Shown piece after piece: positions 1-64,000 of a stretch of DNA of 64,000 nucleotides. Under the pieces are notes generated by a model. That model was not told the DNA's origin, searched no databases, and worked only from the letters and a program-made list of their open reading frames with translations. This DNA comes from Dictyostelium discoideum (lineage: Eukaryota). The stretch is taken from NCBI GenBank assembly GCA_000004695.1, contig CM000151.3, positions 4,256,001 to 4,320,000 of the forward strand, in the 5' to 3' direction. Made by a program: the position numbers and the translations under genes. Numbering within the stretch: position 1 is the first letter of the stretch; every line of letters starts with the position of its first letter.

Positions 1-256
1 AAATAACAATAATTTTATTAATATGATATTAAAAAAAAAAAATTAGTATTTAATCTAACCAAAAATTTTAATTTTTGATAAACTTTTTAAAAATAAAAAA
101 AAATAATAATAAAAAAATAAAAAATTAATAATAACAATAATTATTTTTAAAAAAACTATTTGTGTATCTTAAAAAAATTAATAATTTATTAATTTGTAAT
201 ATCATAAATTAATATTTTAATCAATTATAACAATACTAATATTCAATACAAAAAAA

Positions 257-1030
257 ATGAACTTAATAAAACAAATTTTAATTTTATCATTAATGATATT
301 GTTTTTATTAAATAATCCAACATTAATTTATGGTCAAAATGATAATGATAATAATAATCAACAAGTTAAAGATGCAAATTATTCACCATATGGAGGCAAT
401 GAATTATATAACAATAATAACCTTAATAATATTGATCAAATTAGACAATCTTCATATTATGATTACTTACAAAATTTAAGACCACAAGATTATATTCAAA
501 TTTTTAAAGGTGTTGTTAAAGGTTTACAAGTAAGTTTTTTATTTATTTTTAACTTTTTCATTATTATTATTTTTAATTTATTTAAAATTATTAATATTGT
601 ATAAATAAAATTCAGAATTCTATTAATCCACAAAATTCAAATATTTGTTCACAAATTATAATTTACAATGTTGAAAGTTCAATGTATTTATCAAATGAAT
701 TACCTTTAATGCTTTTTCAATATAATTCAACTCAAATTAAATCTGTTGTTTCAAATATTAAATTGGTTTTACAAAATTTTTCAAATTTAAATCAAAATAA
801 TATTTGTAAATTTGATTTGATTAAAGAACGTTTTGATTTTTATTCTGCTTTTATTGATCAATTTGGTGTTGATCAATTAATCCTTAGAGAACAATCATTT
901 TTAAATAATAATATGCAATACTTTTCAAAATATATAAGAGCAATTGTATTTGATATGTATTTTGGTACATATGAAGATGTAGGTTATAATATTGGTTCTG
1001 GTTTAGGTTTATTTTTAAATACACCATATG

Positions 1031-1035
<5 letters not shown>
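257..1035 (+). CDS. Small secreted hypothetical protein (signal peptide; 2 exons: 257..529, 616..1035)
   Basis: ATG at 257 is followed by a hydrophobic signal-peptide-like N-terminus (MNLIKQILILSLMILFLLNNPTLIYGQ...). GTAAGT donor at 530 and a TTCAG acceptor ending at 615 join the 257..604 ORF to the 682..1035 ORF in frame. No recognisable domain. Confidence 0.5.
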
Positions 1036-1088
<53 letters not shown>

Positions 1089-1362
1089 AAAAATGATAAA
1101 GGATGTAATTATTTCTCTTCTCTTTAGGAAAAAAAAAAAATATACACAAAAAAATAAAAATAAATATCTAAATTATTTAAATATAAATACATATTATGTT
1201 TTATTTAATTTTTTTTTTTTTTTTTATTTTATCTTTAGTTTTTAAGAATAACTTTTTTTTTTTCTTTTTTTTTTTTACTATTATGTATGATTGTATCTTT
1301 ATCTGGGTAAATATTGGTATTACAGTTATTATAATTATTATTATTATTATTTTTTTTTTTTT

Positions 1363-1895
1363 TCAAGACATTGAATAATCAAAACTTTGACTTCTCATTT
1401 TATCATCTTTTTCATTATTTTTTATATTATTATTATTTGTAATAATACTATTTGGTGGTAAAGTGTTGGAACCAATTGAAGATTTTTGCATTGAAGGTGA
1501 ATGATGATAATAAACATTTGGTGATCCACTAATATTTACACTTGTAATATTATTTTTGGAAGATTTTAATTTACTTGATTGAACAGTTGGTGATTTAGAA
1601 TAAAAACCTAATTTTAAGCCATTATAAGCTGCGCTAACAATACTTGAATTCTTTCTCTTAAAATCTTGTTCAACTAAAAAAGTTGGACCAAATGATAATT
1701 GATTAATATTTGAGTATCCCATTAAACTAACAAAACAATCACGAATTGATTCTGAAATTTCTCTACCTAAATCTTTACCAAATTCAATTGATTCACCTTC
1801 TGGTATTGGTATTATATATTGATTAAATGTACAATCAGCAATTATACTATCATCAATTGTTGTAGAATTTGATGTTGTTGATGATGATGATGAAG

Positions 1896-1953
<58 letters not shown>

Positions 1954-3675
1954 AAAATTTGAATCATTTGGTGAAGTTGATAAATCTAAAGAATCACCTA
2001 ATGAACTATTTGAAGATGATGATGATTTAATTGGTCTTGAATTAATAGCACTACTATTTGATCTACTATTTGGACTTATACTACCACTACCACTATTACT
2101 GCTGCCACTACCACTACCACTACTACTACTACCACTTGATTTATGAAAAATTTTAATTGCATAAGAATTCATTTTCTTACCATTATTATCAATTACACCC
2201 ATTTGAATTCTTTTTATTGATGTAAGATTAAACTGTTTAAAATGAACGATTTTATTCTCATTAAAATTATATTTACATCTAACTAAATGAGAAGGTGTTA
2301 AGAGTAAGATACGTTCTTGTTCTTGATTACGTTTATTGATTGAAATAACGATCCAAGCATTAATGAAACCTTCACCAAGTGTTGATGACTCTTTTGAACG
2401 TAAGAAATGATCTACACAATTGTTTATGGCATCCATACGAGATTCACCCCAATCATATTCATTTTGAATGGAACGAAAGTTTTGAGCACTTTTATAGGTG
2501 TCAACAGTGGTCAAACCCAAGAAAAGGTCAATTGAAACTTGTCTAATTTTATCCAAGAAATTGTTGATGTAATAACGAGTCAACGAGTTTACACCATCTC
2601 GGAAAACACCTTTTGTATTTCTTTTACCAGTACGAGTGTAATCACCCTTCAAAGCTTGAGTACCAGCATATTGGAATGAAATTGCATCACCATTATTTGC
2701 CCATGCCAATTTAATCGATCGAGTTCCAGGCAATGATTGATCTTTAATTCTCCACTCGAAACCCAATCGTTTCAATTGTCTCTCCAATACTGATACACCA
2801 ATCATTGATTGTACCAAATTGGTACGATCTAAACAATCCAAACAATTGGTACGAGTTAAACCATGTTGATGTTGAGTGTAGCCTTGTTCTGAATTTCTCT
2901 CTGTATATCCAATATGTTGATGAATATTCTCCTCCAATTGATCGATCAAAATATCAACACGATCAAATCTATTACCTTGACAAAAATGGTGGAAATCGAA
3001 TGGAACGAAATCAATCTCTCGATAACCGCTTGTAACTGCCATCATTCTATACGCTTCACCCAATTCTGCTTCTGATCCTTTTTGATCTAATAATGTCACT
3101 AGCACTTGTGGTCCTGGTCCATACAATTTAATTTGTTCATCGAAATGAGCACGAAATGAATTTGAATTCAATTGATTATCTTGGGTAATCTTTATCTCTG
3201 GTTTAATCTTTCTACCAGTTTGTTCCCATATCAATGGTATACTACCTCTAGTTTGTACAAATGAAAATGTTGTCTTCTTTCCACTAGTTGGATCTTGATG
3301 TGATATAATTTGTTCTGTCTCTACATAATTTGCAACATTTCCATTATGATCTGATCCTCTTGTATTATATCTTGTACCCGCTCTAAATTTACTCCTTCTT
3401 GATATTAATAAAAATTCAATATCATTTCTTTCAATAAAAAAGTTTATAATTTCAACATCTTTTTAAAAAAATAATAATTAGTATTTACTATTAATCTATA
3501 ATAAATAAATTAATTCATAATAAAAATAATAATAATACATACAACCTCTAATCAATGGTAATACCCAATTATAAAAACCACCTTGAATTAAATTAGTTTG
3601 TAAATGTTTATTCCAATAAAATCTACTATTGAATACTTCAAAAAGATGATAAATTGTTTCTTGTGATTCTGTTAA

Positions 3676-3708
<33 letters not shown>

Positions 3709-4491
3709 CGTTGTTGTTGTGTTTTCTTCATTTACATTTGTGTTGTTGTTTGTTTGTTTATTATGATGATTTTTAAAATGATTTTCAATATTATCAGAAA
3801 TATTATAATCAAAACAATAATAAAAGTTTGATTTTAATAAATTCTTTAAAGATTTTTTATAGGTTGATTCCATTTTACGATCATGTTCAGATAAATCGGT
3901 TGGATTATTACTAATGAGGATTAAATTACAATTTTCAATACGATAAATATATTTTCCACCAAAACTACCAATTAATTGTTTGCCAGTTATAACTATTAAA
4001 TATGGTCCTGATAATAAATTAATAATACCAACTATACCATACGCTAAAATAGATTGTTGATGTAAACTACTACTACTACTACCACTACCACTACCACTAC
4101 CACTACCACTACCACTACCACTACCACTACCACTACCACTACCACTACCACTACCACTACCACTACCTTCTTTACTATTATTTAAACCATTATTCAATTC
4201 TTTATGATTAAAACTATTAATATTGCTACTACTATTACTTCTTATACTAAAATCTACACTACTATTTAATGATACTTCACCATTACTACTATGATGATGA
4301 TGATGATGACCACTACTCTTCTTTTTAAAATCACTACTATTATTTATTAAATATTCGGTTGAATAATATTGTGATGTTATTTTAAATGTTGATCTATCAA
4401 TTACCAATGATTCAATATTTGAGTTTGTAGATGTATTAACTGAATTTGCTGGTTTAACTACGATTTTATCTTTTAATTGATAAATTGACAT
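1363..4491 (-). CDS. Sac-domain phosphoinositide phosphatase (Sac1/synaptojanin-like Sac homology domain; exons 4491..3543 and 3458..1363)
   Basis: Exon 1 has the Sac N-terminal region (ILAYGIVGIINLLSGPYLIVITGKQLIG). Exon 2 has RAGTRYNTRGSDHNGNVANYVETEQI and FSFVQTRGSIPLIWEQ. The catalytic CX5R(T/S) motif is present as RTNCLDCLDRTN. GTATGT donor after ...PLIRG and AG acceptor at 3459/3460, both phase 1. The C-terminus is Ser/Thr/Asn-rich low complexity. Confidence 0.85.
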
Positions 4492-4531
4492 AACCCTATA
4501 TAATTCTAAATAATATATGTATGAATTTTAA

Positions 4532-4651
<120 letters not shown>

Positions 4652-4664
4652 GAAATAAATAATT

Positions 4665-4899
4665 TTAAAAATATAAATTTATTTTTATGTTTAACATACC
4701 ATGATATTTAACTTTAAAATCGAATTTTTGAGAAGATTTTAGACCACCACTACCACTCATACTTGCTCTAGTATTTCCATCCATTGAAAAACTACCTCCA
4801 AAATTAATATTACCACTACTACCATTGCTAAAGTGTAAATCGCTCATATCTTCAAATGTTGAAAATTCATTACTTACTTCATCTCCACCATTATTTATA

Positions 4900-4965
<66 letters not shown>

Positions 4966-4978
4966 CCATTTAAAAATA

Positions 4979-5060
<82 letters not shown>

Positions 5061-5272
5061 CATTTCAAATTCAAATAAATTTGAGCCACCATTATTACTA
5101 CTATTACTATCAGTTTGTAAATCTGATGTTAAACGATCAGTACTTCCCATTTTATTATTAAAAACTTTTAATAAATTTGAACTATCAGATGGTGGATATG
5201 ATGACATAACTTTACTTGATCCAAAAATTGAAACTGTTGGTTTAATACCCTCATCTTCATATGTTGTATATA

Positions 5273-5312
<40 letters not shown>

Positions 5313-5957
5313 ATTATTATTACTATTATTATTATCTATTTTTTTATTTGTTTCATTTTCATTTTCACTTTCACTATCCGAATAAATTGTTTGGGATGGT
5401 GAGAGTGGTGGTGAATTTAAGTGTAATTTATTGGATATATCACTATCTACATCGTTATTTTTATCCTTATTTTCATTATCGTCTTCATCAATATCTTCAC
5501 CTTCTTCATCATTATCATCATCATCATCTTCTTCTTCTTCTTCTTCTTCTTCATAATCATCATTTAATTGTGAATTTAAGGTTGAAGGAGGTGGTGGATG
5601 TTGAATATATACAATATTTTCTTTTGCGATTGTCAATGTTGACCTATTATTAATTTTATTTCTAATTTTAATATCATTATTGATTTGTTCTTCTTCGTTA
5701 ATATCATCATCTTCCTCCTCTTCTTCTTCTTCTTCCTCTTCCTCCTCTTCCTCTTCTTCCTCCTCATCTTCTTCATCTTCATCTTCATCTTCTTGTTTAT
5801 ATGTTTTTGGAGGGAGTGGAGGAGGAGGTGATGAAGGAGGAAAATCATTTATTGTTGGTGGTGATGTTGATTCTGTAATCCTTCTATTACCAATTGTAAT
5901 AGATGGTCTTGGATTTCCTCCAAAATTTGCACTAGATGAAAGTTTGAATGAACTCAT
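4665..5957 (-). CDS. Hypothetical low-complexity protein (poly-Asn, poly-Glu/Asp acidic tracts, Pro-rich N-terminus)
   Basis: Long minus-strand ORF from ATG (MSSFKLSSSANFGGNPRP...PPPPLPPKTYKQEDEDEDEE...). Typical Dictyostelium homopolymer-rich protein with no recognisable domain. The plus-strand ORFs overlapping it are repeat-frame artefacts. Confidence 0.4.
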
Positions 5958-6905
5958 CTTTTATTATAGTTTCTTGCTCTATAAATAGTGTTTAAATATT
6001 TTTATTTTTATTTTTTTTTTTTTTTTTTTCTATTTTTAAATTTTATATTTTTCCAAAGTACGTGTGAGTGTTTAAATTGATTGATTCAAAAATTGTGTAA
6101 CACCACTTTTTTTTTTTTTTTTTTATCGAGATTTATGCTTTATTATTACTATTATTTTTTTATTATTATTATTATAATTATTATAATTTTTTATATTGTT
6201 GTACGTAAACAAAAAAACAAAAAAAAAAAAAAAAAAAAAGACTTGTTTTTTTAGCTCATCCAAAAATAATATTGGGTCTTTTTAAAGAATCTAGTGTGCA
6301 ATAAACAAAAAAAACGTGCAAAAATTTTTTTATTTTGAATTTTCAACCATTTAAAAAAATATAAAAAAAAAATAAAAAATAAAAAAAAAAAATTCATATC
6401 CAGTGGTTTTCATTCTTCATAATTTAAAAAAAATCTTCTTTTTTGTCTTTTTTTTTTTTTTTTAGTAAAAGAAATAAAAATAATAAATATATAAAACTAA
6501 ACACATAAATAAAAAATAAATGTAAAAAATAATTATTAATAATGTATAAATAAGATTGGAAAAAATATAAATATATTTATATTTTTAACTTAAAACCTTC
6601 ATCAATATATTTTTCTCTCGAACTCGCTCTCTCACAAAAAGAAGATACATCTTAAATCTATTTTAATAAAAAGAAAAAAAAAAATTTAAACTTTTTTTAT
6701 TCCATTTTTTCAAGCCAAAAAAAAATAAAAAAAAATAAAAAAAAATAAAAAAAAAAACAAATTTAAAAAAAGATTTTTTAAAAACTAAAAATAGTTTATC
6801 TAATAGAAAAAAAAAAAAAAAAAAAAAAAACAGAATTAATGAATTACTTTTGTTAAGAAAAGTAAAGATAAAAAAATTTCCTTAATTAACATGTAATTTG
6901 TCTTC

Positions 6906-6938
<33 letters not shown>

Positions 6939-6949
6939 TTTTTTTAGAT

Positions 6950-7068
6950 TTTTTTTAAATTTAATTTTTTTTATTTTTATTTTTAATTTTTTTTTTTTTA
7001 TTTTTAATTTTTTTTAAATTTAATTTTTTTTATTTTTATTTTTAATTTTTTAGTTTTTTTTTTTCATT
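6950..7068. repeat. Tandem duplication (about 58-bp AT-rich unit x2) in the intergenic/promoter region
   Basis: The unit aaatttaattttttttatttttatttttaatttttttt occurs twice, about 58 bp apart. Confidence 0.6.
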
Positions 7069-7102
7069 TTTTTTTTTTAGGGGTCGACACCAACACAAAT
7101 TG

Positions 7103-8506
<1,404 letters not shown>

Positions 8507-8541
8507 AATAATAATAATAATAAAAAAAATAATAATTAGTA

Positions 8542-8603
<62 letters not shown>

Positions 8604-8715
8604 GATATACCTATTTATATTTACATGTCACATTATAGTCTATAATAAAAAAATAATAATAAAAAATAATAATAAAAAGTAATAATATTAATAATAATTT
8701 AATATAAGGTGGTGG

Positions 8716-8755
<40 letters not shown>

Positions 8756-8801
8756 TTTATTTATTTGTTTTATTTATTTTCATTTTAAAAAATTATTATT
8801 A

Positions 8802-10634
8802 TTAATTCGTGCAATGATGAAGATCATCAGCATATGACTCATCATTTATTTCAGTAATATTATTAATTTCATCACTTTCAATGATATCTTGTGTATCAAT
8901 TTCTACTACATTTTCACCATTACTATTATTAATATTATTACTATTATTGTCATTTGTATTATTATTATTATTATTATTAATAATTGAATTAATATTGTCA
9001 ATTAAATGATGATCATTATTATTATTATTATTTTGATGATTTTGATTATTATTTTGATGACTTATAAAACTTTCATTACTATTTACATTTGAGGTATTTG
9101 CGCTACTTATACCACTACCACCACCATCAGAACTTGCACCATCACCACCACCATTATTATTATTATGATTTAAGGTTGAAATTTTATTACAATTATTATT
9201 GTTTTTTTCAAAATTTTTATAATAATTATTATTATTAATAATATCAATGTCCGTACTTGCACCACCAACACCACCATTATTAGTAATATTTTGAAATGTA
9301 TTATTATTATTATTATTAACAATATTTAAATCATTTTCTAGAGTTGTTTCATTCTCTAAATATTCACTTTCAATTGTATCCATATCGATTGAATCCAATG
9401 TTTTTGAAGGTGTATTAAATGAATTTGTTTTTTTATTTGTTTTTGATTGTTTTTCAGCATCACCATTCTTTACAAATGAACCTTCTTTTGGTTTCATAAT
9501 AAATAATAATTCAATTACTAAAAACATTTCCATTGAATGCACAACTGCTAATAATGCAAGATTACCTTCTGGTTTTTTTGATAATCCTAAAAAAAAGAAT
9601 AATGAAGGCGGTATAATTGATGTAAATAAACTAACTGAAACTGCAACTGTAATAAAACATAACTATTTAGAAAAAAAAAAAATAATAATTATTAATATTA
9701 TTATATTTATTATTATTATTATTATAATAAATATATTATTTACTTTTCTTAAAGTTGATTTCTTTTTTCTTTTATCTTCAGGGATTAATTTAATTTTTTT
9801 AATTAATAATGAACCATAAGTTGCAAAACCAACTAAACATAAAACAATAGAAATTATAACATAAAGATTGTATGCTGTATAGAAACCTGTATTATTTTTA
9901 GTTGAATCAATATTTCCCAATATTACTCGAAATATTTCAAATAATAACCAAATTGAATTTGCAATAATAAAAATTGGTTTAGTTTTATCAATTGCTTTTC
10001 TACTTGCATGGGGTGATAATTTAATTGCTATTGAATGATATGTATGAGCCCAATATAATAATAATATTTCATATGATGTAAATAAAACATAAATTGGTAA
10101 ATTATACATAACTTCTTCACCTAATGGTGATATTAAATTACTTCTTCCAAATGGATCAAATGCAAAATATAATACTCTTACTATTATTATAAAAAAAAAA
10201 AAATTAATATGTTTATTTATATAATTATTATTATTGTTATTGTTATTTAAAAACTTACAAATTAAAAATATTAATACAACAATATGATTTATTGCTTTAA
10301 GTTTGTGTACAAGTTTATCAGTTTTCCAAAATTTAAATGATCTGTAACTTTGAATTAATGTAATTATAAAAAGTAGTGACATTACGGCAAAGAAAACATC
10401 AATGAATGCGAAATAACTACTACCTAATACATCTTCATAATGAAGTTCACATTGATTACCAACATAATAACGATTACATTTACAAATATTATTAATACAA
10501 ATACCATTACTACTACAATCAAATATTGATGTTCCATTACAATAGCCCACTGATAATTCATTAATATTATCAAAACTACCACCACCAACACCAACATCAC
10601 CAGTATTAAATGTTGTGTTTGTAGTCATTTTCAA
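8802..10634 (-). CDS. Multipass membrane protein with an N-terminal Cys-rich EGF-like module (possible TMEM8/DUF3522-type 7TM protein). Exons 10634..10259, 10180..9744, 9662..8802
   Basis: N-terminus is CNGTSIFDCSSNGICINNICKCNRYYVGNQCE (EGF-like), followed by several hydrophobic helices (FAFIDVFFAVMSLLFIITLI; IFIIANSIWLLFEIFRVILG; YVIISIVLCLVGFATYGSLLI). Two phase-compatible introns (GTAAGT...AG of 78 nt, GTAAAT...AG of 81 nt) remove a poly-N/poly-I read-through. The C-terminus is Asn-rich. Confidence 0.6.
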
Positions 10635-11603
10635 ATTTTATTTATTTATTTATTGAAAAATAATGTTTTAAAAAATAAATAATTATAATGATTTTATTTT
10701 TTTATTTATTTTATTTTTTTTTTTAATTAATTTTTTTTTTTAAACATATATTTAATTATATTTTAATATTTTTTTTAAATATTTTAATTTTTTCTCTCTT
10801 TTTCTTATTAATCAGTATGTTAAGTTTTATTTTTTTTTAATTGATATTTTAGATATTGAATTGCTTTTTCGTTTTTATATATATATGTATAAAAATAAAA
10901 AAAATATAATTTTATCTTTGTTGGTTTTAATGAATCATTTATTATTATTATTTTTAATATTTTTTACTTTTTTTTGTTTTTTTATAATTTTTATATATTT
11001 ATTAATTATTAATATTATTATTATTATTATTAATTATTTATTATTTATAATTTTTATTTTTATTTTTATTTTTATTTTTATTTTTTTTTTAATGTTATTA
11101 TTATTTTTTTTTTTTTTTTTTTCCTCAACTGTAAGTAGTTTTTTGTTTTTTTTTTGTTGTTGTTGTTGCAACACTATTCAACTAGTTGTGTTGTATATAA
11201 TATTATTATAAAATTAATTAAATAAAATATATTAGTGGTTAAAAATAAATCTTTCCTATTCAAGCCAACAAAAAAGAATAATTAATAACAACATAACCAA
11301 AATCTAATATTATATCATAATTTAAATTTTGATAATCACTCAGCTTAAAAGCCAACGGACACATACTGTCACTCACACACTCACACTAAATTTATTTTTT
11401 ATTTTCTCACCAACCACACATTTCTCTCACACACTCTATTTAACACACTGGCACAACATATGCACCCCCTCTCGCTCAATATATCATATTAACCACACTT
11501 AATAATTTTTTTTTTTTGTTATTATATATATATATATAAAGTGGGTGTTAGTGGGTGTTATTTTTATATTTACCCAAATAAAATTTATTTATTTCATTTT
11601 CAT

Positions 11604-11648
<45 letters not shown>

Positions 11649-11927
11649 AAACAAAAACAAATATAAAAAATGAGTGAGATTTTCTCATTTTTATTCTTTT
11701 ATTCTTTTATTCTTTTTTTTTTTTTTTTTTTTTAATTTTATTTCTAAATTCAATTTTATCATTTCATTTCTATTTTTATCTTTTTTTAAAAATGATTAAA
11801 AATTAAAAACAACAATATTTGAAGATTATCCAATTAAAAATAATAATAATAAAAATTTCATTTGAAATGATGATTAATTGATTATTTTAAATTTAAATAA
11901 CAGCCAAGATTTTAATATATTTTTTTT

Positions 11928-11973
<46 letters not shown>

Positions 11974-12032
11974 ATTATTTAAAAAATAAAATAAGATAAT
12001 CCAATTAATAATAAAAAAATGATTTCACATTT

Positions 12033-13330
12033 TTAAAAAAGTTTTTGAACAATTAGTAAAAATACCAATAAACATACTGGAGCTGATAAAGTTGATGATA
12101 TTGATAGGTCATTATTTGGAGATTCAGTTGGAGATGAGAGTGGTGATGCACTTGGTGATGCACTTGGTGAGGAACTTGGTGATTCACTTGGCGAAGAACT
12201 TGGTGAGGAACTTGGTGAGGAACTTGGAGAAGGTGAAACATATTGAATATATGAGACTTTTGAAGTGGTAGTGGATCCACCAATATTTAATGTTAAGATA
12301 TAATCATTACCAATTTTATTTGGTGGATATGTAATTGTGAATTTTGAATCTGCGATTGAAGAAACTGAACATAAAATATCATTTATACTAACTGATACTA
12401 ATGAAACATTATTTGTGATGAATGAGCCTTCAATATCAATTGAACCAACAATTGAATATAAAATTAAAGTCTTTTGATTAATTTTAATATATGAGAAATA
12501 ATAAAATTTCATTTCATTTGAATTTTGGTTACCAACAATAACATCAAAATCAAAATTCGAACCAGTAAGAGAGAAAAAGTAATTACCATTATCATTCAAA
12601 AAGGAATAAGATACTTTCCAATTTGGAATGATTTTGTAATTTGTGCATTTTTACCAACACCTTGAGGAGTAAAGAATGAAAATTCTGAATTAGGAATAGA
12701 CATATCTAAATCATTAACTGACCAACCTAGGTTTCTACCTGTTAAAATAAGGACTCTTCCCTCAGTTGGGAACAATTTTGTATAATTTTCAACACTTGAT
12801 TCAAACCAAACTAAAAGATATTGTATAAATATATACATTTTTTAAACTTGCTGGTAAAACAGTCGTATTTGGAACATTATTACTAAGTTGTTGTAAATTC
12901 CTATAATAATTTAGATTTTTTATTAAAAAATTAATATTAACATATAAAAAATAACCAAATTGTTGTTGTTGTTGTTGTTATTGTTATTTATGTAATTTAT
13001 AAAAAAATATTTACAAATTTTGTAATTTTTCAAATTTATACATTGATTAATAAAATGGTAAATTAAAACCAATATTTTTGCCTAAATTTATATTTGTTAA
13101 ATTTGGTAATTTGTATGAATTTGGTTCGGAATATAAATTTAATGAGGTAATAACTTGATAATTTGTTTTACGATCCACAATACATATAACGTAAGAAGAG
13201 TCACATGGATTGGAATCCTTACTAATACCATAATGAATATAACAAATCTGAAGCTAAAGATTTTTGAGTTGGTTCAACTTCACATAAATAAAAAAAATGG
13301 AAAAAATAATACTAAATATTTTCATTTTAT
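12033..13330 (-). pseudogene. Truncated, disrupted paralogue of the downstream LRR/S-P-rich GPI-type surface protein gene (lacks the LRR block)
   Basis: Homologous to 13653..16446 over the N-terminal exon, intron and C-terminal half. The N-terminal exon hits a stop early (MKIFSIIFPFFLFM*). ORFs 12596..12838 and 12033..12599 are offset by a frameshift. An internal segment (NSNNTVIINGSPYKFG...) is deleted. The C-terminus carries an SPSSSPSSS stalk plus a hydrophobic tail. Confidence 0.45.
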
Positions 13331-13652
13331 TATTATTATAAGTATTATTTTTTATTTAAAAATAAAATAAAAAATAATTTTTTTTTTTAAAGAATTTTTC
13401 TTTTTTTTTTTTTTTATTTTTTTTAATTTATTTATTTATTTAATTTTTAAATTATTTAATTATTTATTTGTTTTTTGTATGTTTATTTGTTGCTTGTTTG
13501 TTTGTTTGTTTTTTTTTTTAAAAATTATTATTTTTGTTTGTGAAGGATAAAAATTTAATAATTTCATTTATATTTTAAATTTAATAAATAATTATTTAAA
13601 AAATAAAATTTAGATAATCCAATAAAAAAAAAAAAAAGATTTAATATTTTAT

Positions 13653-15166
13653 TTAAAAAGTTTGAAAAATAAGTAAAAATACCAATAAACATACTGGAAC
13701 TGATAAAGTTGATGATATTGATAGGTGATTATTTGGAGATTCAGTTGCAGATTCAGTGGGAGATGAGCTTGGTGATTCACTTGGTGGTTCACTTGGTGAT
13801 GCACTTGGTGATGCACTTGGTGAAGAGCTTGGTGAAGAGCTTGATGAAGAACTTGGAGAAGGTGTAACATATTGAATATATGAGACTTGGGTAGTGGTAG
13901 TGGATCCACCAATATTTAATGTTAAGATATAATCTTCACCAATTTTATTTGGTGGATATGTAATTGTGAATTTTGAATCAGGGAATGTTGAACTGAACAT
14001 AAAATATCATTTATACTAACTGAAATAAATGAAAAATTATTTGTGATGAATGAGCCTTCAATATCAATTGAACCACCAATTGAATTTAAAATTAAAGTCT
14101 TTTGATTAATTTTAATATATGAGAAATAATAAAATTTCATTTCATTTGAATTTTGGTTACCAACAATAACTGAAACAGTAAATTCACCATTAGTTGCTAT
14201 TGTTGGAAAGTCAATCATAGGATATTTAATAATATGATTATTATCACCACTAATCTCTGCCTTTCCAAATTTATAAGGTGAACCATTGATAATCACAGTA
14301 TTGTTTGAATTAACATCGAAATCAAAATTTGAACCAATGAGAGAGAAAAAGCTATTTCCCTTATCATTCAAAAAGGAATACGATTTAATTGTTGGTGGAA
14401 GATAGCCATATTGGAATTGGTATGTTTTACCATTTTGGAATGATTTAGTAATTTGTGCATTTTTACCAACACCTTGAGGAATGTAGAATGAAAATTCTGA
14501 ATTTGGAATAGACATGTCCAAACCATCTACTGACCAACCTAGGTTTTTGCCTGTAAAAATAAGGACTCCACTACCATCAGTTGTGAATAATTTTGTATAA
14601 TCTTCATTAACTTCAAAATCTGAACAATTTGGCTTACTTGAGGAATCGAAATTTGAGAATGGATTTGGATGCAAATTTTGAGCATTACCATAACCAATGC
14701 AAAGAACACATTATGGTACTGTTCCATCTAATTTATTATTACTCAAGTGCAATTTTAATTTACAATATGACTCTGGAATATCACCAATAACCTAATAATA
14801 ATAATAATAATTAAAATTAAAAGAATTTAATTTTATAAAAAAAAAAAGTGAACCAACAAAATTTACTTACTAATGAACTATCTATGGAAAGATAGGTTAG
14901 ATAAGGAGCATCGTCAATATTTGGTAATGTTTGCTCGAAACGATTATTAGTAATTTGTAATGATGATAAATTTCCTAAACTAATCTTTTCAAATGGATGT
15001 GAAGAATTAGCTGTAAGATATTCTGTTTTAAAGGGAAAAAAAAACATGGTCCATTACATTGTTCAAACGATAAACCATAATCATAACGCATGGTACTTGT
15101 ATAAAATAAATGTGATATAAAAATAAATATAAATAAATAATTTTGTTGTAAATTTTGTACAACAAC

Positions 15167-15263
<97 letters not shown>

Positions 15264-16446
15264 CTACAATAATAATAGCAACTTACAATTTTAAAGGGTT
15301 AAAAACATTAATATGATAAATCTGTAAAGCCAATAGATGGATCATGGATAAAACCTTGTCCTTCAATTGTTAATATTTCAAGCATTGGTGTGTTTAATAA
15401 TATTTGTTTTAAAACATTTCAATTTCCAATACAGGTATTTTCCAAAAAATAATGACTGTTTATCTTACGTTGATTGTGTTTAATAATATTTTACTAAATG
15501 AAATACCTTGTGGTTTAGTGGTAGGAATAAAAGTAAGATAAAAAGCTATTATTTTTTGGAAAATACCTGTATTGGAAATTGAAATGTTTTGGTAACCGAC
15601 TTCCATGCCATTATATATATCCAAGCTCAAGTATTCTAAATTTGGGCACATTTCACTAATGTTTAATGGAATATTTGAATTATCTAATTTAAAACAAATA
15701 TTATTAAACACACCAATGCTTGAAATATTAACAATTGAAGGACAAGGTTTTATCCATGATCCATCTATTGGCTTTACAGATTTATCTAATTGGAAGTCCA
15801 AGTTCTCTCAAAAAAAATTCTTTTTAGTAAATTGTTGTGGTAGACTAAAACCAACAGATGGAAAAATCACTTTAAAAATTACAATACTTGATTCAAACCA
15901 AACTTTACCTAGTGGTACAGATATTGCACTGATAAACACATATTTCAAACTTGTTGGTAAAACCATATTATATGGAACGCTATTATTAAGTTGTAGTAAA
16001 AACCTGTAATAATTTGGATTTTATATTAAAATTAATTTAAAGAATAAAAAAATTGTTGTTATTTTTGTAATTTATAATATAATATTTACAAATTTTCTAA
16101 TTTTTCAAATTTATACATCGATTCATAAAATGGTATGGTAAAACCAATATTTTTGGCTATACTTAAATCTGTTAAAAAATGGTAATTTGTATAAATCTTG
16201 ATGTATTTCATAATATGAATTTGGTGGAATAATAAAATCCAATTCTGTAACAACTTCATAATTTTTTGAAGGTTCATAAACCCATTCAATGTAATAAGTG
16301 TTGCATGGATTAGAATCCTTGCTAATACCATATAATGAATATAACACATCTGAAACTATAGATTTTTGAATTGGATCAACTTCACATTGAACTAAATTTA
16401 AAATATAAATTAAAAAAATAGATAAAATGATACTAAATATTTTCAT
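13653..16446 (-). CDS. LRR-containing cell-surface glycoprotein with Ser/Pro-rich stalk and C-terminal hydrophobic (GPI-anchor-like) tail. Reading frame disrupted, so possibly a pseudogene or mis-assembled
   Basis: Signal peptide exon (MKIFSIILSIFLIYILNLVQCEV...) at 16446. LRR-like segments (LGNLSSLQITNNRFEQTLP, LKLHLSNNKLDGTVP). Conserved domain [51 protein letters not shown] stalk with hydrophobic end ...LSVPVCLLVFLLIFQTF*. Frame problems: an in-frame TAA near 14707 and a 1-nt frameshift near 13990 relative to the paralogue. Confidence 0.4.
15161..15263. repeat. (CAA)n / (TTG)n microsatellite inside the LRR gene region
   Basis: Perfect CAA run of about 34 units. Confidence 0.95.
15305..15790. 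repeat. Inverted duplication inside the LRR gene: a left arm of about 140 bp (15305..15450) is the reverse complement of a right arm (15545..15790) that also carries a roughly 100-bp insertion
   Basis: tctgtaaagccaatagatggatcatggataaaaccttgtccttcaattgttaatatttcaagcattggtgtgtttaataatatttgttttaaaac at about 15313 has its reverse complement at about 15700..15790. Both arms encode LRR-like peptide on opposite strands (ORFs 15460..15801 minus and 15605..16009 plus). Confidence 0.75.
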
Positions 16447-16481
16447 TTTATTATTATTATTATTTTTATTATTATTATTAA

Positions 16482-16548
<67 letters not shown>

Positions 16549-16550
16549 TA
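16447..16550. repeat. (ATT)n microsatellite immediately upstream of the LRR gene start
   Basis: Direct observation of ATT repeats. Confidence 0.9.
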
Positions 16551-16704
16551 TAATTTAAAATAAATTTTTTTTTTTTTTATATAAATAAAAGTAAAAAAAA
16601 AAGGAAAAGAAAAAAAAAAAAAAGGAAAAGAAAAACAAAAAAAATCATTTCACAATTAAATCAAAAAAAAAAACACCTCAAAGAACAATTTTTCTTTTTT
16701 TTCC

Positions 16705-16735
<31 letters not shown>

Positions 16736-17672
16736 ATTATTTATTAATTTGTTTATTTATTTTTTTATTTATTTGTTTATTTGTTTTTTTTTATTTATTT
16801 ATTTGTTTTTTTATTTATTTATTTATATTTATTTATTTATTTATTTATTTATTTGAAAAAGTTTTTAAAAATTTCTGTTTGATTAATTGTGTATGATAAA
16901 AATTTAATATAATTTATAATAAAATATTATCTTTTAACCAGTTAAAATTATTTTCATTTGATTATTTTCATAAAGTTATAAAGATATTTATCAAATTAAA
17001 AAAAATAAATAAAAAAATAAAAAAAAAGTATAATTCTATTTGTGATTTAAAAAATAATTTATTTTTTAGTCATTGAAAATAATTAAAAAAATTAAAAATG
17101 AAAGAAAATAATAGTTATTTTTTTTTTATTATTTAAGATTTCAAAAATATTCTCTTAATTTTAAAAAAAAAAGAAAAAAACAATGAAACAGTAATTTTAA
17201 AATAAAAAAAAAAAAAGTTAAAATAATAATAGTGGTTGTAAAAATAATAAAATTCTCAAAGATATCTTTTAAAAAATTTAATTATAATAATTATATATAA
17301 CAAAACGATTTTATTTTTGTTTATTTTTTTTTTTTTTTTTTTTTTTACTTTTCACAATGAATGACTTTGTGTTGATGGTTTTAATTAATTAAAATAATAT
17401 TATTTTTTTTTTTTTTAATAATTTTGGCCAAAATTAAAATTTTTTTTTTTTTTTTTTTTTTAATTTAAATTAATTTTTGTTTTTTTTTTTTTTATTTTTC
17501 AAAATTGATTATTTTTACAAAAACATACACACAAAAAATAAAAAAATAAAAACACATACACACATACATTCACTCATATATATACTTTACTTTTTTTTTT
17601 TTTTTTTTTTTATTATTATTAAACCTCACACTTTTTTTAATATTGCACCATTTAATAATATAATAATAAATA

Positions 17673-19158
17673 ATGAAAAAAACAAAAGATATTGGAATTT
17701 GTGCAATTGACATTTATTTCCCACAAACCTATGTAAATCAAAGTGAATTAAAGAAATATGATAAAGTGTCAAATGGTAAATATACAATTGGATTAGGACA
17801 AACCAATATGTCATTCGTTGGAGATAGAGAAGATATAGTATCGATGGCAATGACATCAGTTAAAATGATGATGTCAAAATATAGCATTGACTATCAATCA
17901 ATTGGTAGACTAGAAGTTGGTACAGAAACAATCATTGATAAATCGAAATCAGTGAAATCATCAATAATGTCATTATTTCAAGAATATGGTAACACATCAT
18001 TAGAAGGCGTCGATACATTGAATGCATGTTATGGTGGTACCAATGCATTATTTAACAGTTTACAATGGATTGAATCAAGTTATTGGGATGGTAGATATGC
18101 GTTAGTGGTAACTGGCGATATCGCAGTCTATAGCAAAGGTGCAGCTCGTCCCACTGGTGGTGCTGGTGTCGTCACAATGCTAATTGGTCCAAATGCAACA
18201 TTAATATTCGACCAATCATTACGTGGCACTCATATGGAGAATGTGAACGATTTCTATAAACCTGACCTATCAAGTGAATACCCCTATGTTGATGGTAAAT
18301 TATCAATTGAATGTTATTTAAGAGCATTAGACAAATGTTATTTAGAATATAAAAAAAAATTTGAATCAATCAATGATGATAATAAATTTTCAATGGATTC
18401 TTTTGATTATGTTTGTTTTCATTCACCTTATAATAGATTAGTTCAAAAATCATACGCTAGATTAATATATAATGACTTTTTACAAAATCCAAATAACCCA
18501 AAATATCAAGACCTTTTACCTTTTAAAGATTTATCAACTGGTAAAGACAGTTATATAAATTCAAAACTCGATCAAATCACTCTAAAATTATCATTGGATG
18601 ATTTTAAAACTAAAGTTAATCCTTCAACTTTACTCTCAAAAGAATGTGGTAATAGTTATTGTGGTTCAGTTTATAGTGGTATTTTATCATTATTATCAAA
18701 TGTTAATGATTTAGTAAGTGTATACACTAAATAAATAATTATTTTTAATTTTTTTAATTTTTTTCAATTTTATTAATTTGTTAATTTTATAGAATAATAA
18801 AAAAGTATTAGTTTTCTCTTATGGATCAGGTTTAGCGGCATCTTTGTTTTCATTTAGAATTAATAATAATAAAAATAGAAATAATAATAATAATAATAAT
18901 AATTGCTTTTTTAAAACAACAAATGATATTGGAAAGATTTCAAATATAAAAGAACGTTTATCAAATAGGGTTAAAGTTTCACCTGAAGAGTTTACAAGAA
19001 TTTTAGATATTAGAGAAAAGAGTCATCAAATGGTTGGTGCTCGTACACCAATTGATACTCTTGATTATATTTCAGCTGGTACTTTTTATCTTGAAAAAAT
19101 TGATGAAAAGTTAATAAGACATTATAAGTCTAAGCCAATTATATCTTCAAAATTGTAA
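17673..19158 (+). CDS. Hydroxymethylglutaryl-CoA synthase (HMG-CoA synthase; hgsA/hgsB-type). Exons 17673..18713, 18793..19158
   Basis: DIGICAIDIYFPQTYVNQSELKKYD..., EVGTETIIDKSKSVKS, LNACYGGTNALFNSL, and ARPTGGAGVVTMLIGPNA are all HMGCS family hallmarks. GTAAGT donor at 18714 and TATAG acceptor at 18792, phase 0. Exon 2 starts NNKKVLVFSYGSGLAASLFSF. Confidence 0.9.
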
Positions 19159-19807
19159 TAATAATAATAATAATAATAAATAATAATAAAATAATTAATA
19201 TTTTCATATATATATATAAATAGAATTAGGATCCTCCCTTTTTTTTTTTTGGATTTTTTTTTTTTAGTTTTTCCCAAAAAAAATTTTTTTTTTTTTTTTT
19301 TTTTTCATTTTCATTTTCATTTTTCATTTTCAATGAAGACAACAAGATTTCATTAGGTATTTATCATAAATCTATTCATTAAATAATATTGAACAATAGG
19401 GAGTAATAAAAAAAAAAAGAAAAGGAGCTTCAAGTAATGATGATTAAATAATTTATTATTGTATGTTGTGTGTGTGTAATTAAAAAATTTAGAAAAGTGT
19501 TAAAAAAAAAAAAAAATATTAAGAGAAAGGTCGTTACATTTTTTTTAAAAATGTATTGTTACAGTCCTTAATGCAGGATACCTATTATTTTTTTTTTTTT
19601 TTTTTTTTTATCAAATAACTTTTTTTTTTTTTTTATACATTAACACAACAAATCAAAAATGATTAAAAAAGGCGAATCTGAACATGTTAATTTTTTATTT
19701 TAATAAATAAATAAATTAAAATTTAATAAAAAGTAAACTAATTTTTTTTTTTTTAATATATGTAAATTATTGTTTATTTTTTCATTTTTTTTATTTTATT
19801 TTTTATT

Positions 19808-21314
19808 TTATTTTTTGAATTTACTACCATCAACCTTCATTTCAATTTCATCTTTATATTCTCCTTCTTCTTCTTCTTCTTCTAATTCTTCTTCTTCTAA
19901 TTCTTCATCTAATTGAATTGGATCAATCCAAGTTCTCCAAATATCTTTGCCTAATAGTAATTCAGCATCAGTTAATAGACAATTATTTAATTCAGATTCA
20001 ATTAATGATTGATTCATAGTATTACCACCAATGAAAACCAATTCTTGTCTTCTATCACCAAATGGTTCTGACCAATTCTTTTTGATTTCTTTTTGAAGAT
20101 CAAGGTTTGGATATTCATGTGGTTTTAAATCTGCTAACCAATAACCATAGTTTAAGATTGTCATTTGAACACCAGCTAAATTCCACATACCAATTAATTC
20201 AGGTGTTGATGCTATCCATGAGAAACCTTTTGAACGTAAAACACCGCCAAATACAGCCGACCCTTTTTCAATGACATTACTTAATCTTTCAGAATTGAAT
20301 GGTCTTCTTGCTTTGTAAATGAAACTTTTGATACCGTATTCAATGGTTTCAGGTACATGTGTACCTCTCAACTCTTTTAACCAACCTGGATGCTCTGATG
20401 CTTTCTTGAAGTCGAATAAACCCGTATTCAATATCTCCTTCAATGGCACCACGCTATTTGTAGATCTGAGTAGTCTGGCTTCTGGATTAATGTGTTTAAT
20501 CAGTCCTTCAATTGTTTTCACTCTCTCTTCTGATACTAAATCACATTTATTCAATAGAATCACATTTGAGAATTCAACTTGGTCTAATAATAAATCAACT
20601 AATGAACGTTCATCTTGATCAGTGGCTTGCATATCCTTGTCTTTTAAACTCTCACCAGATTGATATTGTTCTAACCATGTTGAACAGTCAACTACAGTCA
20701 CCATTGTATCCAATTTAGTATAATCTTTTAAATTCTCAATACTACCATCAATTTCAAATGTAAAAGTCTCTGCTATTGGTAACGGTTCTGAAATACCACT
20801 GGATTCAATAATTAAATAATCAAATCTTTTCTCTTTAGCTAATTTCGTCACTTCAACCAATAAATCCTCTCTCATTGTACAACAAATGCAACCATTTGAC
20901 ATTTCAACAACTGCTTCAACTTGTTTTTCCGTTGCTTTAGTTCTTGTAATTTTAAATTCATTTTCTAAAATTAATTTTGAATCAATATTAACTTTTTTTT
21001 TTAATAATAAATTAGTATTAAATTAGTATTAAAATTAAATTAAATTAAATAAATAAAAATTATAATTTACCTTCACTCATATCATTTACAATAACTGCAA
21101 TTTTTAAACCATGATTTGAATTTAAAATATAATTTAATAAAGTAGTTTTACCACTTCCTAAAAATCCACTAAGTACTGAAACTGGTAATTTCTCAAATCC
21201 TCTAACTTTAATTTTATGTAAAGTTTTTTTTAAATTTGAAGCATTTGATTTTAAATAATGTTTTTTCATTCTTCTTGGTTCTTTATTATTATTTGTTGAA
21301 GTTTTATTTACCAT
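19808..21314 (-). CDS. CobW/COG0523-family GTPase (CBWD/ZNG1-like metallochaperone). Exons 21314..21071, 20964..19808
   Basis: Exon 1 carries the P-loop [18 protein letters not shown]. Exon 2 carries the CobW signature MSNGCICCT and [20 protein letters not shown] donor and TTTTAG acceptor. Acidic C-terminal tail. Confidence 0.85.
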
Positions 21315-21487
21315 TTTTCAATTATTTATTTATTTTTTAAATTATTTATTATTTATTATTTTTTTTTAATTTTAACTTTATTATTTATTTATTTACTTTT
21401 TTAAAAAAATTTAAAGAATAAATAAATTTAAAATCACAACCCATTATTTTTATAGTTTTTTTTTTTTTACAGGATTTAGTAATTCTT

Positions 21488-21520
<33 letters not shown>

Positions 21521-22258
21521 AGTGAAATAGTTGGAAAAACACTCCGCTGGGTTGAGAATTTTGTGAAGTGGAATTTTTTAATTTGGTATAAAAAGTCCAA
21601 GTGAATTTAAAGAAATCAAGATGTTACTAAAAACCCTTCATTTTAACTGAGTGTTTTTTAATTTTTTAGTTTCTTTAATGTTTGTTAATGTGCATTTGTT
21701 GGTGTGCTTTTTTTTTGAAAAAAAAAAAAAAAAAAAAAAAAAAAAACACTTCGTTTCTTAAATTTTCCATTCTAATATATTTTTTTTTTTTTTTTTTTTT
21801 TAACAGGACAATCAAAAAAAAAAAAAAAAAATTATAATTATTTAATCACAATTAGTGAAAATTTGAAACGGAGTGTTTTCTTTCTAATTTTTTTTTAAAA
21901 AATTAAAAAACTTTGGTTTTTATTTATTTATACAATTTTTTTTTTTAATTTCAACAAAAAACCATGAGGCTATTGTTGCAATCTGCATTATAACTATAAG
22001 AATAAATTTTAAAAAACTTTATTATTTTTGAATATCTTGTTTAGATTTTTTTTTTCTTTTTTTTTATCTTTTTTTCAAATTACCAAAAAATAAGATTTTA
22101 AAAAGGTATTTATAATCATATTTTAATGTTTACTCGTAATTTGAAAAAAATAAAAATAAATAAAAAAAGTGGTAATTAAAAAATTAAAAAATTCTTTCAA
22201 AAAATGAAAATAATTTTAATTACCATTTGATTAAGAAAAATTTATTTTCTGGGAATTG

Positions 22259-22289
<31 letters not shown>

Positions 22290-22391
22290 CGCAAATTATT
22301 TTTTTTTTTTTAAAAAAAATTATAATTTAATTAAATATCCAAACAAACTTGTACATAAATATATTATAAAAATAAATAAATAAAAAAGACA
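21315..22391. promoter_or_regulatory. Bidirectional intergenic region between divergently transcribed CobW-GTPase and rad9 genes, containing an imperfect inverted repeat (about 21513..21560 vs about 21846..21885, core gaaaacactccg)
   Basis: The two gene starts face away from each other. Long A and T homopolymers are typical of Dictyostelium promoters. The inverted-repeat core was noted by eye. Confidence 0.3.
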
Positions 22392-23653
22392 ATGCAATTC
22401 GTTGTGGCAAATAGACATATAAAGGTATATTTTTTTTCCCAAAATAAAAAATAAAATAAAAAAAATAAAAAAATAAAATAAAAAAAATAAAAAATAAAAA
22501 ATTTACTTATTCTTTTAAAAAAAAAAAATAAAAAAAAAAAAAATAAAAAAGCAATTTTCAAAAAGTTTGCAATGTATTTCAAGGATAGGTGATGATTTAT
22601 ATATTGAAGGTAGACAAGAATATATTAAATTTACAACAGTTAATAACTCGAAATCAGCATTTGTAGTATTTCAATTCTCAAACTCATTCTTTCATTCCTA
22701 TAGTTTAGAAGGAGATGAAGGTATACAGTATAAGGCAAAGTCTAAACTTTGTTTTCAAATGTTTCATTCATTAAGTAACATTGATAAATGTGCAATGAAA
22801 ATCGATTTAGAGGGAAAGATATCATTCTACCTTTTATGTAAAAATGGTATTCAAAAGACATACTCTATAAACTATGAATTATCACAATTACAAAGTGCTG
22901 TTTACAATAAGAATAGTCCTTATAAAATCTCTGTTAAACCAAAACAAATCTCTGACTGTTTAAATTATTTCGCTTCAAATACTGAAGAAATCTCAATTAA
23001 TCTTCAAAGAGATCGTTTATTAATTAAAAGTTCAACTGATGATAAAAGTAAGTTTTTATATTTTTTATATATATATTTATATATTTAATACTAACAGTTT
23101 TTTTTTTTTTTTTTTTTTTTAGGAGGATTAAAGAATTTATTCACAGAACTAGTATTAGATCGTAGTGATTTTGATGAATATGATTTTAATGGTGATGGAG
23201 AGGAGATTTCATTCAACTTTAAAGATTTAAAAACTATTATGGCATATGTTGATGTTATAAATAATCCTTGTACTTGGTTTATAGAAAGGGCTGGTTTACC
23301 ATTTCATATTAATTTAAAATATAGTTCAACTTATGAAGTTGATTTTGTATTAGCTACATTACAAGATAGTTCACAACCAAATGATGATCGTCAACAATAT
23401 CAACAACAATATCAACAACAATATCAACAGCAGCAACAACAACAACAATACCAACAACAGCAACAGCAACAACAATATCAACAACAGCAGCAACAACAAC
23501 AACAACAATATAGAAATAGTAATACAGTAGGATCATCCCCATTATCAATGAATACAAGAAATACACCACAACAATATAGAAATAGTAATACGGTGGGATC
23601 ACCAAGTGTAGGACAATCAAATCAACAATATCAACAACAACAGCAACAATATC

Positions 23654-23686
<33 letters not shown>

Positions 23687-24036
23687 ACTCACCAAACCAA
23701 AACAACATGTATGATGATGATGATGGAATGGATATGGGACCAATTGATCATGATTTAAGTCCTGCTATTAACTATGGTGATTCAAGAACTTCTCAACAAC
23801 CACAACAAATACAACAACAACAACAACAACAAATGCAACCACATTACAATAATCAATCAATGCCACCATCATCATTAGGTTCAACTTCAAGTTATTTAAC
23901 AACAAATAGTAAAAAACCTGTTATCAGTTATCGTGGTATAAACTTGGAGGCTGATGACGATGATGATGATGAAGAAAATGGTTTTAATCAAAATGAAAAT
24001 GAAGAACAAAATATTCAAAATAGTCAAAATCAATAA
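22392..24036 (+). CDS. rad9: Rad9 checkpoint clamp (9-1-1 complex) subunit. Exons 22392..22424, 22552..23047, 23123..24036
   Basis: N-terminus MQFVVANRHIK|QFSKSLQCISRIGDDLYIE parallels human RAD9A [36 protein letters not shown] and GTAAGT donors with AG acceptors, phase consistent. C-terminal half is poly-Gln/Asn-rich with an acidic tail. Confidence 0.8.
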
Positions 24037-24120
24037 ACATGTATAATAATAATAATAATAAAATTATTTTAAAATTAATTAAATAAAATTTTTTATTTTT
24101 CCATATTATTTGTATTACTT

Positions 24121-27100
24121 TTAAGTTGTTTTAAAAAAATAAGAACTTCTGTATTGAGAGTTATAATCTTGATTTTGGATTGTTAAACCAACTGCAACCA
24201 TTAAAAAGAATAAGATAACTAAAATTATTAAAAAGAATAAAATATTCTATAATTTTTAAAAAAAAAATAAAATAAAAAAATAATGGGATTAGTATAACAT
24301 TTTTTTTTTTTTTTTTTTTTTAATTTAAAAATTAATTTACTTACTATACAAATACTACTTCCTATATTACTACTACTACTACTACTACTACCAACTTTCT
24401 TTGATTTTAATTTATTATTATTATTATTATTTTTAATATTATTATTATTATTAATATTATTTTTATTTTTTAATTGAGTTTCAATAAATTGTTTAATTTC
24501 TTCTTGTTGTTTTAAAAAGTTTGACTGAGCATCTTCTAAAGTATTTTTAAGATTTTCAGCTCTTTCTCTTTCTCTATCTTTTTCTTTTCTTATAAATTCT
24601 TCATTTTCATCGATTTCAACCAATTTACCCATGATTGATTCAACATTTGTACTAATGATTGTATTGGTTTGTTCTTGATTTTTACAGATTTTTTCGAATA
24701 AAACTTCAATTGTATTCATTGATATAATTAAATTACTTTCAATTGAAGATGATGATGATGATTGTGTTGATTGTTGTTGTTGTTGATTATTATTTACAAT
24801 TGTTGGGAATTGAATTTCCAATTTATTTGTTAGTGTATCTATTTGAGTTTTTAAATTTTTTAAAATTAAAGTTTGTTCAGTATGTTTTGATCTCGCTAAA
24901 TCAATTTCTTTTTGAAGGGATTTCTCACGTTCTATATGTTGATTTGTAAGTGATGAAATATTTAATTTTAATTTTTTAATCTCTTCTAATGATTCATTAT
25001 TATTATTATTTAATGATGAATTTGATAAAGAATCAACTGAATTTGAATAAGTACTTTGTAAAATATTTAAACGATCTTGTAATTCTTTTGATTGACGTAC
25101 GACCTCATTACATTTTGATTTCCATTTTTGTTTATTTGATTCTAATGTATTTATTCTTTGATCTTTATCAGTTGATTCTTCTAAAGCTTTTGTTAATTTT
25201 AAACGAATTTCATCAGATTCTGATTTTGAATTCAATAAAGCATCTTTTAATTTTAATTCCAATTGTTTGGATTTTTCATTTGAATCATGAAGATCATTTA
25301 CTAATTGTTGACGATGATTAAATGATTTTTGAATTTCTTCATTTGTTGCTTGATATTTTTGAGAGTATTGTTCAATCTTTAAGAGTTGCTCTTGATTTAT
25401 TTGTTTTGAAAGCTCCAATTCTTGTGTTAGGATTTCAATTTGTGATACATTATTTTTATTTAAAACATTAAATTTTTTTGGTAGATCTGAATTCTCTTCC
25501 TCTAAATTAATGATATCCTCTTGAAGACGGTCATTCTTTTTTTTTAATTCTTCACAGGCATTTTGTAGTTGTGTAATGTAGGTTGCAACCGATGATGGTG
25601 GTATTACACCACTATTAATTGAAATTTTCTCTATGAATTTCTTGTAGGTTTCAATATCTTTATTTAGTTCACGTAATTTTGCTTTCAATTCTGAATGAGA
25701 TTCTTCAACGTTTTGTAATGGTTTATTCTTAACAGATTGAGCACGTTGACCGAAATTTAAAGATTGAATGGTTTCTCTTATGACTGATTCATGATTTGAA
25801 CTTGAACAATTTACAATTAAACATGTCTTTGAATTACCACCAAAACATTGTTGTAGTAATTGAGTTAGCTTACTATCTCTATATCTAACATGTTTGGAAT
25901 TCTTTGACATATCTTCAATCACACCACCCAAGGCATACAATGATTTATTGATTGATTTTGTCTCTTCAATCTTTGATGTTGTGCCATCGATTTTTGATGC
26001 ACTTTCAGAGCCTGCCAAATCTACTAAATACAACAATGATGTAACGGTCATTTTATTCTCTAAATCTTCCTTTAACAATGATACTATGAATATTGCATGA
26101 CTTCTACTACTTGCCATATTCTTTTTGGTTTCTGCTATCTTTCTATTCTTTTCAATATGTTGTAAATGTGTTAGAAAATCTGTAAATGTTTGAATTGATG
26201 ATTGAACTGCATCTGGTACTATAAATCCACCATCTGCCATTCTAATCTCAATATCATTCACTCCACCCTCTGATAGCAAATCATAAACTTTCTCTTTGTA
26301 AACCTCTAAATATGATATTTTAGTTGTAAATTTAATACGTTGTGGTGTATTCATTGATTGTTGTTCATCTTGTTTAATAAATAAATCTTTAATAATTCTT
26401 GGCATAATACCCCATGATGATGGTAATAGTTGTTGTTGTTGTTGTTGCTGTTGGCTTCCATATAAATAATGACTATTATTATAAAATTCAGATCTATTAC
26501 AATATGAATTATAAGAATCATTACCCTCACCACCAGAGAAACCTAATGAAAATGTTTTACCTGCACCAGTTTGACCATAGGCTATAATACCAACATTATA
26601 ACCATTAACAATATTATCAATCAATGGTTTACCAACTTCATTATAAAATGATTCTTGAGTAGTATTTGGTTGATAAACTTTTGAGAATCTAAATGCTTGT
26701 GCCATTGAACTTGATGATGATGATGTTGGTGTAATATGAATAGTTGTTTGATCAGTTCCAATTGTTAATTGTTTCTCTGATGGTCCTAATGTTTGTTCAG
26801 CTGCTGTCTCTGGTCTAAATCTACATACTGCTTGAATACTTTCTTCTCTATCACTAAATAATGGTTGAGTTTTTGATGTAATATTAACACCACCAACTGA
26901 ATTAAAATTTTGAATTGGTGTTCTTCTACCACTAATTGATGATGATGATGGTGTTGGTGATGGTGATGATGATCTATTATTTAAATTTAAATGATTATTA
27001 TTATTATTATTATTACTACCATTGTTTAAATGTGAACTTGGTGATAAACTATTACTATTAATACCATTACTTGTATTTAAAGTATTATTAGTTGTAGTCG

Positions 27101-27887
27101 TAGTTGTTGTAGTTGTAGTTGTGAGATTATGTTGATTAAATCCTTCCATTAATGATAATTCTGGTGGTGGTGAAGTTGTAGAAATAAACATTGTTGGTGA
27201 AGGTGTAGATGTTGATGAATTTGAATTTACTAAATGATGATTACCATTTCCACCACCACTATTACTAAGTGGATTATTGCCATTATTTGTCGATGAAGGT
27301 AAACTACTAAATGCTGTATTGCTTGATGTTGAAAGTGTAACTTTTTGATTTTGACTTAAAATTTCAGAATTATTACTCTCTAACATTGATGAAATATTTG
27401 TTGATGTTACATTATTACCATTACTACCATTATTATTATTATTATTATTATTAGTGGTATGATTTGGTTGAGGTGTTGATGGTCTTGAACCTAGTGATGT
27501 AGTTGTAGTTGTTGATATGAATGATGAATGACGTTTTGAAGGATCTTTTTTTGCACTTAATTGTTGTGATGGAGGTAGGGGAATTGATGATGGCGGTAGT
27601 AGTGATGAATTCATCGATAGCCTTTTCTTTGAAGATTGTGACATTGGTGTCGATAATGAATCCATATTTAAGGTTTTCTTTGCATTCTCCATCGTTGAGA
27701 ATACCAATGATCCTTTACCAATACTATTAGTTATCGATGATGTAGTAGCAGTGGTACTACCATTTCTTGGTGTTGATATTGATGATGTTGATGGTGATGA
27801 ATTTGATCTTGACCTTAATTGACCGCCAGTAGTTGAATTTATCGTTGGTTGTTTAGGTGTTGAAAAATTATTATTATTATTATCCAT
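24121..27887 (-). CDS. kif9: Kinesin with central motor domain, long coiled-coil and a C-terminal transmembrane anchor encoded by a short 3' exon (Kif9-like). Exons 27887..24345, 24246..24121
   Basis: Motor motifs GIIAYGQTGAGKTFSL, SSRSHAIF, LVDLAGSE. The N-terminus is Ser/Thr-rich for about 350 aa and the C-terminal region is heptad-rich. After a GTAAGT donor and TTATAG acceptor the last exon encodes NILFFLIILVILFFLMVAVGLTIQNQ...*, a hydrophobic TM tail. The true start is the ATG giving MDNNNNNFSTPK; the ORF track's MRIVNM begins at GTG. Confidence 0.8.
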
Positions 27888-28243
27888 ATTTACTATTCTC
27901 ACCCCACACTATATATATATATATATATATGTATATATTTGTATTTTAATTGAAAATGATATTCTATCCTTCCTAAATTATAATGACATGAATTTTGATG
28001 TTTATTTATCCAAAAAAAAAAAAAAAACAATAAAAAAAAAAAAGATATTTATTCTTTGTGTGTGTGTTAGTTTTTTTTTTATTTGTTGTTAGAATCTGAA
28101 AAATGAAAAATTTTAAAAAATTAAAAAATTTGAAAAAAAAAAAAATTTGGAAAAAAAAAAAAATAATAAAAAAATTATCTAAATCTAAAATGTGTAAACC
28201 GATGGTTTCTTATTATTATTACAAATGACTCTAAACGAAACTG

Positions 28244-28290
<47 letters not shown>

Positions 28291-29021
28291 TTTTTTTTCA
28301 AATTTTTTATTATAAAAAATAACAGTAATCCAAAGATTTTTAAGATTTTTATTTTTTTTTTTATTTTTTTTTTATTTTTTTTTTAATCAACTTAATTTTT
28401 GTGTTATATTAAACATAAACTAATAAATAAACAAATAAATAAATAAATAAATATTTCCATTTTTATTTTTATTTTTTTTTATTTTATTTTAATTTTTTTT
28501 TTTTTTATTTTTGAAAAAAAAAAAAAAAAATAAAAAAAAAAAAGCGGGTTTGAAGGTTCTATTTTTAGAATATCTAACTGAATTTGATTTATAATATTTG
28601 TTCAATTAAAATCATTACCAATTTACTCAAAAATAAAAAATAAAATAAAATAATTTAAATAAAAAAAATTTTTTTTTTTTTTTTTTTTAATTTTTTTAAG
28701 TCCAAAATGACCTAAAAATAGTTGAAAGTATTTTTAAATGGGAAAGTTTTTTAATAAAATAATAACAGATAAAAAAAAAAATAAAAAAATAATAATAAGA
28801 AGAAAAAAAAAAAAAAAAAAAAAAAAAAAATTAAATTTACATTGAAACTTAAAATATTATTGATTATTTCATTCTATTTTAGTAAAATAATTTGATATTC
28901 TCATAAATGATTTTAAAGGAGTTTATTTTTAATTTTTATTTTATTTTATTTTTTTTTTTTTTTTTCATTTTTTTTTTTTTTTTCATTTTTTTTTTTTTTT
29001 TTAAAATTTTTTTTTTTTTTA

Positions 29022-29054
<33 letters not shown>

Positions 29055-29181
29055 CAAACGCAACTTTGTACACATAAAATCACACGCTCAAAACCCATAT
29101 AAATTTTTTAATTTAAACCATAATTTTTAATAATTTTTTTTTTTTCTCTATTAATTAAATAATTTTAACAATACACACATA
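27888..29181. promoter_or_regulatory. Divergent promoter region between the kinesin gene (minus) and the G-gamma gene (plus)
   Basis: Gene starts face away from each other. Long poly(A)/poly(T) tracts. Confidence 0.3.
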
Positions 29182-29301
29182 ATGTCCGAATCACAATTAA
29201 AAAAAGTTTTAAAAGAAAATGAAACCTTAAAAGCTCAATTAGAAAAATCAACTACCATCTTAAAAGTTTCTGAAGCATGTGAAAGGTATTTAAACAAATA
29301 A

Positions 29302-29338
<37 letters not shown>

Positions 29339-29557
29339 ATAATTTAAAATCAAAATCAAAATCAAAATCAAAATACTAATCTAATATCTTTCTTTATTAT
29401 TATAAAAATTTTAAACCTTTTTATTTTTTTATTTTTTTATATTTAAAATAGTTTACAAGATTATTGTACCAAAACAAGTGATCCATTTATCCCAGGTTGG
29501 TCAGGTGAAAATGAATGGACTAAACCACTCAAAGGAAATGGATGTTCTGTGTTATAA
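29182..29557 (+). CDS. gpgA: Heterotrimeric G-protein gamma subunit (69 aa, CaaX box CSVL). Exons 29182..29285, 29452..29557
   Basis: MSESQLKKVLKENETLKAQLEKSTTILKVSEACES|LQDYCTKTSDPFIPGWSGENEWTKPLKGNGCSVL*. Coiled-coil N-terminus, DPF motif and prenylation CaaX are typical of G-gamma. GTATTT donor and ATAG acceptor, phase 2. Confidence 0.85.
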
Positions 29558-30230
29558 ATATTATCAACTTATACATTGTACATTATATAGAATTTAAACA
29601 AACAAATAAAGTAATAGTAATAATAATAAAACAAACAAATAAAAAAATAAAATAAAAAAAACAAAAAAAAAAAATAAAAAAAAAAAAAAAAAATAAAAAA
29701 GGTTAAAATTAATTAGCTCATATTAGTCTTAATCATGTGTTTTTTTTATTTATATGTTTTTTGAGAAAAAAATTAATTAGTTCATTTAAGTCTTATTCAT
29801 TTTTTTTTTTTTTTAGTACCAAAGTTCTGTTGAGAAAAAAAAAATAAAATTTGCTCGCAAACCACTTGATTACCGATAATTTTGTGTGGGCAAAAAAAAA
29901 AAAAAAAAAAAAAAAAAAATTAAAATTAAAAAAAAAAATTCAAATAATAATTTTTTTTTTTGGTCAAGATTTTTTTTTTTGATCAAGATTTTTTTTTTCT
30001 TTTTTATTTCATTTCCTTGGTTCAAGTTCAAGTATAATTTCCAGATCCAACAATTTCTTGATTACTTTCATTTCCATCAATATTATTTTCAGGTAAATTG
30101 AAAGTTTGTTCTTCTTCTTCCTCTTCTAAATGTTGTTCATTTTGGTTTTTGTTTTGGTTTTGGTGCTGGTGGTGAGATTTTCCAGAATTCATACTTTCTT
30201 TTTCATTCTTTAATTTGACTTTTAGGAACC

Positions 30231-30272
<42 letters not shown>

Positions 30273-30344
30273 AAAGAGAGAAAAGAAAAAAAAAAATTAT
30301 TAATATTGGAAATTAGTTTTTTTTTTTTTTTTTTTAAACAAAAT

Positions 30345-32952
<2,608 letters not shown>

Positions 32953-32962
32953 TTTGGAAAAG

Positions 32963-33007
<45 letters not shown>

Positions 33008-33426
33008 TTTTTTTTAAAACAGACACGATAAAAAAAAAAAAAAAATGGTATTTTTATATTGGATTTGTAATTTTATTATTATTTTATTCTTTAATATTTT
33101 TTTTATTTTATTATTATTATTATTAATATTATTTTTATATTATTATTTTTATTATTATTATTATTATTATTAAAAAAAAAAAAAATTATCTTTAATTATA
33201 AAAAAAAAAATTTTGTGTAATCCTTGGAAAATTTTTAAAAATAAATAATGAAAAAAATTATAAAAGGAATGAAAAAAAAAAAATTAAATGATATTTTTAA
33301 AAAAAAAAACAAAAAAAAACAAAACAAGAATATTTATAATTAATTAATTATAGAATGATTATTGGAAACTGATGATCATTTATATAACTACTTAATTAAA
33401 TAATTTTAATGTAAATAGAATAGAGG

Positions 33427-33460
<34 letters not shown>

Positions 33461-33979
33461 ATAAAATAATTTGTTTTTCAATCACATGGTTTCATTTTTT
33501 ATCATAACCAAACACATTTTTTTCAAATAATCTATTTTTTTTTTTTTTTTTTTTTTAGTTTTTTTTTTAAAAAATTTGGCTTTTTAAAATGGACTAGATA
33601 TATTATCACAAAAATAATAAAAAAAAAAAAAAAAAATATTTTTTTAATTGAAAAAATAAAAAAAATAAAAAAAATATATTTTTTTTTTTTTTGGTAAAAA
33701 CAAAACTAACCATTCTTATTTTTAGATATTTTTTTTTTTTTTTTTTTTTTTTTTCAAACCCTTAAAAAAAAAAAAAAAAAAAAAAAAAAGAAAAAAAAGT
33801 TAATTTAATATCCATTTCGATTTGTTAGAGAATTTTAATTGTTAAAAAATACAATGTTATCATTATTTTTTTTTTAAAATTTTTTTTTTTCTTTTATTTT
33901 TTTATTTTTTTTTTTTTTATTATTTATTATTAAAAGAATAATCTTTTTTTTTTTTTTTTTTTTTTAATTATTTTTTAAA

Positions 33980-35123
33980 TTATTTTTTAAATCTCTTTTG
34001 AGATTTATTATCTTTACCACCACTTGATCTCTTTTTTGAGTAATTTTCTCTTTCTTCAGCTTTAACAAATTGACGAGTTGCTTTATCAACATTTAAGACA
34101 TTCTCTTTCTTAAACATACGATCAATCAATTTTGAATTATTTTCAGATTCTTGAGCGACATCACCAGCACCAAGACCAGCCAATTTCTTTTTACCTCTTT
34201 TTGGAGCATCTTTTTCATTTTCGACTCTTTTATCGAATTTACCAAGTGAAGCAGTTGAAAGTTTTGCAACGTCAAATACCTTTTCCATATCGGATTTAAT
34301 TTGTCCACGATGTTCTTTATCGAATGATAAAGTTTTGCCAACATTTGACATTTGACGCATTGAAGCTTCATCGAAATTTCTTTGTTCTCTCTTCTTTTGT
34401 TTTGAAACTCTATCATTCTTTTCATCCTCTAATTTCTTGAATGGATCTTCACCAACTTTATCATCTGGACGTGCAAGCATTGCCCAATCATTTGCAACAT
34501 CATTTGCTTTCTTATATCCAAAGGTTGGACGATATTCTTCATGTTCTTTATCCCATTCCATTGATGATTTCTTCTTCTTTTTAATACCTTTAATTTCTGC
34601 AAATGCTTCCCATCTTGTTTTTGGTTTACTTGTTGGTAACTAAAAAAAATTAAAAAATAAAATTAAAAATAAAATTAAAATAAATATTATATTATATTCA
34701 ATCAATAAATCAATAAAGAATTGAAACACATACTGATCTCTCTCTTGGAATTGGTGTTGTACATCTTGGTAATAATGCTAATGAACCTTCTTCAATCTCT
34801 TTAATTGGTAATTGAAATAATCTTGAAATTAAAAGTTGTACATTATCTCTTGATAATTTATTAATATATTCATTTGGATTTGATCTAAAATTAAAAGTTA
34901 AAAATTAAAAATTAATAAATTTATTTTTTTTTTGTGGGAGAGAGAGAGGGGAGAAGGGGGAGAGAGGGGTTGTAACATACTTGTATTCAGTTTTATTTAA
35001 TGAGGAATGATCAAAGGCTGTTAAATTTCCAAGATCATATAATAAAGTATCTTCACCATCAATTAAATGTCCATCTAATTTCTTTGTTAAAATATCACTT
35101 GCATTTACGATTTCTTCTGTCAT
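33980..35123 (-). CDS. rrs1: Ribosome biogenesis regulatory protein Rrs1 homologue. Exons 35123..34981, 34884..34734, 34639..33980
   Basis: [14 protein letters not shown]; [13 protein letters not shown]|[23 protein letters not shown]; [13 protein letters not shown]; and a basic C-terminus are all Rrs1 family features. Two GTATGT donors with AG acceptors; phases checked (2 and 0). Confidence 0.8.
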
Positions 35124-35998
35124 TTTTTTTTTTTTTCTATATTTAAATATATCTATATACAAATTATTTGATTTGGTATTATATGTACACAAAAAAAAAT
35201 AAAAATAAAAAAATAAAAAAATAATATAAAAAAAAAAAAAAAAATAAAAACGACAAAAGTTTCGTTTTTTTAATTTTTTTCAAAATTTTTTTTTTTTTTT
35301 TAATTTTATTTTTATTTTATTTTTATTATTTTTTTTTTTTTATTTTTTTTTTTGGGAATCTAATTATAATTATTTCACAATGTGATTAATTACTATTTTT
35401 AATTTAGAATTTGTTATCAAATATGATAATCATGATAATAATAATAAAAATAATAATAAAATAATAACATTTTTTTTTCCATTAATGGAAATATCAATTT
35501 TAATTTCTAAAATGGTCAATAAATTATATTTAATTATTTTTAAAATCTTATTACAAAATGAAAACTATAAAAATAAAATAAAAAAATTAAAAAAGAAAAA
35601 CAATTAAAATTTTCTTTTTTTTTTTTTTTTATTTTTTTTTTTTTTTTACTTTTATGTTTCTTATTACTTTATCTAAGGGTGCAAAAATTTCCCCATTAAA
35701 GTGGTGAAAAGTAGTTTTGTGCGGCACTGGTGGGTTTATATCCTCCTTTTTTTTTTACTTTTATTTTTTTATTTTCCATTTGGCTCCCCTTATTTCATCA
35801 AATTTATTTAAAAAAAAAAAACAATGGTATTGAATTGAATGGTCCATTTTTTATTTTTTTAATTTTTTTAATTTTTTTTAATTTTTTTTTTTTTTTTTTA
35901 TTACACTGAACTGATATTTAAGGAAATGAAGAAATCATTATTAGTTTAAAAATAATTTTATAAACTAAATAAGTAAAAAAAAAAAATGAATTTGTTTA

Positions 35999-36034
<36 letters not shown>

Positions 36035-36501
36035 CAATGATAATCTCGATGGGGTTTGCCAACATATTAAAAAAAATCTTTTTTTTTTTAATTTTTTTTT
36101 TTTAATTTTTTTTTTAATAATTTTTTTTTTAAAAAAATTGATTTTTTTTAAAAATTTTTTTTTTTTTTTTTAAATTTATTACATTATAATTTTTTAATTG
36201 TACAAATAAAATTTGTATTATTTATTTTATTTATTATTTTTTTTTTTAATCTAAATGATTTTTTAGATTATTTTAAACTCATTTATTATTATTATTATTA
36301 TAGAAAATCTTTTTTTTTTTTTTTTTTTTAAAAAAAAATAATAATAAATAAAAAAAAAAAAAAAAATCAAAATAAAAAAAAACAACATCACACAAAAAAA
36401 AAAATCAAAAAAAAAACCATCAATCTTGTACTATTATTAAAACAACAACAACAACAAATCAAAAAAAAAAAAAAATCAAAAAAAAAATCAAATAAAATAA
36501 A
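35124..36501. promoter_or_regulatory. Divergent promoter region between rrs1 (minus) and napA (plus). Contains an unusually GC-richer island near 35680..35760
   Basis: Gene starts face away from each other. ctaagggtgcaaaaatttccccattaaagtggtgaaaagtagttttgtgcggcactggtgggttt stands out against about 85% AT flanks. Confidence 0.3.
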
Positions 36502-37400
36502 ATGGCACATACAAATTTACCAGAAAAATTTCAAGTTGTAATTGAAAATGGTGAAAATATATTACAAAGAGTTTATAATACTTATAAATTATTTCAAAAT
36601 AATAAAGTGAAGCCATCATTTTTCAATGATGAAAAGATCTCAAAGATTTTAAAGAATTTGATAGCAAAGTATCCAGAATTACCAGAGAACAATGATAAAT
36701 CAATAACAGGATTCGATTTGTTGACATCACGTGCAAAACAACATTTAGAGGAGTTGGAGGATCATTATTACACAATCACCGATGCATACGATTGGAAAGA
36801 GGCATCATTCATTTTGATGCAAGAGATCTCCTCCAACACAGTGTCGATCAATTTCAACAACAACATTCAATTGTGCAGTAAATTTTTAGATGTACTCGTC
36901 CTATATGGTAAGATCAACTATTTGGTTTCATTGATCCCCGACAAAAAGATCATCACAGCCGTTTACGCCAAACTGTTCCTTTACACTCGTAGTGCATCAG
37001 AACCCACCTTTTCCAAGATGGGTCGTTGGATCAACGATATCGAACAACCCTTCAAAAAGATTCAAGAGGAGTTTCGTGTACTCAATGATGCTGTAGGTCA
37101 TGCACTCTCATCCTTTGAATTAACTTATGCCAAACGTCGTGTTATCACTCAACTTCGTAAAGATGGTGCCCTCAATCTCATCCTTAAACCTGAAGATATC
37201 GCTCGTCCAGTTCAAGATTCTTATCGTATTGAATTAGCTTACGCTGGTCGTATTCAACAATGGATCTTATTTGGTTATCTATTTGCTCCAGGTACATTAA
37301 GTACACCACAATCAATTGAATTACTTAGATTCACTTTATCTGAATGTTTTTATTTATCAGTTTTTAAAGATATTGTAAGTTTGTTTATTTATTTTTAATA

Positions 37401-37443
<43 letters not shown>

Positions 37444-40245
37444 TATCTAATAATTTAATTTTTTTTTTTTTTTATTTTTTTTTTATTTTTTTTTTTACAG
37501 TCAATTTCAATTCATAATGAATTTAATACATTATTTAAAAATTATAAGAGTAAAACTATAAATTTACAAAAACAAAAAAAGATTATTAAAGATGCAGCAC
37601 AAGCATCAACTCAAGAAGCACCACGTAAACATGCAGAGAGAAGAGTTTATATTAGACAAGAATTGGAAGCAATGTGGAATTTGTTTAGAGATAAACCATG
37701 TTTATTGGCACCAAAGATTAATGTACTTTTAGCTGCTCTCTCCATGGCAAAGGAAGAGATTTTCTGGTATTTCCGTCATACTGATGTTATTCCACCAGAA
37801 AAAGTAAAGAAATTCTATAACAAACAAAATGAAGTTAGAGAAAAAAGAATTTCTTCTTTACTTTCATTAGTTGATCATTTAGTTCAATTAGTTCATACTC
37901 ATAAAAAAAGTAAGTTTTTTTTAAAAAAAAAAAAAAAAAAAAAATAGATAATATTATATTAAAAAAAAAAAAAAAAAAAAATTACTAATTTTTAAATTTT
38001 TTTTTTTAATTTTTTTTTTTTTTTTTAATTTTAATTTTAAAAAGTGATTCAAAATTATTATTTAGAATATATTTCAGGTGCAGATATTTTAGGTTTACAA
38101 AAAGTAATTACACCACAATTATTACAAAATGCAGGATCAATTGTTACACAAGCAGTTAATACAATTGTTAACGAATTGAAATCATTGAATGCCAATGGAC
38201 AAGATTATAGTTTTGAAGGATTTAGAGCAAATTGGATGAGATTAGGTTATTTATTACAATCAAATTCATGTCCATTGAAAGAGAGTGAATCAAAACAAAT
38301 CACCAGTCGTTTGAATTTAATTTATACACATAGTAAGAATGTTGATTGTTTGGATCAATTATTGGATGAATATGGCAATATGACTCAGTTGTGGTCATAC
38401 AAAGAACCATTGTTCCATTCATTCGATGCTGCCATTGTTGATATGACATGTGACCAACCATCACATTCAATGATCTATTTGAAATTGTTATCGCAATTCC
38501 CTAATCACGTCGCCAATCAATTCTATCCTGAAGAGAAGGAACTCATCGGTAAGGAGTGTGTAGAGTTGGCAAATAGTTGTCTCACCAAGATCACCAATCG
38601 TATCGTATCGATCATGGCAAACACTATCGCCTCTACTTTCCTCTCTGATGAGCAACAATTGGCCGATGTCAATGCAGCTTTCCCATTGTTGCAAAAGAAG
38701 AAGGATTGGAAACCACCAAAGGATTTCGTACCACCAATCGAACCTGCTAGTGAGTCACAATTTAGAAATAGAGCTAATCTCGAGCAACTTCGTTCCGAAG
38801 AGAAGAATGCATTCCAACTTTGCACTGCCTTGAATGAATTCTTGGACATTACAATCTATGATCACATTTTCGTACCAAGGGAATTCCTTCGTGAGAAATT
38901 GGGTTCTGCACTCAAGCAATATATGCGTCAATCAATTCAACCACCCGCTCCAACCTCTTCCTCCTCCCAAATCGATATCAATATCACTCGTCTCTCAACT
39001 TATGAATCTCAATTACGTGTTTTCATTGGTGTGTTGATTTTGGTAGAGAATCATGTTGACATTGATATCGGTGATCTCATTCGTGAGACTATCCTCACCG
39101 AATTTTACGCCAAGGCTTTGGGTAAGAGTGGTCGTGTCGATTGGTTCCCAGAGGGTGAAATTGAAATGAATGAATTAACGCTCCACTCCATCACAAGCTA
39201 CTATGTCGATTTGGTCTCTAAAAAACTCAATACTCCTGGTGTGGTTTTCTCTCCAGTTAAATTGGGTTTCATCTCAAAGGCTGGTACACCATTCCGTGCC
39301 GAGGAACATGCTGACCTCACTGAAATGAGAGCACTTTGTGATTTGGTTGGTCCATATGGTATCAAGGTCATCGAGAGGGAAATCCTTCGTTTCATTCTTA
39401 CCACTACCACCTCAATGAAAGAGATCCTCTCACTCAATGCTGCAAATCTTGAAGAGTTTGCATCAAATTATTACAAACCAAAAGCAATGGAACTTTTAAA
39501 GAAATTCAAAACTACAGATTTAGATCTCATTGTAACCAAATCCATCGCCATTGGTAATGCCCTTCATTTGAGATCAATGATTAGAGAATCCATGAAAGAC
39601 GTTATCACTGATAACTTCCCATATATTAATAATGCCGTTGCCAATGCTTTCGATCAATATAATCGTAACACATTTATGTTTCCAGACTTTTTAGGTGTTG
39701 ATACTTTGGCTTTGGATTCGGGTTTGAACGTTGGTATTGCCGATCAATACCTTAAAGTTATCCTTAGAAAGGTCTCCTCAGAGGCTGATAAAAGAATTTG
39801 GGAGTTATTACCTGTGATGTTCTCTCTCACATTCTATGGTAACATTTGGAAGGAAACTCAATACAAAGCTACCATCGACGCTCATTCAAATAATGTACAT
39901 GTATTATCAAAAACTATCATCGATTTACTCATAGCATTTGGTGCCATCAATTCAACCACTGGTAATGAGGCAGAGTTATTCCAATCATTTAAACGTTTCC
40001 TCGAAATTTCCTCTGTCAATATCTTACGTATGTTTAAGGGTAAACAAGGTGAAAAATTCGTTCCAAATGAAATTCAATCAGTTATCATCTTTTTAGATAA
40101 ATTCACTCAACAATGTCCATTATTATCAAAAGATTCACTCGAACAATACATTCCTTATTCACTCATCAGAAATATGTATAAAGATTTATATGAACATAAA
40201 AATCTTCAAAAACAACAATCTGAAACTTCTGAACAAAATTTCTAA
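36502..40245 (+). CDS. napA: Nck-associated protein 1 / Hem-2 / Nap1 subunit of the SCAR/WAVE complex. Exons 36502..37374, 37501..37909, 38045..40245
   Basis: Collinear similarity to NCKAP1 over the full length (e.g. RIQQWILFGYLFAPGTL vs WIIFGFILCHGIL). GTAAGT donors at 37375 and 37910 with TTTTACAG and AAAAG acceptors. About 1160 aa, matching the family size. Confidence 0.9.
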
Positions 40246-40878
40246 ATTAAAATAATAAAAAAAAATAATAATCATATAATTTAAAATATAAGAGTAATAA
40301 TAGTAAATATTTAAAAAAAAAAAAAAAAAAAAAAAATAAAAAAAAAAAATTAATCTAATATAATTTAAAAAAAAAAAAAAAAAAAAAAACCTTTTATCAT
40401 TATCTTTGGATACCTCATTAAACAAAAAAATTAACTCTTTCATTACTTTCATCATTAAAAAAAAAAAATTTCTTAATATGGTTTTAAAATGGATCTAAAA
40501 ATAAACTTAAAATCTATTTTTATTTTTTATTTTTTTATTTTTTTTTTTTTATTTTTTTTTTTTTTATTTTTTTTTTTTTTTTAATTTCTTTTTCTTTTTA
40601 TTTTAATTTTATTCAAATTAAAATAAAAAAATCAAAATAATAAAACATTTTATTAATTAATATAATAATAGATATTATTTTTTTTATATTCTTTTCATTT
40701 CATTTCATTTTATTAACAAATATTTTAAAAGCGTTGAAAAATGAAATTGTTTTTTTTTTTCTTATTCACAAACAACTAAATTCTATTAAGAAAATTTTAA
40801 AATAATCTATAAAAACAAATAAAATAAAAAAATAAATAAATAAATAATTATAATAAAGCCCAGTTATTATAAAGCTTG

Positions 40879-40910
<32 letters not shown>

Positions 40911-41069
40911 ATTTGCAATTACAGATTCAAATATTAGTAATTTTAAATAAAAAAAAAAAAAAAAAATTTTTAAAATTAAATAATAATAATAATAATTATA
41001 TAAAATATTATCCATATAAATTTATCATTATATTATAATAAATATTAAATTATAAAAAAAAATAAAAAA

Positions 41070-42246
41070 ATGGAAAAAGATTCTAAAGTTATAGAAAAAG
41101 AGGGAAATAAAGGTTTTACAAAATCAATAATTAGTACTGTAAAAAATATTAAACTTGGTTATGGTATGGACATTTATCAAATGTCGACACCTGCATCATT
41201 AATTGCACCATATTCTTCACTTACATATATTAGTGATAGTTTTTCAAAGAATTTTGAAATTTTAATAAAGTATTATTTAATTTTTAATTTTTAATAATCA
41301 TTAAAAAAAAAAAGTAATAATAATAATATTTATTAATTTTAAAATCTATTATATTAGAGCAAATTCAATTGAAAATGATTTAGATAGATTATTAGAAATA
41401 TTTAAATATATAACAACAATATTTATTATTAATAATAATGCATGTGGTAAACCAATTGTACCAATTGTTGGTGAAACACAAAGATTTAAATTCTCAAATA
41501 AAGATGAAGATGGTAATGAGTTTAATGATAGTTTTCATTGTGCAGAACATGTTCAAAATAGTCCATTTCCATTATCAGTTTCATCAACAGTTAATGAAAA
41601 AGAAGGAATTGAATTATGTTATAACTATGCTGCCAAAATTTTATTCATGGCTACTTACTTTAGAATTAATATAGATGAAGCTGAAACTTTTATTAAATTT
41701 AATAAATTTAATGAAACTTATAATATAATTTTACCAACATTATATACAAGAATTTTTAGAGGTTTTTCAGAATACTCTGGTAAATTGAAAATTGAACCTA
41801 CCAAATCAAATTATTACATAGATGCTAATTTTCAAAGTAAGCCATTAATCGGTGGCAAATATAACTATTTCGAAGCATATGTTTCCAAGAAAGATACTGA
41901 TGAAAAAATTTATAAAATTTTTGGTCAATGGGATAAGGAACAACAAATATTAGATTTTGAAAATTATCAAACTGATTTCTTTTTTAAAAGACCTCAACAG
42001 TTTTATGAAAAACAATTACCAAATGAAATTTTACCAACTGATTCATCAGTGGTTTGGAAAGGTTTAATTGATGCTCATAATTGTGGTAATAATAAATTAA
42101 AATTAAAAGAAAAAACAAAAGTTGACGAAGATCAAAAATTAATTGAAAATCAAAGAAAAAAAGAAAACATTAATTTTAAACCAAAATTTTTTATTAAAAA
42201 TAAAGAAACTGATAAATGGGAATTAGATAAATTTAATAAATATTAA
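41070..42246 (+). CDS. Oxysterol-binding protein (OSBP/ORP, ORD-only short form) with a divergent fingerprint. Exons 41070..41269, 41358..42246
   Basis: DIYQMSTPASLIAPYSSLTYISDSF matches the OSBP lid region. CGKPIVPIVGETQRF matches KPFNPLLGETYE. CAEHVQNSPFP sits where the EQVSHHPP fingerprint belongs. KPLIGGKYNYFEAYV is found near the C-terminus. The exon 1 donor GTATTA is weak. Confidence 0.55.
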
Positions 42247-42826
42247 TTAATTAATAATACTTTTTATTTATTATTATTTTTTTTATTTTTTTTTTTTAAA
42301 ACAAAATATAAAAAAAAAAAAAAAAAATTTTAAAAAAAAAGATTCAATTAAAAAAGAAAATTAAAAAAAAATAAAAAATAAAAAAATCATTACCGTGGCA
42401 AACCTTTTGCTTAAATAAAAAAAAAAAAAAAAAAAAGTAATGGTAAACGTGGTAAAAATATATTTTAAAAATTTTTTACATTTCGGGTCTGGGGCACAAA
42501 AATAAAAAAATTTCGTTATATGGTTTGAAAACCTTTTTTTTTTTTATCATTTTGTTTTCATTTTTTTATTTTTTTTTTAAGGAACCTAAATATAATTTTG
42601 TCCAACCCATAAGAATTTCTGAAATGATTATTATTACCTGTACTAGTGTACAAAAAAAAAAAAAAAAAAAAAAAAGAAAAAATCATTAATAAATGTTTAA
42701 TAGTTTTTACAATATAGATTTTTTTTTTATTTTTTTTTTTATTTTTTTTTTTTTTTTGTACATTAATATTTATTTAAAATAAAAATTGTTTATTTTAAAT
42801 ATAAATTATTTAATTCCATTATCAAA

Positions 42827-44600
<1,774 letters not shown>

Positions 44601-45385
44601 AATCAATTGTATGTAAAAATAAATAAAATAATAATAAAATAATAATTAAGTATAAAATAATAATCAAAATTTTGGTAAATAAAAATTAAAAAAAAAAAAA
44701 AAATTTTAAAATAAATAATTTCAAATCATAAAAATAATCAATTAATAACTATATTTTGTTTCCCAGTCCTTATTTTTCAAGAAAACAAAAAAAATAAAAA
44801 AAAAAGTTTTTGTAAATTTCTTCCAAAGATATTTTTTTTTTATTTTTTTTTTTAGTATTTTCATTATGATAATGAAGAGTTTTGCTACGCAAACATGCAC
44901 GATTCTAAGAATTAAAAAAAAAAAAAACACGAAAAATCTAAAAAAAAAAACAAAAATGTTAAAAAATCTAAAAAAAGAAATTTTGATGGGATGGTTTGTT
45001 TGTTCTTACCAATGGGTAATTTGATTTTTATTTATTTATTTATTTATTTATTTTTTTATTTAATTGAAAAAAAAAAATCAAAAAGAAATTGGTAAATTTT
45101 GGGCAATTCCCAAATTTTTAATCATTCTCTTTTGTTAAACCACATTCAAATTTCAGACCACTTTTTTTTATTTAATTTATTTTTATTTATTTATTTATTT
45201 ATTTTTTTTATTTGTTTATATATCATACTGTTGTTAACATTAATCAATTTGGAATTTATGTTCTCTTTAAATTTTTTTTTTTTTTTTTTTTTTTTTGATA
45301 TAAAATTTGTGAATATATAATTAGTCCCAAGTTAAAAAATTAAAAAAATAAAACCAAATCAATAGAAAACAAAATTTTAAAAGTG

Positions 45386-45679
45386 ATGAGATTACAATTT
45401 TTCAAGATTTTAATTTTAATATTTGTGTCATCAATTGTGGTTTTATCATCATTTTTTTTAATTTCTTTAGACGATACTACATTTAAAAATAAAAATGATA
45501 ATATAATACCCATTAAACCAACTACACCTCCGGTCACTATCTCAACAAAAAGCAGTGATTTATTTACTCCTAAAAATAAAGTGGTTGTTTTAGAAAGGGA
45601 AATTATTAAAGAAGTAATAAAAGAAGTGTGTAATAATAATAAAATTGAATTAGTACCAAACTCCAGTGAACAATTAACA

Positions 45680-45722
<43 letters not shown>

Positions 45723-46211
45723 GTTTAAATATTAATAGTAATAAAAATTTAAACAATATTAGTAATAATAATAATAATAATTATTTAAATAGTAATAATA
45801 GTATTAATAGTAACAGCAATAGTAAAAGCAATAGTAATAGTAATAGTAACAATAATAATTATAATAATGATAATACCAATAATTATAATAATTTGAATGT
45901 AGAAGATAAATTGTATGGATTTAAAGATAAACAATCAATGATTAGTTATTTCCTTTCATATCAATATTATTATTATTTAGAAGAAAATAATTATCAACAT
46001 ATAAATAAAACTAATTATGATTTATCAAAATACCAATTCCCAAAATTAGTAAAAATACAAAGTGATTTCAGACCAACAATAGATGAAACAAAAAAAAATA
46101 TTGAAAAACTTAGGGAAGAATATTATATATCACAAATAAAACAAAATTTATCTGTTGTTGAAAATAATAAAATTATTAATAATAATAATACTAATAATAA
46201 TAATAGTAGTA

Positions 46212-46265
<54 letters not shown>

Positions 46266-47530
46266 TTAATAATAATATTAAAATTGAAAATAAAAATAAT
46301 AATATTTTAGCAAATGGAGAAAAAAATAATAATGGTTTTAAAACTCTTGATATTGAAATTAATGAAATGTTAAATAGAGGTATAAATGGAATTCAGGATA
46401 TTAAAAGATTACAAGAACTTATTGAAATGAAAGGTGATGGTGGTGATCATTCAAATCATAATTTAGAATCTCCAACTCCCTCACAAATAGTAGATTTCAA
46501 AAATACTAATGAATATTATAAACAATCATTGAAAATAATTAGAGCCAGAATATGGAATGATTTTTATTCAAATTATTGGAGAGATAAAAACTTTATAAAA
46601 TTTTCAATTGATAATGGTTTGGCTCCATTTGAAGCACCAAAACTTTCTTTACCATTAAATACTTCAACACCACTTTTAACAACTCCATATATATTTATAC
46701 ATTTACCAAAAGTTGGTGGAACATCAATGCAATATCATTTTAAAAAACAATTTAATAAAGGTTCAATTCAACAATGGGGTTTTCCAAGTAAGTAATAAAT
46801 TTGATTAAAAAATAAAAAAAAAAAAAAAATAATAATTACTAATTAGTTTTAATTTAATTTATCTTTTATTCTTTTAATCTTTTATTCTTTTGTATAAAAC
46901 TAATAAGATTCAAAAGAGATTATAGATGTACAAAATGCCGAAAGTGTTATTTTGGGTCATTTTGGATATGGACTTCATTATGTTTTAAAAGAAGATTCTC
47001 AAAAAACTTATAATTATCTTACAATGTTAAGAGATCCAGTTGATAGAGTTATAAGTCATTACTTTTATCATAAATCAACTTCATTCGATGAAGAACATAT
47101 CCCTGCTCGTGATAATAACCTTGAACAGTGGTTAGAAATATCACCTCGAGGTACAAATGAAATGACTAGACATTTATCAGGTATTACTGTAATTGAAGAG
47201 TTTTTACCAACTAATGAAACATTTAATATGGCAATGTATCATTTACGTTCAATGAAATTCGTTGGAATTACAGAAAGATTTGAAGAAACATTAGCACTCC
47301 TTAAATTTTATATAGGTCTTGATGATCCTGTTGTTTCTGATAAAAAGAATGTAGCTCGTACCAAACCAAAGCCATCTGATGTTTCACCTGCAACTATTGA
47401 AAAAATTAAAGAAAAAAATTGGATGGATATTTTATTATATGAAGAAGCTTTAAAAATGTTTGAAAGACAAATCAATATCGTTGGTAGAGTTAATTTTGAA
47501 AATCAATTAAATAAAATATTAAAAAAATAA
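45386..47530 (+). CDS. Type II membrane sulfotransferase, HS6ST-like (copy 2 of 4). Exons 45386..46787, 46908..47530
   Basis: Same architecture as copy 1, with HLPKVGGTSM and RDPVDRVIS. The 5' third of exon 2 is 100% identical to copy 1 at the nucleotide level. The stem region carries different poly-N/S inserts. Confidence 0.8.
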
Positions 47531-47927
47531 TAAAATCAATTCTATATAATAATAAATAAAAATAAATAATAAATAATAAAAATGAATAAAATAAATAAAT
47601 AAAAACAGTTGTTCAAGTTGCCCAATCTTATTTATTACATGACTTGTACAATTACTTGTAAAAAAAAAAAAAAACCCAAAAATTATTAGAAAAAAAAAAA
47701 AAAAAAGATAAAAATATTTCGTGCACCATGTCTGATTTTTATCTAAAAAAAACACCAAAAAAAAAAAAAAAAAAGAAAAATAAAAAAAAAAAAAAAAAAA
47801 TATAAATCATAGTCTCTTATGATCAACAAAGCACCAAAGTACATATTTTTATTTATTTTTTTTAACTTTTTTATTTCTTAAAATTTATACTTTCAGCTTT
47901 TCAGTTTTTAATTAATTGTTAAACCCC

Positions 47928-47993
<66 letters not shown>

Positions 47994-48080
47994 GTTATTG
48001 ATTTAAATAATCAATTTCCTACTTGTAATATATTGAAATAAAACTTAACATTTTATAACAGTTTTATAAAAAATAATTTA

Positions 48081-50109
<2,029 letters not shown>

Positions 50110-50266
50110 TTAATTATTTAAAAAATTATTTAAAAACTTTTTAAAAAAAAAAAAAAAAAAATAATAATATTTCTTGTGTTCGGTTAATCATATGTCATTT
50201 TAATTTTTTATTTTTTTATTTTTATTTTAATCCAAAATTACTTTTATTTTTAGATTTTTTTTATTC

Positions 50267-50298
<32 letters not shown>

Positions 50299-50432
50299 CA
50301 GAATAATCGTTTGTTTGCGAACGAAATGTCAAAAAAAAAAATAATTTTAAAAGTAGAAATAATAACAAATTAAATTAATATCTTTTATTTGTTTTATTTT
50401 AAAATAAAAAAAAAAAAAAAAAAAAAAATAGA

Positions 50433-51943
50433 ATGATAAAAATAAAAGATTTAAGGTTTATAATTTTATCAATTATAATATTAAGTGGATTTACAACATT
50501 TTACTATATAAATTTATATGGTACTATTAATGGAATAAAAAGTGATTTATTAAAACCAAATAATAAATTGGAAATTGTTGAAAAAGAAATTAATAAAAAA
50601 GTTGTATTTGAAAATTGTAAAAATGAAACAGATGAATCAAATTTTTATAATTATTATCAATTTAATGATAAAGAATCAATGATTAATTATTTCCTTACCT
50701 ATCAAAATTATTATTATATTGAAGAGTATAAAGATAAACAATTTAGTAATAGTACAAAATATAATTTATCAAAATATAATTATCCAGTGTTAACTAAACT
50801 TTATAGTAATTTCACACCAACTATCAAAGAAATTGATAATGAAATTGATTTAATTAAAAAGAAATATGATAATGGTGAAATTGTGGAACCCAAAATAAAT
50901 TCAATAACTTCTTCAACTACTTATAGATCTATCAGAGCACCAAAAAAAAAAACAAATAAAAAAATTACCTTTGAAAATGATGAAACCTATCATAGTTTAG
51001 AATTAAAAAAATTTAGATCAAGAGTATGGTCAGATTTTTATTTAAATTATTGGAAAGATAAATATTTCTTATTATTCACCTTAGAAAATGGTTTATCATT
51101 TAGATCACCAAGACTTTGTTTACCATTGGATACTTCAAAACCACTTTTAACAACACCTTATTTATTTTTACATATTCCAAAATGTGGTGGTACAACAATG
51201 TATACTCACTTTTCAAAACATTTTAAAGTTGGTACATTACAACAATGGGCTCATCCAAGTATGTATTTAAATATATGAAAAAAAAAAAAAAAAAAAATTA
51301 ATTATTAACTCTTTTTTTTTTTTCAGACCCTGCGGAATATAAAAAAGTTCAAGATTCTAAAAATTTTATTATTGGTCATTTTGAAATGGGAATACATTTA
51401 ATTTTAAATGAAAAAGAACAAAAAACTTATAATTATATGACAATGTTAAGAGATCCAGTTGAAAGAGTTATAAGTAATTATTTCTATCATAAACATAGTC
51501 CAGGTGATCCACAACATATATTAGCTCGTGATAATGTAATTGAAAATTGGATAATTATATCACCACGTGGTAATAATGAAATTACTAGAGTTTTATCAGG
51601 TATAACCATTAAAGAAGAACCAGTACCATCCAATGATACCTTTAATATGGCATTATATCATTTACGTTCAATGAAATTCGTTGGTATTACAGAGAAATAT
51701 TCAGAGTCATTAGCATTATTAAAGTTTTACACTGGTTTAGAAAATCCAAATGTTGCTGATAAATTAAAAAATTCAAAATTTAGACCATATGGTATAACAC
51801 CTGCAATCATTGAAAAAATTAAAAAAAGAAATTGGATGGATATTTTATTATATGAAGAAGCTTTAAAAATGTTTGAAAGACAAATTAATATTGTTGGTAG
51901 AGATAATTTTGAAAAACAATTAACAAAAAATTATAGACAATAG
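50433..51943 (+). CDS. Type II membrane sulfotransferase, HS6ST-like (copy 4 of 4, shortest stem). Exons 50433..51258, 51327..51943
   Basis: Signal-anchor FIILSIIILSGFTTFYYINL. Motifs TPYLFLHIPKCGGTTM and LRDPVERVISNYFYH. GTATGT donor and TTTTCAG acceptor in phase 1. C-terminal NWMDILLYEEALKMFERQ is identical to the other copies. Confidence 0.8.
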
Positions 51944-51987
51944 TCCAAAAATTCTAACCAATAATAATAATAATAATAATAATAATT

Positions 51988-52021
<34 letters not shown>

Positions 52022-52166
52022 GAATTGAAAAAAAATAAAAAATAAAAAAATAAAATCAAATTGATTTTATTTTTTTACTTTATTATATATATATATGCAA
52101 CTTTTTTTTCTATTTAATTTTATTCTATTTATTATCTAATTTATTTTCACCTTCTTTCTTTTCTTT

Positions 52167-53355
52167 TTATTCTTTTTCATCGATTTCAGTTTCAACTTTT
52201 TTAATGGAGTCTTCACAAAAAGAGTCTGGTAAATTACCAAGCTGTGACATTCTTGCTAGTAATCCACTATCCAACATATCTGCTTCACCTTCTTTTTGTT
52301 GAGCAATCATTGAAAATATTTCAGATTGATTTTTAAATCTTTCAGTTTCTTCTGGTGGATAATGATCTATATTTTTTTCAATCCAGTCTGGATACTATTT
52401 TTTTGAAAAAAAAAAAAAAAAAAAAAAAAATACGTGATATTATTAGTATTATATATAATATCTATACAAAATAAATAAATAGGTGATTAATATAATTACA
52501 TTTTCAGCCATAAATTGAATAGATTCTTCGAATAAATCATTAATTTGACCAGTTTCCTCACCATCGAGATTAAAGTTTTGACCTTCCATTAATTTAGAAA
52601 GGTTACTAAATAAATCATCAATACCACCATTATTATCAGTTTTATTTGATGCATTATCTGCTAAATTCTTTAATGTATCACTAATACTACTTTCAAAATT
52701 ATCTATATGTACACCGCTGTTATTATTATTTTTATTATTATTATTACTGTTGTTGTTGAGTTCATCATTATTGAAATTAAGACCACCCGCTTTTGTTAAT
52801 TCCTCTAAGAAAGGTTTAAAATTATCCATATCACCTAAATCTGAATCCTCCGAAACTCCAAACATTGTTGCTAACTTTTCAGCTAATTCATCAATCTTTT
52901 TTTTATCTTCTTCACTTGGTAAACCACCATTATTACTATCATCACTATTATTATTGATATCTTTATTATATTCTTTATCAAAACCTGCATCTAAATTCTT
53001 TAATGTTTCTTCACCTAAAAGTTTTTTAAAAATATCCATCATATCATTTACATTTGTATTTAAAAGATCATCATTTCCCAATGATGGTGGCGGTGGTTTA
53101 TTATATGTTGGTTTAATTGTTGATGGTGTTACTGTATTATTATTATTATTTATTGTTTTTGTTGTATTGGATGTTGTAGTTGTTGTAGTTGTTGTGGTAG
53201 TTTTTGTGGTTGTTGGTTGTTCTTTTTCTTGAGTTTCAAGCTCATCAAGAGCACCTATTTTTAAAATATGAAAATATGTTAGGAAATTTTTTTTTTTTTT
53301 TCTCTTCTCCATTTTGAAAAGGAAACATACTGTTTAATAAATCATCAAGATTCAT
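52167..53355 (-). CDS. pex19: Peroxin Pex19 (peroxisomal membrane protein import receptor/chaperone), apparently lacking a CaaX box. Exons 53355..53331, 53254..52500, 52394..52167
   Basis: MNLDDLLNSALDELETQ parallels human PEX19 ELLESALDDFDKA. The C-terminal domain YPDWIEKNIDHYPPEETERFKNQ...MSQLGNLP parallels YPEWLQSHRESLPPEQFEKYQEQ...QQLQDLGHPP. GTATGT and GTAATT donors with AG acceptors. The protein ends ...EIDEKE*. Confidence 0.8.
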
Positions 53356-53795
53356 TTCTTTAGTTATTTGTTTCTGGCTTGAAACCAACAAAAAAATAAA
53401 AATTAAAAAAAAATAAAAATAAAAAAAAAAATTGAAAAAAAAAAAAAAAAAAAAAAAAAAATTAAATGAAAAAACAGTGGGACTCCCATATTTAAGTGAT
53501 TTTATTATTTTTTTTATTTATTTTTTTATTTTTTTATTTTTTATAAAACACTAGTGAAAAAACCAATTTTAAGAAAATAACAGAGAATGGTAAATTTGGT
53601 TATCTAGAAATTTCCAAATATTAGATAATGCATTAAAAAAATGAAAAGAAAACTTTAAATAGTGTTTTTTTTTTTTTTTATATTTTCAAAAAACACATCT
53701 TTTTACAGTAAATCTATATTGTGTTATTGTAAACATTGTTCGTTTTATATTTTAATTTATTATTATTATTATTATTATTATTGATTATTATTTAA

Positions 53796-53986
53796 TTATA
53801 ATTTTGGAAATGATGCTATTTCATCTAAATAATTGAAATCTTCATCGATCTCATTTACTTTAATTTCAAGAATTTGAGAATTTTCTTTAACTATTTCATT
53901 TACAATTAATTGATATTTATTTTTATCTATTTTTAAACTATTTCTAAATTTAGAATGTAAATTTCTAATTGTCTTATTTCTTAATA

Positions 53987-54048
<62 letters not shown>

Positions 54049-55466
54049 GTGTTGTTGCTATTAATCGAAATTGGGTATGATATATTATTATTATTTTTTA
54101 AATAAATGAATTCTAATAACTGAGTAGTATGAAAAAAGTCAAAAAATAAAGTTTCAATTGATGTATTATTTAAAATCATTGAGCCAATGATTTCAATGAA
54201 TTGAGTTGGAAATTCAGTTTCTTGAAATCGGCCTATTAAATCATTTGGATCATAAGAACATCCATTTGAAATTGAAAATATTTTTAATTTTTTATGATTT
54301 TTGATTTCATTATAAATAAAATTCCATTGTTCAATTGAATCATTATTAGTATATTTATTTTTACAAAATCTACAAGGTAAATATTGTTGTTGTTGTTGTT
54401 GTTGTTGTTGTCCTTCTTCTTTTGTTTTATTATTATTATTATAATTTAAAATTAAATAAATTAAATTATCAAAACAAATATCAATAAATAAACAACTAAT
54501 ATTTGGAGATGATTTTAATAAATAATATAACTGTTCAATTGAAATTGGTATATTTGAATTTGAGTAACCTTTTATTGAATTGAAAACCAATGGATTAATT
54601 AAATAAATCTCTTTGAATGGTATAAAATATGTTGATAAATTTTGAGTTTGATAATCCTGTTGATTGAAATAATTTTTTATTGAGTAAATGTGACATTCAA
54701 AATAATCGATTTTTATCTTTGATAATAGTTCTAAATACGTGTACGGATTTTGTGAGATTGTTTTCAATTTATCAAGAGATACACTTATAACATGATCAAC
54801 TTGTTCAGAACCATATGGTTTAATTCTTGATTTTATAAAATTTGAATAAAAATTATTATCATTTTTATTCTTTTCATATTGATTATCATCATCATAATCA
54901 TCATTATCATCAGGATTATTTTCATTTGATAAAATTGGTGGTTTTATTTGAATGATTTCTTTAAATTTCATTCTTTGAGATAATTGAAATAAATCAGAAT
55001 ATGAAATATTCGAAATGGTTATTTTAATAATGTTTTCATTTGGTAATTTTAATGTTTTTACAAATTCTGATTCATAAATTACATCAATAAGTATTCTTTT
55101 TAGTGATTTTAATTCTCTTATTAGCAAATTCAATTTTTCATTATATTCTTTTAATTGTTGTGAATGTTTGAACTTTTTTTGATTAATAATTAAATATTTA
55201 ATATTACTTTTTTTTATTATACAATATTTATTATTATTACTATTATTGGGTATAATATTTGAAAATCTATAATCTAATATATCAATTCTACTAGATATTG
55301 TAGTGAACCAATACCAACACACTCTTGTTAAAGTTTTAAAAATAAACTTTTCTTTATTTGATTTCTCTTGATTTTCAATTAACTCCTTTTTTTTTTTATA
55401 ATAATCATAAATAATTTTAGAAATTATATTTTTTTGAATATAATTTGGGAATATTATATTTTTCAT
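53796..55466 (-). CDS. Hypothetical protein with an F-box-like N-terminus and Asn-rich tracts (Dictyostelium-specific)
   Basis: Single ORF from ATG. IISKIIYDYY...LTRVCWYWFTTIS resembles an F-box. No other domain recognised. Confidence 0.45.
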
Positions 55467-55710
55467 TTTATATTAAAAAAAAAAAAAAAAAAAAAAACAA
55501 AATCAATTTTGATTTTTTGATTAATTTGCGAATTTTTTTTTTTTTTTTTTGAAAATTTAAAACTTAATTCAAATAATACACCTGTTCTAACAAATAATAT
55601 AGTTATTATTTTGAAAAATTAGATTAATTAAATAATTAAATTTTAAAATATATAAATCTTGTATTTTTTTTTTTTTATTATTTTTTTTTTTATTTTTATA
55701 TTTATATATA

Positions 55711-55742
<32 letters not shown>

Positions 55743-55747
<5 letters not shown>

Positions 55748-58700
55748 TTAAATCAGTTTGACAAAGTGGACAATTACTTTTATGACTAGTTTGGAACCAT
55801 TTATAAATACAACCAGCATGAAATTTATTCTTACAAGTTTTACATTGGAATTTTGGAATTGTACCATTGTGAAACATTGAATAACAGATTGGACAAACTT
55901 CAACACCTTGGAAATGTTTATCTAAAGAATTTTTCCAAAGTAAACAAGCATCTAAAACAGTACCATCTTGAGTTAGCAATAAAGATGTCATTGATAATAA
56001 CCATTGTCTCCATTGTGATTCTGAAACACCAACTCTCTTTGAAAATTCTACAGTTAACACACGCAATGGATAATTATCAGAGATGAAGAGTACTAATGAA
56101 ATGGTCATTTCATCTTTTTCATAAGAGGCAGTAACCTCTTTACTTGAGGTTGAACCTTTAATTTGGAATTTAGCATCACTACTATCGCTATCAGTACAAC
56201 GATAAGAATTTACTCTTTGAATTTCATTTTGAATGATAATTGGACTAATGAAACGAGTGATATAACTTTGAATTTGTTGATTCATTTTAGAATTGGTTGA
56301 ATTATCATCAGCCCATCTACGTACCATACTTGGTAAATAATTAACCAATGAATAAAAACAATTTGAACATAATTTTTGAATCATTCTATAAGTAATTAAT
56401 TGATCATTATCAATAATTGAAAATGGAAATTCAATTGAATAATTATTACCATTATTATCGGTTGTTGTTGTTGTTGTTGTTAATGGTGATTCATCTTTAT
56501 TAATAAATGGGAATATTTGATTTAAGAACAATGTAACTTTTTGAATATTATTATCATTTAACCAACCATTTAAAATTGAACGTCTATTTAAATCAATCTT
56601 TGAATAATTTAATAATAATAAATTCCAACACATTAATTGACCCATTGAAATACTATTAATTAATTGATTATCTTTTGATTTCTTCATTGGTTTAAATGTT
56701 GAATCGAAATCTAATAAAATCTTTTCAAATATATTACTAAATAAAATAAAACTAACTTTTTCTTCACCATCATCGTTGTTGTTGTTGTTGTTGTTGTTTT
56801 CATTTTCTAATAAGAATGATTTCACTAATTGAGTATTTTCATTACCAAAATAAGATTCCAATAAATTGTAAGAAGTTTTCTTTATACCTTTATTATTATA
56901 AATACTTGTACTATAATTAAATGTTGATAATAATTCAATTAAATTATCTAATTTAGTTAATGATATCTTATATTTTATATCATTCGACATTTTCATAAAT
57001 GTATTTGAATATAATTCTAAAATATAACTTGAATCACTTGTATTACCATTATTATTATTACTTCTACTATTACTAACTCTATTTAACCAATTATTTAAAA
57101 TTAAAATTGAATGATCAATTTGAAATTGATCACCAATACCTGGTATTATAAATTTAATATTATCATTTGAAATTATAATATTATAAATTTTCAATGATTG
57201 ATATTCAATTAAATTACGATATTGTTGATAATAATAATTTGATTTAAATTTATTGAATGATAGTAATGTGAAATTATTTGATAACCAAATTGATAAAAAT
57301 GATTGAACAAATTGTGATTGGTTATTTGATAAATAAATTGGTTGTTTTGATTTATTCGAATTTATATTGGAAATGTATTGAATAACAATTAAAATGAAAT
57401 TCAAACAAGAGAGTTCAACCTCTTTCATAAATAAAAATTCAAGTTCAGGTTCTTGTTGTTTAATAATTGCACTTTTAATCTTTGAATTCCATTGTTGAAT
57501 AGTTTGAATTAAATTTAATAATGTTAACCATTCTTTTTCCTTTAATATTTCATTATCATCTTGTGTAATTTGTTGTTGTTCTTTTTGTGATTGTTGATGT
57601 TGTTGCTGTTGTCTTTGAATAACTATTGATGATAAAATTGATAATTGAATTGAAATGGATTTAAAATTTGTTGGAATTGAACTTGATAATTGACTTAATT
57701 GATTAATTGACCATTGTTTATAAGATTCAATTGATTCTTTTTGTAAAATTGGTAATAAAATTTGAACTAAATTCAATTGTCTAATTGAATCAATTGAATT
57801 ACCATTATCATCATTATCAATCTTTATTGAATTTAATAATGCTGATTTCAATTTCATTGATGATGTTGGTAAACAAGCATCACTTGTAATATAATCAATG
57901 AATAATGCCAATAGAACGGAATAAATACCACCATTATTACCATCACCACCAACATTTGATACTAAACAATTGAACCAATTACAATTGAAAATTTCGTCAC
58001 CATAAAATTTAAACAATGATTCAATAAATTGATTTAATAAATTTGTTGAATTATTTTCAATAAATTCTAAAATTTGTTCATTTGTTGACACTACTACTGC
58101 TGTTGTTATTGTAGTGGTGGTGGTGGTGGTTGTGGTTGGAGTTGGTGGTAATTGATTATCTCCATTAACGAATAATAAATTTAATAATAATAATTCAATG
58201 CTGTTATTATTTTCTTTATTAGAATATTTAATGAATTTTTCTAAACCAAACGATTCAATAACTTTAAAGTTAAAAATTAAAACCTTTAATAATTTATCAG
58301 TTGAGAAAGTGGTGCTATCGTTATTGTCTTTGTTGGAACCATAATTATCTAATAAATAAAATGGTGTAATTCTATTGTATCTAAACCAAGATATTTTAAT
58401 TTGATCTTTTGAATTGATTACTAATTGATTTGAAGTAAACTCTTTTATGAAATAAGAATACAATTGATCGTCGTCATCATCATCATCACCATTTTCATCA
58501 TGACGGTAGCTACCACTTTTAATTAATTTAATAGCACAATTTGATAAAAAATTTAAATTTAAATTATCATTTGTAATGATAGTACTACTATTTCTATCAA
58601 TGGATTCAATTAATAATGATAAAATGAATTTATCATTTTCAATGTTTGAAGTTGTTGAGAATAGATATTCATCAATTGAATTACATTTTGATTTAAAACC

Positions 58701-60863
58701 AGATAAACTTGGACGATTATTAATTTCAATATTAAATTTACACCATTCAATTAATAATGATTCTAATGATTTTGATTTAAATCTTGATGAAAATAATAAT
58801 TTTGATAATTCAACTAAATAATCAATTGAAACATCATTATCATCACTATCATCATCATTATTATTATCGCCGCCTTTATCATTATCATTAAATACTAAAT
58901 TTAATTGTACCATTGTATTTATAATATCAACCAATTTATTATAAACCCATTTAATTAATAATTCAACTGATTCATTTGGAATTATTGGTGAGAATTCATT
59001 ATTATTATTATTATTATTATTAAATAAAATTGATTTAATTAATTGTAATTGTTTTTTATCTTGAATTTTAATTGATTTAAATAATGTAGTTGATAATAAT
59101 AAATTTCTATTGATTTTATTACTTGCACTATTAATTAAATGAACTAAACTATTTGTTGTATTTGTAATTAAATTTGATCTATTATTTTTCTTTTTACTAT
59201 TATTATTATTATTATTAATTGAATCTAAAAATATTTGTAAAATTTGAGACCAAATTAATTTGATTTCATCTTCATCAGGAACTAAAGCTAACAATCCAAC
59301 TATAACTGAAACTAAATCTCCACCAACTCCTAAATTTAAACCACCTGTTGATAAAAGTGATTCATTTAATGCCAAAGCTAATTGAGTTATTATTTTTTTA
59401 ATATCATCTAAACCATTTGAAATGATTTGATCAATTTTATAATTTCCTAAAATAAAATCTAAAATTTTAATTGATAACTCTTGATTACTATTTAAATTAT
59501 CACATGCTAAATTAAATAGTCTTTTTATAATTACTTGAATAACATTATTATTATTACTATTATTACTATTGTTATTATTTGAACAAACAATTATAAATGT
59601 ATTTAATCTTGAAATTAAAGTTTCTTTTGAAATTGGTTGAATTATTTTCTCTTGTTTTTTAATTATTGGACTACTGTTATTATTATTATTATTATTATTA
59701 TCAGTAGTGATTGGTTCATTATTATTTAAAAGATTTTCTTTATTATTAAAATTTATAAAACTATTTGAATTAAATAAATTTTGAATTTTTAAAAGATTTG
59801 AATTTGATAAATTTGCAAGTTTAATTGTAGATTCTAATAATTTTTCAATGAATAATTTTTCAGAGAAACAAGAATGTTCCAAATTGAAATGATTATTATA
59901 AAAGTTAAATAATAATGTATCGATTAAGTAATCATTGATTTGTTGATATTGTTGACCCCATTTCTTACTCGAATAAATTAAACATTCCAAATAACATGAT
60001 AATAATAAATTGGAAGGTCTATCAACACTATTAGGATTACCATATTGTCTTGGATTATCAACAACTTCTAAACCCTTTTCTAAATTTGTGAATAACTCTT
60101 TAAAGAAACCGATATCAATATTTGTATTTGGTGATGGTGATGGTGATGGTGATGGCGATCCAATTACAATTGAATTTGGAATAAAAGTTAATAATGGCAA
60201 AATTGAAGGATAGGATAATTCAAAAGAACCATAACAACCAGATCTGAGGAATGCCCATAATCTTGGTAATACATGTTTACGAACATCAACATTACTCCAT
60301 GCTTTGTCACCATATTGCTGTAAGAATGATATTATGGCATCCCACATATAAAGATGAGTTGATGAATCTTTCTCTGAAAATAATCCTAAAACTTTACTAC
60401 TAAAATCTTTGAAATTCTTTTCGACATATCCTGCTAACTTTTTAATAACAGTTGTCAATACTCTATATGCTGTCTTTCTAATATTTGAACTCTTTGATTG
60501 AAAAAATGAAAAAAATTGTGATTCAAATATTTTTTCATAAATTTCTGTATTACCTGTATTATTTGTAGTTGTCGTTGTTGTAGTTGTTGATGATGATGAT
60601 GATGAATCAGTTGCTGTTGCTGTTGTATTATTAATTAAATACTCAATTGCTAATAATGAGTTTGAAATACATCTTTCATATCTCTCTTGTAAGATTTCTT
60701 GGCTAATTGATTTACTATCACCAATAGTTTGTGGTGTCTCTTGTAAATTCTCACATAAATAAGTTAATGCTTCATCATGTCCAAATTTAAAAACATCTTT
60801 TCTTTTCTTTTCTGGGAATATATTCTATATATATAAATATTAAAAATAAGTATGTATACAATA

Positions 60864-60906
<43 letters not shown>

Positions 60907-61597
60907 ATACTTGAAATGATAATAAAGCATTATTTATTGATTGATCATTTTGATCACAAATTGCAACAATCCAAGGACCTAATAATTGTTTAACATGTGG
61001 TCCTAAATGTTTACCAATACGTGAACCAATTGAACCTAAACATTGACTTGCTAAATCTCTAACATTTCTATCATCATCATTAACCAATCTCTTATACATA
61101 AACTCCCATGCATTCATTAATGGTGATATTGATGAAATGTTAAATTCTGCATCTTCAATATTTATCTTTTGAAATTTAGAATTTAATTCTTCTAAACCTT
61201 TAATTCTACTAATACTATCTTTTTTTTGTAATTTCTTTAATAATACCTTATATTCTGGTTCAACTTGCTATATTAATAGTGAATTATTTATTTTTATTAT
61301 TATTTTATTATTAATTATTAATTATTGTATATAATTTTAAAGATAGTTAATATTTTAAATAAAAAAATAAAAAAAAATAAAAAAAAATAAAAAAATTAGA
61401 TTAAAATAAAAGAAAATAAAAAAAAAATTAAAAAATCTTACATAATAGTCAGGATCAGTTGCATTTGTAAGATTTGAACTAAATGCTGAAAAACCAATAA
61501 ACCCACTAGATTGAGATCCCATTAAAGTATTGGCCTCACCACTACTTGATGGGTTATATTTTGCACCTCTAAATCCTTTATCTCTATCTTTTCCCAT
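55743..61597 (-). CDS. ltn1: Listerin / Ltn1 (RNF160) E3 ubiquitin ligase of the ribosome quality control complex. Exons 61597..61442, 61267..60911, 60824..55743
   Basis: N-terminus [39 protein letters not shown] parallels human [25 protein letters not shown]...PGFIGFG. Exon 2 [27 protein letters not shown] parallels [27 protein letters not shown]. The C-terminal RING is [45 protein letters not shown], the Listerin RING signature. Long HEAT-like body of about 1860 aa. Confidence 0.9.
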
Positions 61598-61686
61598 TTT
61601 TATAACTTTTTTTTTTAGTTTTTTTAAAAAAATAAAAATAAAAAATAAATAAAAAGTGAAAATGAAAATGAAAAGAAAAAAAAAAG

Positions 61687-61720
<34 letters not shown>

Positions 61721-61901
61721 AAATTGGGAAGTGGCTAAGAATATTTTTTAAACACTTTTTGCCATAATTTTGATATTTTCCCAATTAAATATCCATTTTA
61801 AATAAAAAAAATAAATAAATAAAATAATAAAAATAAAAAAAAAATAAAAAAAATTTAGAGGTCTAATATAAAAAAATAAAAAAAATGCGATTTTTTAGGA
61901 G

Positions 61902-61914
61902 GGGGGGGGGTATT
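61902..61914. repeat. G13 homopolymer in the short intergenic gap between two minus-strand genes
   Basis: aggagggggggggggtat. Highly atypical in a genome with about 22% GC overall. Confidence 0.8.
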
Positions 61915-61923
61915 TATACAATT

Positions 61924-62258
61924 TTATTTTGGTGGAAGAGTACCCAAACCATCGACACCAACATTAATATTGACGCCATTATTAATATTACTATTATTAT
62001 TTATATTATTATTTATATTATTATTTATATTATTATTTATATTATTATAAAAATTATTATTAAAAGACCAATCTGTTGTTGGGTCAAAACTCCAAATATT
62101 ATTTGTTTTTGGTGGTGGATCGCCAATCATCGTTTCCAAAAAGTCTGTAAATGGGCCATTTGTGTTCATTAAACCATTATTACTTTCAGTCATTGAACTA
62201 CTTCCAATATTATTATTATTATTGTTTTTAATATTATTATTATTAATATTATTATTAA

Positions 62259-62326
<68 letters not shown>

Positions 62327-63805
62327 GTAAATGATGCCGGTATTAAATATGTATTATCTATACCATTATATAAAATATTATCGCTATTATTTTCAATGTT
62401 ATTATTGGTGCTATTATTATTGTTGTTGTTGTTATTATTATTACTATTTACTATTGTATCAAAATTGGTATTTCTATTATCTAAATCTAATTTTACATTA
62501 AAATCACTTAACTGAGTTGATGGTGTAGCAACATCTCCTGTTGTTGAAGAGGTTGTGGTGTTGTTGTTGGTGATTGGTGTTAAACTATTATTATTATTGG
62601 TAGTAGTGGTGGTGGTGGTGGTAGTTGGTATTAAAATATTATTATTAATATTATTACTATTTGGAGTATTTGGAGAAATTATTGGAGTTATTGGTGTTAT
62701 TGGTGTTGGTGTTGGTGTTGGTGGTTGTTCAACAATACGTTCACTATTTGAATGTTTTTGAATTATCATTTGATAATCATCTGGAGAACCAGGTGGTGAT
62801 TCATCCATTGGTGATATGAAACTTGATGTTTTTGATCTATTAATTAATCTATTATTGATTGGATGATTCGATGATATTAAAGCACCACTATTTAAGCTAT
62901 CAGTACTAACATTTGAAGAAACATTAACATTGTTTATAATTGGATAATCATTACTCAATAATCTAATTGTAACCAAATCACAAATTGCTCTAGTATTATC
63001 TGAATCGCTAATAATTGTATGTGTATCTATAGTACTAAAAATTGAACCATCACGATGTTTATAAACTTGTGCCAACTCAAATGATTTCTTTTCTGATAAG
63101 TCTAATCTATGTTGTTGAAATAAATTCATTGTTTTTTCAATTAAATTCGGATGTGTAATTTCTGTCCATGGTTTACCAATTAACTCATTCTAATTAAAAA
63201 ATAAAAAATTAATATTTATTTATTTATTTATTTATTTATTTATATTTGTAACATGGGGTAAAATGAAATTTATATATATTTATATTTATTTATATTTATA
63301 TATATTTATATTTATTTATATTTATTTATATTTATTTATATTTATATACTTACTTGAGAATAACCTAATAATTCACAAAAACTATTTGAACAATTTATAA
63401 CGATTGGTGGTAATTTTAAAAGATCAACAACCATGAAAACATTTTGAAAGTAATCTGATGAGTCTGTTGATTGGTGGTGATGATGATGATGATGAAGATG
63501 TTTTGATTGTTGATTTCTTGGATAAGATAAGGAACTATCATTTGTATTAATATCAGATGAGTGATGAGCAAATTTCGATTGAAGTAATTGTTGTTGTTGT
63601 TGTTGTTGTTGTGAAGATGGTGTAATGTGTTCATTTGTTGTTAGCATACTTAATTTCGCCAATAATGTCTCATTAACAATTTCTAATTTTTCATTTCTAT
63701 TTCTTAAATTTACTAATTCTTCATATATCTTTTTTTGTCCATCTTTTAATTCCCTTAATTCACTAATTAATAAATTTGCAATACCATTCTAAAAAATAAA
63801 TAAAA

Positions 63806-63854
<49 letters not shown>

Positions 63855-64000
63855 TTAATAAACAAATAAATAAAATCTAAAATTTAAAATATATATTATA
63901 ATTAAAAAAAAAAAAAAAAAAAAAAAAATACATACTTGGTCGGATTTTACTATATCTGATGGATTATTACTGTTATTATTATTATTATTATTATTATTAA
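61924..64000 (-). CDS. PAS-domain protein with an upstream leucine-zipper-like coiled coil (bZIP/PAS-type regulator?). 3' part only, the 5' end is outside the window. Exons >64000..63936, 63788..63354, 63189..61924
   Basis: Heptad Leu segment ELRELKDGQKKIYEELVNLRNRNEKLEIVNETLLAKLSML. PAS core FMVVDLLKLPPIVINCSNSFCELLGYSQ|NELIGKPWTEITHPNLIEKTMNLFQQHRLDLSEKKSFELAQVYKHRDGSIFSTIDTHTII. GTAAGT and GTATGT donors, phases 0. His-, Gln-, Asn- and Thr-rich low-complexity C-terminus. Confidence 0.65.

Follow-up and report, generated by a model that had tools for sequence, protein, structure and literature searches.

Within the window, a 64,000-nt stretch of the Dictyostelium discoideum AX4 genome (chromosome 2, contig CM000151.3), we found what is very probably a tandem pair of unprocessed pseudogenes, duplicated and intron-retaining, the longer of which (copy A) carries nested inverted templated insertions. 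Copy A, an LRR / IPT-TIG / Ser-Pro-stalk relic, spans 13653..16446 by alignment to an intact gene of the sister lineage L001, and the truncated copy B spans 12033..13325 by comparison with A; positions are those of the window, and all features lie on the minus strand unless marked otherwise. That these are two minus-strand paralogues, as a reading of the sequence alone had proposed, was borne out by alignment of B (11970-13467) with A (13587-16580) in three blocks of 90%, 76% and 71% identity. The signal-peptide exon, intron 1, the FYYFSYIKINQKT... domain, the SPSS stalk and the hydrophobic tail are indeed common to both copies. The COBW protein beside the pair is 100% identical to AX4 XP_644077.1, and the gene order COBW, HMG-CoA synthase, LRR-IPT gene(s) and THH1/TOM1-3 gene is the same in four other assemblies, with one copy at the locus in L003 and L005, two in AX4 and D. 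firmibasis, and three in L001. The D. firmibasis genes at this locus are intact (744 and 690 aa), and a 4-exon, 785-aa intact gene was reconstructed at the syntenic locus of L001, a D. discoideum sister lineage. In tblastn, this 785-aa relative covers both A and B; aligned exon by exon, it served as the reference for the lesion list of copy A. Since L001 has three copies, its intact gene may be a co-orthologue of copy A rather than a strict orthologue; fragment F and the intact gene M of L001 are each ~96% identical to A over the sole 90 nt common to them.

The exon equivalents of copy A lie at 16446-16090, 16003-15287, 15095-14871 and 14791-13653, and its introns 1-3 can still be aligned to the relative. 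Against the L001 gene, copy A carries eight disabling lesions, namely five small frameshifts, one nonsense codon and two inverted insertions in exon 2; in order these are +1 at 16179, -1 at 15816 (giving rise to a TGA at 15810-15808), +100, +86, -2 at 15312, -1 at 15041, CAA>TAA at 14711..14713 and -1 at 13993, that is, seven frame-breaking indels and one nonsense change. The TAA, which the sequence-only reading had placed at about 14707, sits at 14713-14711 inside a conserved VP(Q/S)C..C motif, where the relative has CAA (Gln), and the 1-nt frameshift it had put near 13990 is a 1-nt deletion at 13993 in the last IPT/TIG-like domain. Those two lesions were thus correctly seen, and the list was incomplete, lacking 16179, 15816, 15312, 15041 and the frame-breaking inserts. 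Divergence between A and the intact gene is flat across codon positions (0.154/0.137/0.142); the corresponding values for the neighbouring HMG-CoA synthase are 0.017/0.000/0.065. On the exons compared, the AX4 branch is 2.5x the length of the L001 branch.

Copy B has no equivalents of A's 14171-14310 and 14607-15872, a loss of ~1.4 kb. The early stop noted earlier in its first exon is present at codon 24 and follows a 19-nt deletion in the signal-peptide region; other lesions are a 2-nt deletion, a GAA>TAA change near 13049-13047 and, in exon 2, a deletion of 11 nt, which makes at least four on top of the large deletions. Copy B had previously been described as lacking the LRR block altogether, but it retains the first exon of the LRR region as well as the beginning of exon 2. 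Neither A nor B holds the intact ORF of a functional family member. As in unprocessed pseudogenes, introns and flanks have been kept, disabling mutations have accumulated, and purifying selection is not apparent. Judged by these features, both copies are dead in NC4-derived laboratory strains, and the locus would be devoid of protein-coding function in AX4, with loss of all function the likely state. The comparison with related dictyostelids carrying intact genes supports the process that had been suspected, pseudogenisation together with rearrangement. The further suggestion that the locus had been caught in the act did not hold as to timing: both copies are thoroughly dead, with flat codon-position divergence.

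The inverted duplication in exon 2 of copy A is real and far above chance, its DNA fold reaching -163 kcal/mol (z = -28). It consists of two arm pairs, 15310-15413 with 15688-15791 (104 nt, 98% complementary, including a 99-nt stretch at 100%) and 15411-15475 with 15526-15590 (65 nt, 92% complementary, 50-nt loop). The duplicated material thus measures ~169 nt instead of the ~140 nt estimated before; it is contiguous on one side and interrupted by a 97-nt segment on the other. Arm C (15310..15413), which contains KQILLNTPMLEILTIEGQGFIHDPSIGFTDLS in the original coding orientation and is collinear with L001 6011-6102 and with L003, is the source of arm C' (15688..15791), a ~100-nt inverted templated insertion that is the reverse complement of 15310-15413. 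C' is bounded by a 10-nt direct repeat, AATTAGATAA, at 15791-15782 and 15689-15680. The second insertion, of 86 nt (15407..15492), has three parts: 17 nt that repeat the start of C in direct orientation (15492-15476), then B' (15411..15475), and AAAA; B' is an inverted copy of the original exon-2 segment arm B, NISISNTGIFQK... (15526..15590). Both insertions are absent from L001, L003 and L005, the three sister lineages compared, and are 98-100% identical to adjacent AX4 sequence. The inserts are hence reverse complements of nearby sequence and are derived relative to the outgroups. A (TTG)n microsatellite, (CAA)n on the plus strand, occupies 15159..15269, where it follows immediately on the GT donor (15286-15285) of intron 2, and comprises 37 units by TRF, of which 32 are pure. 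It had been thought to lie between the inverted arms; in fact it sits ~40 nt beyond one of them. Its L001 counterpart is (TTG)4, the AX4 array having expanded.

The anatomy of the insertions points to template switching. Copy A, which also picked up small frameshifts and the nonsense codon, would have undergone replication or break repair in which the DNA polymerase left its template, switched to the opposite strand of a segment close by and came back slightly upstream of its point of departure, which would account for the short direct duplications of 17 nt and 10 nt. The outcome would be a hairpin-forming palindrome with a ~169-nt stem inside a dead exon; the (TTG)n run would represent a separate microsatellite expansion in intron 2. 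The junctions of C' display clear microhomology, with the 10-nt flanking repeat AATTAGATAA and a shared GATAA. Those of B' comprise the 17-nt direct duplication on return and 0-3 nt of homology at departure, microhomology being weak at the left junction. Template-switch mutations of this kind, including quasi-palindrome and fold-back mutations and MMBIR/FoSTeS templated insertions, were reportedly described by Ripley in 1982, by Hastings et al. in 2009 and by Loytynoja and Goldman in 2017. In common with them, the AX4 insertions are reverse complements of sequence within ~400 bp and have short direct duplications, microhomology (clear for C', weak at the left of B'), a perfect hairpin and a derived state. 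However, such events are typically short and the inserts here are longer (65 and 99 nt), and, unlike typical template switches, two inserts are nested at one site, the second copying the junction of the first. A transposon or MITE as the source of the inverted segments was ruled out, both segments being copies of the gene's own exon 2, as was an invertible switch or phase variation, the arms bracketing no functional cassette and having the same orientation in both assemblies.

A short motif bears on the order of the two insertions. The 99-nt C' copy carries 7 nt, TTTAAAA, that are found only at the junction made by the B' insertion; C' would therefore have formed after B', or later within one multi-switch event. 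It is quite possible, if less than probable, that both insertions stem from a single multi-template-switch repair episode, MMBIR-like or fold-back in nature. The copying of the B'|C junction into C' also fits a later switch in one episode, and in L002, a second D. discoideum assembly, the two arm pairs are equally alike (98% and 98% complementarity). In AX4, B/B' is 92% and C/C' 98-100% complementary, which would instead suggest different ages, although this gap rests on five disputed bases. We regard the locus as a pair of unprocessed pseudogenes of the ordinary kind, marked by a neat scar of probable template switching. It changes the understanding of no biological system; since the laboratory-strain lineage has the nested inverted templated insertions and three sister lineages lack them, it is a clean, dated case that could be of use to work on template switching where a genome is extremely AT-rich.

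The stability of the fold just described raises the question of whether the hairpin has a function as RNA. If copy A is still transcribed, the ~169-nt stem may yield double-stranded RNA for Dicer-like processing, and the template-switch inverted duplication would then have created a small-RNA locus that is very young and specific to the strain lineage. In plants, new miRNA and siRNA genes are known to arise by inverted duplication, and Dicer-like proteins are present in D. discoideum. Allen et al. are said to have described in 2004 how young miRNA or hairpin-RNA genes are born when part of a gene is duplicated in inverted orientation, and the likeness lies in a long near-perfect inverted duplication of coding sequence within a potentially transcribed unit; copy A indeed keeps its exon 1 and the sequence on its promoter side. 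The difference is that a plausible intact target of high identity seems to be lacking here: the match of the intact AX4 paralogues to the family profile was only weak (E 1e-98 to 1e-110, cluster representatives), perfect 21-nt targets seem unlikely, and the hairpin would match mostly itself. No Rfam match at E <= 1 was obtained over 11500-17000. Argonaute proteins of D. discoideum are mentioned in PMC11014262; the locus is not. We consider such a small-RNA gene very unlikely.

The annotation of the locus gives a different picture, in which DDB_G0274529 is expressed, with odd splicing around the stops, as a shorter surface protein. Two annotation pipelines indeed provide open models, P0011 (597 aa) and P0008 (708 aa). 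The AX4 model DDB_G0274529 (597 aa) has a footprint of 13050..16389 in 8 blocks, in which every lesion is skipped and A is joined to exon 1 of B. However, the models require 7-10 introns, against 3 in the intact relatives; they leave out Cys and LRR columns that are conserved, read the inverted arm in antisense (NLDFQLDKSVKPIDGSWIKPCPSIVNISS...), and run past A's own stop into B exon 1, finishing at B's nonsense codon. The absence of codon-position bias in the substitutions also argues against a functional gene, which we find scarcely credible. The RefSeq/dictyBase protein DDB_G0274529 is very probably a gene-prediction artefact, a chimera over both relics. Re-annotation of DDB_G0274529 (AX4) and of ACTFIT_003488 (second D. 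discoideum assembly) as two pseudogenes is due, and chimeric proteins with antisense-translated sequence will contaminate family alignments. A literature search on the gene id DDB_G0274529 and on the paralogue ids found nothing. Likewise, a database look-up of the exact products of AX4 ORFs in the hairpin and exon 1 (15605-16009 on the plus strand; 15460-15801, 15460-15651 and 16123-16446 on the minus strand) found none on record.

Mis-assembly had been raised as an alternative, and Sanger coverage of the AX4 reference is no more than 8-fold (Table 1, PMC12745789). L002 is a Nanopore+Illumina de novo assembly (PMC12745789), and it aligns to window positions 22459-7008 in a single 15.4-kb match of 99.57% identity that includes both arm pairs and all eight lesions of copy A. 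The same structure in an independent long-read assembly therefore excludes mis-assembly, and it is exceedingly improbable that the inverted segment and frame disruptions are Sanger reference errors such as chimeric clones or hairpin compressions, even though AX4 and L002 differ by 12 substitutions of which five (15454, 15458, 15469, 15472 and 15492) lie close together in the B' arm and loop, where a few AX4 hairpin bases may be mis-called. A remote alternative is that gene conversion from arm to arm, over decades of growth in the laboratory, produced these five differences. From its sequence identity and from proteins identical to those of AX4, L002 is probably AX2-214, which derives from the same NC4 isolate as AX4; it supports the sequence itself and says nothing on its spread in nature.

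By sequence, copies A and B belong to a family that would comprise dictyostelid secreted or surface glycoproteins. Its layout consists of a signal peptide, a plant-type LRR solenoid, a Cys-containing cap, tandem IPT/TIG Ig-like domains, a Ser/Thr/Pro stalk and a short C-terminal hydrophobic tail. The family is uncharacterised, every member being labelled 'hypothetical protein'; named members are DDB_G0269740 and DDB_G0284073 (intact AX4 paralogues) and RB653_002084/85. Against a family profile built from P0009, P0010 and P0013, the AX4 model P0011 scores E = 1.4e-82, and E < 1e-30 is reached by 46 representatives, DDB_G0269740 and DDB_G0284073 among them. A homologue search gave one match with the 250-aa AX4 ORF and none with the antisense-arm peptide, which P0008 and P0011 do contain, so that its negatives carry no weight. 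Pfam TIG scores above the gathering cut-off in P0009 (21.3 bits), P0010 (25.2) and P0013 (22.9), and below it in the AX4 copy-B ORF (16.1 bits); Pfam LRR_14 is sub-threshold in the intact relatives, and an LRR family matches the AX4 ORF at E = 0.022, also below threshold. In a PDB profile search, plant LRR receptor-kinase ectodomains were matched at E 3e-22 to 1e-20, and Foldseek matched a structure model to the IPT tandems of Met and plexin; the model is moderate (mean pLDDT 60), and its fold matches were used for the Ig-like tandem only. The LRR and IPT/TIG assignments are thus backed by profile matches of the intact relatives. Compared with plant LRR receptors, Met and plexin, which the intact relatives resemble by profile, fold and Pfam TIG, the family has no kinase, sema or PSI domain and has a Ser/Thr/Pro stalk and a hydrophobic tail. 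That tail, ...NNHLSISSTLSVPVCLLVFLLIFQTF*, ends in a hydrophobic stretch conserved in the relatives and looks like a GPI signal, which would suggest a GPI anchor.

The Tgr proteins of Dictyostelium are described as transmembrane proteins that combine IPT/TIG, E-set and repeat domains (PMC12745789). The present family resembles them in that both are found at the dictyostelid cell surface, have Ig-like domains of the IPT/TIG type and are encoded in tandem arrays of unstable structure. By description only, it is set apart from them by an N-terminal LRR block and 2-3 Ig-like domains, the description of Tgr having no LRR block (PMC12745789). The locus also shares the essentials of birth-and-death surface-protein arrays, from which we see no essential difference: the tandem paralogues keep their introns and carry frameshifts, nonsense codons and internal deletions, and copy number varies among close relatives. 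For this uncharacterised family of LRR-IPT surface proteins, the locus documents a rapid change in copy number within the D. discoideum species complex.

The 21.8% G+C window, which belongs to chromosome 2 of Dictyostelium discoideum AX4, contains, in order, a COBW-domain gene whose product shares 100% identity with the AX4 protein XP_644077.1, HMG-CoA synthase, copies A and B, and a THH1/TOM1-3-domain gene, and this order is kept in four further assemblies. Copy A, a minus-strand LRR/IPT-TIG/Ser-Pro-stalk surface-protein gene copy, runs from an ATG at 16446 to a stop at 13655-13653; copy B, on the same strand, runs from an ATG at 13325 to a stop at 12035-12033. The pair of related minus-strand units proposed in a sequence-only reading was indeed recovered as three matching blocks of 71-90% identity (A 13587-14170, 90%; 14311-14606, 76%; 15873-16580, 71%), and copy B therefore lacks equivalents of A's 14171-14310 and 14607-15872.

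Protein searches identified syntenic loci in Dictyostelium assemblies that were deposited recently. In the sister lineage L001 (GCA_054859385.1), whose flanks are ~88-92% identical to the window, an intact gene of four exons (5124-5479, 5590-6132, 6225-6450 and 6536-7768) encodes an open 785-aa product, the length called in that assembly's own record, and the D. firmibasis locus carries two full-length genes of 744 and 690 aa. Pfam TIG scored above cut-off in three intact relatives, a profile of intact relatives matched plant LRR receptor-kinase ectodomains in the PDB (best E = 3e-22), and a moderate AlphaFold model of an intact relative (pLDDT 60) matches the IPT tandems of Met and plexin. 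The sequences show an N-terminal hydrophobic leader, a Ser/Thr/Pro stalk and a terminal hydrophobic tail, and this C-terminal tail is the one feature that suggests a putative GPI anchor. An exhaustive profile scan yielded 46 cluster representatives with E below 1e-30, every one a dictyostelid 'hypothetical protein', among them the intact AX4 paralogues DDB_G0269740 and DDB_G0284073.

Alignment of copy A to the intact 785-aa gene revealed, besides in-frame indels, eight disabling lesions: a 1-nt insertion at 16179, a 1-nt deletion at 15816 that yields a TGA at 15810-15808, insertions of 100 nt (15783-15684) and 86 nt (15492-15407), a 2-nt deletion at 15312, a 1-nt deletion at 15041, a CAA-to-TAA change at 14713-14711, and a 1-nt deletion at 13993. 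The last two are the in-frame TAA and 1-nt frameshift already noticed in the sequence-only reading, which had missed the further small lesions. Divergence from the intact gene hardly varies with codon position (0.154, 0.137 and 0.142), and that of the neighbouring HMG-CoA synthase is 0.017, 0.000 and 0.065. On its lesions, copy A is a dead gene. Copy B is, by the same kind of reading, dead as well: its signal peptide has lost 19 nt, with translation stopping at codon 24, further deletions remove 2 nt and 11 nt, a GAA codon has become TAA, and one of its two large deletions joins exon 2 (WFESS) to exon 4 (E.YTKLF). Given the lesions of both copies relative to intact relatives, pseudogenisation or rearrangement was the right interpretation. 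As far as sequence tells, A and B are an ordinary decayed tandem pseudogene pair, which bears a tidy lineage-specific palindrome of template-switch anatomy and a mis-annotated gene model.

The inverted duplication suspected within copy A is real and comprises two arm pairs. Arms C (15310-15413) and C' (15688-15791) span 104 nt at 98% complementarity, with 99 nt within at 100%; arms B' (15411-15475) and B (15526-15590; distinct from copy B) span 65 nt at 92% with a 50-nt loop. When 15300-15800 is folded as single-stranded DNA, the energy is -163 kcal/mol, versus -41.5 +/- 4.3 for shuffled sequence (z = -28). When AX4 is aligned with both L001 and the sister lineage L003, the ancestral exon-2 segment order comes out as pre-A-B-linker-C and the AX4 order as pre-C'-A-B-linker-c-B'-C. 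C' is the reverse complement of C, with the 10-nt direct repeat AATTAGATAA on both sides, and the second insertion (86 nt) opens with c, a 17-nt direct duplicate of C's start, followed by B', the reverse complement of arm B, and a terminal AAAA. The 99-nt exact match of C and C' takes in TTTAAAA upstream of CAAATATT; this motif is unique to the derived B'|C junction, the ancestral sequence having TTTAGT there, and therefore C' was copied from a template with B' already present. The anatomy suggests that both insertions would be template-switch (fold-back) copies made while the DNA was being replicated or repaired. Searches of L001, L003, L004 and L005 for a comparable inverted repeat returned only A/T-run or microsatellite matches. 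Judged from these comparisons, the insertions in copy A are derived, even if the intact L001 gene (M) is a mere co-orthologue.

The (CAA)34 repeat that had been placed between the arms is present as a trinucleotide array at 15159-15269 (37 units by TRF, 32 pure), but it lies beside the palindrome. This (TTG)n array is located in intron 2, immediately 3' of the GT donor, and L001 has (TTG)4 at the same place. Dead copy A thus has two long trinucleotide arrays, the other being a (TAA/ATT)34 microsatellite at 16448-16548, directly upstream of its ATG.

An assembly artefact could in principle account for the inverted segment and frame disruptions, as the sequence-only reading had allowed. However, L002 (GCA_054883475.1), a second D. 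discoideum assembly from a Nanopore+Illumina de novo set (Holland et al., PMC12745789), matches window 22459-7008 in a single stretch of 15,453 columns at 99.57% identity and shares both arm pairs, all eight copy A lesions and the microsatellite length with AX4. This independent recovery of the same structure makes mis-assembly highly improbable. Over the 15.4 kb, the two differ by 12 substitutions and 10 gaps, the latter mostly in homopolymers. L002 is probably AX2-214, because its encoded proteins are identical to those of AX4 and the reported AX2-AX4 identity is ~99.5% (PMC12745789). Five of the 12 substitutions (15454, 15458, 15469, 15472 and 15492) fall within a 39-bp part of arm B' and the loop, and at each the L002 base is that of the partner repeat, so that B/B' complementarity is 98% in L002 versus 92% in AX4. 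This cluster could be a reference error, a polishing artefact or arm-to-arm gene conversion.

It is also very unlikely that the locus is a functional gene as annotated. The deposited AX4 model DDB_G0274529 (597 aa) comprises eight minus-strand blocks over 16389-13050. The frameshifts in exon 1 and at 13993, the TGA and TAA codons, and the stretch that holds B', C, the microsatellite and the exon-3 frameshift all fall in its 'introns'. The model reads C' antisense, passes from copy A's tail into copy B exon 1, and ends at B's nonsense codon. The L002 model ACTFIT_003488 (708 aa) is built likewise, with lesions skipped, the inverted arm antisense and A fused to B exon 1. Both models, which avoid every lesion, are chimeric gene-prediction artefacts over pseudogenes. 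A hairpin small-RNA locus has scarcely any probability, with no Rfam match at the locus and no mention of it in a D. discoideum miRNA survey (PMC11014262).

Copy number at the locus is variable. There are three copies in L001, namely a fragment (F), the intact gene (M) and a truncated copy (T), and L003 and the sister lineage L005 have one fused copy each. In a three-taxon count over exons (window 13600-16480), unique changes numbered 171 in AX4, 68 in L001 and 101 in L005, the AX4 branch being 2.5 times that of L001; in flanking DNA the AX4 branch is shortest, and the flanks do not predict the long exon branch. This excess may stem from paralogy among the array copies or from conversion by a diverged copy. 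Given this long branch and the three L001 copies, M may therefore be a co-orthologue, not a strict orthologue, of A.

In L001, a third, heavily truncated copy (3995-4741) between HMG-CoA synthase and the intact gene still has the stalk, tail and 3' flank along with a portion of exon 4, and AX4 lacks a counterpart as a separate unit. A 340-aa gene call (8354-9575, minus strand) between the intact and truncated copies, which matches neither Pfam nor, at the DNA level, the AX4 window, may be a lineage-specific insertion. The single copies of L003 (6318-8531) and L005 (6832-9882) resemble A in their 5' part and B in their 3' part and flank, which suggests that tandem copies were joined by a deletion or an unequal crossover. 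The L005 copy also contains two in-frame stops and a partial exon 1 duplication.

Follow-up and report, generated by a model that had tools for sequence, protein, structure and literature searches.

A separately encoded C-terminal tail anchor in kif9, the nuclear-envelope kinesin gene of Dictyostelium discoideum

The KASH proteins, including the nesprins, UNC-83, ZYG-12, Klarsicht, and Kms1/2, are held in the outer nuclear membrane by a tail anchor ending in a short lumenal peptide, and they link the nucleus to microtubules and the centrosome. The Dictyostelium kinesin Kif9 resembles them on both counts, and the original work on it was reportedly that of Tikhonenko et al. in 2009 (Eukaryot Cell) and 2013 (Cell Mol Life Sci). 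Two reviews by the Gräf group, of 2025 and 2021 (PMC11816917, PMC8534566), describe a C-terminal transmembrane segment of about 23 residues that targets Kif9 to the nuclear envelope, and state that both GFP-Kif9 and GFP fused to the transmembrane segment alone (GFP-TM) are found there. By the same two accounts, the kif9 knockout has detached centrosomes, dispersed Sun1, and disturbed centromere clustering; an N-terminal SxIP motif is also cited in the first of them (PMC11816917). The table of a further review (Koonce 2020, PMC7140473) lists the activity of Kif9 as "MT depolymerize" and its family as "Novel Kin-I", and Leo et al. used the kif9 knockout in 2012 for a study of centrosome-nucleus engagement (PMC3507195). 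Publications since 2009/2013 and existing annotation thus already cover the gene, the transmembrane tail, and the coupling of centrosome to nucleus, none of which is new here.

We examined a 64,000-nt stretch of D. discoideum DNA (contig CM000151.3, positions 4,256,001 to 4,320,000), hereafter the window, which carries kif9 of chromosome 2 on its minus strand. The original prediction, made from the letters of the window, had read the region 24121..24350 as the end of a kinesin gene, with a GTAAGT intron at 24344..24247 followed by a 41-codon exon. This layout proved correct to the base, with all coordinates confirmed on the minus strand. The spliced 1222-aa product was found by exact-sequence look-up to be 100% identical over 1222 aa to Kif9 of D. 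discoideum AX4 (XP_644079.1, EAL70194.1, UniProt Q555I8, KIF9_DICDI), whose database title is "kinesin family member 9 [Dictyostelium discoideum AX4]". An independent deposit, BAC56911.1 or "kinesin-related protein DdKin2", is equal to the window product at 1221 of 1222 residues, the sole difference being E935V, and is identical across the junction and tail; the literature under the name DdKin2 yielded nothing bearing on the cDNA origin of this entry. The prediction had further likened the arrangement to the Kif9-type nuclear-envelope kinesin and proposed that it was the centrosome-nucleus linker motor. This interpretation holds up, since the gene is none other than the published kif9, and the reviews report that its knockout detaches centrosomes. 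We put at roughly 0.93 the probability that kif9 has two exons, the second encoding only the tail anchor, and that its product is the published nuclear-envelope Kif9 that couples the centrosome to the nucleus. The features of the gene are as follows.

24345..27887, minus strand: exon 1 of kif9, a 3543-nt open frame with its ATG at 27887, codons 1-1181, phase 0
26823..27887, minus strand: N-terminal low-complexity extension, residues 1-355, 54% Ser+Asn+Thr, without a Pfam domain
27579..27590, minus strand: SSIP, an SxIP motif at residues 100-103 found by motif scan, a candidate EB1/microtubule-tip-binding motif
25731..26822, minus strand: kinesin motor domain, residues 356-719, matching Pfam PF00225 over its full profile (1-327) at E = 7e-84
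24468..25730, minus strand: neck-linker-like VKNKPLQN and then a coiled-coil stalk, residues 720-1140, by alignment to the kinesin-1 neck linker and neck
24345..24467, minus strand: Asn/Ser-rich linker, residues 1141-1181, with a basic patch KLKSKK just ahead of the anchor
24247..24344, minus strand: terminal intron, 98 nt, GTAAGT...TAG, phase 0, 8% GC
24121..24246, minus strand: terminal exon 2, 41 codons and then TAA at 24123..24121
24184..24243, minus strand: transmembrane core ILFFLIILVILFFLMVAVGL, residues 1183-1202, where the protein has its longest run of apolar residues and its hydropathy maximum
24124..24183, minus strand: tail TIQNQDYNSQYRSSYFFKTT following the membrane segment, residues 1203-1222, presumably in the perinuclear lumen, as its predicted topology would place it
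24092..24097, minus strand: AATAAA, a candidate polyadenylation signal read from the letters, 24 nt past the stop codon

The AATAAA is of little weight because the hexamer is frequent by chance at such base composition. Just downstream of kif9 lies a convergent Rad9 gene (window 22567..24036), and a gene of this kind is likewise placed in D. purpureum. A tRNA scan of the window found none.

Exon 1 ends at 24345 in phase 0 with ...AGT ATT TGT ATA (...S-S-I-C-I). The intron that follows holds a TACTAAT branch-like site and ends ...TTATAG, and exon 2 (24246..24124) translates as NILFFLIILVILFFLMVAVGLTIQNQDYNSQYRSSYFFKTT before the stop, comprising an apolar core of 20 residues and then a tail of equal length. 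Without splicing, the frame runs on for 38 unrelated codons to a TAA at 24230..24228, the read-through stop that had been predicted at 24228. On the Kyte-Doolittle scale, hydropathy averaged over 19 residues peaks in exon 2, at 3.37, higher than anywhere else in the 1222-aa protein. This lone hydropathy peak (residues 1183-1202 of 1222) bears out the earlier description of the last exon as a classic tail-anchor. The single hydrophobic segment lies about 20 residues from the C-terminus; none is N-terminal, and the N-terminus is polar. Tail-anchored proteins are recognized by one transmembrane segment that begins no more than about 30-40 residues from the C-terminus, with neither a signal at the N-terminus nor any further hydrophobic segment, and Kif9 has this arrangement, with the positive charges of the KLKSKK patch on the cytosolic side of the segment. 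By these sequence features, Kif9 qualifies as a predicted tail-anchored membrane protein. Its anchor consists of the basic cytosolic flank, a membrane helix of about 20-23 residues, and a tail of about 20 residues, which splicing of the 98-nt intron joins in frame to a 1181-residue cytosolic part made up of the disordered, SxIP-bearing N-terminus, the internal kinesin motor, and the coiled-coil stalk. Because the sole hydrophobic segment leaves the ribosome last, we infer that membrane insertion would be post-translational, as for other tail-anchored proteins, which use a GET/TRC40-type route or an equivalent one.

We then searched for orthologues of the window protein. A word-indexed homologue search returned them only from the D. 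discoideum complex (94% and 90% identity to the window Kif9) and D. purpureum (45%), all with the same kind of C-terminal tail, and an exhaustive HMMER search added those of Cavenderia fasciculata, Tieghemostelium lacteum, and Heterostelium album, together with two paralogues from Acytostelium subglobosum. Between the window and D. purpureum proteins, identity was 63% in the transmembrane segment, 60% in the motor, and 44% in the stalk. The motif F.LMV.VG..IQ is conserved in the transmembrane segment of the orthologues, and the tail ends as [FYL][KR], 0-1 residues, [ST] in six of the seven orthologue tails, window Kif9 included. SxIP-type motifs are also N-terminal in the orthologues of D. purpureum, C. 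fasciculata, A. subglobosum (P0124), and H. album.

One review counts Kif9 among the KASH proteins. Neither the D. discoideum nor the D. purpureum tail matched Pfam KASH at E <= 10; at that threshold the two gave sub-threshold compositional matches only (Orf78, CD52, SNARE, and others). The PPPx C-terminus is absent as well, the tails ending FFKTT in D. discoideum and FYKAT in D. purpureum. With neither the Pfam match nor the PPPx end, we rejected membership of Kif9 in the KASH-domain proteins. Like a KASH protein, Kif9 has a distribution interdependent with that of Sun1, a candidate partner that disperses in the knockout. Unlike in KASH proteins, the lumenal tail is of about 20 residues rather than about 30, and Kif9 carries the motor within its own chain instead of recruiting one.

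The Kif9 motor has the canonical motifs of the kinesin superfamily, namely GQTGAGKT at the P-loop, SSRSH at switch I, and DLAGSE at switch II. With the Pfam motor at residues 356-719 and a transmembrane segment only near the C-terminus, the prediction of a membrane-anchored kinesin with an internal motor also held; the motor is internal because the 355-residue low-complexity extension precedes it. MCAK structures show two class motifs in kinesin-13 motors: loop 2 carries the KVD finger and loop 8 carries KEC. A motif scan found neither in D. discoideum or D. purpureum Kif9. The solved chains nearest to the motor are kinesin-1, the best being 1goj (E = 1.4e-58), and the best 60 comprised kinesin-1, -2, -4, -5, -7, -10, -12, and -14, with no kinesin-13 chain among them; nor was any KIF2- or MCAK-named protein among the 120 database matches listed. 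The kinesin-13 or Kin-I proteins (MCAK/KIF2C and Dictyostelium Kif6) share with Kif9 an internal motor and a reported depolymerizing activity, but Kif9 lacks KVD and KEC and owes its internal motor to the long extension. With the kinesin-1 heavy chain (KIF5, Neurospora Nkin), Kif9 shares the best motor match, and past the motor the two align through the neck linker into the beginning of the neck coiled-coil. It differs from kinesin-1 in the 355-residue N-terminal extension, in long insertions within the motor, such as a Gln-rich loop after the P-loop, and in having a membrane anchor in place of the cargo- and light-chain-binding tail. The stalk gave a weak Pfam coiled-coil match, APG6_N.

Two reviews group Kif9 with kinesin-13, a label that, as judged from these comparisons, is unsupported by sequence. 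Nag et al. note that existing families accommodate 12 of the 13 Dictyostelium kinesins, and this count, along with the "Novel Kin-I" label (PMC7140473), points to Kif9 as the exception. As the class motifs are absent and the motor and neck are kinesin-1-like, the claim that Kif9 is a depolymerase rests on the reported assay and not on family membership; the missing kinesin-13 motifs and the kinesin-1-like neck linker appear to sit uneasily with a dedicated depolymerase. Animal KIF9, a kinesin-9, has only the name in common with the Dictyostelium protein. To our knowledge, Dictyostelium has no flagella. One paper (PMC2806587) reports kinesin-9 members only from species with flagella. Neither the best 60 solved matches nor the 120 database matches listed included a KIF9 chain or protein, and the number in the Dictyostelium name is a gene serial number, not a mark of kinesin-9 membership.

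Alignment of seven Kif9 orthologues, including those of D. discoideum and D. purpureum, revealed that only these two have GQTxxGK[ST], SSRSH, and DLAGSE all intact. All three canonical motifs were present in 230 of 259 members of a comparison set of other kinesins. The other five orthologues read as follows.

T. lacteum: P-loop GQALSGKT, switch I NSRRH, switch II DLASSE
H. album: P-loop GASGSGKS, switch I RSKGH, switch II DLSGSE
A. subglobosum P0125: P-loop GPHWSGKT, switch I DTKGH, switch II DLSGSE
A. subglobosum P0124: P-loop GCTGTGKT, switch I ESRGH, switch II DLSGSE
C. fasciculata: P-loop GMPQSGKT, switch I QRSGN, switch II DLGASE

The seven aligned orthologues show almost no variation in the microtubule-binding region KSINKSLYALGGVIED...HVRYRDSKLTQLLQ...GGNSKT, and its part HVRYRDSKLTQLLQ...GGNSKT is invariant or nearly so in the five with degenerate motifs. 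This pattern suggests that in most of the Kif9 family the constraint on ATP turnover may be relaxed, while microtubule binding and anchoring stay strongly constrained. It has no direct application to the window Kif9, where the motifs are canonical.

The combination of degenerate ATPase motifs and an invariant microtubule-binding region therefore motivates a different account of what the anchored protein does, in which Kif9 is mainly a microtubule tether or clamp, or else an ordinary stepping motor, and not a kinesin-13-type depolymerase, with the work falling to the nuclear-envelope anchor and the microtubule-binding face and ATP turnover being secondary. The affinity of the motor for kinesin-1 rather than kinesin-13 structures, the missing KVD and KEC, and the VKNKPLQN neck linker all agree with this account, as does the retention of the microtubule face in the five orthologues (T. 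lacteum, H. album, both of A. subglobosum, and C. fasciculata) that are non-canonical at all three ATPase motifs. The D. discoideum and D. purpureum proteins, however, have all three catalytic motifs intact, and the review table gives microtubule depolymerization as a measured activity of Kif9 (PMC7140473). The Walker A core GxxxxGK[ST] is moreover kept in all orthologues, and nucleotide binding may persist. On balance, we consider it unlikely that Kif9 acts mainly in this way. A related proposal concerns the family, which would be a nuclear-envelope-to-microtubule tether, that is, a KASH-like linker in one polypeptide whose conserved core is the anchor with the old intron ahead of it, the short lumenal end, and the microtubule-binding face, rather than the ATPase site; the D. 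discoideum protein would then stand apart in having an intact catalytic site, or else centrosome attachment would not need its ATPase. We regard this as possible but doubtful.

Whichever activity the motor has, the anchored product depends on removal of the terminal intron, and we mapped the orthologue proteins onto their genomic loci to place introns. Of seven further dictyostelid genes examined, six have a phase-0 intron at this codon boundary, directly before the anchor exon; in the window gene and those of D. cf. discoideum, D. purpureum, C. fasciculata, and A. subglobosum, that exon opens with Asn. Its length is 98 nt in the window and 62-81 nt in the six others.

D. discoideum (window): 98 nt
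D. cf. discoideum: 78 nt
D. purpureum: 62 nt
Cavenderia fasciculata: 66 nt
Acytostelium subglobosum paralogue 1: 78 nt
Acytostelium subglobosum paralogue 2: 79 nt
Heterostelium album: 81 nt, unannotated

The H. album locus reads ...LLFCK, then GTAAGT...TAATAG (81 nt), and then NFIILLFVMLLVFILMVCVGKTLEHKDRYKYTFRS followed by a stop. The annotated model has a different end, and the downstream segment is probably the same anchor exon, missed by annotation. The T. lacteum gene was the only one examined to encode the anchor contiguously, and would on this comparison have lost the terminal intron; separate encoding is therefore not itself required for function. The anchor exon DNA of the window and of D. 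cf. discoideum is 100% identical. The introns differ in length by non-multiples of 3, their sequences diverge with indels, and the peptides read through them are unrelated among species, at 38, 16, and 11 residues. Judged by the comparative evidence and the database entries, on which the junction rests, the kif9 splice is real, and the anchor exon with its preceding intron appears to be as old as the common ancestor of Dictyostelia.

The same intron could serve as a switch between anchored and free motor if it were retained in a substantial share of transcripts, giving soluble Kif9 that would lack the membrane anchor and end in the 38 read-through residues. Conservation of its position in six of the seven other genes would fit such a role, and there is a precedent in the centrosomal splice variant of C. 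elegans ZYG-12 that is without the KASH domain (PMC4284225). The spliced form, on the other hand, is what both database proteins represent (XP_644079.1, BAC56911.1), and the two reviews mention no Kif9 isoform (PMC11816917, PMC8534566). A regulated intron-retention isoform is highly improbable because T. lacteum has the anchor without the intron and the read-through tails, 38, 16, and 11 codons in length, are not conserved.

How far the anchor exon could have arisen by chance was gauged within the window, where GC varies from 14 to 37% in 2-kb bins and T-rich codons (Phe, Ile, Leu) are common at the prevailing composition. Over all six frames, 72 of 492 runs of 41 or more codons free of stops (15%) matched exon 2 in the hydrophobicity of a 19-residue window, and GTAAGT was not enriched (18 observed versus 18.8 expected from shuffles). 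In DNA this AT-rich, none of the three features, hydrophobicity, splice hexamer, or open frame, exceeds chance level when taken singly. Inference from the window sequence alone is therefore fragile and needs independent support, and we rejected hydrophobicity as sole evidence for the anchor exon as insufficient. GC is 20% in exon 2 versus 8% in the intron and 7% in the downstream spacer, which, together with the 63% identity of the transmembrane segment to that of D. purpureum, speaks for selection on the exon. Exon 2 is real because the spliced product is identical to the database protein, the exon and intron position are conserved across Dictyostelia, and published experiments bear on the segment. 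The proposal that T-rich non-coding DNA gave rise incidentally to the hydrophobic 41-codon frame, which a gene predictor then joined on while the true end lies elsewhere, would accord with the 15% of equally hydrophobic stretches and the chance frequency of GTAAGT, but it is effectively refuted by retention of the exon and intron position where flanking low-complexity sequence has diverged, by an exon GC 2.5 times that of the intron, and by the reviews' report of GFP on this segment alone at the nuclear envelope.

According to the literature, the anchor puts Kif9 in the nuclear envelope, where it is assigned to the outer membrane, concentrated beside the centrosome. The anchored motor, by the reviews' own hypothesis, would grip centrosomal microtubules, depolymerize them, and so pull the centrosome onto the nucleus, and Kif9 may form the cytoplasmic side of a bridge of the LINC type, with Sun1 as the putative partner. 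The comparative by-products of this analysis, which are the age of the intron and anchor, the H. album gene model, the family label, and the degenerate motifs, should be modestly useful to workers on Kif9. The degenerate orthologues, which lie outside group 4, offer a direct way to test depolymerase pulling versus anchored microtubule binding.

The public model of the H. album kif9 gene (EFA85536.1) is without a transmembrane tail. In the genome sequence, the site conserved for the terminal intron holds an intron of 81 nt, GTAAGT...TAG, after which come codons for NFIILLFVMLLVFILMVCVGKTLEHKDRYKYTFRS and a stop codon. A wrong 3' splice site was probably chosen in the annotation.

L003 6103..6291 (GL290984.1, kif9 gene nt 3103..3291): terminal intron and anchor exon of H. 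album kif9, located in the genome sequence.

A. subglobosum has two Kif9 paralogues, of 862 and 907 amino acids (loci L006 and L007), and the terminal intron and anchor exon were present in both, the anchor being more divergent in the 907-residue protein. When the T. lacteum orthologue was mapped onto its locus (L005 3001..6198), the gene was found to have no introns, and the anchor is contiguous with the rest of the coding sequence. It follows that the T. lacteum lineage has lost the terminal intron and that the anchor need not be encoded separately. A second, short Kif9-like protein is encoded in D. purpureum (P0130; DICPUDRAFT_83617, 416 amino acids), whose best stretch has 57% identity and whose neck sequence, SVKNKPQVNVELSNHQLKQYIQGLK, is the same as that of Kif9; either a partial duplication or a fragment created by assembly or annotation may explain this protein.

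The extreme C-termini of the D. discoideum protein (window 24124..24183, minus strand) and its orthologues end alike, in FFKTT, FYKAT, FRIS, FRS, LRS, or YRSS. Common to these is an aromatic residue or leucine, a basic residue, zero or one further residue, and a terminal serine or threonine, the exception being one of the A. subglobosum paralogues (NSLS). The shared pattern may be a SUN-facing motif; a search of the D. discoideum and D. purpureum tails against Pfam at E <= 10 did not find a KASH signature.

Downstream of kif9 lies a convergent gene for the Rad9 checkpoint clamp, the product of which is Gln-rich in its C-terminal part, and Rad9 also neighbors kif9 in D. purpureum. Only 84 nt separate the stop codons of the two genes in the window, and their 3' UTRs must therefore be very short or overlapping. 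The other genes assigned with Pfam look ordinary.

1363..3234, minus strand: Sac-domain inositol phosphatase.
19808..20902, minus strand: CobW-family GTPase.
22567..24036, plus strand: Rad9 checkpoint-clamp gene (first exon versus Pfam Rad9, 2.7e-58).
30345..32324, minus strand: RRM protein.
38044..40245, plus strand: Nck-associated protein 1 (SCAR/WAVE complex subunit).
55743..60458, minus strand: listerin-type RING E3 ligase.

Two reviews place Dictyostelium Kif9 in kinesin-13 despite its motor sequence (PMC11816917, PMC8534566). Among the best 60 matches listed for the motor (25731..26822, minus strand), the closest solved chains were those of kinesin-1, and a kinesin-1-like neck linker follows the motor. 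Kinesin-13 class motifs were not found by a motif scan of the D. discoideum and D. purpureum proteins. A table in one of these reviews, on the centrosome, also pairs human "Kif9" with Dictyostelium Kif9 as its counterpart (PMC8534566). This looks like a coincidence of names, not orthology, because kinesin-9 is described as a flagellar family in the abstract of PMC2806587.

The seven Kif9 orthologues were aligned, including those of D. discoideum and D. purpureum, in which the canonical P-loop, switch I, and switch II are retained. All three motifs are non-canonical in the remaining proteins, from T. lacteum (P0155), H. album (P0128), A. subglobosum (P0125 and P0124), and C. fasciculata (P0138), encoded at loci L003-L007; a motif comparison found all three canonical motifs in 230 of 259 other kinesins retrieved. 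The microtubule-binding face, in contrast, is nearly invariant in all seven orthologues.
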